From Mytilus trossulus (lineage: Eukaryota), in the NCBI RefSeq assembly GCF_036588685.1, contig NC_086386.1:48608001-48672000 (forward strand): a stretch of DNA of 64,000 nucleotides, written 5' to 3'. How positions within the stretch are numbered: position 1 is the first letter of the stretch; the number at the start of each line of letters is the position of its first letter. Made by a program: the position numbers and the translations under genes. Of this stretch, positions 1 to 64,000 are shown in pieces. The notes beneath the pieces were generated by a model that saw only the letters and a program-made list of their open reading frames with translations, ran no database searches and was not told where the DNA came from.

Positions 1-2800
1 TCGAAAATTAGTTATATGTAACATTGAGAATAATTGTCATGTAAGTGGAAGGTTTAACTAGTTTTAAACCTAGTTTTCTGCGGGAAATGTCTGTATCAAG
101 TCAGGATTATGGTAAAAAAAAAAACGTTTGTTTTTGCAGTTTTTATTGAAGTCAACTTCTTTGTGGACTTATGAGAGACCATAGCTTTGTTAACTTTCAT
201 TATATACGCCACTCCCTTCTAACGTTTTGGATCGATTGAAACATTCACCTCTGTGTTCTTTATTAAACTGTGACTGATCATTAAGAAAATCGCCCTTTTG
301 AACAATTAAGAGCTCATATGCATGACATTTTGCTGAGTAGTATATGGCTTAGTAAAAATGTCTTGCATAACTCATCTTAAAATATTGATTATTATAAGGT
401 TAGCACTTATATGTAATTTTTTTTAATAATGGCATCGTTAGGTTCAGCTACAAAAAATGTTAAACATCCTTCAGTTTAAATACATGCATATTGAATATCA
501 GCCTGTAAATCACAAATGTCTCAAAATTTCCTATAAAAAGAAAAAGTCTATTGCCTATGTATTTGCTAAACTCATAATGTTAAAATTTAAAACTTGTCAC
601 AAAGTACTTGACATTAACTGTTACACGACTCTATAAATATACATGGTCGGTTTATTGTCGCTTTGACACATTCCCCATTTCCTTTCTCAATTTTATTAAT
701 ACAGAAATAAGGCCTAAGATGACATGATAGCCAACGGGACAATTGTCCAATAGTTCAAATGACGTGGACATAAGCAAAAAGTGTATGTTGCACACGGCCT
801 TCAACTATGTGAACAACCGTAACCGTATAGTCTGCTGAAAAAGACTTTGAAATGAAAAATGCAAAATAATTCAATCGAGAAAACTAACGGCAAAATCTAG
901 AACAATCCAATTTACGAATGGTAACATGACAGACTTGAATCAAATGATGAACAATTAATGTTCGCAAAGACATAAGTATCAACCAATACACATCAAAGAG
1001 ATTTAAGATGAAGACGTAACAAAAAACATGAACAAAGCATCGCTTTGGTCAATGCCAAGATATAAGTAAACATGCGAACTTATTACTGTTCATATATATT
1101 TGGTTATTTTTGCAAAGTTGATAACCTTTAGGAATGCATCTAGTTGTTAATGTCTGTGTCATTTTGGTCTCTTGTGGACAGTTGTCTCATTTGCAATCAT
1201 ACCACATCTTCTTTTTATATCTATTCAAATGATCAATTCGTTTACATGGATCGTATCTAAATTTAAGGACTCTACGAATAAGATCACTCAACAAATTACG
1301 ATTGTGTATCTCGTTTTAGTAAGAAATATACAGGTACAGACAATTCAAAGGTTTTTTTTTATTATACATTTGTATTATGATAGAATTTAGTAAGTTTAAA
1401 TTGATTTGTAGTAACGAAATCACAAAGTTTATTTGTTTACCAGTTATACGTGAATAACGTTCATTAAAATCTAAAACGTCAACTTGTGAAATATATACAC
1501 CTCAAGTGGGACAAGCGATTTTTCAATGAAACATTTATTTAAAAGAGAGAACGTCTCTTTGATTTCGTGGTTGGAAGTGTGGTATATAGAGTAGAAAAGT
1601 GCTATCTGTCGACCAAATAGAAAGAATCATAAAAAGCACGTAATTTATCTAAATCATACAAAATTATGGTTAACTTCAGGGGTTTATAATTTGGTGCTGG
1701 ATTTAGAAATAGGCAATGCAATTATTTGAACCTTAAAATATACACACGAAGCTATGCTATAATGAATTTTAATAAAGATGGAAAGATTTTCTGATAATAA
1801 CTCTGCTGATAAATAAATTCCAAGGAAAGTAACCGGTTTTTTTTATATAAATATTTCAAAACTACACAACAGAAATAAATTAAAATGGAAACTTTATTCA
1901 ACCCCACAGAGTCATTTTGTCTGCCTTTAACAATCAAAGTTATCTGGATCAAACGTTATTCGTTGGTGCTGTTAGTCTTTGTTTGTATGTCATTTTTACA
2001 GCCTGAGGGGTTAGATGTGCGGCAGCCTATTGTATGGTCAAATGTATTTAGTTATTCATATAAGTTGTGTTGCCTCTTTAGTTAAGTTTTAACAAACTAG
2101 TATATTAAGTTTACTTTCTTCTAAATCAAAAAGGTTTGGTATGATTTTCAATGAAACATCTATCTACCAGAGTCTTGAATGTCTTGGATTAAAACAACTA
2201 TATCACAATCACTTCTTTGAATTTCATTGTAAATGTATTTGTACAATGAAATATTGTGCTGTTTACGTAAAAACTATTCTGACATAACTATGTAAACAAA
2301 TTTTTTTTTAACTTCATTTTATTTTGAATCTAAACCATTAAAAACAACGTCTTTGATACTCTAGCAACACTTCTACGGAAAATGCGAGTTAACAAATTCT
2401 TAGAATAAAATGATGATAGAATTGTGGTATATTTTTGAATGACAGGGGATTTATAATCTTTTTTTGGAAAAGAATAAAGTGTGAATTTCAACATTTATAT
2501 ATATAAATATTAAGACGGAAAGAAAGTCGTCTTTTTTCAATCTTCATTACAAATTCATATTTAGTTTTTATTTTTCCACGATAAAATGTAAACCTTATAG
2601 ATGCAAATCTTTTGTGTAAGAGCAGTGACGCGTCATCTTCTGAACAAGAATCTCCAAACACGATTATATTTTATTAATATTTATGACACAACAAAACCAT
2701 TTATGACAAAAATGCAAAAATACGTTTATTAAGACAAAAAACATTCTATAACTGTTACAATGCAATATAGATAAAAGGAGAATGTTAAGAACCACTTTAC

Positions 2801-2861
2801 CTGATGCAGTTATCTCTTTGATGGCAATGGAACATGCAAGAACTAAAATCCAAAGGACCAT
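2801..2861 (-). CDS. First coding exon (signal peptide) of a secreted or membrane protein gene; remaining exons not identified
   Basis: ATG at 2861 gives MVLWILVLACSIAIKEITAS, then a phase-1 donor CAG|gtaaag at 2800. Hydrophobic core with small residues at the likely cleavage site. TATA-like TATATTTA about 70 bp upstream on the minus strand. Confidence 0.6.
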
Positions 2862-3984
2862 AGTGACCTCGTCAGGTCTTTCTCAACAATAGAAGGGATA
2901 TTTAGCCATAATCAATTACATTTCTGTAAATATATTTGGTGGCAATATGTCCCACCTGTTGTTCTTTTAATTACACGTGCTTACACATTGTAATCAAAGA
3001 TCTAACGTGTACAGACTGCTCAATTGACTTCATCTTTACGCTGATAAAACACAAATTTATTAAACGAAATTCGAATCGATTTACAAAACATGGAAAGTAG
3101 AAGTTAATGAATTTCCACAAAAGGAAAATACATCTTCCTTATTGATAAAGGAGTTTATTTTTACATATACATCGTATAAGTAATATATGTTAATTGTAAA
3201 TATACACGCTTGCACCATATAACTCCATATGCAATATGACAGATAGGTACTTTTGAATGATATATTCTTGTTGTTAAAAGCGCAAAATTACATTGTTGGA
3301 TACGTGTTTCTGTAGTACTCTATGAAACAAAAATGGAGTACAATCCTTCACGACAGGAAAACACTACAGGACATTTAAGACAGAATCTTCTGGGCATATA
3401 TTATAGAGAGATCGGGAATCTAGGGTTAATAGTATTATTAGTTTTTAACGAACCAAAACGTAATACAATGCACATGACACATGTTTTCTTCATGTTATAT
3501 AACATAATGATGTAATAATGGTAAAATAAACGTAAAAGCACTACTTCAGTGCTCGTTCCATGTGTTTCGTGCATTAATTCCATTTAGTACATTCGGTTCA
3601 AATAGTATGAGAATCCAAATTTATACATCGGATCGTAAAATTCATTGATAAAAAAAGAATAACCATAAAAATCCATGACACTTAAACTTTGACTAATTGT
3701 TTTGCAGTCTAGGGTGTAAGTATTTTGGAATTGTTCTAGTTGAAAAAGCTTCTAACAATATTATTGCCACGAATCATCATAACGTTCACCACCTACTGGG
3801 GAGGAATGGTACAAATACTGAAAAAATTTGCTCTAACATCATAACGCTGGACTTTTTTGTTGGTTTATATTAGCCATTTCTAGAAAACCTCTTTACAAAA
3901 AAAAGCTAGACAAATACGCACAGCCCATTTATAAATAGCATGACCATTAAGCAGAAAATAGAGATATGCACTTAACTTAGAAAG

Positions 3985-4467
3985 GATTGTGCCTGATGTT
4001 CATATGATGAAATCATAATCTTTCAGTCAGTTTAATTGAAGTCTGGAGCTGGCATGTCAGTTAACTGCTAGTAGTCTGTTGTTATTTATGTATTATTGTC
4101 ATTTTGTTTATTTTCTTTGGTTACATCTTCTGACATCAGACTCGGACTTCTCTTGAACTGAATTTTAATGTGCGTATTGTTATGCTTTTACTTTTCTACA
4201 CTGGTTAGAGGTATAGGGGGAGGGTTGAGATCTCACAAACATGTTTAACCCCGCCGCATTTTTGCGCCTGTCCCAAGTCAGGAGCCTCTGGCCTTTGTTA
4301 GTCTTGTATTATTTAAATTTTAGTTTCTTGTGTACAATTTGGAAATTAGTATGGCGTTCATTATCACTGAACTAGTATATATTTGTTTAGGGGCCAGCTG
4401 AAGGACGCCTCCGGGTGCGGGAATTTCTCGCTACATTGAAGACCTGTTGGTGACCTTCTGCTGTTGT

Positions 4468-4509
<42 letters not shown>

Positions 4510-4565
4510 TTTGGTCGGGTTGTTGTCTCTTTGACACATTCCCCATTTCCATTCTCAATTTTATT
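3985..4565. repeat. Interspersed repeat (family ending ttgacacattccccatttccattctcaatttt)
   Basis: The same terminal segment recurs at about 645-697, 27050-27170 (inverted), 59238-59340 and 63550-63610 (inverted). Confidence 0.75.
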
Positions 4566-6084
4566 AGAAAGCATGATCAAAAGGATACAGGTTTAAAGGC
4601 GTAAAAGGAATTTAATATGTCAAAGAAAAATTATCAGATGTTATAGCCAATGACATAAACCAATTTTTTTTCCGTTATAGTGAACAAAATGTATCTTACG
4701 ATAACATAAGTATTTATCTTATTATTTCCAATAACATAAGTATTTACCTGAATATATCCCAAATATGAAAACAATTAAGACAAGTGTTAATTATGGGTAA
4801 TGGATTGGTATCCCTTGTTGTAACATATTTATATTTCTGTAGTCTATACAATACCTAACCGTCTTTTGTACGAATAAATGTCACTGCAGCTTCAATTATA
4901 CAACAATACCAATGTGAACAAAGTATTTGTATTTACTTTTTTTAAATCGCAAGTAGTTGTCTGAAGAGATACTGCTGTTATACCTGTTATATTTAGTTTA
5001 AATGATTCATGTTCATATTCAGAATTATGATACAGTTTTATATTTATGTTTTCTTTTCAGTGCCCTTTTTTATCTAAATAATCATCTTAGAAGTGTTTTC
5101 TTATTTCAAAAACGTAAAATCAACTGTTATATGTGTTTTGCTTTAACGTGTTATATCGATATCTTCGATACCTCGTATATCGACACACCGGTATCCCATT
5201 CTAAAGTCAAACAATAATACTACTAATATTTTTTGTAAAGAATCCTTTATTTTTAATCTAAACTCGATTGCGCTCCTAATCAGTTGAATGTGTTTCATTA
5301 ATAAAACGTACAAAAAATATATTCTTGATTCATAATAATGTTGCTCATTGTTATGAAATGTTCCGTATCGCGCTTTTAAATTTGAAAATGAATCTGCATT
5401 ACCTGTTAAACATACAACGCATAGTCGTATGCATTGGGTGTTCTTATATATACTGTTAGATAAGTTGTAACATACCAATGTTACAGTTGCATTGATGGAT
5501 CTGGCAACTGGTCTATAAACCAGATATTCTTTTCAACTTATTAATATATATACATCAATCAGCATTTATAATTGGAACTATGATTACTTTGAGAGTACCA
5601 ACTCTAGTTGGTTTCAAGCAAGTGAGGGTTCCAAAATCCCTTAGATATATCTTGTGTTTCCAACTTCTCTTATGGCAATGGTTTATGCTTATAAGAGATG
5701 CTACGCACCAAAGAATATAAAGTACTAGTATTTAAAACTCGTCACTTCGGAAGTTAAAAAAATCCCTTGATGATCTGCTTGACCGTAATCGAATACCGTG
5801 TTACAGATTACCGCGGATATTTTTCATTTATTGCTATCAGAATCATGTCTTTAAGACATCCCAGAATTTAACTTATGATTTGATCTTTAACTTGTCTTGA
5901 GCAGCATGAGGAATTCCGCTAGTAGAACTATTTACCTGCGTTCACCCTGGATTTGTGTGGGGTATTTGTAGTTTAATTTTATCAGAAACGTAGATGTCAT
6001 TATGTGATATAAAACTATTCAGTCTACTTATAGAGATCTTCCGTTACTTTTGTTTTGTTCAGCCGTTTTTGTTGATGATTAATT

Positions 6085-6855
6085 TGATAAAATTAACTGT
6101 TTGCAATAGCATAATTTGTTCTAAATAATGAGGATGTTCTTATCCCAAGCAGAAAAACATAGCCGTATTTGACACAACCTTTTTCAACTTTTGATATTCA
6201 GTGCTGTACAACTTTTTCACTTTCGATCTTTTATATCTGGGCGTCACTGGTGAGTCTTGTGTGGACGAGGCGCAATTTTGGCGTATTGAATTTGAGACCT
6301 GATGCCTTTTGTTATCTTTTAATCATGTATTTCTTTGTCCAAAACGTTCTCCTATTTATATGTATTGTTGTCCTGTAATATTATGTTGTCATTTCAATTT
6401 TATATTATATAACATTGCCATTAAGGAGCGAGATTTGACATGCCACAAAATCAGGTTCAACCCACCATTTTTTCTATAAAAATGTCCTGTACCAAGTCAG
6501 GAATATGACCATTGTTATATTGTAGTTCGTTTCTGTGTGTGTTACATTTTAACGTTGAGTCGTTTGTTTTTTTTCTTATTATTTTTGAGTGTAAATTCAC
6601 ATTGCGATAAGACTTGTAACGGTACTTGTCTATCCCAAATTCATGTATTTGGTTTTGATGTTATATTTGTTATTCTCGTGGGATTTTGTCTGATGGTTGG
6701 TCCGTTTCTGTGTGTGTTACTTTTAAGCGTTGTGTCGTTGTGTTCCTCTTATATTTAATGCGATTCCCTCGGTTTTAGTTTGTTACCCCGTTCTTGTTTT
6801 TTGTCCATGGATTTATGAGTTTTGAACAGCGGTATACTACTGTTGCCTTTATTTG
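6085..6855 (+). mobile_element. Composite non-autonomous repeat: degenerate hammerhead (retrozyme) segment plus a Penelope-like 3' segment
   Basis: 6241-6285 is a mutated hammerhead (CTGGTGA...GAGG). 6585-6695 aligns by eye with 22715-22822 downstream of the Penelope RT. A similar composite lies at 23630-24262. Confidence 0.65.
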
Positions 6856-7417
6856 TGCCCGTATGTATTTTTCTTTAGTGGAAGTATTCAGTGTCCTTTC
6901 GTCGTTACTATACAGATTGCTCTACCGATCTTTTAATTTTCATAATAATTATTGATAGTGAGATTTTTTTTGTATTTTGATCAGTTAAAATATTTTCGCT
7001 AAAAGATCAGTGATTAGTGCTCCTCGTATAATATAAATTGAAGGTGAACGAAATTTCAGGATATTACTCATATATTGTGACGTAACAATTGACTCACTTA
7101 TCATAACGTTTTGCTTGTTATAAAGAAATTAATTAAGTTTGGGCATTTTGTTTACAAAAAAAGACAGATATGATAGTGAAGGCACATTGTTTAGCTTCTA
7201 CAGCAGCTTGGTGAATACTTGCATCACTATTGAACATGAAATACTACACAAACAAGAGGAGTACACTACATCTGATCTACACTAGTTAACACATTTTAGT
7301 CTGTTTAGTCCGAAACGAACATTTTGATCTGAAAATTCTTTGAAAAGTTTGAAACATTAATCTGTAAATGGAGATTAGTCTTTCAAACAGTTTTTAGATT
7401 ACTTGACTTTAATTTAA

Positions 7418-7846
7418 GGGGGTTCGCGGGTCTAAATATTTTTTTCGTCTATCTAATATAGGATTTCGCTATACTTTTCTATAAATGAACTTTATCTTAT
7501 ACTTAATAGAAAAATGAAATAATTTACGCTCACAATTTTTGTAAAAGTACTTATTTTCTGTTGAACTGATAGGAGAAAAAGAGGTAATATCTAAATTAAA
7601 AAAGAACTAAATAACAGAAATCGCTAAAATTTTACAATTATTTAGTTGATGTACAGTTTATTCGAAAACAACAATAAAAAAAATAGAGGTCACTGATGAG
7701 TTAGAAAAATGTCTTCGATTTCAATGCCAAAAAATGACATTTTTGCACCAAAAGGAGATAACTTCTAAAGTTAAGTAATAAAATTTGTAATGAAAAATAA
7801 ATGCTTCATTTTTTTCAAAAAAAAAATATTTTACCCGCAAGCCTCC
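7418..7846. mobile_element. Non-autonomous TIR DNA transposon, TTAA-target type (Kolobok/piggyBac-like)
   Basis: ttaa|gggggttcgcgggtctaaat ... attttacccgcaagcctcc|ttca; imperfect TIRs. Confidence 0.45.
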
Positions 7847-8477
7847 TTCAATAAATTAAGTGCTGAAAAGATAACTTGCTTGCACTGAAGTCCGTGTCGT
7901 TCAGTAGCTTTTCAGACAGTACAGTACATGTATCTTGTTGCTCTATATCGGCAAATAACAACTACTAAAAGTTTAAACACATTGACCGCAAGTGAATTGT
8001 CAAACCGGTATTGACCTACCAGAGTAGACAAGTTAACTTAAAAACTAAAAATTGCCAGATATTTACTCAGGCATATTATTTTTATCGTTAAAAGAACTGT
8101 TCAGATAAAAGATAACAACTTTTTTTAACTTCAATATGTTTACCAGTATCTTTTTGTTGTGAATGATTAAACCTCTGTGGTATAGCTATATTTTTATGTT
8201 TTATGTTAATTAAGATTTTATGTTATTAGAATATATACTGGATATATTCTATTTTTATTTATTATAAAATGTAGTCTTGCTTCCCATGTATTTAAATCAA
8301 CACAAACACGTTGATAGGTTCTTTATTTCATCAGAATTGATGTTAATATCTAAAAAAATGACCCTGAAATAATAACAATATAATTCTTATACAATTTAAT
8401 AAGTAGTAATTATAAATTACTATAAAATAAATATATATCTATATGCATAGAAGAAAACTGTAGATTTCCTCTCCAGG

Positions 8478-8650
8478 ACAAATATGTCGTTGTTTCAGCA
8501 GATAAAACCTACAAAAATACTGTCTTCGTATGCGAAAACTGTTATTTGCAATGTCTCACAAATTAACTCGGAATAAACAGCACAACTAGTTAGCATACCT
8601 TTTCATTAACATTGTAACAAAGGATGAAATTTTAAAAAATCACAATTTTT
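8478..8650 (+). pseudogene. Penelope-like element fragment (N-terminal part of the RT region)
   Basis: Reads DKYVVVSADKTYKNTVFVCENCYLQCLT, homologous to EKYVVVPADKASNNIDFICKNHYLQCPT at about 19920. Confidence 0.7.
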
Positions 8651-8659
8651 ATAAAACTT

Positions 8660-9385
8660 ATTAAAGGTGCCAGGCTTTAATTTGATACGCTAAACGCGCG
8701 TTTCGTCTATATAAGACCCATGTGTGACTCTCAGATCAAAATAGTTAGAAAGCAAAATAAGTTGAAGAACATTGAGCTAAGGACACAGGCACTTGTCTCA
8801 GAAAAATAATTTCCTATATACCTTATTATAACACAAGGTACTTAACTTGCATTTTAGAAAAATGTTAGGTGTTGACGAAGTTCCGTTATATGTCGCTTTA
8901 TAGGCTGTCAACCCCACTAAAGCTTGTTACATCGTAAATCTAAATTGATTTATCTATATAATGGTGTATAACATGCCTACATTTGTTTTCGGAATCATCC
9001 GTAGCAATCCTACCAAAGTATGTCAATCGTAATAATTTTGCAAACCGCTGAAGAATTTCTAAAATGCAAGTTAAGTACCTTGTGTTATAATAAGGTATAT
9101 AGGAATTTTTTTTTTCTGAGACAAGTGCCTGTGGCTGAGGACCCAAAATTCCAAAATGTTGTGCCAAATATGGCTGGGGTAATATATGCCTAGGATAATT
9201 TTTCAGAGAATTCCGATTAATTCATACTTTTGCAATCAGTTAATTTATTAAAATTATAACTGATATTCATGTCAACACCGAAGTGTTGAATACTGAACTG
9301 GCAGTACCATCGGGGACGAAACGTCTACCAGCAGCGGCATCGATCCAGTGATGTGAATTGTTATCAAAGATACCAGGCTTATAGT
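8660..9385 (-). mobile_element. Retrozyme-family repeat (inverted), degenerate hammerhead, interrupted by a MITE
   Basis: Reverse complement matches 18060-18480. The hammerhead at about 8686-8730 has CACATGG in place of CTGATGA. Confidence 0.7.
8784..9133. mobile_element. MITE with about 75-bp TIRs (CACAGG...CCTGTG) and 8-bp TSD; P-element-like or hAT-like
   Basis: TIR cacaggcacttgtctcagaaaaa...ccttattataacacaaggtacttaacttgcattttagaaa is mirrored at the right end. TSD gctaagga (8776-8783) / gctgagga (9134-9141). Confidence 0.85.
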
Positions 9386-10209
9386 TCAGTATTGTTCTAT
9401 GATAATATTTTGTGATCTTGTCTTTCATTTTTCTATAATTAATATTAATTATATCATTTTTTTATATACATATGACGTAGCTCTGTACTTGTACATACTG
9501 TCATTGTTCTATGATAAAAAAAAAATCTTGTCTTTCATGTTTTTCTATGTGCATTGTCTACTAGTATATGCCTTTTATTTTTCTTTGATACATATGACAT
9601 TGCTCTGTGCTTATACATCCCGTCATTATGTTATTGTACTACTGTACATTTTAGTATTCTTGTCTTTCATTTTTATTAATGTGCTTTGTGTCTATTTTTG
9701 TGTTTCTTTCTTACATATTTGATTGTTTTATAGATTAAGATTATAACACAATGTTGACTAATATATCCCTATTTTTTACATTTTTTTCCTATTATGTCTG
9801 TTTCTTTGATCACACATCGTTGCCAATATAATGGAATTTGATGCGACAAATTTAGCTAGCTATTAAACCAGGTTTAATCTAACCTTTTCTATATAAGAAA
9901 CCTGTACCAAGACATAAATATGACAGTTGTTTGATGTGTATGAGCTTTTGATTTTGCCATTTGATTAAGGACTTTCCGTTTTAAATTTTTCTCGGAATTT
10001 TAGTATTTTTGTAATTTTACTTTATTATAAGCCAAACGCTCGTTTCTTCTACATAAAAACTGCAGCTGCCGCCATTATACTTGATAACAAAACATATGAC
10101 ATGGCTCTGTGCTTATAATTAACCGAGTTACTTCGTATAAAGAACTTTACATAGCTGGATCAAATTTTGACTACTATTCTATGAACAGTAAACGATGACT
10201 TTCAAAGTA

Positions 10210-11080
10210 TTGTGATGAGATTATATTCAATCAGTGGTGTCAGTCAGATGCGGATTCTAAAAAAATATAATGATCTACTGCTAAATCTTAGATCACAATA
10301 CCTGCAATTTTGTAGTAACCTAAAGACCGTTGATTTTTATCCAACGCCTTTCACTAATATTCTCCATGCTCAATAATACAGAGCTTTCTCTAATACAAAT
10401 GGAGATCGTATATATAAGTTTGAAGATGATAATATCAAAATGCTAGACATTTTATTCAACAACTTATTTTTTGAGTCTGGAGGATTAATATTTCAACGGA
10501 CAGTCGGTATCCCAATGTGTACTTATTGCGCACACCTTCTGGTCCACTTGTTTTTGTACTCTTATGAAGCAGAATTCCTTCAGATCCTTTTTAAGACAAA
10601 AATAAAAAGCACCATGCAACATTCTTTAATTTTTATATATTGATGATGTCCTTTCACTGAATAACCCGTATTTGAGTCAGTATTTTTATATTTTTTTTTA
10701 TATTCTACATCTCATATATCTCAGTGAGCTTGAAATTAAGATACCACTGATACAAAAAGGACTGCTTCATACCTTGATACTAGTTACTGTATTATCCTAA
10801 ATATTAACACCGATTAACGACTCCACACTTATTTCTTTGACAAACGGGATGATTTCAACTTCTCAGTTATAAATTTCCCATTTCTCAGCAGTAACATACT
10901 CTCGGCTCCGTCGTAAGGTGTTTACATATCTAAATAATACGTTAATGATATTTTTATCACGGTTTAGATTGTGGTTTAACATCTATGTCGTATGTCTGAT
11001 AAGTACAAAGATACTGAACAAAACTGGTATACAACCGAGTGTGAATTTGCATTGCTAAACGATGTGTCGCAGTATTTCGT
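10210..11080 (+). pseudogene. Decayed Penelope-like RT fragment with 3' region
   Basis: MLDILFNNLFFESGGLIFQRTVGIPMCTYCAHLLVHLFLYSYEAEF, then YIDD-like atatattgatgatgtc and DKRDDFNF; paralogous to 20560-21300. Confidence 0.8.
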
Positions 11081-11293
11081 ACAGCCAACAGTCATGTGGT
11101 TATTTTGTAGGTTTCTGTTATGGTTTTGGTTGGATCGTGTATTACGTCTCGTCGTATGTAGTACAAATAATTATAAAATTGTCTTTCAAAACCATTATTG
11201 TGAGAAAAAAATGTTTGTACTGATATTGTGAAAAAAAATGTATAAAGTTTGAGATTGCATGCCCGTTACATAATTGTGTTACTGTTTGTGATA

Positions 11294-12014
11294 CTGTGAA
11301 AATACTTTAATTCGTGGGGTACCAATTTTCGAGGTTTTCGTGGATGACTTTGTCCACGAATTAAGTGTCCAAGCAAGAAACAAGACATGGAAAAATCCCC
11401 ATGAAGGTTTGACTTCTGATATGATCTAGAGAATATATTGAATAACCTCGAATCTGAGAATACTTTAAAAGCAGACACAGAACTACAACTGCATGAAGGA
11501 TTATACCCATGTAATCTTTAATAACCTAAACTGTACAACTTTTGATCTATATTTTTGATTAAAGTCAGATTTCCGGTATTTATATGCTAGTATGATATTG
11601 TGTTCATTTTATATCCTTAGTTCTCGTACATATGGGAAATAATAATTTCATGCTGGGCTTGAGTTTGATAAGAACTGTTTGACAATTCAAGATATGTTTA
11701 TAGCATTTGTTTATGATACTAATTTCTTCATGTGACATGTTTATAGCCTAATTAACACCTTTGATGGTCCTTAATCTGTTGAGCACATTGGCTTGGGTTA
11801 ATTAGTGTTGTCACGACGATTTACACTTACACGGGTCAATGTTTACTTTGCAATTACCTTCAATCCAGACTATTTGTAACATTCATTTCTAAAGGCTTTA
11901 ATTTTTTCAATAATTTAAAAAAAAAAAAAAATCCACGAATTTAAAGACCCACGAATATGTAATTATTGCTCAAACCACGAAAATTGATACCCAAGAATTA
12001 AAGTACTTTCACAG
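11294..12014. mobile_element. Tc1/mariner-type MITE with TA TSD
   Basis: ta|ctgtgaaaatactttaattcgtggggtaccaattttcg ... cgaaaattgatacccaagaattaaagtactttcacag|ta. Confidence 0.7.
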
Positions 12015-13616
12015 TATCCTGTGATGTCTGTTGATGATGGAAGATGTTCGTTGTTGTTTGTGGGTTGCAAGTTGTGTCGACTGTCAGAAAATTTGAATGT
12101 GCGTTTCTCTCTGGTGAGTGGTCTTGTGTGTGTTGTCATATAAGCAGGAGTTTTGGTTATTAAAAAAATCCATTTTTAACCCACCATTTTTCATTTAAAT
12201 GTCCTGTACCAAATCAGGAATTTAACAGTTGCTATCAGATAGTTCGCTTCTATTATGTTGGCTTTTGTTTTTGTTGAACTTCTGTGTTCCTGTGTTGTTT
12301 TCCTATTATAGTTGATGGGTTTCTGTCGGTTTAATACATCAAGGATTTGTAATCAACGTAAAAAAAAATACCACAGCGGAATTATTTCAGTATGTATGCA
12401 TGCATTGATTCAACATTTCCCTAAACATTATAATCACAATAAATTCGCTTTTTATGTGACCTTAAAGTGCGTTGTTTCATCATACATCAACGCGCAATCT
12501 TAATGTTTAATTAGAATTTAACCCTTTGCACATTTGCCATCATTAACACATAAAGTTTCGGATAAAAGTCAAAATCAAACGAAATAGAGCAAAATGTCAA
12601 TCATTATTCAGTCACATACCAAAGGCATAACATAATTCCGATGAACTTTAAAACACCTGTTACGATAGTTATCAAACAGAATTCGCTGAAATTAATAAGT
12701 ATTTATATTGATGATAAAAAGATTGAGTACCAAGGTAAATTCAAAATAGGAAGTCCACAAAACAGACAAAACCAACCGCTCGACAATTATCAACATTTTT
12801 TATGTGTTACATATTTGTTTTACGTTAAATTTTTGTACATAAAGAAGGGCGTTAGTTTTCTTGTTTTACGTTTCTCATTCCGGGGTCTTTTATAGCTGAC
12901 TATGCGATATGGGCTTTGCTCATTGTTGGAGGCCGTGATTTGCCTCCTCTTAAAATTACGTAACAGTAAAGCGATTTTCTTAGTTCCTGAATTCATAAAG
13001 TGCACCGAACCAAAAGAAAAAACGGACCAAATTGAATAAATCTCAAACAAACCCAGACTGGGTAATGATCATTATAGTATGCATTTCCTGCTATGAACGT
13101 CAATACCTTGTGAAAAGACACTGTAGGGTAAGGGATTTAATCTGTTAATTTAACTACTTTTCTTCTGCCGTCTTGAGATTCGTGGCAACAAAACATTCTC
13201 TCGTGATCCAAATACATCGACACGGTGGACTAAATTATGACCTCGAAATTAAACATGATAATTTCAAGCGGTTCATAATACAAGTTGGTGTTCGATTTTT
13301 TTTTTTTTTTTGGAGAATCATAACAACTGACAATGGATGGTGCACATATGTTTTGTCGTAAGTAGTCTACTGTCCTTTAAAAGAATGACAAGATACCAGA
13401 GGGATAATAAAACTCGTACGTCGAAATTGAACAGACAACGCAATGGCTAAAAATGAAAAGACCAATAGACAAACCATATTACACAAATTACAACACAAAA
13501 ACTAAAGACTGAGCGACACGAACCCCGCCAAAACCTTTACATTCATTCAAAATAACAAAAGAACGACTGTGACCAAAACAATTACCGTAATCCATTCGTT
13601 CAACAGGACAAGTATA

Positions 13617-14298
13617 ATATAATCTATTGATCCAAGAGGACGAGAGCAAGATAATCTTTTGATCCAAGAGAACGTGCAAGAGGAATACAATAAACGGATC
13701 CAAGAGGACGAGAGGAATATAATCTATTTATCCAAGAGGACCAGAGCATTATAATTTTTTGATCCAAGAGAACAAGAGGAATATCATATATGGAGACAAG
13801 AGAACAAGAGGAATATTATGTATGGATCCAAGAGAACAAGAGAACAAGAGGAATATTATATACGGATCCAAGAGAACAAGAGGAAAATTATATATGGATC
13901 CAAGAGGACAAGAGGAATATAATCTATTGATTCAAGAGGACGAATAAAATAATCTATTGATCCAAGAGAACAAGAGAACAAGAGGAATATTATATATATG
14001 GATCCAATATAACAAGAGAACAAGAGGAATATTATATATGGACCCAGGAGAACAAGAGGAAAATTATATATGGATCCAAGAGGACAAGAGGAATATAATC
14101 TAATGATTCAAAAGGACGATTAAAATAACCTATTGATCCAAGAGAACAAGAGAACAAGAGGAATATGATATATTGATCCAATAGGACGAGATGAATATAA
14201 CCTATTGATCTAAGAAGACGCGTGTATTACAATCTATTGACATAAGAGGACGAAAAGCACATTATTTTTTTATCCAAGAGAACAAGAGGAATATTATA
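13617..14298. repeat. Minisatellite, about 31-32-bp unit (gatccaagagaacaagaggaatattatatatg), roughly 20 degenerate copies
   Basis: Recurring gatccaagag(g/a)ac motif with internal agaacaag duplications. Confidence 0.9.
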
Positions 14299-14488
14299 CC
14301 TCAGGCATAGATTACGTTAGAGGTATTTGGGAAAACTTTTAGGAATTTTGGTCTTCAATGCTCTTCTACTTCGTACTTAATTTGGCCTTTTTAACTTTCG
14401 AGCGTCACTGATGAGTCTTTTGTAGACGAAACGCGCGTCTGGCGTATATACAAAATTTAGTCCTGGTATCTATGAGGAGTTTATTTAT
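14299..14488 (+). mobile_element. Partial retrozyme-family repeat
   Basis: Matches 18297-18480. Confidence 0.75.
14402..14445 (+). ncRNA. Type I hammerhead ribozyme (minimal, palindromic stem III)
   Basis: Stem I gcgtca/tggcgt; CTGATGA 14408-14414; stem II gtct/agac; GAAA 14428-14431; cgcgcg; predicted cleavage after GTC at 14439. Confidence 0.85.
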
Positions 14489-17400
14489 ATATATTGACAC
14501 AAGACAAAAGGAATCAGCAGATTACAAACGATCTTTTGTGTTACATAACACGAGACCAATCAGCTATTATAAAAGACTAGTTCTAGCAAATGTTATATCT
14601 CATCTTTTTTTGTTTAACTATAAATTCAGGCATCTGTAATTTGTTCAAATATCGTTAAACAAATCAAGGCAAGAAATAAAAACTGATGGATTGGCATGAA
14701 CTCCAAAAAAAGAAAAGAGCGAAACCGTGTGCGTCGAGATTGTGAGCGTCTTCTTCTATACATACATCGCCCAATATGCAAATTCGCACTGTCAATACAT
14801 CATAGTGGGGAATATGACATAATTGTTGAAATTACATACGACCAGACTGGTATTAAAAGATCTGAGACGGCGAAACGTGTCATTGGTGAGGCAATCAATT
14901 TGTGATGGTGACAGTAAAAGTTATAAAGTATGTTGATTTCAATCATTGCCAGTTTGTGTCCGACTTTTGCTTTTTGATATCCCTATTGAATTGCTCGCTC
15001 CACTTTTACAACTGTGTTGTTAAATAAACCGTTCGATAATTAAAAAACTATTGACAGACAAAGGTTCTAAATCAATCAGGCAAAGTTGAACTTCGATGAA
15101 TTTGGCCTGTTCTTATGCCCTTAACCCGTTTAGATAATGTAACGTCTTTGGTTTTAAACTATTAGGGTTTCGGTGTCCCTCATGGAGGATATCCAGTATA
15201 TCACTTCAGGTGAACGAAATTTATAAAATAATATGCACAGCTCTATCATATAAAATAAGACAGAATCGAAAGATACCGATTTAAAGGGACATTCAAACTC
15301 ATGAATAAAAAAACTGAAAACATCATGGACAAAAAGATTAACGGCCAATAGACAGGCAACGATTCACAAAATATAACATAGAAAACTATCAATTACTTTG
15401 TATCCCCGAATTTGATTTTTTTTGTTTTTATAATTTTGTGATTTTACATTTTTTGCCATGAACAACTCGAAAGTAGTTATTAAAGGTATGATCACTATAA
15501 TTTATATATAATGATTAAAGCTCAACTATTTGATCATATCAAGTAAGTCAACACAATAATTATATCTTAACCAAATTAAAAAAAAAAGAACAAAGGACCA
15601 ACAACAAACCATCACTCGTAACTAAATTATAAACATAACGGAAAGTATCAACACACAAATATAACAGAAAGTATCAACACATAAAACATATAACACCGAG
15701 ACAAATGCCAATTTCGTTTTAGAAGGGTAAGAAAAGAGAGGGAAAAAAGATACCAATTAAAGGGGCAGTGAAACTCAAAAATCTAAAACAAACTGACAAC
15801 TAGTTAGTTAGAGTTAGTTTTCTTTTCACCAATACTATTTCAATTTTTGTGAATAATTGTGCACCATTCTTTCTACAAAACGACTTAAATTCATAAGTTT
15901 GCCATTACCTAAACAAAATTGGAATAAATTAATAGGGAAGTAAAACTTATCTTCTCGTTCTTTTTTTTTTAACATTTGACACGGACTTGTTTCTTAATGT
16001 TTATGTTTCATTAGGTCAATTAACACGCTAAACGGCTAAAGTGAAATGAAGGCCGATATTTCACATATATCTGGTTAACTCATCGATAATGCTGTTACAA
16101 ATAAAACAACGTTTAGTGACAATTGTATCTGAACAGTTGAAATTTGAATTAAAGCCATCGTAGACAATAGAAAAATAAATTATAGTAAGTGCATGATGAG
16201 ACCAATTAACATCAAAAGACAAGACTGATTTTCCCAGTATAAACTTTCTATTTTTCAAGTGGCAGAATTCCAGAAACCCCTTAATAGAGTTTATGTATCT
16301 CACAATTGAATTTTGTCCAGAAATTGATGTTCATAGAAATGTTTTCCTGATAAAGATAATTAAAGATAATTGATTCTTACAAAGAAGAATTCAAACCAAA
16401 TGATCTTGAAGATAAAGTTGATGACATATCTTCGAAAATATCATATTAATGACCAGCGACCGTAATGGAACCAGATCACCAATAATATGTTAAAGTTGTC
16501 AGTTTTGTTCTATGGCTTTACTTCTTTTTGATTATCTCCCGGTTTAACAGCACATGATCAACATAAATTGTTGTCGCTAAGGCAGCGGTAAGCACCCCGG
16601 AGTACCTGAGTTTTCGGAGAACTAGTCTTCATGCCTCAGACCTAACTTTTTGTCTTATCCCTTATTTCGTGTTGGCTTTCGGGTAGTTTGTCTTCCCTCG
16701 ACTCATGGTTTGTGATCGCCCTCTGTATATTTGCTTCAGTTAAAATACATGTATACGGAACGGAAAAAGGAAACAATAGAATGTTACGTTTGTATCGTTT
16801 GTCTTAAAGATAATTTCAAAATCATTATTTTAAAATGTTAATATATCTCCGTGGAATTCGAACTTGAAGTAGAAAAATGCCGTAATTGTTTTCTCTTGCA
16901 TTTCGTTAACTGGTACAAATCTTATAATTGATTTATGTCACATTAACCATTTCCATCTGGAATATATGACGTCATCACTGTCTAGGTGATTGTTGTAATG
17001 AGCATCAAGTTGCCTATTAAGTTGAGCCTTGTATCTATAAAGTTTTGAAGGATTTATTTTGATAATGATCTCTCATTTGTTTCATCCGAGTGCACAAGGC
17101 GGAAAAACTTTCCTTCTGGCAAAATAAGCATATATATACATAAATGGGTTTGTTTGGCTCGGTGGTATATACACAATGTTCCTTAATTATCCCATATTCC
17201 CTTGAACCATTCACCGTCCTTGGCAACCACTTATTTTAACAGTTTTAATTTCATAATTGTTCCACAAAAGAACAGAATTAAGAATTGAATAACAGAAAAA
17301 CTAAAAAAGGTGTTTACCTGTTTGAATTAGTTTTTATAACCAAAGAACCTATTACGTCATTTGAATACAATTTTAAAATACAAACAAATTTAAAAATATG

Positions 17401-18057
17401 AGTAGATAGTCATGTTTGCAGCGTCTTTGTTTTTCCATGTTGTGTTTTGTATACTGTTGTTGTCTATTGGTCTTTCATTTTTATTACCATGGTGTTGTTA
17501 GTTTATTTTCGACTTCTGAGTTTGAATATCTTTTCGGTATCTTACGCTTATCTTAGCATTGTTGGAAAGGTTAGGACAATTCTTAAGTTGAAATGACTAT
17601 GACCGATACAATGTGTCTGATTCGCAACGAACAAGCGACCAGAATAGTCGTCTGACCTGTACAAAGTCAGGAAAATGGCCATTGTTATATCATAGTTCAT
17701 TTCTGTGTGTGTTACCTTTTAGTGTTTTGTTTCTGTTGTGTCGTAGTTATCCCCTTATACTAGTATTTGACGTTGTTTCCCTCAATTTTAGTTTGTTACC
17801 AGGAATATTTGTTTTCTCTTTATCTGTAAATATGCCGATTATGTCCGTTTTCTGAGTGTGAAATTTTGTTGACGGATTCTTGTCTAATTCATTTTTAAGT
17901 TCATCTCATTTTTTGTTTTGTTTTGTCTTGATTTGAATCTTATGAATGATTAATTAAATTCTTATGGTTAAGCAAACTGCTACTGGAAAACAATTGTATG
18001 TTGTACAGGGTAAGAAGCTTTGTCTTTCAGTAGGCCATGCATGTACGGTTATATAGT

Positions 18058-18482
18058 TACTGAGTCTTATCTAGACGAAACGCGCGTCTGGCGTAATTTT
18101 TTTTAATCCTGGTACTTTTAATAACTATTTTCACCAATGGGTTGAAGCCACTGCTGGTGGACGTTTCGTCCCCAAGGGTATCACCAGCCCAGTAGTCAAC
18201 ACTCCGATGTTGACATGAATATCAATAATGTGGTCATTTTATAAATTTCCATTTAACAAAACTTTGATTTGTTTTGAAAAAATAAGAATTTTCTTATCCC
18301 AGGCATAGATTACCCTAGCAGTATTTGGCACAACTTTTTGTATTTTGGGTCCTCAATGTTCTTCAACTTTGTACTTGTTTGGATTTATAAATATTTTGAT
18401 ATGAGCGTCACTGATGAGTCTTGTGTAGACGAAACGCGCGTCTGGCGTACTAAATTATAATCCTGGTACTTTTGATAACTAA
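18058..18482 (+). mobile_element. Retrozyme-like unit bounded by two direct hammerhead repeats (354 nt between cleavage sites)
   Basis: gacgaaacgcgcgtctggcgta followed by a near-identical ...tcctggtactttt.ataacta occurs twice, with cleavage sites at 18088 and 18442. The upstream copy lacks part of CTGATGA. Confidence 0.8.
18405..18448 (+). ncRNA. Type I hammerhead ribozyme, intact core
   Basis: gcgtca CTGATGA gtct tgtgt agac GAAA cgcgcg TC tggcgt. Confidence 0.85.
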
Positions 18483-18789
18483 TTGCAATGGTTCTTTAAT
18501 GTGCAAATGGTCAAATGATTATAAACAGCCAAACAGTTGACTAATGAGACACTTTAAAAACATGCATGTACATATTTACAATAAACTGCATGTTAAGTTG
18601 TAAAATATTTCTTGAGTTCGAAATCTATTAAATTAATTTCCAAAATCGTTTTCAAAAATACAATTGAATATAAAAAGATAATGATAATTATATGAAATAC
18701 ACTATTAAAATAGAAGTTTATATAATAAAAATATAAATCTCAATGAATAAAAATACCTTATTTTAAATATTTGAGAAAAACAAATATTC

Positions 18790-19640
18790 TTAAAGTTTAA
18801 CATTTATATGACAGTTTGTTTGTATAGTCTGTATGTACGGAGTTTGTTTCCGTTTAATACACCACGGTCGTTGAAATTGTCTTCACACCATTGATAATCG
18901 TCCAAATGTTCTTGATTTTCATTAATTATTGTGTGCATGGATAAAAATGTGTCACGTATAAGTCCACATACATCAAGTTTAGTCACAAGTTTGTTGACTT
19001 CGAATGTCCAACTTTTTCGTCGTCGCGCCGCCCAACGCCAAACTTTACTTAGGGGTCGATTGTTTTCAAGTCTGTGAAGTTTGCACAATAGCCGAAGACA
19101 CGATTTCTGCAGTTTAATTTTGCATGATGTCCAACCCATGTCAACTGTTGTGGATAGATTTGAAGTAAGTTTTCCAACATTCAGAAAGAATTTACATACT
19201 TGAGTTTGAACGGATGAGATGCAACTATAGTCCTTATATCCCCAAACACCACTTCCGTATAGAAGAATTTTGGGTCCTCAATGCTCTTCAACTTTGTATT
19301 TATTTGGCTTTTTCAACTATTTTGATATGAGCGTCACTGATGAGTCTTATGTAGACGAAACACGCGTCTGGCGTATAAAATTATAATCTTGGTACTTTTG
19401 ATAACTTTCTACCATTGTTTTGTATAACTTAAAATAAATACGGAAAGGGTCATACCTCCAGCTGTTATTACTTTTCCGCATAATGCACTAAGAGCACGGC
19501 TGGTGGCTTTAGATAGTTCTTTTACATTTTTCTGGAATGTTTAAAACTGTTCATCCGACCTTACACCAAGGTTTTTGTATGAGTCGGTAAGAAGTGAAGT
19601 ATGTCCACCACATGTAAACGTACTTTGCGAAATGTCTATC
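18790..19640 (-). pseudogene. Decayed CR1/L2-group LINE ORF2 C-terminal fragment, interrupted by a retrozyme fragment
   Basis: The minus strand reads ...MVE/ILLYGSGVWG...MGWTSCKIK...NKLRTYRLYK, homologous to the 21355-22080 ORF (MVKPILLYGSEVWG...NYRLFK). Confidence 0.7.
19331..19374 (+). ncRNA. Type I hammerhead ribozyme (core intact, stem III palindrome broken by one change) within a retrozyme fragment at about 19269-19407
   Basis: gcgtca CTGATGA gtct tatgt agac GAAA cacgcg TC tggcgt. Confidence 0.75.
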
Positions 19641-19849
19641 GAAGGTGGTCGGAAGTGAACTATCTTCGTCTTCTTATCGGTTTATCGACAATATCCAAGC
19701 TTCGCACTATTCAGTTACAATATCAAGCATTTTCTGTAAACAGGGTTCATTCGGCGCAAGTAGTACGATGTCATCTGCGTACAGCAATATACTCATTTGG
19801 CAGTCGTCTTCTTGGTACTCCACACAATTAAAGGCGTTAATATATATCG

Positions 19850-21298
19850 AGAAAAAATATAGTGACAAAATACATCACTGTTTTACGGATGTTGCGGATG
19901 CTTTGTATTCTTTGCATGAAAAATATGTCGTTGTTCCAGCAGATAAAGCCTCCAATAATATTGACTTCATATGTAAAAACCATTATTTGCAATGTCCAAC
20001 AACAGAGATTGGAATAAATAGAACTACTGGTAATCCTACATATTTTTTAACCTCATTTACCAAGGAATAAATTTTACAAAATCAAAAATCTGTCCTTTTT
20101 TCTTTTGGTAATAACATTACAGAAAACGAAGAAAATTCACCATCCATCATTATACTGGAAAGCAAAACTATACAAAACTCCATATAAAAAACGACACAAA
20201 GCTGGATCATCAAAAAGTTCGACTAAACATCTTTCTAAAATACTGACTTCGATACTTTTTACAGTTAAAGATGGAGTTAAAAATTATTGTGATAAGATAT
20301 ATTCTACAAGGGGTGTTTACCGAATGTGGATTCTCAAAAATTCGAAAACTTCAACCACAATCTTTGCAATTTTGCAGCAACATAAAGACTTTTTATTTTT
20401 CTACGCTGTACACTACTATTCCCCATGCTCAGTTGAAAGCTCGACTTCATGATCTCATTAAACAGAGCTTTTTCTATCAAAAAAAGAATCGTAGATACAA
20501 ATTTCTTGTTTTTGGTTACATTAATTCAAATTTTGTGAAGAACTACACTGAATCTACCAGAAAATATACTGAAGATGATATTATCAAAATGCTGGACTTT
20601 TTGATCGATAATATATTTGTTGAGTTTGGAGGATTCATATTTCAACAGACAGTCGGTATTCTTCTTCTTCTTCCAGGTTAGGAACCGAATTCAATATTTG
20701 AATGAATGAGTATTCCGATGGGTACTAATTGTGCAACCCTACTGGCCATTTTTTTGTTGTACTTGTATGAAGCAGAATTCATTCAGAACCTTCTAAAAGA
20801 CAAAAAGAAAAAGCACCTTGCGAAATTCTTTAATTTTACTTTTTGATGTATTGATGATGTCCTATCATTGAATAACCAATACTTACATCTCATATATCCC
20901 AGTAAACTTGAAATAAAGGACACTACTGATACTAAAGGGACTTCTTCATACCTTGATATTTTTCTCAATATTGACACAGAAGGATGACTTCACACAAAAA
21001 TCTCTGATAACGGGACGATTTCAACTTCCTAATTATCAATTTCCCATTTCTAAGTAGAAACAGACCCTCTGCCCCTTCGAATGGTGTTTACATTTCTCAA
21101 TTGATACATTATTCTCGAGCATGCTCACACTATACGGAGTTTATCTACACTGTCAGGAGTCAGTGTGTTTCTAACGCAGAAACAAAGTTATGAGGAGGAC
21201 AGATTAAAAATGACACTCCGCCAATTTTACTGACACCATCACTAACTGGTTGATCCAAACGATGCGTCTTTGTTCAAACTAACTAAGGATATTTTTAT
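19850..21298 (+). mobile_element. Penelope-like retroelement RT (frameshifted and with stops); no C-terminal GIY-YIG, so possibly Naiad-type
   Basis: VVPADKASNN, PSLYWxxKLYKTPY, FSTLYTTIPH, LIDNIFVEFGGFIFQQTVGI/PMGTNCA, CIDDV, GVYISQLIHYSRACS. The element resumes at 22631 after a LINE insertion. Confidence 0.85.
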
Positions 21299-22630
21299 TT
21301 GGAGAGTACTGTAATATATGGAGACTGAAGGTTAATGTTAACAAAACCAAAGTCATGGTGTTTTCCAGGGGAAGGCCTTGTACAGATTTGAAATTTTCCT
21401 TAAATGGGGCAGATATAGATATAGTTCATGAATTTAACTATCTTGGTATATTATTTAGTAGGACCGGCAATTTTAGTAAAGCAATAAAAAAGCAAGCAGA
21501 GAAGGCAACAAAAGCAATGTATGAGGTTTTAAAAAGAGGTCGCATTCATAATTTAGCTATTGAATGTCAAGTAGAACTGTTTAATAAAATGGTAAAGCCC
21601 ATTCTTTTGTATGGCTCAGAAGTATGGGGATTTTGTAAAAATATTCAATGTATTGAAAGAGTACAATTACGATTTTGTAAATTGTTACTTAAGTTAAAAT
21701 CATCCACCCCAAACTATATGATTTATGGTGAACTTGGCATTTTTCCTATTCAACTAGATATCAAACTAAAAATGATTGCATTTTGGACAAGACTTTTATC
21801 TGGAAAGGATTCAAAACTGTCTTATTTATCTTATCAATTATTATACAAATTGTCGGTCGACAATCATTTTGAATCGCCATGGTTAAAGTTTTTAAGAAAC
21901 GTTTTTAACGATACTGGCTTTTCCTATATTTGGACAACTCAGCTTTTTCCAAGCGCAGATTGGCTTATCCCTTCGATAAAGATGCGCCTACATGATCAAT
22001 TTAGACAAGAATGGCATTCACTTATGTTAAATTCACCAAAATCTATAAATTATAGATTATTTAAGGAGACATTAAAATGATTTCAGTTTGAAAGTTTTTT
22101 AAATATATTGGAAGATAAAGATATCTATACGCTGTGTAAGTTTAGAACCACAAATCATAGACTTCCTATAGAAACAGGACGGTGGAATGGTATAGAAAGG
22201 GAAAATAGAAAATGTTTGAAATGTAATAACAACTGTATTGGTGATGAATATCATTATATTCTGGAATGTAAATTATTTGAAAATGACAGAAAAAAACTAA
22301 TTGATAAAAATTTGTGGCAAAGGCCAAATATTTTGAAATTCAAAGAAGTAATGAGTTGTAATAATAGGTCTAAATTAGAAAAACTATGTAGATTTATACG
22401 CCAAATAAATAAATCATTTGTTCTCTAGGCAATAACATAACCCCTATTTTGTATATTCTGTACATACTGATACATGTGCATGTGTGTATTTAACGATAGT
22501 TAGTGTATGTTTGTGTGTATGTATGTTTGTGTATAAGATGTTATTATAAATAAGTTTGTTTTCATTGCTATATGTATGTATATCTCTGTACCGTTGTACC
22601 TTATGGTTTATGAGAATAAAGATTATATAT
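21299..22630 (+). mobile_element. 5'-truncated CR1/L2-group LINE (ORF2 C-terminal part plus 3' UTR) inserted into the Penelope element
   Basis: YCNIWRLKVNVNKTKVMVF...YLG...KPILLYGSEVWG...LCKFRTTNHRLPIETGRW...CLKC...DEYHYILEC; break near 22080; AATAAA and a short tail at about 22615-22630. Confidence 0.85.
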
Positions 22631-22830
22631 CACGTGTTAGATTGTGGTTTGTGATTACGTCGTTTAATCTTTTAATTACCGAACGTTACTTATTCCCGAT
22701 TGTGACTGTTTTGCTGAGTGTGAATTCGCATTGCTGTAAGACGTGTCTCGTTACTTTTCCATCCCAAATATGTATTCAGTTTTGATTTTATATTTGTTAT
22801 TCTCGTCGGATTTTGTCAAATGTCTTAACG
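22631..22830 (+). mobile_element. 3' end of the Penelope-like element
   Basis: gatatttttat|cacgtgttagattgtggttt matches the uninterrupted paralog at about 10948-10978 (gatatttttatcacggtttagattgtggttt). Confidence 0.75.
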
Positions 22831-23199
22831 TTTGTAGTTATATAAATCTTTTTTATTTCTGTTGTATTCGTGTGTAATGGTAAATATAATTAATCATCCA
22901 GTTTATTTATTAGATTTTAGTTTGGATCAATAAAATTTATACGATATATTTGGCTTACAGTTTGATTCAAAAGAAACACCGACATAGCTAGATAATATAA
23001 TTAATTATCTAATTACTACAACAATTTGATATTAATAAGTATTGTAATTTTCATAGTTATTAATAAATGTTTTAAAAGTCTTACACATCTAATCTTGATT
23101 TCTATCCTAATTCTATCTTATTTTGGGGAAATCTTTTTAGAAATTCAAATGTGACGTTGGTGACTTTGGCTAACTCGGCTGATGTGCTGGTTTAAGTTG

Positions 23200-23550
23200 T
23201 TAGTTTAGTTTAAACATATTTATTTATAATGGATTGGAAAACAAGTTTTGCAACATATATTAATCCCTTTCCACCTTGCGGGTGCGAGTTCTGCCTTGTA
23301 GCGGCATTAGCCTACTCTTTTTCGAAATCTACAAGGGTGTCTTTAACGTGCAAGAGATATGGCTCTCTCCTAACACGAGTCAGCCATTCATCGTCCCCTT
23401 CCGACGGACTATCATCGCTTCCTCAAGACCATACTCGCAAATAGTGTCGAGAGAGAGCCGAAAATTGAGTTCCTGAAATGTTCATCCCAAACGGGAATCG
23501 AACCAGGAACCTTTGTGTTAGTAGTCCGATACACTAACCACTACAATACG
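23200..23550 (-). mobile_element. tRNA-derived SINE
   Basis: The minus strand begins gtattgtagtggttagtgtatcggactac...ggttcgattccc (A-box and B-box like) and ends in an A-rich (taaa/ctaaa)n tail. Confidence 0.75.
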
Positions 23551-23629
23551 TTGTTTTATGTAATGTATCCGTTTTTATTCTGTAGTTAGTTACCACTTCA
23601 GTTTTATCATGTGTATTTACTATTTAGTC

Positions 23630-24262
23630 ATTTTATAAAATTTACTGTTTGAAAAAGTATGAATTATTCCAAATGATTTTATCCCAGGCAGAAAACCTTA
23701 TAGTCGTATTGGTCACAATTTTTTTGGAACTTTTGGTCTTCAGCTAGTGCTCTTCAGCTTTGTACTTGGTTTGGCTTTCGAACTTTTTTCATCTGAGCGT
23801 CACTTGTTAGTCTTGTGTGATCTTGTGTGGACGAAACGCACGTCTGGCGTATTAAATTTTAAACTTGATACCTTTTGTTAGCTATTATATGTGTTTCTCT
23901 GTCCTATATTTTATCCCATTTATTTGTATTGTAATCCTGTCATGTAATTATGTCATTTTAATTATATATAATGTTATATTTAACATTGCGATTAAAAGCG
24001 GGAGGTTTGGCATGCCACACAACCAGGTTCAACCCACCATTTAAAAAAAAATGTCCTGTTTGTACCAAGTCAGGAAAATGGCCATTATTATATTCTTGTT
24101 CGTTTCTGTGTGTGTTACATTTTAATGTTGTGTTTCTGTTGTCGAAGTTTTCCTCGTATGTTTGATGCGTTTCTCTCAGTTTTATTTTGTAACCCGGATT
24201 TGGTTTTTTTCTCAATCGATTTATGAATTTCGAACAGCGGTATACTACTGTTGCCTTAATTT
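23630..24262 (+). mobile_element. Composite repeat with degenerate hammerhead (paralog of 6085-6855)
   Basis: gagcgtcacttgttagtc...gacgaaacgcacgtctggcgt followed by the aatgtcctgt...aagtcagg...gaacagcggtatactactgttgcctt module. Confidence 0.7.
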
Positions 24263-24544
24263 ACGCCACTCATGACATCAAACCATGGAGTAAGATCGTC
24301 TTTCACACGAACGGTACATTAGACGTTATCATAGAGGGATTGTACTGCATTAAGAAACTTTCCTCGTATTTTAATTGTTCGCAACTTGTACCATAATATG
24401 TTCGTTTTAACTGTGTCGAATTCTTTTTTCATATCAATGAATCATGCAAAAGTTGATTTCTAAGAAATTTTCCTGTCGAAGAGTGTCTGGAAGAGTGAAT
24501 GAATGTGTTCTTCGCAACTTCAACCTTTCCGTTTTGCTCTTCAC

Positions 24545-24710
24545 ACAAGTAGTACATTTAAAAGGCGTAGAAAGAACAGTGTAACTAAAGAATTTCAGGT
24601 AGACATGTTTGATACGATAGTTTCACCTACTCTTCTTTTTGGTTCGGAAATTTGAGGATTTGAACATTTTGATTTGATAGTACGTGTACATTTGAACTTT
24701 TTTAAGCTTA
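24545..24710 (+). pseudogene. Small LINE ORF2 fragment
   Basis: Reads ...FQVDMFDTIVSPTLLFGSEI*GF...IVRVHLNFFK, the same region as KMVKPILLYGSEVWGF. Confidence 0.6.
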
Positions 24711-27700
24711 TAATTTTGTTTCCTCTCTATAATATGTTAAAAATTATTTTTTTGACATCTATTAATGGAATGAAATTTATTGTAAGATTTCAATTACCAA
24801 GAACGTTGACGCACTTCATTTCGTAAGTGATTCTAGTAAAACTAAAGAACAATGCAATTTTGAGTTCCCTCAAAAAGGTTTTACTTTTCATAGAAATTAC
24901 ACGTGCGGTGAAGTGACACGATATATGTCTATTGATATTTTATACACTTATATAAACCAAGACATTTTTTGTTAAGCACTGTTAACTTTATATAATATAG
25001 TCTAAACATTGTATAATAAAAATGTTAAACTACTTTTTCCACTATTCAGGAGGCAGGAAACGAGTATATATTTGAAATTGTGTTGGCCTTATTTGTAATC
25101 GACCGTGCAAGAGCTGTATAGTCAGCCAAGGTCGTTAAAAACTTCCATTTGTCATTGCAAAATAATCGCACTAATTAAATTCGGTAATTGTTAGCACAAT
25201 TCCACATTCTCCTTCGTCGAAAACAAAATATATACCGGCAGTCGTAAACTAACGAAAGATGGAATTATTGTTTAAAATATAAATCGACCGCTAATTCGAT
25301 TTGGTAATGACCCGACGGTAGTGATGGAACCCGCAAACCTACCATTGAAATACGTTGGGAATCTTAGAAACTTCTATTTATAAACTTAAATTATAATGGA
25401 CTTTTCAGAAATAAGGTTCTATGATAGGATGACTGTTATACAAAAATATCCTTTTCCTATCTGTTGGAAAACAGGGCCTCCCCAAAATTGCTATATCTAT
25501 ATTTATAAAGAAGTAAAGTAAAAAGAGTACAACTCGGTAATCAGTAAATTTCAAAATGCAATCAGGAATTGACATTGGGCATATTATAAGCACGATAAAA
25601 CCAAGTAGGTTTGCTGTAAGTCTTTTGGTGATAAGTTTTTTTGAAATAGATTTCTTCTAGAATTTTAATTGAAACATATTCAACATAGTATTTTTCATGT
25701 TTTTATTAAAAAAAAATTCAATTATGACTAACTCAAATTTACTATTCGATATGATATAACTTTACTCAAAATATTGCAGTGTATATATGATTCAGGCAGG
25801 ATGGAAATTTCCAGTTCACGTCAGAGGAACTTTTATCCTTTTAATTATAAGACCATTAAAATAACATGACGAAATGATTTGACCACATTTATTGATGGTT
25901 GTCTAAAGGATATTATATAAGTTAAGGAAGGATCACAATATCACCCGACAGATCAAAATCGACATTTTACATGTACATTATTAAATACTCATTTGATCAA
26001 TTACTGATAAGTAGTGCAATGACGTCAAGTTCATTTCAAACAAAAATGATCTCCTTCTTTTAAATGTACATTTTAAATGTTCACTCGTCTGAAACAAAGT
26101 ACACAAAATGCCCCACTTTCAATGTTTATTCTATATATTGTTGATCATTTAAGGAAATATACATGTACATGTTAATGGTGAGTCCTTGATTTAATTGAAT
26201 TGTAATTATAAGACACATGCTTGTTTATCTTATATATCAAGTTTGCACTGCAGTTAAAAACAATCTTGAATCAATTTTTAGATTTAAAATGTCTGATGTA
26301 AACAATACAATTGTTTGTGAATGAACAACGTATCAACAATAAATGTACATGTAATACATTTAGTGACCGAGCTACCTTCAGGAACTGATCCTGTATAAAA
26401 ACCGGAAATTTTAAAATAGAAGTTCCACTACTGTAATTTAAGCTACATACATATGAACATTTAGGAAAATTCTGCAAAAAAAAAGAAGATTTGCAACTCG
26501 ATAAAGTCGTATTATGACAGATTCACGACTGTGAAATTTTCTAAAAATTTTATGGTGTAGTTCTGAAAATGTAGTTAAGTTTTAAAGGCCGAACTACTGC
26601 ATGCACAAAACCTCACTTTTGAGAAAAAAATAACAAATTTAAGACATTATGGTAAATGGAAATTGTAATTTCAACTCCAAAATTCCTTGAAAGTAAAATT
26701 ATGTTTTGTCTTTCACATACACGTTAATTTATTATGGTTGTCTTGTTGATAGTCTTCGATTCCAAATATTCATAAAGACACGCAAAACATTAGTGTATGA
26801 AACCTGTCTACATGTACAATATATAACCGGTTGACATTTTGATTTAATGGCTATAGGGTAAAAGCGTTGTAAAATTTATATATATATATTTAGTATTCAA
26901 AGTCTAGTGATGGAGTTCAAACAACTTTTGTATTTTGACCTTATGATTCAGTAATATAATTTTTGGGGAAATTGGATCTTATCCTTTTCCAATATAGTGT
27001 TTCGTAAAATAAGAGGTGCAACAGCGGCTACATATAGTGTCTAATCGGTAAAATTGAGAAAGGACATGGGGAAATGTGTCAGAGCGACAACAACCCGACC
27101 ATAGAGCAGACAACAGCCGAAGGTTTTCAATGTAGCGAGAATTCCCGCACCCGTAGGTGTCCTTCAGACCCCCCCCCCTCACCCCCCAAAAAAATAGTAC
27201 CTATATCTACCTTTCATAGAGCCCTAGTAGTACAAACTGTTGTATATTTGCTGCTTATCTTAATCATCATAATAATATAATTGGAGATACTGTAGCTTGT
27301 GGGTTCTTTGTAGATGATTTTATATCTATCTTAAAGAATACATCTTGTTTCAAATATTACTTTTTACCGAATGCATGAGTTAAGTGTAAGTCTATGTAAT
27401 TTGAAGGGAAAACCTGATACAGAATATGTATAGAAGACACAAAGGATTAATGGTAAGTATCGAGTGTGTTTTTCTAGTTAGAAAATTGCTCAAGTGTAGA
27501 TGTTATAGAGCATTTTTCTTTCCTCATCAATTTATAGATATTTATTTTAACTACATTCACCCTCTTTATTTCGTTATCATTTGCCCCCATGCACCTCGTT
27601 TTGAGACAGTTTGAAATGTTCTGTGTGATTTAACGTTAAGTCTCGGTCGTACTCAGTGTATAATATAAACCGTATTAGTATGAATAATGTTTCATCGAGC

Positions 27701-29151
27701 TCTACATCTCTAGTTTTATATTATAAATAGAAAATTCATACAGTGTCTTCTCGACATTGTTCTTTTCTGTAATAAATATATCTTTACCGCCAGTTCTTTC
27801 ATTTTTGCAGTTATTCTCAATATCTTAGGCTAGCACCCCAATAGTCTCTTTCCTTTACTATTTAATTTTTTGCCCATTTCCCTCTATCATCTCTATTTCT
27901 TTACTTTTTTTTTCAGTTGCCTACTATTCTTTGTTCTGTAAACAAAACACACGGCACTCATGAATTATTTCTTCATGATAATTAAAATTGATAATAAAAA
28001 AATTACATAAAAAACGAAGCATCCCGAGTTCTGAAAATAATAGGCATACTATGCCAAACTGATTTAAATGTTGTCACGTTTTTTCAAAGGCCTTCCCAAA
28101 CCCTGGGCTCAGTTTCACTGACCTTAGACTATCATACTTATATTCCCGACGTTCAGTGCATGTGTACTTTGGGTGCAAAAAAATAAGTACGGGAAAAAAT
28201 ATTCTCAAGTAATATTGCACATTTATAAATTGAAACTAGGCTATAACTCACTTTGCTATCATAAATTATGTGTTTAGATTCTATATAGACAATAGACTCT
28301 ATATTTCTATAAATTATATGCTATGATAGTACGGTCTCACACTGAGGTTGCACATAAAAAAATAAAAGAAAATTTTACTCATCCAGTAACTTGAAAACAA
28401 ACACAGCGACGCAAACTTTTTAATTATAATATCAAAAAGCATATCATGATGTTTAACTTTTAGTTTGTTAAAGGATTAAACTTTCTATTATATATAATCA
28501 TATATAGCTCGAAAATAAATTGATCAGGTGATTGAACTGCAAATAATTGTAAAACTAATTATCTCCCGTTACCGCATGACGGCAGCACAATAGAATAACT
28601 GCAGACGCATTTTGTTGCAATATGATATCTGTTATTGTTGTGGAAAAGCTTTTAAAATGAAAAGATTCAATAGAATTCGGCTAAAATTTTAGCACAGAAG
28701 GAAACAGGTTTTAATTTTAAACAGAATGGTTATTGTGTTAACCCATGAGATAGTCTCAGCAATTCTATTTTATCACAATCCAGAAAAGTTCTTGACGTGC
28801 AACAGCCTCAGAAACTTTGAGAAAGAAAGAAAGATAAAGGTAAACAGGTGTTTCCATGCCATTATCTGTTGGTGTTGTTGTTTATGTTTTTACAAACTGT
28901 TGTACAAAAACATCAACTTTGAAGTTTCGTGAAGATCTCATGTGAATTCACCATGATGTGTAAATTTTTGTAATGCACATAGTCCGTGACATACACACTG
29001 TCACTGTACATCACTACATGTACATACTACATGTAATTGTCAGATAATTTGATAGTTTGAATAGTTATGATAGTTTGGAGGACAATTTACTTATATTTTT
29101 GTTAGGTGTTTTAAAGACATGTTTATTTAACAAAAGAAGCAATCATCAGTC

Positions 29152-29271
29152 TTAGTCCAAATAATTATGACGTCTTGAAAGGCTATTATAATTTTTTTTA
29201 CTTCGTTGATGTAAGGCGTCAAAGAAAAAAATTATAATAGCCTTTCAAGACGTCATAATTATTTGGACTAA
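29152..29271. mobile_element. 120-bp palindromic MITE with 8-bp TSD
   Basis: About 47-bp perfect inverted repeat ttagtccaaataattatgacgtcttgaaaggctattataattttttt; TSD catcagtc at 29144-29151 and 29272-29279. Confidence 0.9.
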
Positions 29272-29509
29272 CATCAGTCTGAGATAAAGTTCCAGTTCCT
29301 CTTTCCTTTTTTATATGTTCATCTTCTAAGTCTTGAGACTTCTAAGTACTTTTACTTCAAATGTAACTCGAGATATAAGCTGATCATATATATCAATGCA
29401 CAAAAGTGAATTATTGTTAGGTAAAAATTGCAAGCCAAATGTAAGCGATAAAATGGAAAAATGTGCCTGGGAGGATAGCAATTGCGCACTGCATGTAGTT
29501 TGATATTAA

Positions 29510-29675
29510 GCATAGGCGGATCCAGGGGGGCTGAGGGGCCGGGCCCACCCTTTCGTTGGAAAAATTTGGTTGATTATATAGGGAATCATTGAAGCATGAC
29601 TGGAGCGGGCCCCCCTTAGGTCAGTTAGTGCCCCCCCCCCACCCCCCGTAGTAAAGAGTTCTGGATCTGCCACTG
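29510..29675. mobile_element. Short GC-rich MITE (ggcggatccag...ctggatctgcc)
   Basis: Short TIRs; degenerate paralog at about 32068-32221. Confidence 0.6.
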
Positions 29676-32600
29676 CTAAGTCCATGGTAACATTGTACAT
29701 GTATATACATATTTTATAGTACTTTGAGTCCAATGTCAGTTACAAAAGTCTACAGATTTAGTTTCTTGCATGGAGATAAAATGACTAAATTTTTCTGTGA
29801 AAATTCCTTATATTTTATTTAACACCTTATCTCTATTTTCCCATCAGATTAATACTGGGCATCTTATAGGTACACGTTAAATTTTGACAAAACAATGCAC
29901 CAATCAGCTTATTATCTCCCTCTTTATTATGCCTGCGCCTTGTCTGTCAATTTGTTGGTCTTTATGGCTGCTGACATCAAACAAATATGAATATTTCTAT
30001 CACACCTTAAACAATTGAACAAAATTTGCGTAAAAAGAGCTATCACATGTTAACTGAAGTCCTGACATTCCTGGCATCCTAGTCTTGTTAAGTGATGAAT
30101 CATGTACAGGACAAGTTACTAACTTGATGAACACACAAGTCGCATCTGTTAAAGAAGTGTGTTTTTTCCGAAGAATACAAGTAATTTTAGTGGATGGACA
30201 TTGAAACATCTTACTTTATTATATTTCATGAGAGGGTTGTACATGTAGATAAGATTGTTGTACTCTCAGTCGACTTTATTATATTTCATGAGAGGGTCGT
30301 ACAGCAATCAACCTTTGTCAAAGTGGCTTGCTTAACACCACCATGAGTGATTATAAGTTGACTAACCTTGCATGTGCTTGAACTTCACATTTGATATAGT
30401 GGTTCTAATATTTATTTCTACTTGTAACATTTTTTTGTTAATGTTGACATCACTTATCACATGCATAATCCTGCAATAAGCCGCAATTTATAGTTATACA
30501 TATGTGTCATGGGCCTCAATCCTCTTTGTTGTCTGGGGGGACTATGGGATTGAGTCACGCTTTTCGTAATCCAAATTTTATTTTACTGCCATTTAACAAA
30601 CACATGTATGGCAGACGACACTAACTGTTCGCTGCGACAAACATAAAAAAGGTAACCAGTCCCGTAAAATACAATAAACAGTATAAATTATGTCCTACAT
30701 TTCCGGTAACCAGAAAAACCAAATAGAGGTATATATAACACATGTATGCCGAAATCTTTTTTTTTAATAAGTCAAGAATTGCAAGATTATCAAATGATCA
30801 ATTTGTTTGGACCAACTTTGTTAGTTCATTGACAAAAGTAAGGTTGAAAAAAAAATTATGGTCTTATTCCTGTAGTAAAATGTTTATCAACATAATTGTT
30901 TACAAGCTAATGATTACAAAATTTCATTTAAAACTTCACAAATGATTTTTTGTCGATAAAAATGCCAATAAAAATCTCTTGATTTATTTTGAATGGCATT
31001 CCTAAATGGATAAACAACAAGCTGATTTGGAATATCAAGGCTTAAATACCCAACTTTATCATACTGAATACTCTCATAGTGTTTGTCAAAATATGAAATT
31101 TATTTTCTAATCATTTTATGATAGTTTTGAAGCAGTTTTGTATGTACATTGTTCATCATAACATATAGATTTCAATCATAACATATAGATTTTAATCAAC
31201 AAATGATTTGACCTAAATTCAAGAATCTGCATGTGTTGAACCATTATAAGATGTTTGTATAGTATTATTTTTTATCCAGCGAAGAAGATTTGATAATAAT
31301 ATTAGTTTTATATTGATTTTAAAGACAATTAAGTCAGTGATGAGGCAAATAGGGATTTAATGAGCTCCAAGTTAAATCACATGTAGGAAATACTCCATCA
31401 TTTGATGAAACATTTTCCCTCATTGATTTAAGGTAGAGAAAATAAAAAAACAAACCCACATATGTTTCTTTCAATAACATTTACAATTGCTATGATCAAT
31501 ATATAACAAGGCAGGTAAACATACATAGTAAGAAAAAGATAGAAGTTTATATCGATAGATGTCTTAGATGATTAGTATACTACTGATGTAGAAAAACATG
31601 AAAATTAAGGGATATATCTATTTTATCAAAAATAAAATCTTATCCTACATTTGTACAATGCATCTTACAATGTATGTGTTTTACTTTATGGTAAGATCTA
31701 TAATTTATATCCAATAAACCATTAACTTTATAATATCATGACATCAAAAAACATATATGTGTACAAAACATTTTCAGGTACATTTTGATATTCAAATCAA
31801 GTCATGTGATCAGATTTATATATATAATTTGTCTAAACATCAACCCAACAATTCTAGATCTGTAAGTTTGCTTACGCAATTTTTTGTTCTTTTCTCGTCT
31901 TTATGCAGACTCATTCTTCTAAGATATTGTGCCACCAAATCGCCTGTATCCAATGCGCTAGACCATCCTATCCTATTTCACCAAGTGTAGGTTTCTTCTT
32001 TTTTTGTTTGGAGGGGATATCCCATGGTATAGCATGCCAATTGTTTTAATCAGAAATTGCCGGGGGCATGCAGAGGCAGATGTAGGTTAGACCTGTCCCC
32101 CTTTTAGTAGGATAAAATTTGTTGATTATTTAAGGAATCACTGAGGCATAACTGGAATTTGGCCCCCTCTTAGACTTTCAGTGCTCCCTCTTTTTATGAA
32201 AATTTCTGAATCCTCCAATTTGGAATGCATCACTTGTGATTTTCAAGTGTTTACTGATTATTTGATATAAATTGCCCTTCTTTGATTTAACAAGATGCAA
32301 AACAGTTATTTTGTCTTTCAACCATGCATATAGCATGTATAGTGCAACATAGTACATGTAAACAGTTTCCTTTTTAAATAATTGTATTTATATGCTAATT
32401 GAAACCTATGTTGCCAAGATTTTGCAATTATTTATTTTGTGTTCTGGATTACGAATTAATTTAAGCAAAGCAATGTTCGATGAACATAAGGCTTGGTGAG
32501 ATAAGGTGGTTTGTATTCATAAGACATGTATGTAATATCTAATATCAATTTTTGTAAAAACCTTAGCTTGTTGTTACATGTACTATTGTCTCTTTTGTCT

Positions 32601-35276
32601 CTTTTGTTCTCAAGTTCATCTTTGGTCTTTCTATTAAACTATATGTTGTTTTAGAAAAAAAAACATGACAAAATTACAAAACTCTGCAGTAAATTCATAA
32701 TTTCAAGGCTGCATAAAGGGGGTAGTCCATAAAAACTGCAGAAAAAAATGTCTTTATCAAACAATGGAACCAGAGTGAGACTGCATGTTGAACCCTCCAG
32801 ACATGCTTGATTATTGGTCTGCTCCTTTTAAATATCTATATTATTGTCCATATGATATGTAAAAGTTTGTATAGATTATAGACCATAATTTTCTTGTATA
32901 AAATCACAACAAACTAGCTGAATGGAACCAGGGACACCAGTCACAGTAGTCTCTACTTTCCCAACTGTGTTTTGGTGACAAAAACTTTATACAAGTCTTA
33001 TAAAAATGGCAAGCAGTGTTCACACTTAGGCACAGGCCAGCAACCAGGACAGGCTTGAAAAATTGCTTTACAGCCTGTGGGCCTGCTATAGTTCATCTCT
33101 ACAAGCCATCAGCTTAAATGAATCTAACTAAAATTTTACAAAAATGGAGCCCTGGGCCTGAATGAAGATTTAACAGTTAATTGTGAAGACTAGGAGAGCA
33201 GTCTGAGACTCTCAAGGACTTGACACCTAACCTTTCGTGCAACTCCCCCTTACAATCATGTTATTTCAGTTCAAAGAGATGACAACCCTAGTACAAGTAA
33301 ACTTTACACTGATCAAATGTGAAATAGATGAGCCATGGGAACTTTATAATTAATAGTATTGAATCTGACTGATCATATTATAGTTATTTTCATTAATCTG
33401 ACAATGTAAATTAAAATTGAACCCTAAGTAAACATAGTATATTGATAGTCCTGGGACTTTCATTACTTGATTAGCTCAGGTGAAGTGATGATTGGTGTTG
33501 AAATATACTGATTACTTGTAAATGTTTTCATAAGATAGAAGTTTAGGGAAATATTTGATTGAAACTGTAATTTTAGGATTGAACACAGCGGATTTTTACA
33601 AATAATCATTGAATTATTATAGTTGTTACTATGGTAATAGAGGTGAGAGATTTTATTTTATTTTAGATTTCTCTGCTTTTAGCAAAGGTGTATTTTTAAA
33701 GTTTTATTTATTAGATACTATTTGCCAAAGCTATTATCAAATGAACTGTTTGAATTTTCCAACTTTTGCAAAACTCAAATTTGTATGCAGCTAATGTAAA
33801 GGTTTACTGTGCTTAAACTTCTCTTGCTTGAGGATACTTTTGCATAGACTATGCGAAGCATGGTTTGGCTTTTGTTGTTTGAAGCATTCACAGGGCCTTT
33901 TCAGTGAGTTAGAATTTAGATTTTGGAGTTGCATTAATAAAAAGCATGATGCAGCTAGATCAGAATAAAAATTAGGATAATGCGATCTGATTGCATATAT
34001 CTTTTTTGCAGCAAAAATCGTACTAGTACTATTGTACAAGTGATAATCTGTATGATGGCTTCGTACAAGTAATTACTTGTATAAAATGTTTGTACAAGTA
34101 ATAATCTGTACAAAATAATAACATGTACACAACATATATATATGAGACAACCATCAACCAGAGACCAAAGGACAAAGGTGTTATCAACAAAAGGGTCACA
34201 GTGTAAGGCCTTTAACCATGAGCAAAACACATACATATACCATAGTCCATATAATAAGCTATAAAAGACCCTGTATTGGCAATATTGGATATGATTCAAA
34301 AGAGAAAACCAACAACCTGATATATATATGCATGATCATGAATGACATGATAGTATGAGGCTTTTGATAATACCAGACAGTTCTTCATATAAACATTTGA
34401 AGAAATGAAGTTTTTTACATTTTTTCAGTGGTTCCTAAGGCTTTGTACAACTGATTTGTGGTTTTTCTTACAGGATTGCAATTCGAATGTTGTATGCATA
34501 TAACTATCTTGCATGATCCATTGCAACCAATGAAGCATGAATTTATGCTATGAGTATAGTCATTTCAATTTTAAGAGAATGACTCCATGATATTAGCCAT
34601 GTTCTTCTTTGGTCCTTTATTTATAGAAGTAGCCATCATTATTTTCCCTAATTTTCCATGACTATACATGTAGCTAGCTAGTAAAAAAGGTGTCAAAATA
34701 TATATTTTATTGGTCCAGTGCAAGTGACCTCATTGGCACTGTTTATACTTAACCTCTTTGAAATATTAAACTCCTTTGCATTACAGACTGCTAAAATATT
34801 TTCAATATTAAAATCCCATAATTACTTTATTCATTTATAATTTGACTGTCTGGAAAAGATTTCATAAATATTGGTCATTTAAAACCGCTTCTAGTTTATG
34901 ATACTATATTAGCCTTCAAAAATTGGCAGTGAAAGTGTGATAAAAACAATAACATTAGATTTAAATAGTAATATACCTGTAACCTGGACCTATACTTACT
35001 TACCTATATATTTTACTTTTGAATGATTTTAGTCCAATACATTCTTCAAGATATATATGAGATTGATAGTGAAATTCATTCTTTATCATTATTGTAAGAG
35101 GCTTTAAATTGAAATGTTTATCTTGTTTTACAAAATGTATCATTAAAAATAGATTTGAATATTTTATGCTATATTGGAGATGTAACTTTCCACCAGTTTT
35201 TATGTTGTTTGTGTTATGTATGGATATATGTTGTGTAAAATTCTGTGAAAACAAAAATGTTTGCATATTTATATAG

Positions 35277-35292
35277 AAAATCCAAACCAGAG
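35277..35292 (+). other. Putative 16-nt microexon of the plus-strand gene
   Basis: tttatatag|AAAATCCAAACCAGAG|gtaaga. Confidence 0.35.
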
Positions 35293-35439
35293 GTAAGACT
35301 ATATGTTTGTTTTTATACTTTATTTTGAATGTGAATATTTATAGGAAAAAGATACGGAATTCAAGTTTACAGTCAGTAGAACGTAAATATGATGTAAATA
35401 AAAACATCATTTATTGTGATTAATTTTTTGTTCAAACAG

Positions 35440-35565
35440 ACGGAAGTTGTTAACCCTATTTTCCCGATTTTACAGGAGTTGTTACAGAAGTTAGAACAAT
35501 CTGCAGATGTTGCTGATTGGTTTACGTTAATAGAAGATGCAATCAAAGTTCAAACAGCCAAACCG
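35440..35565 (+). other. Putative exon (5' UTR, or coding TEVVNPIFPILQELLQKLEQSADVADWFTLIEDAIKVQTAKP)
   Basis: ttttttgttcaaacag acceptor, CCG|gtatgt donor, 126 nt open in frame 0. Confidence 0.55.
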
Positions 35566-37359
35566 GTATGTTGTAATAAACAGTATGGCTTAGATTTGCA
35601 TGTTTACAATGTTTACATGCATAAGTATGAAAGATGCACTTCTGTTGTTATTTAGAGATGAAAAGAATATTGCATTCTTGAAAATGAAAAATCAGAGACA
35701 AGGCGTTACATCTTTTAATTTATTTGGCATAGGTTTGGGGACCTTGGTAGTGACAAGCAAACTATTTCATAATTTTATTGTCTAGAAATTGCTCATTGTC
35801 CCCTTTTTGTTGTCAAATAGAAGAAGGGGGAATACGAGCATAGTTTTGCTCAATATGGCTCTTGTCCCCCTGATTCTGTTTAATATTGTTCAAGTGAATT
35901 AATATGTGGAAACCTAATTCTACCTCTATAGTACTTTTTTTTCTCTTTTTATGAATTGAGATAACAGGTGGACCTATTTCTATTTGTTTAAACCTCAAGT
36001 GTTTGAAATAAATTGATGTTAAAAAGAATGATTGGGGTGTTATAGGTAATACCAGTGTGTGATCAAATTTAAATCTCAATCTTATGTGGTTTGTAAACAG
36101 TACAAATCATGAATCTCGACCTTGAAGTTTGTTTTTAAATAGAAATATATTCATTTTATTCAATGCATGCTACTTAATTTCATATTTACAAAATTTAAAG
36201 GGCTGCATGCTAGGTGATTAAAGTCTAGATGTATAAAATTTTGTAAATATTTTGTTCAGTCTCCTGAAAAACCCTTACATGTACATGATGTATGTCGTCA
36301 TCAATAACATAGAAAATTGCATTATAATTGTAAAGTATAAATGATTGTTCACATATATATATACTTAAGTTTAGTTTAATCTTAAAGATCAGTTCCTGAT
36401 GAGGTGAGCCAGTGGCTAAGCTATGTTTAAAAAGTATGTTTTAAATGCTAACAATGAATATGGTTTTTAAGAAGCACCCTCAATAAGGGAGGCTCAAATT
36501 TAGCGACTTATATCTGGGTTAAATGTTGAACTCAATGGTCATTTTATCATACATTTTTGTCATAATGCATTCATGTTATATTATGAATATTTTTTTATGA
36601 ACCAATTCTTTTTATGACATCAAAATAACTAAAGATTTGATTTTTTATTCAAATTAAATTAAAGGAGGAAGATTTTCTTTTGTTTGTAGGACTACATATA
36701 TTTATATATAGACCCATTTAGTACATGGTGTGCAACAAAAAGATCTTTAAGCATTATGAGTTTTATGATTAATTTCCTGTCTGACTTTATTCTTTAGATT
36801 GTCTAACCTTGCAAATATTTGTTATATTACTTAGGCCTACATGTGGTTGAGATACATAATTCTTTGTCAACTTTCACCATTATTTATATACCCTTTTGGG
36901 ATGTAAACTATAACACATTATAAGAAAAGCACAACAACAGATGTTCTCTTTCACTTTATTACATGTTCATGCATCAATTTGAAACACTTTTCTTTTTTGA
37001 ATTTATAATGGACTTGACATTGGAAACAATAGAAAACAATTATCACACCTTCTTATTTTATATGAGTTTGAAGAAGTGAGTCTTGTAAAAAAATAACTGA
37101 TTTTCTTGAGTCTTCTAGCAATGCAGCCAGAGCTGTAAACTTAACGAACATTTTACTTCCAACGAAGGAGATTTTCACAGTTATATTTTATAAGTTGTTG
37201 CTAGCTCAACCCAGTATAAGTTTTTGGATCATAAAGAAATTTTATAAACCATGCAAGTCACCATGTAACTATGTAACTATGTAACAAGTATCATTAATGA
37301 TATAGAAGTCTGGTTCTAACAGAACTTGTCAAAACTGAATAATGATTTTTTTTTAACAG

Positions 37360-37448
37360 ATATGTTGTGTGGTATACTTAGCTGAAATAGAAACTGGACA
37401 ACTTCAAGATGTCAGAAAAAATCCAATTCCAAACCAAGGAGTATGCTG
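37360..37448 (+). CDS. Exon with probable start codon (ATG 37409; MSEKIQFQTKEYA) of an uncharacterised gene
   Basis: Strong acceptor tttttttttaacag; CAAG-ATG context; phase-1 donor CTG|gtgggt that is in frame with the next two exons. Confidence 0.55.
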
Positions 37449-37917
37449 GTGGGTATTTTGTAATACAATAGCTCAAGTATGAATGTATAAAAGCAGTACT
37501 GGTAGCATAAATGGGCAAAAATGGATAAAAAGCACAATCTTACTATAAGTTATAATAATTCCTGCTAATTTTGACTTTCCTGTTGATTTATTGTATGTAA
37601 ACATTTGTCTTCTATTAAAATAAGCGGGTGCATTTTTATTTTTTTGTGCAATCAACTCCTTCTAACATGTTCAACCTTGATCCTTGAACTCACTAGGAAA
37701 GATAGCTCACATATATTGAAGTTGAGCACCTGCTATTATGTAATTGTCTGAGTGAGGACCCCCTTCCTACCCCCTCCCCATTTTACAATACAAAATTTAC
37801 AAAAGACCATACTACTTTTAGGTTATCAACGCTTCCTAAGTCCTACGGATTTGAACCTAAAGTCTAGATCCTTGAAACCCCATCCAAATATACCTATATT
37901 TGTGTTTTGCACTTTAT

Positions 37918-38713
37918 TATTAGCTCACCTGGCCCGAAGGGCCAAGTTAGCTATTCTCATCACTTGGCGTCGTCCGGCGTCCGTCGTCCGGCGTCGTTAA
38001 CTTTTACAAAAATCTTCTCCTCTGAAACTGCTGGGCCAAATTTAAGCAAACTTGGCCACAACTATCATTGGGGTATCTAGGTTAAAAAATGTGTGGTGTG
38101 ACCCGGCCAACCAACAAAGATGGCTGCCACAGTTTAAAATACAACATAGGGGTAAAATGCAGTTTTTGGTTAATAACTCAAAAACCAAAGCATTTAGAGC
38201 AAATCTGACATGGTGTTAAATTGTTCATTAGGTCAAGATCTATCTGCTCTAAAATTTTCAGATGAATCAGACAACCCATTGTTGGGTTGCTGCCCCTGAA
38301 TTGGTAATTTTAAGGAAATTTTGCTGTTTTTGGTTATTATCTTGAATATTATTATAGATAGAGATAAACTGTAAACAGCAATAATGTTCAGCAAAGTAAG
38401 ATTTACAAATAAGTGAACATGACCGAAATGGTCAGTTGACCCATTTTATAGGAGTAATTGCCCTTTATAGTCAATTTTTAACCATTTTTCGTAAATCTTA
38501 GTAATGTTTTACAAAAATCTTCTCCTCTGAAACTACTGGGCCAAGTAAATTATAGATAGAGATAATTGTAAGCAGCTAGAATGTTCAGTAAATTAAGATA
38601 TACGAACACATCACCATCAACAAAACACAATTTTGTCATGAATCTATCTGTGTCCTTTGTTTAATATTCACATAGGCCAAGGTGAGCGACACAGGCTCTT
38701 TAGAGCCTCTAGT
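37918..38713 (+). mobile_element. Non-autonomous Helentron (HINE, Pearl/CvA-like)
   Basis: tattagctcacctgg 5' end, cgtcc microsatellite, internal core repeats (ttttacaaaaatcttctcctctgaaact at about 38002 and 38507), 3' ggtgagc subTIR and hairpin aggctctttagagcct. Confidence 0.85.
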
Positions 38714-40140
38714 CATGGAAATGTTTTAGATCTTTTTTTCTCCTTTTTTTCATGATTGGCATCCTAGTCTGACATTTTTCAAATACATTTTATATTTCCA
38801 TATAGTTGAATGTTTATTTAAGACCATTCTCTGTTCTTTTTTAACCTGTACAGCTGTAGAGTTTCCCTTTTTTTTGGATATATTAAATTTTGAACTGTAT
38901 ATGACCAGTTATTTATTATCGAGGCAATATTTTAAACGTTGATAACTAATTGTTTTTTTGACAAAGCTTCAAGCTGCACTTTTTTAAAGCCAAGTTTAAA
39001 TAAATTTTCCAAACAGTGGCTTAAATTGACAAACATAGATAAAATATGTAAAAGTTACCATAAAAATGTTAAGTATCTATATAAGCTAAAGTTTATCTGA
39101 GTTTTATGACTGTGTTTAATATCATATTATTGGCAGTTAGTAGTTTTAAATACCTTAGTAAGCTATGTTTAAACATTTCAAATTGTAAACAGATCATTTA
39201 TAATCTCTACTATTCAGCAAAACCCCATGTTTATTGAGCCAGTCATCCTTGTATAAGGACTCATGATTGCAGTTCATTATATATTTTACCTGAATAACAT
39301 TTAAAAAATAATCAATAGATGATATAAAAATGATAAGGGTTATATTACTGTATTGAACTGTTGTCTTAAGTTCATATTTATTCAAAAGAAAAATTTGTAG
39401 TTTGAAAAGATCATATTTGTATCATTTGGGTAAACAAGTACATTATACATGTATAGTGTTCGGTTGAATATATTACATAGACTTTTTTTAATCCAAAAGA
39501 GATAATAAAGCCTAATTGGTCTAATATTTTTAAGATTCAAAAAAAATATGTATGATTTGGTTGGATTATTAGAGGTCGGTCATTTACACACGTATCAACC
39601 GTATCGTATACGTTGACGTATCCGCATCCGCAGATATATCGAAAAATATTATGTGATCCCGAGATTATTAATAGAACCATGCTTCATTAAAAAAACCTAA
39701 TTGGAATCTCTTCGAAACAATCAAACATACACTTTCAACATTTATGAAAGTGGTGTTTTGTAAAAATAAAAAGGGGGTTCTATCAACTATTTAACATGCC
39801 GTTAGAAAGGAGCCAATGTAGGGCAGGTACACGAATATCGTACACAATCATTAAAAATCTAGTTAAAAAAATATTTCAAGATCTTACAATGGATAAACAC
39901 AAAAAAAAATCAATTGCACTACTTATATACATTTAGGGAACTTTGTATATTGTTCATTTGCGACGTTATAATAAGAGTTAATAGAAACAAGAGTTGTCTT
40001 CAGATGTCATATAAATACATGTACATTTAATAAAACAGTACTGAGTATCACTCTATTTGTCAAATAACAATTTGGTTCAACGTGAGCACAAGTTCATACA
40101 CCGTGAAACAAACGATTCTACCGTATTCACTCCTATCATG

Positions 40141-40337
40141 CACAGGCTTGTCTCAGAAAAAAAAAATCCTATATACCTTGTTTTATCATATGTTTAGTAG
40201 TAAATACAGTAGTTTTGCATATGTGATAAATAGCCTGCTGTTTAATCCATATCGCGCAACTTTGATGCGCACCCTTTATCACACCCCTACCCTTTATCGC
40301 ATACCCTTTATCGCACCCCTACCCTTTATCACACCCC

Positions 40338-40378
<41 letters not shown>

Positions 40379-41755
40379 TAAAGTCAGTTTAATTGCTCAA
40401 GAAAAGTTGTCCTAAAATAGGTCATTTTTTTTAATGACGTCATTGTTTTGTATGTGACGTCACGAACGTCAAGTTTTCATATTTTTTGGCACACTTAATG
40501 CAACGATAAAAAATACAAAACACACAAATAAATACAATAATAAACAAAATATTTTTTTAAAACAGCAGCACGCAAATTGTAAGATAACTATGGTGCTTTG
40601 AATAATTGAACAGTTCTTTAAGGTCTTTGAAACAAGTAGAACTGAAGGTAACCCAGTGCTATGGATCAGAAAACAGTTCATATAATATTATACTCTTCTG
40701 TTGAAATATATGATATTATAAAGCGTATAATACATGGCAAAATCCGTATCACATGCCGTATCACCCTCGACCAATATCATCCCTCGGGCCTAAAGGCCCT
40801 TGGGCTGATATTGATGTCTCAGGATGATACGACATATGATACGGAATTCGACCAATATCATCCCTCGGGCCTAAAGGCCCTTGGGCTGATATTGATGTCT
40901 CGGGATGATACGACATATGATACGGATTTTGCCATGTATTATTCTCTATTTATCATATGTTTAGTAGTAAATACAGTAGTTTTGCATATGTGATAAATAG
41001 CCTGCTGTTTAATCCATATCGCGCAACTTTGATGCGCACCCTTTATCGCATACCCTTTATCACACCCCTACCCTTTATCGCATACCCTTTATCGCACCCC
41101 TACCCTTTATCACACCCCTACTTTTTTTTTTTTACATAAAGTCAGTTTAATTGCTCAAGAAAAGTTGTCCTAAAATAGGTCATTTTTTTAATGACGTCAT
41201 TGTTTTGTATGTGACGTCACGAACGTCAAGTTTTCATATTTTTTGGCACACTAAATGCAACGATAAAAAATACAAAACACACAAATAAATACAATAATAA
41301 ACAAAATATTTTTTTAAAACAGCAGCACGCAAATTGTAAGATAACTATGGTGCTTTGAATAATTGAACAGTTCTTTAAGGTCTTTGAAACAAGTAGAACT
41401 GAAGGTAACCCAGTGCTATGGATCAGAAAACAGTTCATATAATATTATACTCTTCTGTTGAAATATATGATAAAGCGTATAATACATGGCAAAATCCGTA
41501 TCACATGCCGTATCACCCTCGACCAATATCATCCCTTGGGCCTAAAGGCCCTTGGGCTGATATTGATGTCTCGGGATGATACGACATATGATACGGATTT
41601 TGCCATGTATTATTCTCTATATAATAAGGTATATAGGAATTTTTTTTTCTGAGACATGTCTCAGAAAAAAAAAACTTGTCTCAGAAAAAAAAATTCCTAT
41701 ATACCTTGTTATAATAAGGTATATAGATTATTTTTTTCTGATACAAGTGCCTGTG
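40141..41755. mobile_element. CACAGG-terminus MITE (same family as 8784-9133) with perfect 8-bp TSD
   Basis: ctatcatg|cacaggc ... gcctgtg|ctatcatg. Confidence 0.9.
40182..41620 (+). mobile_element. Head-to-tail dimer of a Helentron-like element (about 770 + 670 bp)
   Basis: Both units start ttatcatatgtttagtag, carry (ccctttatc.cacccctac)n repeats and end in a long hairpin ataatacatggcaaaatccgtatc...gatacggattttgccatgtattat; inserted at a TT site. Confidence 0.7.
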
Positions 41756-42446
41756 CTATCATGTCTGTAAACTGATCCAACTATTATCCGGAATATCTTT
41801 AAAAGTCGGGTTACCTATTTCACAAAAATTCGAAATTTCCTTATTGTTTTCTAAATTTTTGCATTAGAAATTAATCAGTCGCCCACTTGCATTATTGAAA
41901 GTAAATAAAATGAAATTTTCGGGATCACATACGTTTTTTTGGTATATCTGCAGATGCGGATACGTCAAAGTATGTGATACAGTTGATACGTCTTTAAATG
42001 ACCGACCTCTATTAGTATAGGAGTCTTTTAGGTAGTTTAGGTGATGAAAAACTTAATATTTTCACCCATTGCCAACATTTTGGTTTTTATGCGGAAGGTC
42101 TGTGGTAAGCTTCAGACTCTGGCATCCTTCAACAATAAAACCTGATCACTGCCATATAGCCAACAGTACTGAAATTGGTTAAATATCTAGTCAATCAATC
42201 AAACCAAATATTGCATATGCAGCACCAGGGAACAGAGCTACAGTACATACAGTGCTGTTCTCCATAAGTTATTGTTTTCTAAAACAATGACATACTGTGT
42301 AACTTTGAAGGGAATCTCATGCTAAATGTTACATTTGGTGCTCTAGCTGAAAGGAAATAAAAACATTTAAGCAAGGATATGTTGTTTGATATCATTCTTA
42401 TGTGGTAAAATGACTCTTTGGATGGGGGATGTGATGCAATACTTCT

Positions 42447-43932
42447 TTTTGAAATAATAGATTTTTGTTTTACTGCCCTTCAGTTGTAGGTTCAATGGAG
42501 CACTGTTCTAGCTCTGTTTGGTTTCGGTAGCGTTGGAGCTTATAGTTTTGAAATAATAGATTTTTGTTTTACTGCCCTTCAGTTGTAGGTTCAATGGAGC
42601 ACTGTTCTAGCTCTGTTTGGACTTGGTAGCGTTGGAGCTTATAGTTTTGAAATAATAGATTTTTGTTTTACTGCCCTTCAGTTGTAGGTTCAATGGAGCA
42701 CTGTTCTAGCTCTGTTTGGTTTTGGTAGCGTTGGAGCTTATAGTTTTGAAATAATAGATTTTTGTTTTACTGCCCTTCAGTTGTAGGTTCAATGGAGCAC
42801 TGTTCTAGCTCTGTTTGGTTTTGGTAGCGTTGGAGCTTATAGTTTTGAAATAATAGATTTTTGTTTTACTGCCCTTCAGTTGTAGGTTCAATGGAGCACT
42901 GTTCTAGCTCTGTTTGGTTTTGGTAGCGTTGGAGCTTATAGTTTTGAAATAATAGATTTTTGTTTTACTTCCCTTCAGTTGTAGGTTCAATGGAGCACTG
43001 TGCTAGCTCTGTTTGGTATCGGAAGTATTGGAGCTTATAGTTTTGAAATAATAGATTTTTGTTTTACTGCCCTTCAGTTGTAGGTTCAATGGAGCACTGT
43101 GCTAGCTCTGTTTGGTATCAGTAGCGTTGGAGCTTATAGTTTTGAAATAATAGATTTTTGTTTTACTGCCCTTCAGTTGTAGGTTCAATGGAGCACTGTG
43201 CTAGCTCTGTTTGGTATCGGAAGTATTGGAGCTTATAGTTTTGAAATAATAGATTTTTGTTTTACTGCCCTTCAGTTGTAGGTTCAATGGAGCACTGTGC
43301 TAGCTCTGTTTGGTATCGGTAGCATTGGAGCTTATAGTTTTGAAATAATAGATTTTTGTTTTACTGCCCTTCAGTTGTAGGTTCAATGGAGCACTGTGCT
43401 AGCTCTGTTTGGTATCGGAAGTATTGGAGCTTATAGTTTTGAAATAATAGATTTTTGTTTTACTGCCCTTCAGTTGTAGGTTCAATGGAGCACTGTTCTA
43501 ACTCTGTTTGGTATCGGTAGCGTTGGAGCTTATAGTTTTGAAATAATAGATTATTGTTTTACTGCCCTTCAGTTGTAGGTTCAATGGAGCACTGTTCTAA
43601 CTCTGTTTGGTATCGGTAGCGTTGGAGCTTATAGATTTGAAATAATAGATTATTGTTTTACTGCCCTTCAGTTGTAGGTTCAATGGAGCACTGTTCTAAC
43701 TCTGTTTGGTATCGGTAGCGTTGGAGCTTATAGATTTGAAATAATAGATTATTGTTTTACTGCCCTTCAGTTGTAGGTTCAATGGAGCACGGTTCTAACT
43801 CTGTTTGGTATCGGTAGCGTTGGAGCTTATAGATTTGAAATAATAGATTATTGTTTTACTGCCCTTCAGTTGTAGGTTCAATGGAGCACTGTGCTAGCTC
43901 TGTTTGGTATCGGTAGCGTTGGAGCTTATAGT
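42447..43932 (+). repeat. 15 x 99-bp tandem array; each unit is acceptor + 37/43-nt exon + donor region
   Basis: Exact 99-bp period: exon starts run from 42484 to 43870 (14 x 99). Unit ...tttttgttttactgcccttcag|TTGTAGGTTCAATGGAGCACTGT(T/G)CTA(G/A)CTCTGTTTG|gtatcg|gtagcg. Confidence 0.95.
43870..43906 (+). CDS. Internal coding exon (last array copy): (V)VGSMEHCASSVW; alternative donor extends it to 43912 (+YR)
   Basis: Phase 1 in and phase 2 out; links MSEKIQFQTKEYA to DAYQTRQ... without a stop. Confidence 0.5.
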
Positions 43933-44119
43933 CAAGGGTCCAATGTTTGATATCTTTATACACTTGCAGCATATAAAGAGCAACAAGAATTATTTAATTG
44001 AGCATATTGATTTATTAATGTGTTTTCTAAGCCTAGATCTTTTAATTATAAATTTCAACTGTGCAGTTGTGTGTATTTTAAATTGGTTTGAATATATAAC
44101 TGTTTGATATTTATTATAG

Positions 44120-44223
44120 GGACGCCTACCAAACCAGACAAACAAAACCTTTCAAACTGCTGGCTCAAAATGATCCAATTACAACCATAGGGAAACAGAA
44201 ATGTACATTTGACCCTAAATATG
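44120..44223 (+). CDS. Coding exon DAYQTRQTKPFKLLAQNDPITTIGKQKCTFDPKY
   Basis: ttattatag acceptor, ATG|gtaaga donor; the only frame open across the whole exon is the one produced by the upstream exons. Confidence 0.6.
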
Positions 44224-45949
44224 GTAAGATTAGAAGTATGTCTGTCTGAATGTAATATTAATTAAGCTATCTGTAAAAGTCTTATAAAATCCTTGCAATT
44301 TTGAATAGTTTTGAGAACTTTAACTTGTCAATGATTTAGCTATGAAAAACCAAGAGAGATAAAAAAAAGTAAAATCACAAAAATACTGAACTCAGAGGAA
44401 AATCAATTTGGAAAGTCCATAATCACATGGCAAAGTCAAAAAACAAAACGCATCAAAAACGAATAACTTTCCCACCAAAACTTCAATGACTAATATCTGG
44501 AAAACAAGCACATGGGCCTATATATTTTTTTCGCTCTTTTGGTATATAGTAATAATAATGTTACGAAAAGCTTGTTATTTTGAAACTGAGTAGCAAACTT
44601 CCTTAGGTCAAATTAGAGGTCATATGAATTGCTCCAGGAACTTCTTTACCAAGATTTATCAAATAAAACTGAACAGAATTTTACACAAAATATTACCTGC
44701 AAACAACCATATCAAGTCTAAAAACCTGAGAGTGAGTTTTTTATCATTTTAAACAATTAATGATCTGTATGTTTCCTCTTAAATTCACATTATTTACATA
44801 CCATAAATTTTCCATTTAAACAACACAAGATCAAGTTCCTATTGTCTCTTTTCATTGAAACACTATACTATTGGAAAAGGTTAAAGAAAGTCACTGTTTA
44901 ATGCTTTGGTTACATTTAGTTTTTGAAACAAAAAGGAGAATGATTTTGTTGCAAGTAAAAGCAGATAGGTAGCTTTATTTGAAATTTGATAGAAGACAGT
45001 TATTTCCTAATTACAGCTGAGACATTAAATTGTTGTTTTGTTCTAATAAAGCAGTTTCAGCCAGTTTTTTTTCTGCCATTTCTTAAAATCACACAAATAC
45101 GGCAAAATTTGCATCATAAATAAAAAAAAATGACGACAAATTATAAGTGATTATTGCATGACGTCAGAAGGTTAGTCAGATCTAGATCTAGAGTCATTCA
45201 GAGCAATTTCAGCTAAATACCAAAAATATTGTTGTTCTATTCAATTCATTCAGTTTTAACCTTATAGTATGATGCAGACAAACTAAATTACCCAATACTT
45301 GTTAATATGTGTTAATAGACCAATTTACACTTGTATGCACATTTTTTCTGTCATTACTGAAAGTCACACAAGTACCACAAAATTGAATCACAAAGAAAAA
45401 TATTTGACATCAAATTATAAATGATTATTGCATGACCTCTGAAGGTTATATGAAGATAATTCTTGGGTCATTCAGAGAAAATTAAGTTTTATACTGAAGA
45501 GTGTTAAATATATCTTTAAAGCATATAGTAAAAGCAAGAAATGTCAAACATATTTGATAAAAGCAGAAGGTTTTGAAAAAATATTTGTGAAAGAGACTAT
45601 CTTTTGAGACTTTCAATACCAGTGTACTCTACTTAATGTGCATTCTAAATAGTTATTTTATCATGTTAATATAAATTTAAAAGGAAACTGCTATTTTTTA
45701 ATTTTATCATTGTTCAAGCATTTGAAAACTGAACCTTTAAATAGATAAAAAAAACTCATCAAATTATTTCTAAATTGCCAAGAGTATATAACACGTTAAA
45801 AATAAAAAAGGGAAAATAAATAATTCCCATTTTGGCCCGGTTTTGATATTAACTTTTTACATGAAGAATATGTACATAAATTTGTACAATAAGGACATTA
45901 AATACAAAAATAATCATAAATTCGTTAGATTCTTCTCGTTTTATTTGGA

Positions 45950-46895
45950 AGAGAGTTTTGATACTCAAAGATAGTTACTTCAATTTGTATAAAACAGATT
46001 TTTTTCCACCTTAAATCGTATGTTTACTTCTATAACAGTCTAATCTAAAGAGTATTGACACTCTTTGTTGTATGGTGTTCTTTTATTTCTTGACTTCAAG
46101 AGCACGGCCTAGTACTATAAGTACCATGTATAATACCACAAAGTACTACTACTCTAGTTATAGCTCTTTTTACTAAAGAGTATCAATACTGCTCACATTT
46201 TTCAAAAATAGCAATACTCGAAAAAGCGTTACCTACCTCCAACGTTAGAAAACTCCTGTGATTATTTTTCTAGAACCATTTTTTAGCATCTAGACTAGAG
46301 TTGGTTTTTTTTGACAGAGTATCGATACTCTTTGTAACTGTTTTCTAATTTAAGAGATTCGAAATTCTTCAAAACAGGTTTCTACAATGAGCATAATTAG
46401 AGTATTGATACTTTTGGAAATAGATTTCTAACTTGAGAGAATCAATATGCTTTTAAAAGATTTTCTACCTTGAGAGTATCGATACTCTTTAAAACAGTTA
46501 TCCACCTCGAGAGTATCGATACTCTTTGAAATAGGTTTTATACCATGAATATATTGAGAGTATCGTTTTATACCATGAATATATTGAGAGTATCGATACT
46601 CTTTGAAATAGGTTTTATACCATAAGTATATTGAGAGTATCGATACTCTTTGAAAAATGGTATTTACCTCGAGAGTATCGATACTCTTTTAAACAGCTTT
46701 CTACTTTGGATATCCATACACTTTTAAAAGGTTTCTACCATGAGCATATTCAGAGTATCGATACTCTTTTAACACATAGTATGATTAGAGTATCGATACT
46801 CTTTTAACACGTGTTCCTACTTTGAGTATGATGAGAGTATCGATACTCTTTTTAAACATGTTTCTACCTTGGGTATTATGAGAGTATCGATATTA
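45950..46895. repeat. Array of palindromic (A)GAGTATCGATACTC(T) motifs
   Basis: Nine exact GAGTATCGATACTC copies between 46317 and 46850, plus several degenerate ones. Confidence 0.9.
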
Positions 46896-48109
46896 TTTTA
46901 TCTATTTTACGTTTTAAAAAAAAACATGGAAAGATTTTGAAAAAAATAAGGACTAATATAAGACTATCCGAGATATTTATTGCTGCCTTCGGTCCATAGA
47001 TACGAATGGAGTACACTAAAAAGTCGCAAAAGCTGAACTTTGAACATTAAATCTTTTAAAGCATGACAACGTATAGCATCATGATGGATTGAGTAAAGTT
47101 CCCGAGAAAAAATGTAACGGCGTAAGACGGACAGCAACACATTCAAATGTATTGCTTCTTTCTATGTGGTAAAAACAAGAATATAAATGACATAATTTTT
47201 ATATACTAAGTAACATGAACCCCATCAAAAACAGGAGGTATCTCAGGTGCTCCGGAAGGATAAGCAGATTTATTAAGAGATATTATGTGGCACCTGTCGT
47301 GTTGCTCCGGTTAAAAGGGTCTCAATGACTATCAAAACAATAGAATATATATTATTATGTAAACATTGACTGGAGAGAGTTCTATTTCGATTCTTTGAAC
47401 ATCCTTCAAAAAGAGTCGAGCATTGATGCGTGTAAAAGTACTACCTTATTAATTGAGAATAATACAACTTTAGACAAGATCGCTATTTTAGTGTCTTGGA
47501 TTTTCAACTTTTTTAATAGAGTCCCCGTTTAGTGATCATCATCTCCAATAAGGAATAATTTAATTTTGGGTGTAAAGCGTCATCTGATTGGCTGACGTTA
47601 TTTTGTTATGAACTCATAAACATAATTTAGTCATGTGCCCGTGACGTCATCAACGTTTTTTTTCATGGTTTTCTACGGTTTAAAATGGAAATTATAAGAA
47701 ATAACGCGCGTTATTCAGTATGCACCACATTTTTTATGTCTCAAATATATTATAACTAGATCAACTATGCCACACGCTCCAATATTTAACCTTTATTCTG
47801 TATGATTCCACTTTTTATGCATGCTAAATATTAGGAAAAAAACAAATAAATTCATTGTTGTATATAAGTACATATTTTATTGCTTGATCATTATGAACGC
47901 TATTTTGAAATAAAGATTAAATATTATATCTTGTATTTTGTGCATGTGTAAACATTACAATGTATAAACTTTTAATCATGTTTGCTTTGATATTAATAAG
48001 TTAATCTGATAGAATTAGTGTGTATAATTTAACGGAGACCTATCAAATAACATGATAAAAACAAAAACAAACCTAACGAAGAGAAGAGAAATAAAATATT
48101 ATACATCAT

Positions 48110-51100
48110 TATACAATATTGTATCTGTTTGACAACTGCACGTTAGAAATAATTGCCGATAGTAATCTTCGATCTCTGCCGTCAATCCAAGTACGATTGA
48201 TGCCAGATTTTGATTTTCTACTTTTAAGATGTGTTTTCAACAATATTTTCTGCAATGTTTTATGAATAATCAAAGTTTCACAACACATATGTTCGAAGAT
48301 GGATAATAAAGTTCCTCAAGACTGATTTCCATATCTGGATTAAAAGGTCCACCAATACTGATTCCTTTAGATCGTGTGTACGTGCCCTCACCCTCAATTA
48401 TTGACAATAATCTGAAAAAATAAATGTTATTTTTTGGACAAAATGTTATCAAAATATTTGCAGATGTTGCGTCCTGCAATGACTTGCATTGTATAATACT
48501 GTCTGAGAAACTGAAAACTGCTTCACAGTAAAACTGTCTTAAATTGAATCTTTATCTGTATATATCAATTTGAATAAAAAAATAATAGAACGGTGCATAA
48601 TTACAATGCCTTTAGGAACATGAAATTTAAACCCGATCATATACCCGATATACATGCAACTTTTTTACCATCACAACCACTCTTTCAGAGGTCTGTTGAA
48701 AGGTAAACTTTCTGGTCTATCTACTATAGTTTTCTAGAGTTGCTTTAAATTTTCCGAACTATACATGTCGTGCTTACTCATATAGCATATACCTATTGTA
48801 TATTTTTTAAAGATTTTCTCGCCCTCAGTATGCACGTTATAATTGCCACTGGACATTAAGAATGCCTCACTATACATACAGATTTACGTGTTATTCTGAT
48901 GGAAACTGTGTCAATTACAATCCACAAATAAACTTAGTGTATGTCAACATCTGTTACAAATTAATATTTACCTTTGAAGCCTCCCACAATAACTGTATCA
49001 AGATGTTCAACGTCAGATTGGAATCATGTTTATACTGATAAATAACAGTGAAAACAAATTTTTGATGTGTGCCATGGTTAATGGCACCAGTTACGTGTGT
49101 TTTCATTGGAATGGTTGAAGCAAGGTCCTGCAAAATAAAAACATGTTTACATGCTTTTCTATCTGACCTAAGACAATTCAAATTCAGCTCAAATATAAAA
49201 ATACAATACATGATTGTTTTCCTTCAATCATTTTTTTACCATGACGAGTTTAAAAAAAATATCTTTGTTGAAAAATCATCATAAAATAACATACAATTTT
49301 GTCTTATTTTGATATCCTGTCCTTTAATGTCGTGATTTTATAATATATACTACAATAACTATGAGTATATAAGGCAGCAACCATTTGATTTTCTGGGGGG
49401 GCTATGGTTTTTTTTTGGAAAAAAAAGTTTGTTTCGAGTTTTTGGAGAAAAAAATAATTTGTTTTATAGACATATATTGCTAGAAATGTTTGTACTTTCG
49501 TCTTTTGGAAAAATTGTACGGAGACAAGCTACACAATTAAAGACTTATTCTCGGAAGACCTTTTGCATATAAAAGCTTATTGCATCGTAAAAAAGAACAC
49601 ATGATTAAAATTATAAGAATTTTGTCAAAAACATGGACAGTTGAGAATAAAGATATATACAACATGTATAAGTACATGATTATTCATAAATTTTGTTCGT
49701 GTCATTTATTTCTCAAAAACATACGTGTACTTATAATGACTGCATGGGCTGCTTTTTAGAATAGAATTATGAAAATGAATTAATCTCAATCAAAATGTAT
49801 CATAAACAAAACTTACTGATCTGATTTTAACATGACTATAAAACTTCCTCCAAATGGCGTAAAAAGATGTTGTAGACATAAAATTATTGAAATCCATTAT
49901 CTGTTCGTTTCTATATGCTATATAGATTTCTTTCTTCCACATTCCAAAAGGCAACCAGACTTCTTGTTGATGAGGTGGCCTTTCTCCACGTTGAGCAATG
50001 TATTCTCCTAACCAATGGATAGCTGCTTGCTTTTGTTCACTGAAAGACTGGCCCGCTTTCGAGTTTCTTGTTAGGCTACTATTCTGCCATTTTGTCCTGT
50101 ATCTGTAAAAGCTACTCTATGTTATACCATGTCCTTGTAACCATGCTTGTTGACAAACCACATTTATACGAAAAGTAAACCTTTGATTACATGTACTTTC
50201 AGATGATGGTTGAAAGTCTTCAAATTTTCCAGAAAAACACTGTTCCCTTTCTTCCGTGTCTAGAGTTCAATATAATGTTCTCAATTTCTTTATAACTTTT
50301 CTTTCATAGAATTTTTTTAGAAGTACATTTTCTTTCGCATCCACACTCTTTCGTAGCTTTCTTTAATGCCAAAGAACCTACTTTTTTCATTATCATAGTC
50401 GTTGTGTTGGTTTTATCTGAAATGGTAAAATGAACCTTTGTTTATAATTTTGTTTTTAAAGAACTCATACTAGAAACCATTATTATTTTGAAAATTGATT
50501 TGACTTTTGTATAACATTAGTTGCGAATGAAATACTTTTAGTGATCTATAACCGGCAATAATAAATTGAAATATTACACATGTTTGTTCTTTTTTTATAT
50601 GATGCTTACATGTGTTTGAAGAATATACAGCCGTTAAATATAAAAAGGAAGAGGTGGTATGATTGTCAATGAGACAACTCTCCACAAGAGACCAAATGAC
50701 ACAGAAATTAACAACTGTAGGACTATACCGTTCGACCTTCAACTGTGAGCAAAGCCCATGTTATTCGTTAACAAAAACATTTAAGGGATTGACAGCAAGG
50801 GGAAAATGTAGAAATGGTTCATAAAAAAATTGTACTCCATAAACAATTTAAAGATAAAAAGAATTGTTTTTATTAACTAAAACATTCAAAATAAACTATT
50901 TTTTCTTTTACATTAATATATATATTGAGTTACTTAATTATTGTCTTCATTTGTTTTTGTTGTTGTTATGCTGTAAAGTTTATATGACAGTAAAACTTTC
51001 AATTTGAATTTGAATTTGAAAATTAATTTTAGATTTATGTCAATTATTTATAAAATACAAGAAGTAATAACGACGTATCAAATAGTTTGTTATTGAAACT

Positions 51101-51801
51101 GATAGATATACCGGATTGATTCTTTTATAACTTGAATCTAGTTAATCAGTTGTTAAACCAGAAAAAAAAGTTACTTCTCGTACTATTTAACGATTGAACA
51201 AGATAATAAAACAAACTGTATTTGTAATATAATCGTATAACACCAAGAAATTGGTTTTAATCAATAATGCAACGAACCTCTACGTCCCTTTGAAACTGGT
51301 TTACTATTCTTGAAATTAGGATGTTCATATTCCAAATAATCAAAAGGTTCCGACTGTGTGGAAGATCCACTTGTTGGCAGTGTTGAGCTAATGATGGACA
51401 AAGTATCTGTACTATTATAATCCGAATTCCGTTCAAAAAGATCTTCTTCGCACAAAACAGGTGCTCTTACGGGTGGCGGTGGTTCATCATCAATAAAATC
51501 ATAAACTGCTGGAAACCTTGTGGATGTGCCTTCTCTCCACATTATCTTGTATAAGTGATAATTCTTCAGTACTGTTTTCGCAAATACTTGATGTTTCTAA
51601 GTCACTCTCCTGAAAATTTCTTCTATGAAATGAACCCACACTGTTTGCCATAGTTTGTTCACTAGATTGCACAAAGACCGATCTTTCTTCAATCGAACAC
51701 TCGTGTTCAGTAACATCCAAGGTTTCACTATTTTTAGAATTATACGACACTTCAAAACTTGAAGTTTCTGTTATGCTTGAATCGTTTACAGTATTTTCCA
51801 T
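48110..51801 (-). pseudogene. Intron-containing transposase-like pseudogene (Sola/DUF7869-like)
   Basis: Exon 51801-51278 (acidic N-terminus, frameshift near 51540). Exon 50416-49817 (CGCERKC...VCQQAWLQGHGI...WLGEYIAQRGERPPHQQEVWLP...IYIAY...MSTTSFYAIWRKFYSHVKIR; +1 A in the run at 50312-50318, stops at 50267-50269 and 50117-50119). Exon 49127-48972 (KTHVTGAINHG...QYKHDSNLTLNIL). Possible last exon from 48411. GT-AG junctions are in phase. Confidence 0.7.
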
Positions 51802-52194
51802 GGTAATCTTAATTTTTTAATTTTAGTTTGAGTAATAAAGAACCACCATTTTGAAAGTATACCTCATTGAGGAAACACAGTACCTTAGTCACATGACCCT
51901 TGTATCATCCATGCTCGTGTTACATTAGAAGTCACATTTTACTTCACAAAACTGCTTCATAAACTTGTCATAAGACATTCATCAATTTTACGTATAAAGA
52001 AAAGATTATGATAAGCAGCAGATTGCCTTTTATCTGATAAAATCACCAACAAACACAGTTGTTTGCACAAGAAGATTATTCAATGGAACATAATACTATT
52101 TGCATTCAAAACACTTAATTATATGCATGTATTAACGTCTATGTATTATTCACATGATCTCAAATATTATGCAGAACCAAAAATTCTTGATTCT

Positions 52195-52232
<38 letters not shown>

Positions 52233-52944
52233 GGGGGTCCACTTACTTTGTGATGAGTGGCATGGGTGAGCCACTGGAATAAGTCACTATTTCATGCTCT
52301 GTGATACACATGCACATTTTGAATTAAAAAAAATCGTGTCTGAAAATCATTTGACGAACTGATTTGGAACCAAACTTCAAGGGCAAGGAAACAATAAATT
52401 CAGAATCTTCTTTTAGAAACATAAATACAATTAAGATTACAAATTTATTAACTCTATTGCTTCCGACATTTATATTGAAAACACCATTTCTAGATCTCGA
52501 GATTGTTTTAATTTTTAGTATAGATACGTATTATCCATGCGGTCGTTTTGTGGAACGAGAGCTTTAAATTTAATAGTATCTAGTACCGAGATGTTATATA
52601 AATATTTCAATGAAGGATCACAAATACCATGAAATACAGCCTTTTAAAAAATCAACTTGATGAACGTTGCAAAGTCACCACCAAATGTTAATGCTGGTTC
52701 AAACAAATTACTTAATAATCCTATTATACTTATTGATAGACACATAATGTACAAATAAGATTTACAGGGTACCGTAGTGTGATAAAGAAATGAAATAGCA
52801 TAACACGAACTTTAACTAAACACGTAAAAAATAATTAGATGTGTGATTTCAAAATAACGAAAGAAATGTCAACGTAAAACTGGGATGTGTTCATTTCTAA
52901 TACCAAACAATTCTATATTTATTTTTTTTTATGTTTGATTATCC

Positions 52945-55533
52945 CAATTTTTTAAATGTTTTGAAATTTGGAAATTTTTTCCAACTTGAAATCATTATAA
53001 TGTTCAAATTCTAAAATTCTTTTAAAATTAAATAGTTCAGTTATTTGTTTTAGCTTTGATCATTTCGCTTTTTGAGAGCTTGATTTTTTGGGGTAGTTTT
53101 TGATAAAAAAAATTCATAAAAAGACTAAAAAGATGTATTTTAATCATGATATAAGTAGCTCTTGCTTGATTTATTGCAGGCTATGAATATAAGATAATTT
53201 CAACTGAATTTTATTTATTTTTTTACATGTAGGTGTTGTGCTGTTACACCACTATTCATTATTAAGGCGAGGGTTCATTACCTGCCAACAAGTAAAATTC
53301 CGCAACATTCTGTATGTGCCTGTTCAAAGTCAATGATAGCTGCCATACTAAAAGTTTTTTTTAACTTTACTAATTATACATTCTCACTTTATGTATTTTA
53401 CAGTCACGTTGTTTATTTCTGTATATCATACTTGTATTTCATTCATTGTATCGTACATGAATCAAGGTTGAAAGGTTTTGCCTTTGTCATTTCGAGGTCT
53501 TTTGAAGCGGACTATGTGGTATAGGTTTTAGATCATTGTTGAAGGATATACGGTAACCTATATTTTTACCTTTGGTGTCATTAGTTCAGGTTGGCAATAG
53601 TAGCACATCTTCGTATTTTCATATTTAAATTCATAAAGATCCAAATTGTCTTCATTAGAATATCACGAAGATTATACTAGACATATGATTGAGGTGTCCA
53701 TTACATAAAATACGCATTTAAAAAAACAGAGGGTTCGTTTCCGATTAACTCCCTTTTAAACATATATTTGACACAAAAGACGTGTCATTTTGGTTTAGGA
53801 GAAGTGGATATATATGCCAATGTGATAAAGAGATGTATTGGGAAACAAGTTATTACATTTGGTTAATGAGATCAGATAATTTTGGTATGTGATAACGAGC
53901 CATCCTGTCTCCCGGAATGACAAGTGTAAAACAATTCAAATAATAATGTCCCCCCCCCTAATATCAACGGCCTAAAAATGAAAGTAAAACAAATAATTTA
54001 TGTAACGCATCAACAAGAGAACATCACTGAATTGCAGGCTTCTGACTTGGAACAGGCAATTACATGCCGAATATGGCGGGGTTAAACATGTTCTATTGCC
54101 GATTATTAATCTGAAATACAGAAATAAAACCGCCAAAATAGCAAAACTCTATATAATATTAATCGCTATTTTGCCGAATTTAGACAAAGAGTTCTTAAAA
54201 CTTATAAATCAATTCTAGCTGTAGAATTTATAAATCAATTTTTTAAATGTTTTGAAATTTGGAAATTTTTTCCAACTTGAAATCATTATAATGTTCAAAT
54301 TCTAAAATTCTTTTAAAATTAAATAGTTCAGTTATTTGTTTTAGCTTTGATCATTTCGCTTTTTGAGAGCTTGATTTTTTGGGGTAGTTTTTGATAAAAA
54401 AAATTCATAAAAAGACTAAAAAGATGTATTTTAATCATGATATAAGTAGCTCTTGCTTGATTTATTGCAGGCTATGAATATAAGATAATTTCAACTGAAT
54501 TTTATTTATTTTTTTACATGTAGGTGTTGTGCTGTTACACCACTATTCATTATTAAGGCGAGGGTTCATTACCTGCCAACAAGTAAAATTCCGCAACATT
54601 CTGTATGTGCCTGTTCAAAGTCAATGATAGCTGCCATACTAAAAGTTTTTTTTAACTTTACTAATTATACATTCTCACTTTATGTATTTTACAGTCACGT
54701 TGTTTATTTCTGTATATCATACTTGTATTTCATTCATTGTATCGTACATGAATCAAGGTTGAAAGGTTTTGCCTTTGTCATTTCGAGGCCTTTTGAAGCG
54801 GACTATGTGGTATAGGTTTTAGATCATTGTTGAAGGATATACGGTAACCTATATTTTTACCTTTGGTGTCATTAGTTCAGGTTGGCAATAGTAGCACATC
54901 TTCGTATTTTCATATTTAAATTCATAACGATCCAAATTGTCTTCATTAGAATATCACGAAGATTATACTAGACATATGATTGAGGTGTCCATTACATAAA
55001 ATACGCATTTAAAAAAACAGAGGGTTCGTTTCCGATTAACTCCCTTTTAAACATATATTTGACACAAAAGACGTGTCATTTTGGTTTAGGAGAAGTGGAT
55101 ATATATGCCAATGTGATAAAGAGATGTATTGGGAAACAAGTTATTACATTTGGTTAATGAGATCAGATAATTTTGGTATGTGATAACGAGCCATCCTGTC
55201 TCCCGGAATGACAAGTGTAAAACAATTCAAATAATAATGTCCCCCCCCCTAATATCAACGGCCTAAAAATGAAAGTAAAACAAATAATTTATGTAACGCA
55301 TCAACAAGAGAACATCACTGAATTGCAGGCTTCTGACTTGGAACAGGCAATTACATGCCGAATATGGCGGGGTTAAACATGTTCTATTGCCGATTATTAA
55401 TCTGAAATACAGAAATAAAACCGCCAAAATAGCAAAACTCTATATAATATTAATCGCTATTTTGCCGAATTTAGACAAAGAGTTCTTAAAACTTATAAAT
55501 CAATTCTAGCTGTAGAATTTATAAATCAATTTT
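52945..55533. repeat. Tandem duplication, 1291-bp period, nearly identical
   Basis: Duplicated ORFs at 53333 and 54624; junction microhomology caatttt; only a few differences (ggtct/ggcct, aaagat/aacgat, homopolymers). Confidence 0.95.
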
Positions 55534-55805
55534 AGCCGTAGAATTTATAAATCAATTTTAGCCGTAGAATTTGAAATCAATTCTAACCATAGAACTGTTC
55601 TAGAAGTATTTGGTCAGTTCTAGCTAGAACTGTCTAAAACTGTTCTATGGTAAAACTGTCCAAATCAGTTCTAGGTAGAACTGACCAAATCAGTTCTAGG
55701 TTAGAACTGTGTTAGCTAGAACTGACTAAAAGATGTCAGGCTGACAGTTCTACGTACTGTCCTAGAACAGTTTTCCTGACAGATTCTGACAGATTTAATA
55801 AGGGG
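55480..55805. repeat. Short direct and inverted repeats (tagaactg/cagttcta, tagaatttataaatcaatt) ending ...atttaataagggg; probable subterminal region of a DNA transposon
   Basis: Motifs in both orientations ending in a GGG terminus. Confidence 0.55.
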
Positions 55806-57439
55806 TTAGAAGTTATCTCCACTGTATATTATGTAGAGAACGGTTGACATAAGTTGTACATATTAAATCAAATTGAAAATTTCAAAATTTGTCAAACGTC
55901 TTAAGCATGATCCTGTGAATTGAAACATTTATTAAGACAGCAATCAAATATGTTGTATAGGATGTGTCCAAGCTCAGCCGTTTTCATCCTAATTTGTACC
56001 GATTATCCCGTTCTCTATCCGATTTCAATCCTATAGTATGTGTATCGTTTCAATGGTCAACAATTACAAAATCTGTCTCGACAACGTCTCGATTCTGTCG
56101 AATACGACCCGATGTGTCTGATATTAAACAGGAGCTATAATCGGCCCTTCATGAACGACACATGATAACCACACCACAATAGGACCACGATCCTGCTACA
56201 ACCTCAGAAATTATGAAAATTTGGAAGCCGTAGAACGATTGCGGTGGTTTTGCATATGGTGAGATCGTATTGAGGACGTACCAATTAATTCTTCATGTTT
56301 GTGGAATCAACGACAAACTTTGAACATGCTCAAAACATTCGAAGTTCAGTTATGACCAACATTAGTTGTAGCATATGTCGTCGCTGGCCTTCCAAAATGT
56401 CGTATATGATTTTTTAGGATAAAAATACTTTGTGACACCAATGGTCAGGGCGGGAGGAAATCTTTGGTATTACAAAAAAGCATGAAGTTAGACCAATCAA
56501 AACATTTTAAATAAGACATATTACAAAATTACCAATGTCAGTTGTTTGTAAAGTTTGCTTCCAAAATGTTGTATGAAAACTTGTAAATCGTTGTATAATG
56601 GCTTTGAGAATGAAATAATTGTACATTTTTTTATTTCTGTGAACATAATCTAAGTTCTCTGATAGTCCAAAAATGTCAAAGTTTTTTTTTTTATTTCACT
56701 GCTCATGAAAAAAAATGTTTAAGTTCAAATACAACAGTGGAATCATGCTATTTGTCAAAAATTTTTAAAGCCTGTTTGTGAGATATTTTTTTCTTGAAAA
56801 AATCAATTTACAACATTTTGGAACCCAGCGACGATATGTAGGACTCTAAACCGCGATGGTGACGCTGAAGTGCGATGGTTTGAATCTGGAGTTCGTTTAT
56901 GATTACGCTGAAGTGCGATTGTGGCATTGTGACGGCTATAGTGTTGATAGCTACGCGGAAGTGCGATGGTAATAACGCTGCAGTGCGAAGGTCTTCTCAA
57001 ACTACGTTTTCAAAGCTTTTCATGTCGATGTATATGTCACTTTGTATGTAAGAAGCAATTTATTGGTTTTAAGTCTGTAATTTTTTTAAATTAAAAACGA
57101 GAAACGAGAAACTGCAAAGATTGGTGAATAGGGGAAAGTTAACCTTCCGTAGTGAACTTGTTTTTTTTCGAAATCTACAAACACTTCATTTTTACGCGTA
57201 CGATGGGGCGTGACATTTTCGCAATCTGTATATTAAATGATATTTTCGTAATCCAGGAACTTATGTGAGACCCTAGTAAAAATAAAATTTAATGCAGAAT
57301 TATGTTCACATGCATGCAGAAATGAAACGGACAATCTCTAATCTCGCAGAAAGGACGAAGTAAAGACGTATTAAGATTGGCATTGGCACAGAAGAATCGC
57401 ATTAGAAACTTTGTGCAATCGGGGGAAAATATTTCTCTA

Positions 57440-59030
57440 CGACCTAATGCCCTAGTCAAACTATAGACCACGATCGCACAATTCGCTCTTCGCGATCTAA
57501 GATAAATTCAAATCAAAGCGAGGTCGCTGTATGGATGGTATGAACGGGAAGAAAATGTTGATTTACGTTATTTTCACTGCTAATACGTCCTCATTACGTT
57601 TCTACAACGATCCTATTAATTACGATTAAACTACGTTTTCACCACGCTTATTCTACGACCTCACTACTATTATCACGTTCTTACTACACTTATCACGTTC
57701 TCAATACTGCCACACCACGATTTATCCGATTGCAAAACGATCTCATCCCGCTTTTTCTGCGATAATAGCTAGCACACTTTTACCATGATCATTCTTCGAT
57801 TTGATCACGTTCATCTCGCGATCTATCTACGCTCTTAGCAATACCATGCAGGTACATAATGTAATGTCAACATCATATTTCATATAAATACTGGTCCATT
57901 CCTTGTAATTGTCATAATTAATACGTAGAGTTCTCGAAAACAACACAGGCATACATGCCATTAAAATCTATCACAAGTTGTTGACGTAGTGGTAGGGTAA
58001 GAGGTACAAAATGTATAGCGAAGTAACCTCTCACAGGAGTCCTGATCCAGTAAAGATGTCGGATCAACCAATCCAACCTTGGTTTAACATAGATGTGTCA
58101 TGCATGCATGCATAGTTGAGGTGTTGGAAATATGGACACTAGTTCTAAATTGCATATATTGTCAAACACATATGATTTGTCTTTCTATGATGGGATGTTA
58201 TACTACTGTTTCAGAAAAGGGAGAAGATTTGGTACCATTAAAACGTTTAATCCCGCTGCTGTTGTTTGCACTTTATCCTATAGATTACACAATTGGGTTT
58301 CCCATTTGAATTGTTTTACAATAGTAGTGTTTGATATCCTTTATAGCCTACTGTTCGATGTGGGCCTAGGCACCGTGAAGACCGTACCTTGACTTATAAT
58401 TATTTACTTTTATAAATTGTGACTTGAATGGAGAGTTGTCTCATTGGCACTCATGCCACATCTTCCTATATCTGAACACAACATGGAAAGCTTTTATATG
58501 TTTATTTGACAATGACAATGAACATGTCTAGAGCTCGAAATGGTCATGGTATGGTCGTAGTCAGGTCGTAAGACCAGCGTAAAGAAGACGAAATGAACGT
58601 GCTAGAATCGTGCTATGGTCTTGAACAGCATAGTATGAACTTGGTATTGTCGTAGTAGAAGCAGTGCTGGGTTACATGGATAACGTGATGGTCGTAGTAA
58701 CGTCGCTGTGAGACCAGAATGCAATCTCTCTGACTAGTCTCTCCGACTAGAATCGAACTTTCACTACCGTCTCTCGCTACGATGGTACAGCAACTTTGTG
58801 ATACTACCATGACCCCACTACGCTCTCGGCACGTTCTACTGTACGATCGGAGTTTCGCCACTATACCACACCATGATGTTTTTAACATGTTAAAAGGTCA
58901 CGCTCACCATGATCATGAAGACCATACCATGACCGTACTACGAAGAGGAAGTAGGCTGCTACTATACCGGCGCTTGCCGTCCCAAGTACGACCTCACTAC
59001 GATTTTACTGTCTTTATTCTGATTTCGTTC
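57440..59030. mobile_element. Degenerate CACGAT/CTACGA-rich repeat (Harbinger/ISL2EU-like non-autonomous family); related pieces at about 55950-56400, 62225-62310 and 62980-63163
   Basis: Recurrent ctacga/cacgat/tcgtag words; the piece near 63163 ends ...gggattgtggcc|tca. Classification is inference. Confidence 0.4.
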
Positions 59031-61040
59031 AAGAAGAATCTCATATATATGATAATTTATACAGATACATGATGCTTGAAGTATGATTTATATGATCTAA
59101 TGAGACATAGAATAAGAATAAGAATAGTTGAATTTGTCAATTATGACTCCCATGATTAGCAGAATAAATAAATTGCAAATGATATTATGATGATAGGCGA
59201 TAATATCTATTTTGGTCTATGAAAGGCTTTATAATTTCTCGCTACATTGAAGACCTGTCGGTGACCTTCTGTTGTTGTTTTTTCTATGGTCGGATTGTTG
59301 TCTCTTTGACACATTTCCCATTGCCATTCTCAATTTTATTTACATTATATATGGACAAAGTACAGGAATTCCGACTGCCGCTTGAAATGAAGGTATTTTG
59401 GATAGGATCAGACAATTCCATCTGTAGAAAGGTTAATGATTTCTTAGCGTTCATATAATGTTGCACTTTACTAACATGCGGCAATATATGTTATGTCCCA
59501 ATTCAGAAAGAATGAGACTTCAAACATTCACATCCAAACAAATTCCCGTTATTGGCCATACATGTACAAGACCGTTTTTGAAACAGGTTTCTCCAAAATT
59601 AATGTGATGGAGTGTTTAATCAGATTTCAAACAATGCGCTTATAAAAACATCAGGAAAATTATTGTATAATAAATCTGTCAACAAATTTATATATATGGT
59701 AAATTGCAAGTTTTAATATTCAGTAATTATAGTTTATTAGAGAAAACTCAGCCGCAGAAGACTGCGTAACATAAATTATCATACATAAAACAGCGTTTTG
59801 TAAAATGTCTAGAACAAATAGCAATTATGTAAATAAAACATTTTACAAAAACTTAGAAAATGCCTTTAACATGCACATACATGTATATAACATTGAGGGT
59901 TCACCAATCCTTAAACGCATTAGTTATAGTTGTTTCTCCCTGTAAATGTGTCAGTATCGATATGATCTCTTTGATAGATAACGGAACCTTTGTAGATTTA
60001 GAAGGGATTGGCACTAGCATATTCAATTCATTTCAACCACATGTCCCGCGGCTTGGACTAATACTACGCATTAATTGATGTCATACACTTTACCGTTATC
60101 TACCCTGCCATTACTAATGACTGAAGCAAAACGTGTACAGAAAAATTAATGATGAATCTGTTACTAAGGACTGATACTTTGTTACCTGAAAAAAGGGGGG
60201 ATTATTTTTTTGGGAATAGAAAGGGGGTATTTAAATGCTCGATACTTCATATGGGGGGATTCTATATTTCAAACATGCAAGAATATAACTAAATTGATGA
60301 GTACTGTAAATCAGTACATGTCATATGATTATTCAGCAGAAGTGTCTAACACTTGATTCAGATGTCTCATATATAAATCTAAACTGAAAACTACGTTCAA
60401 ACCTATGATTACGTTGGATAAAAACCGCAACTTTTATACTTGTGCATGTAAAACAAATTTCGTTGTAGAAGGGTCTAAATACAGCACAAACAACATTTTC
60501 CAAAAGACCAAAAAAGTGAAAAAGTACATATTTAAACAAAATGCATTTGACTAACAGGTCTAACAACTGATGTTCTTTAACCCTGCTGACTGCCATTGGC
60601 GATAGCCAAATAAAAATTGATCACGAGATGTAACAAAAAGGATCTTAATATATTTATAACTAAACAGAAAACAATAAACGTAATTGTGGCCAACATATTT
60701 ATATATATTGGCACTCACACCTCATCTTCCTATATCTATATATCGTGGTATTACCGAAGAAGGATATCTGTTATCCGAAATATCTAACATTTGTTCATTT
60801 TATTGTATTTCATGGTAATGGTGTACCCTTTTTGGATTGTCATATAAAAAATATGTTCCAGACCGTGAAAATGCTGAAAATATTACGTTACTTGAATTGT
60901 GTCACCTTGGGCGAGAGTACCAAAATAGGATTCAGATATACAATTAAACAAATACCTAATTTCAATTGTTCGTTTGTTCATTTAATCTATCTAATTGTAA
61001 TAAATTATCAATTACAATTTGTAAAACTAAAAATAAAGAG

Positions 61041-61207
61041 TGTTCCAATTTAACCCATATGATCAAATAACATGTATGGTAAGATCGTACTGGACCGTAT
61101 GCGTATACTCATACGGTCCGACCGTATGCGTATGGTCGGACCGTATGAGTATACGTATACGGTCCGGACCGTACGCGTACGGTCCAAATACTCATATGAT
61201 CTGGAAT
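61041..61207. mobile_element. Palindromic MITE built from ggaccgtatgcgtat units
   Basis: tgttcca...tggaata termini; nested inverted repeats (accgtatg/catacggt). Confidence 0.7.
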
Positions 61208-62309
61208 ATATATATTACCTGCAGCAACTACACTTTAGTACTTATCTACTTGTGTATGCCTCAATCCGCTCGGATAATTTGTTCAGATACAAATTCTAAG
61301 TTTCAACATTCTATATTACGGGAAAATATTCTTATATGTAATTTAATTTACTTCTTTTCAAAGAATAAAAAAAACAGTGTGCTGAAATAGAAAGAATGTG
61401 TGGTTAAAGTCAATGAGGTTAAAACAAACAGTGTCCGAAGTCGTTTGCATATGGTTCATAAGTTTTTCTAGTTTCTCGCGTTTTTTTTATAGATTAAATT
61501 TTTGTTTTCCTGCTTGAACGGGTTTACACTAGTTATTTTGGGGCCCATAATAGCTTCTGAATTGAAGACCGTACTGTGACCTATATTGGTTTACTTTTAC
61601 AAATTGTGACTTGGATATTGACACTCTTACCACCTCTTCTTATATCAATTATCTTTATCTATATAAAGTTCAACTCCCCTTCTCTAAGCTTTATTTGCAC
61701 TACTATAGTTCAAATAATAGTATAAGAATGTATTTTTTTTCTGTTGTGAATGATACAAATATTGAAAAGTATTGGGGGAAATTTATTATCAAATACTAGA
61801 CTAAGTATATCTCCCTTTAGAGTGACTTTCAATAACCATTAATAGATATAACTTTCCCCAAACTTCTCAGAGAAGGCCGTATGGTGAACTATAGTGACGA
61901 TATGTTAGTGAACAATAGCAGAGATGACACAGATGTGTCAACAGATATAGAAAACTGTGGTATGAAAGCTAATGAGACAACTCTCCATCCAAGTAACAAT
62001 TTATAAAAGTAAACCATTATAGGCAAAGGTACGGCCTTCAACACGGAGCCATGGATCATACCGAACAGCAAGCTATAAATGGCCCAAAAAATTGCTAGTG
62101 TAAAACCATTTAAACGAGAAGCATGGTTGAGCTGTTACAGCAAATGGACAAGGATTACATACAGACAAGCAAAGCTTAAAGATATATAATATATTTTATA
62201 AATCTTTATAAAAATAAGAATCACGCTTTCGTTACGCTGTGACTGCGATAGTACAGCGACCTATGCGATCTTACTACAACATTAGAGCGCTCTCACTACG
62301 CCTCCATAC

Positions 62310-62730
62310 TATAAAAAAGGAGATGTGGTATGATTGCCAATGAGACAACTATCCACAAAAGACCAAAATGACACAGACATTAACAACTATAGTTACCGTA
62401 CGGCCTTCAACAATGAGCAAAACCCATACCGCATAGTCAGCTACAAAAGGCCTCGATAAGACAATTCAAAAGAAAAAAAATAAGGGTCTTATTTATGTAA
62501 AAAAATGAACGAAAAACAAATATGTAACACATAAACAAACCACTGAATCTACAGGCTCATGACTTGGGACAGGCACATACATAAATAATGTGGCGGGGTT
62601 AAGCAGGATCCCAACCCTCCCCTAACCTCCTCGGACAGTGGTATAACAGTACAACATAAGAACGAACTATAAAAATCAGTTGAAAAAAGCTTTATCATAT
62701 GGACAAAAATACAGGTGGACTTGGCCGGGT
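62310..62730 (-). repeat. Abundant interspersed repeat (gtcattttggtc..ttgtggagagttgtctcattggcaatcataccacatct family)
   Basis: Related copies at about 715-900, 1140-1222, 34140-34320, 50636-50760, 58230-58472, 61450-61650 and 61945-62118. Confidence 0.8.
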
Positions 62731-64000
62731 CAAAAGAAACGATACATGACTTTGGAATAAATTTTATCAAAAAGTATTAAATAGAAAACAAAATTGAGAT
62801 ACACTACTAGTATTTTAAAAAGCTTTCATTTGCAATGCATGCACACTTGATAATGAAAATCAAAACTTGTTGGAAAGTATTTAAATTCCGTGTAAACGAT
62901 CATAGGGTGTAAACTAGTTTTGCGCAAAGTTGAATGATAAATCGACACATAATTCGTGTATCGTTTTTGTTGTTGTTGACTAGTATACTACGACTTGCTT
63001 ACGCCACGACCGCACCACAATTGAAAGTTGGCCACGCTCATCGCGATCTTGAAGACCTCACCACGTCGTGATACGACCTTACTGCGATCTACACGATCTA
63101 CACGATCGTACTACGATGATCAAAATTTGCATTTATTTCATAAATCTTAGTGGGATTGTGGCCTCATAGGACTGCATTATTAGGGCCTATATCCCCTGAG
63201 ACGACCTCTCCGCCGGGAATGTCATAGTATATATATATACCCTGCCTGAGATCTGAATAACATATAATGTACATATAAATGTACATGTATGTAAGATGGG
63301 CTTTATTTTTTTTAATCAAAACTCCTGTCTTTGCTTTTATTTTCAAATTTCATCCTAGCCCTCCTCAGCTTCCTTGTTCTAAAAATCTAACGGAAGCTTC
63401 AGAATGTCATAAATGTGAATCTAATACATATATGTATAGAAGTCTTGTGGTTTATCAAGAAAACGTTCAGTTGAACCAGAAGAAAGACAAATCAAATCAA
63501 ATCAGATGTGATTGTGTCATAAATTCGTTGCTAACGACACTCGAATATGATAATAAAATTGAGAAAGGAAGTGGGGAATGTGTCAAAGGGACAACAACTC
63601 GATCCGACAACAGCTCTAACACAAGTAAATCTGTGACAAGGAACATAAGAAGTATAAATCCTTAATCTGAGCTTTGACAGATTTTGGTGACTTTATAAAG
63701 CAATCTTTACAAAAAATGAGGTCCATGTCCATCAAATATTACAGTATCATTTATAACTATATTTTGTACGTTTATATTTGTAGTTTTAGAAATGTTTGTA
63801 TTTGTGTTTGCTTGACATACATTTTTGTATATGGGTTTAAATTATTACTAAATACTATTACTGGCAGTAAATAATATCACTCCTTAACGCAGCCATCTGT
63901 TACTGCTCATTTTTCTCTAAACGAACAAACTATACCATTCAACCTTTTACTAAAGCAACTTTTACTTTGGAGATTTGACCCCCGGTTAGATTTCAAAAAG

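What the first reader, a model, noticed from the sequence alone, without database searches (positions are those of the whole stretch)
18058..18482. Retrozyme unit: two tandem hammerhead ribozymes 354 nt apart
Seen: direct repeats with the full type I hammerhead topology, a palindromic ACGCGCGT stem III, and cleavage sites at 18088 and 18442. Established: minimal type I hammerheads with palindromic stem III are typical of Penelope-like elements and non-LTR retrozymes, cleave mainly as dimers and yield small circular RNAs; such retrozymes have been reported in mussels. Inference: this is a genomic template or remnant of a roughly 354-nt circRNA. The upstream core is damaged (CTGA-GTC), so this copy may cleave only once.
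Basis: partly seen in the sequence, partly recalled or inferred. Interest (0 to 1): 0.7.

Follow-up and report, generated by a model that had tools for sequence, protein, structure and literature searches.

The report
Mussel retrozyme uses Naiad start signal
This is one aged, front-truncated copy of a known mussel repeat that carries a self-cutting RNA motif; its copies stop just before a predicted RNA stem-loop that also begins Naiad jumping genes, which likely names the enzyme that spreads the repeat and the spot where copying starts.

Summary
The 354-nt spacing and the downstream type I hammerhead are real (Rfam Hammerhead_1, E 8e-6). The upstream one is only its 3' half: the insertion is 5'-truncated inside the core. 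The copy belongs to a family of thousands that fits the published mussel non-LTR retrozymes (PMC7229834). That part is known.

What I did not find in print: copies end about 40 nt past the cut site, 3-9 nt before a 58-nt stem-loop (47 of 52 ends). The same stem-loop, with compensatory changes, begins three Naiad Penelope-like retrotransposon families here, whose copies end in the same register (73 of 83). It was absent from 10 of 10 canonical Penelope loci and opens published Naiads of oysters, hemichordates and a fish. Naiad reverse transcriptase therefore likely docks there and starts internally on a circular or multimeric RNA. This is untested biochemically.

This scan already noted the same link on other DNA (16 notes, 8 shown); I saw them only after my own tests. 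This copy is probably inactive.

The parts
18058..18128 (+). Upstream terminal repeat: 5'-truncated hammerhead (stem II, GAAA, palindrome 18080-18087, site C18088) plus the ~40-nt tail
   Evidence: Sequence; 88% to the downstream repeat; Rfam model 12-39 only; family similarity starts at 18058-18061
18089..18442 (+). One 354-nt retrozyme unit (family R1), cut site to cut site; predicted circRNA monomer
   Evidence: Units of 353-357 nt in other loci; 90-91% to best other copies; longest stop-free stretch when circularised 60 aa
18136..18193 (+). Naiad-type stem-loop (predicted RT docking element): P1, P2 and an inner hairpin around a conserved CTGCTGGTGG...CCCCGAG core; this copy has substitutions that break two pairs
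   Evidence: 46 of 58 positions identical to Naiad-C in this copy, 51 of 58 in a younger copy
18195..18221 (+). Small hairpin followed by CATGAA; Naiad ORFs start at a similar ATGAA just after the stem-loop (possible relic of the captured Naiad 5' end; inferred)
18405..18448 (+). Intact type I hammerhead: stem I 18405-18410/18443-18448, core 18411-18417, stem II 18418-18421/18427-18430, palindrome 18434-18441, cut after C18442
   Evidence: Rfam RF00163 E 8.2e-6; 43 of 44 identical to a young copy
18443..18482 (+). Tail up to the family's fixed 3' end (+39 to +42 after the cut site), the inferred start point of reverse transcription
   Evidence: loose read ends at the same place
19265..19410 (+). 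Separate 5'-truncated R1 copy with a hammerhead (stem III changed to ACACGCGT) and the same 3' end

Best explanation
This is an old, 5'-truncated 1.2-unit insertion of a mussel hammerhead retrozyme whose 3' end lies just before a stem-loop shared with Naiad Penelope-like retrotransposons, so it was likely copied by Naiad reverse transcriptase starting inside the RNA. Steps: (1) Tandem copies are transcribed in the ribozyme sense (family-level RNA reads, shown). (2) Hammerheads cut out ~354-nt monomers that a host ligase closes into circles (shown for mussel retrozymes in PMC7229834; inferred for this family). (3) The Naiad GIY-YIG/RT protein binds the stem-loop at +47 to +105 of the unit, nicks host DNA and starts cDNA about 5-7 nt 5' of it (inferred from mapped ends and from the PAc precedent in PMC11167929). 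(4) It reads through tail, cut site and ribozyme into the next round and falls off at a random point, which gives fixed 3' ends, random 5' ends and lengths from tens of bases to many units (pattern shown). Because the signal lies 3' of the start point, only a circle or an uncut multimer can pass on a complete unit. This copy went once round and stopped in the second hammerhead core, then decayed.
For: Fixed 3' ends 3-9 nt before helix P1 among terminated copies: R1 47 of 52, R2 29 of 37, R3 12 of 13, Naiad-A 50 of 58, Naiad-B 11 of 11, Naiad-C 12 of 14. The distance from the cut site differs by family (about +40, +45, +33), so the end follows the stem-loop, not the ribozyme. 124 of 125 hammerhead contexts continue past the cut site. 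5' ends are spread over unit positions 38-329. Incidental copies agree: 13 of 16 at 85% identity or more end at +35 to +45. Retrozyme versus Naiad-C: 78.5% over 79 nt, E 2.9e-12; 51 of 58 within the structure. The same predicted fold appears in R1, R2, Naiad-B and Naiad-C; 98.6% of cells paired, 7 of 23 pairs with changes on both sides, 0 of 500 shuffles as high, slid controls 37-54%. Between R1 and R3 the element keeps 51 of 59 positions against 118 of 211 in the middle of the unit. The helpers are Naiads with open ORFs of about 1000 aa and an N-terminal GIY-YIG; the family A protein closely resembles Naiad_Mgal. The motif opens 11 named Naiad consensus sequences, plus one unnamed in the excerpt, of 54 listed in the supplement of PMC8557442. 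0 of 10 canonical PLE loci carry it. RNA run X24: 6188 of 8.7 million records laid, about 5:1 towards the ribozyme strand over the stem-loop, 599 loose ends at +41 to +43; the Naiad-C 3' end shows little strand bias and its depth falls from about 670 to about 34 at the junction.
Against: No binding or priming experiment exists; the link rests on sequence, predicted fold and mapped ends. The covariation test used 6 related sequences and a structure taken from their own folds. Many loci were fetched with queries that included the tail, which biases against copies ending at the cut site; only the 16 copies are near-unbiased, and 2 of them lie in this window. 24 of 185 ends fall outside the 3-9 nt range. 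The canonical-PLE control covers 10 loci from about 4 families among 615 GIY-YIG candidates, and BLAST also missed Naiad-A there because of its inserted hairpin. A whole-unit local alignment to Naiad-A was not above shuffles: homology is confined to the short element. The RNA reads show no pile-up at the cut site and cannot tell circles from multimers; the run may be of another species, and its strandedness is assumed. The window's own unit does not fold unusually well as a circle (z -1.2) and does not form the stem-loop in that fold. I could not compare the sequence with the published Mg353 clones (supplement unreadable).
Confidence: 0.78

Rival explanations
1. Same Naiad helper, but the template is an uncut linear multimer from tandem arrays; the ribozyme and the circles are by-products and not transposition intermediates.
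For: Arrays of up to about 23 kb exist. PAc inserts without hammerhead cleavage in vitro (PMC11167929, parts 1-2 of 4). Insertions cross the cut site, and reads across the unit junction fit multimers as well as circles.
Against: Circles are the main form in mussel tissue (linear under 5% in one set of extracts, up to 10-25% in others; PMC7229834). Units within an array share private variants (for example all three units of L002, and those of L025 and L028), as expected from one circle, though local duplication gives the same pattern. The hammerhead is kept with compensatory changes across R1-R3.
Confidence: 0.4
2. The stem-loop is a relic of descent from a Naiad 5' end, or acts as an internal promoter or stability element, and another RT (a hammerhead-bearing canonical Penelope or a LINE) now mobilises the retrozyme.
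For: In Xenopus, retrozymes resemble pLTRs of annotated PLEs (bioRxiv 10.64898/2026.07.22.740005, parts 1-3 of 5). Canonical PLEs with open ORFs are present here, and one carries its own hammerhead-like motif.
Against: Three retrozyme families with different tails all end in the Naiad register. The canonical PLE loci tested show neither the element nor this hammerhead as part of the element. Copies end in a short T-rich stretch of the unit with no added poly(A).
Confidence: 0.15
3. The internal element is a second, minus-strand hammerhead or an anti-ribozyme lock, as in ambisense viroid-like RNAs that replicate RNA to RNA.
For: In R1 the minus strand reads CTGGTGA...GACGAAACGTC, close to a hammerhead core.
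Against: The core has A6 changed to G in the units aligned. The look-alike hairpin differs in R2, R3 and all Naiads while its pairing is kept. Predicted circle folds of young units keep the stem-loop local and do not pair it with the ribozyme.
Confidence: 0.04
4. A satellite spread by DNA-level recombination, with no reverse transcription.
For: Long arrays exist; no target-site duplications were found.
Against: Thousands of dispersed copies with one fixed end and one random end are the mark of reverse transcription. DNA-level expansion may still explain the longest arrays.
Confidence: 0.03

Closest known systems
Mytilus galloprovincialis non-LTR retrozymes (Cervera and de la Pena 2020, PMC7229834, parts 2-4 of 6 read; review PMC7761336, passages)
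   Same: Type I hammerhead in 350-390 bp tandem repeats, thousands of copies, low GC, no LTR; a 353-nt monomer was used in their assays.
   Different: They named PLEs only as candidate helpers because of shared hammerheads; the review says the repeats show no conserved motif pointing to the helper. Here a conserved structured motif and a fixed 3' end point to Naiads. Three families are seen (354, 363, 350 nt; 64-81% alike). Sequence identity with their clones was not tested.
Naiad clade of Penelope-like elements (Craig et al. 2021, PMC8557442; section 6, passages and supplement searches)
   Same: 5' truncation, partial tandems, fixed 3' end; the stem-loop is at the start of their consensus sequences.
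   Different: The retrozyme has no ORF and has a hammerhead, which Naiads lack. The paper does not describe this RNA structure. It reports non-autonomous elements for Chlamys, with similarity at their 3' ends, not for Naiads.
Internal initiation by the Poseidon element PAc (Frangieh et al. 2024, PMC11167929, parts 1-2 of 4)
   Same: RT starts inside the RNA, and genomic 3' ends mark the start sites.
   Different: PAc is a canonical autonomous PLE with its own hammerhead and two start sites; here one site is seen, 5' of the stem-loop, on a non-autonomous RNA.
Vertebrate retrozymes as PLE derivatives (bioRxiv 10.64898/2026.07.22.740005, parts 1-3 of 5)
   Same: Retrozymes are linked to PLEs by sequence at PLE termini.
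   Different: It covers vertebrates, three insects and a coral, no molluscs; Naiads were found only in the coral; no RT signal or 3'-end mapping is given.

Membership tests
Metazoan non-LTR retrozyme | Type I hammerhead in each unit | tested here: met
   RF00163 E 8.2e-6, just below the gathering score; intact in most units
Metazoan non-LTR retrozyme | Tandem units of 150-450 bp, many copies, GC under 50% | tested here: met
   353-357 nt units, arrays of 1 to many units, 6417 first-look candidates, 40 scored
Metazoan non-LTR retrozyme | No protein coding | tested here: met
   Longest stop-free stretch 60 aa in the circularised unit
Metazoan non-LTR retrozyme | Expressed as RNA | tested here: met
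   Family level only: 6188 reads, biased to the ribozyme strand, one run; this copy not tested
Metazoan non-LTR retrozyme | Self-cleavage and circular RNA | not testable with these tools
   Shown for mussel retrozymes in PMC7229834; reads cannot separate circles from multimers
Metazoan non-LTR retrozyme | Target-site duplications (optional, longer than 4 bp when present) | tested here: inconclusive
   0 of 21 loci with a shared word of 7 nt or more; mean 5.0 against 4.85 for mismatched flanks; 2 rows took a wrong 3' flank
Published Mg353 family | Sequence identity with the published clones | not testable with these tools
   Supplement unreadable; PMC4918200 supplement shows only a figure label
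Minimal PLE hammerhead (min-HHR) | Long helix II (7-8 bp), short helix I, helix III reduced to the core | tested here: not met
   Helix I 6 bp, II 4 bp, III 2 bp plus loop (definition)
Naiad (helper elements L061, L168) | GIY-YIG N-terminal to RT, CxC and DKA motifs, 3.4-4.4 kb tandem units | tested here: met
   GIY-YIG at aa 183-273 of 1056; L168 weak GIY-YIG at 130-167 and RT at 640-849; motifs visible in the translations; units 4277 and 3370 bp
Non-autonomous partner of Naiad | Shared 3'-end register and shared cis element | tested here: met
Non-autonomous partner of Naiad | Naiad RT copies the RNA in trans | not testable with these tools
   Needs an in vitro TPRT assay
Plant-type LTR retrozyme | LTRs with type III hammerhead, fixed 5' end, 4-bp TSD | tested here: not met
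   Type I ribozyme and random 5' ends
Ambisense viroid-like RNA | Intact ribozymes on both strands | tested here: not met
   Minus-strand look-alike has a broken core and is not conserved

The most novel reading that the evidence does not exclude
Mussel retrozymes are chimeras: the RT-docking stem-loop of a ribozyme-free Naiad fused to a hammerhead. Circularisation puts the signal, which lies 3' of the start point and is otherwise lost from a single insertion, back on every monomer, so Naiad RT copies the circle by rolling-circle reverse transcription. The stem-loop would be an undescribed RT-recognition RNA conserved among Naiads of bivalves, hemichordates and a fish.
Probability: 0.5. Interest if true: 0.8.

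Novelty: new variant of a known kind. Interest (0 to 1): 0.62.

Why it matters
Which reverse transcriptase spreads animal retrozymes, and whether their circles are true templates, is left open in the papers read. This names a candidate enzyme with intact ORFs in the same genome, a 58-nt RNA signal and a start point to within a few bases, so both questions become one in vitro assay. It runs against the expectation that the helper shares the ribozyme: Naiads have none. It also gives a first candidate RNA recognition element for Naiads, and explains why elements that start copying 5' of their own signal need tandem or circular templates. The copy at this locus is ordinary.

Tried and rejected
Rfam at gathering level: no hit in the window; the hammerhead appears only at E-value level. 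The 305-393 end points first looked like a fixed 5' end (LTR-like); the loci show random 5' ends, so this was dropped as an artefact of the listing. Minus-strand hammerhead: rejected. The tail match in Naiad-A loci L039, L040 and L044 first looked like a shared tail; it is a 27-nt retrozyme insertion in that subfamily. Target-site duplications: none above background. Whole-unit alignment to Naiad-A: not above shuffles. The genome search with the Naiad-C 3' end returned nothing, probably because very common words are skipped; its ends were mapped in loci already held and in reads. No RNA holder was listed as RNA on record by the run search; the one raw-read run was laid instead. No pile-up of read ends at the cut site; a fragmented library is not expected to show one. 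Ten ORFs near the locus gave no Pfam hit over its cut-off, so the gene context is unknown. Literature searches: retrozyme+Mytilus+hammerhead (5 papers), retrozyme+Naiad (2 works), retrozyme+Penelope+non-autonomous+mussel, Naiad+Penelope-like+non-autonomous, retrozyme+reverse transcriptase+initiation site+circular RNA+Penelope from 2021. None of the texts read reports the shared element; subscription journals are not searched, and the supplements of PMC7229834 and of the 2026 preprint could not be seen and may bear on this. Look-up of earlier notes by sequence gave nothing. I did not search exhaustively for a Naiad family closer than family C.

Full report
Observation. The window is about 32% GC and lies in a 1.3-Gb genome; likeness to published elements points to a mytilid mussel (inference). 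Two repeats, 88% alike over 67 nt, put GUC sites at C18088 and C18442, 354 nt apart. The downstream hammerhead, 18405-18448, is complete and matches Rfam Hammerhead_1 at E 8.2e-6 (32.6 bits, gathering score 34). The upstream one matches only model positions 12-39. It has no intact core and no 5' strand of stem I, because the insertion begins at 18058-18061. By the definition in PMC4209133 (passages) the ribozyme is canonical, not minimal.

Family. A search of the genome gave 6417 first-look candidates, of which 40 were scored; the best other copies are 90-91% identical. In 26 non-overlapping loci of the 30 fetched, units measure 353-357 nt (one of 338) and arrays run from one to ten or more units; one array spans about 23 kb. 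Two sister families occur, R2 (about 363 nt) and R3 (about 350 nt), 81% and 65% alike to R1. This fits the mussel retrozymes of PMC7229834: about 5000 hammerheads in two families, 350-390 bp repeats, cleavage at about 0.1 per min, abundant circles, RtcB ligation of a 353-nt monomer. I could not compare sequences with their clones. In one raw RNA run, 6188 of 8.7 million records lie on a unit, about 5:1 towards the ribozyme strand over the internal element and about 2:1 near the ribozyme. This copy's own expression was not tested.

Polarity. 5' ends fall anywhere from unit position 38 to 329; all 25 arrays that could be seen to their end stop at about +39 to +42 after the cut site. Among copies met by chance in other loci and in the window, 13 of 16 at 85% identity or more end at +35 to +45; the other three break off internally. 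124 of 125 hammerhead contexts continue past the cut site. So a cleaved linear monomer copied from its 3' end is not the template: copying starts inside the unit and runs across the cut site. No target-site duplications stood above background in 21 loci.

Helper. GIY-YIG hits led to canonical PLEs and to Naiads, which have the endonuclease N-terminal to the RT. At the ORF start of three Naiad families lies a segment like unit positions 37-115: 78.5% over 79 nt for family C, E 2.9e-12. R1, R2, Naiad-B and Naiad-C fold into the same predicted stem-loop; Naiad-A adds a hairpin inside it. On six sequences, 98.6% of cells pair and 7 of 23 pairs change on both sides; no shuffle of 500 reaches this, and slid controls give 37-54% (small, related set, structure taken from these folds). 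The element is the best-kept part of the unit between R1 and R3: 51 of 59 positions, against 118 of 211 in the middle, 21 of 41 in the tail and 30 of 44 in the ribozyme. Terminated copies end 3-9 nt before helix P1 in R1 47 of 52, R2 29 of 37, R3 12 of 13, Naiad-A 50 of 58, Naiad-B 11 of 11 and Naiad-C 12 of 14. All 50 Naiad-A loci read directly end at the T-run before the element (two loci are the same place). RNA depth on Naiad-C falls from about 670 to about 34 at this junction. Ten canonical PLE loci lack the element. An exact-word search of the supplement of PMC8557442 finds it at the start of 11 named Naiad consensus sequences of 54 listed, from mussels, oysters, an ark clam, two hemichordates and a toadfish, plus one unnamed in the excerpt; line breaks may hide more. 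The paper does not discuss it.

Mechanism. PMC11167929 shows that a Penelope-like RT starts inside its RNA, that genomic 3' ends mark the start sites, and that hammerhead cleavage is not needed. I infer that Naiad protein binds the stem-loop and starts about 5-7 nt 5' of it. The signal is then not copied first; it is reached only by going on into the next unit. A Naiad needs a tandem transcript for that, a retrozyme a multimer or a circle. This copy is 1.2 units long, has one signal and ends in the second hammerhead core. Its two repeats differ at 8 of 67 positions and its stem-loop has two broken pairs, so it is old and probably inactive as a donor. If transcribed, it could still be cut twice through the double-hammerhead fold (prediction). 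Shown here: anatomy, polarity, shared element, shared register, family-level RNA. Taken from papers: cleavage and circles. Inferred: binding, priming and the form of the template.

Rivals. A multimer template instead of a circle stays open (0.4, given the Naiad helper). Another RT with a relic element is less likely (0.15), since three families with different tails keep the Naiad register. A minus-strand ribozyme was tested and rejected.

Novelty. The retrozyme family is known. A 2026 preprint ties Xenopus retrozymes to PLE termini but covers no molluscs and no RT signal. The review PMC7761336 states that no motif points to the helper. My searches found no report of the Naiad link. This scan has noted it before on other DNA of this and at least one other genome (16 notes, 8 shown, unchecked AI notes). 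My reading was recorded before I saw them, and they are not counted as evidence. Verdict: an ordinary copy of a known family with a likely new mechanism; interest 0.62.

Noticed in passing
window 6113-6317 (+), 8658-8776 (-), 9136-9390 (-), 14287-14480 (+), 19265-19410 (+), 23587-23886 (+): Six more retrozyme-related fragments in 64 kb; 14287-14480 is family R2 with an intact hammerhead core at 14408.
   Followed up: partly
L039, L040, L044 550-576: A 27-nt retrozyme tail is inserted in the pLTR of a Naiad-A subfamily and has been spread with it.
   Followed up: partly
L161 68-315 and 4828-5075; L162-L164: A degenerate retrozyme passenger in the 3' region of a Naiad-B subfamily; several A-to-G changes in its hammerhead, cause not tested.
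   Followed up: partly
L073 about 100 nt after the ORF end; L050: A hammerhead-like motif with long stem II in a canonical PLE family, unrelated to the retrozyme's.
   Followed up: no
L261 (G000:C10 near 2903620), L055:3192: Another hammerhead type, resembling R3's core, with a different palindrome and no Naiad stem-loop seen right after it.
   Followed up: partly
G000:C7 17.183-17.206 Mb; G000:C65 3.064-3.070 Mb: Long tandem arrays of 355-356-nt units; the C7 array still ends at the family's 3' end.
   Followed up: partly
window 42447-43932: 15 copies of a 99-nt tandem repeat, 97% alike; possibly coding, not examined.
   Followed up: no
window 19618-22428 (+): Cluster of stop-free stretches of 115-265 aa with no Pfam hit over cut-off.
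   Followed up: partly
L188 613-665: A further variant of the stem-loop with a longer inner hairpin in an old R2-like copy.
   Followed up: no
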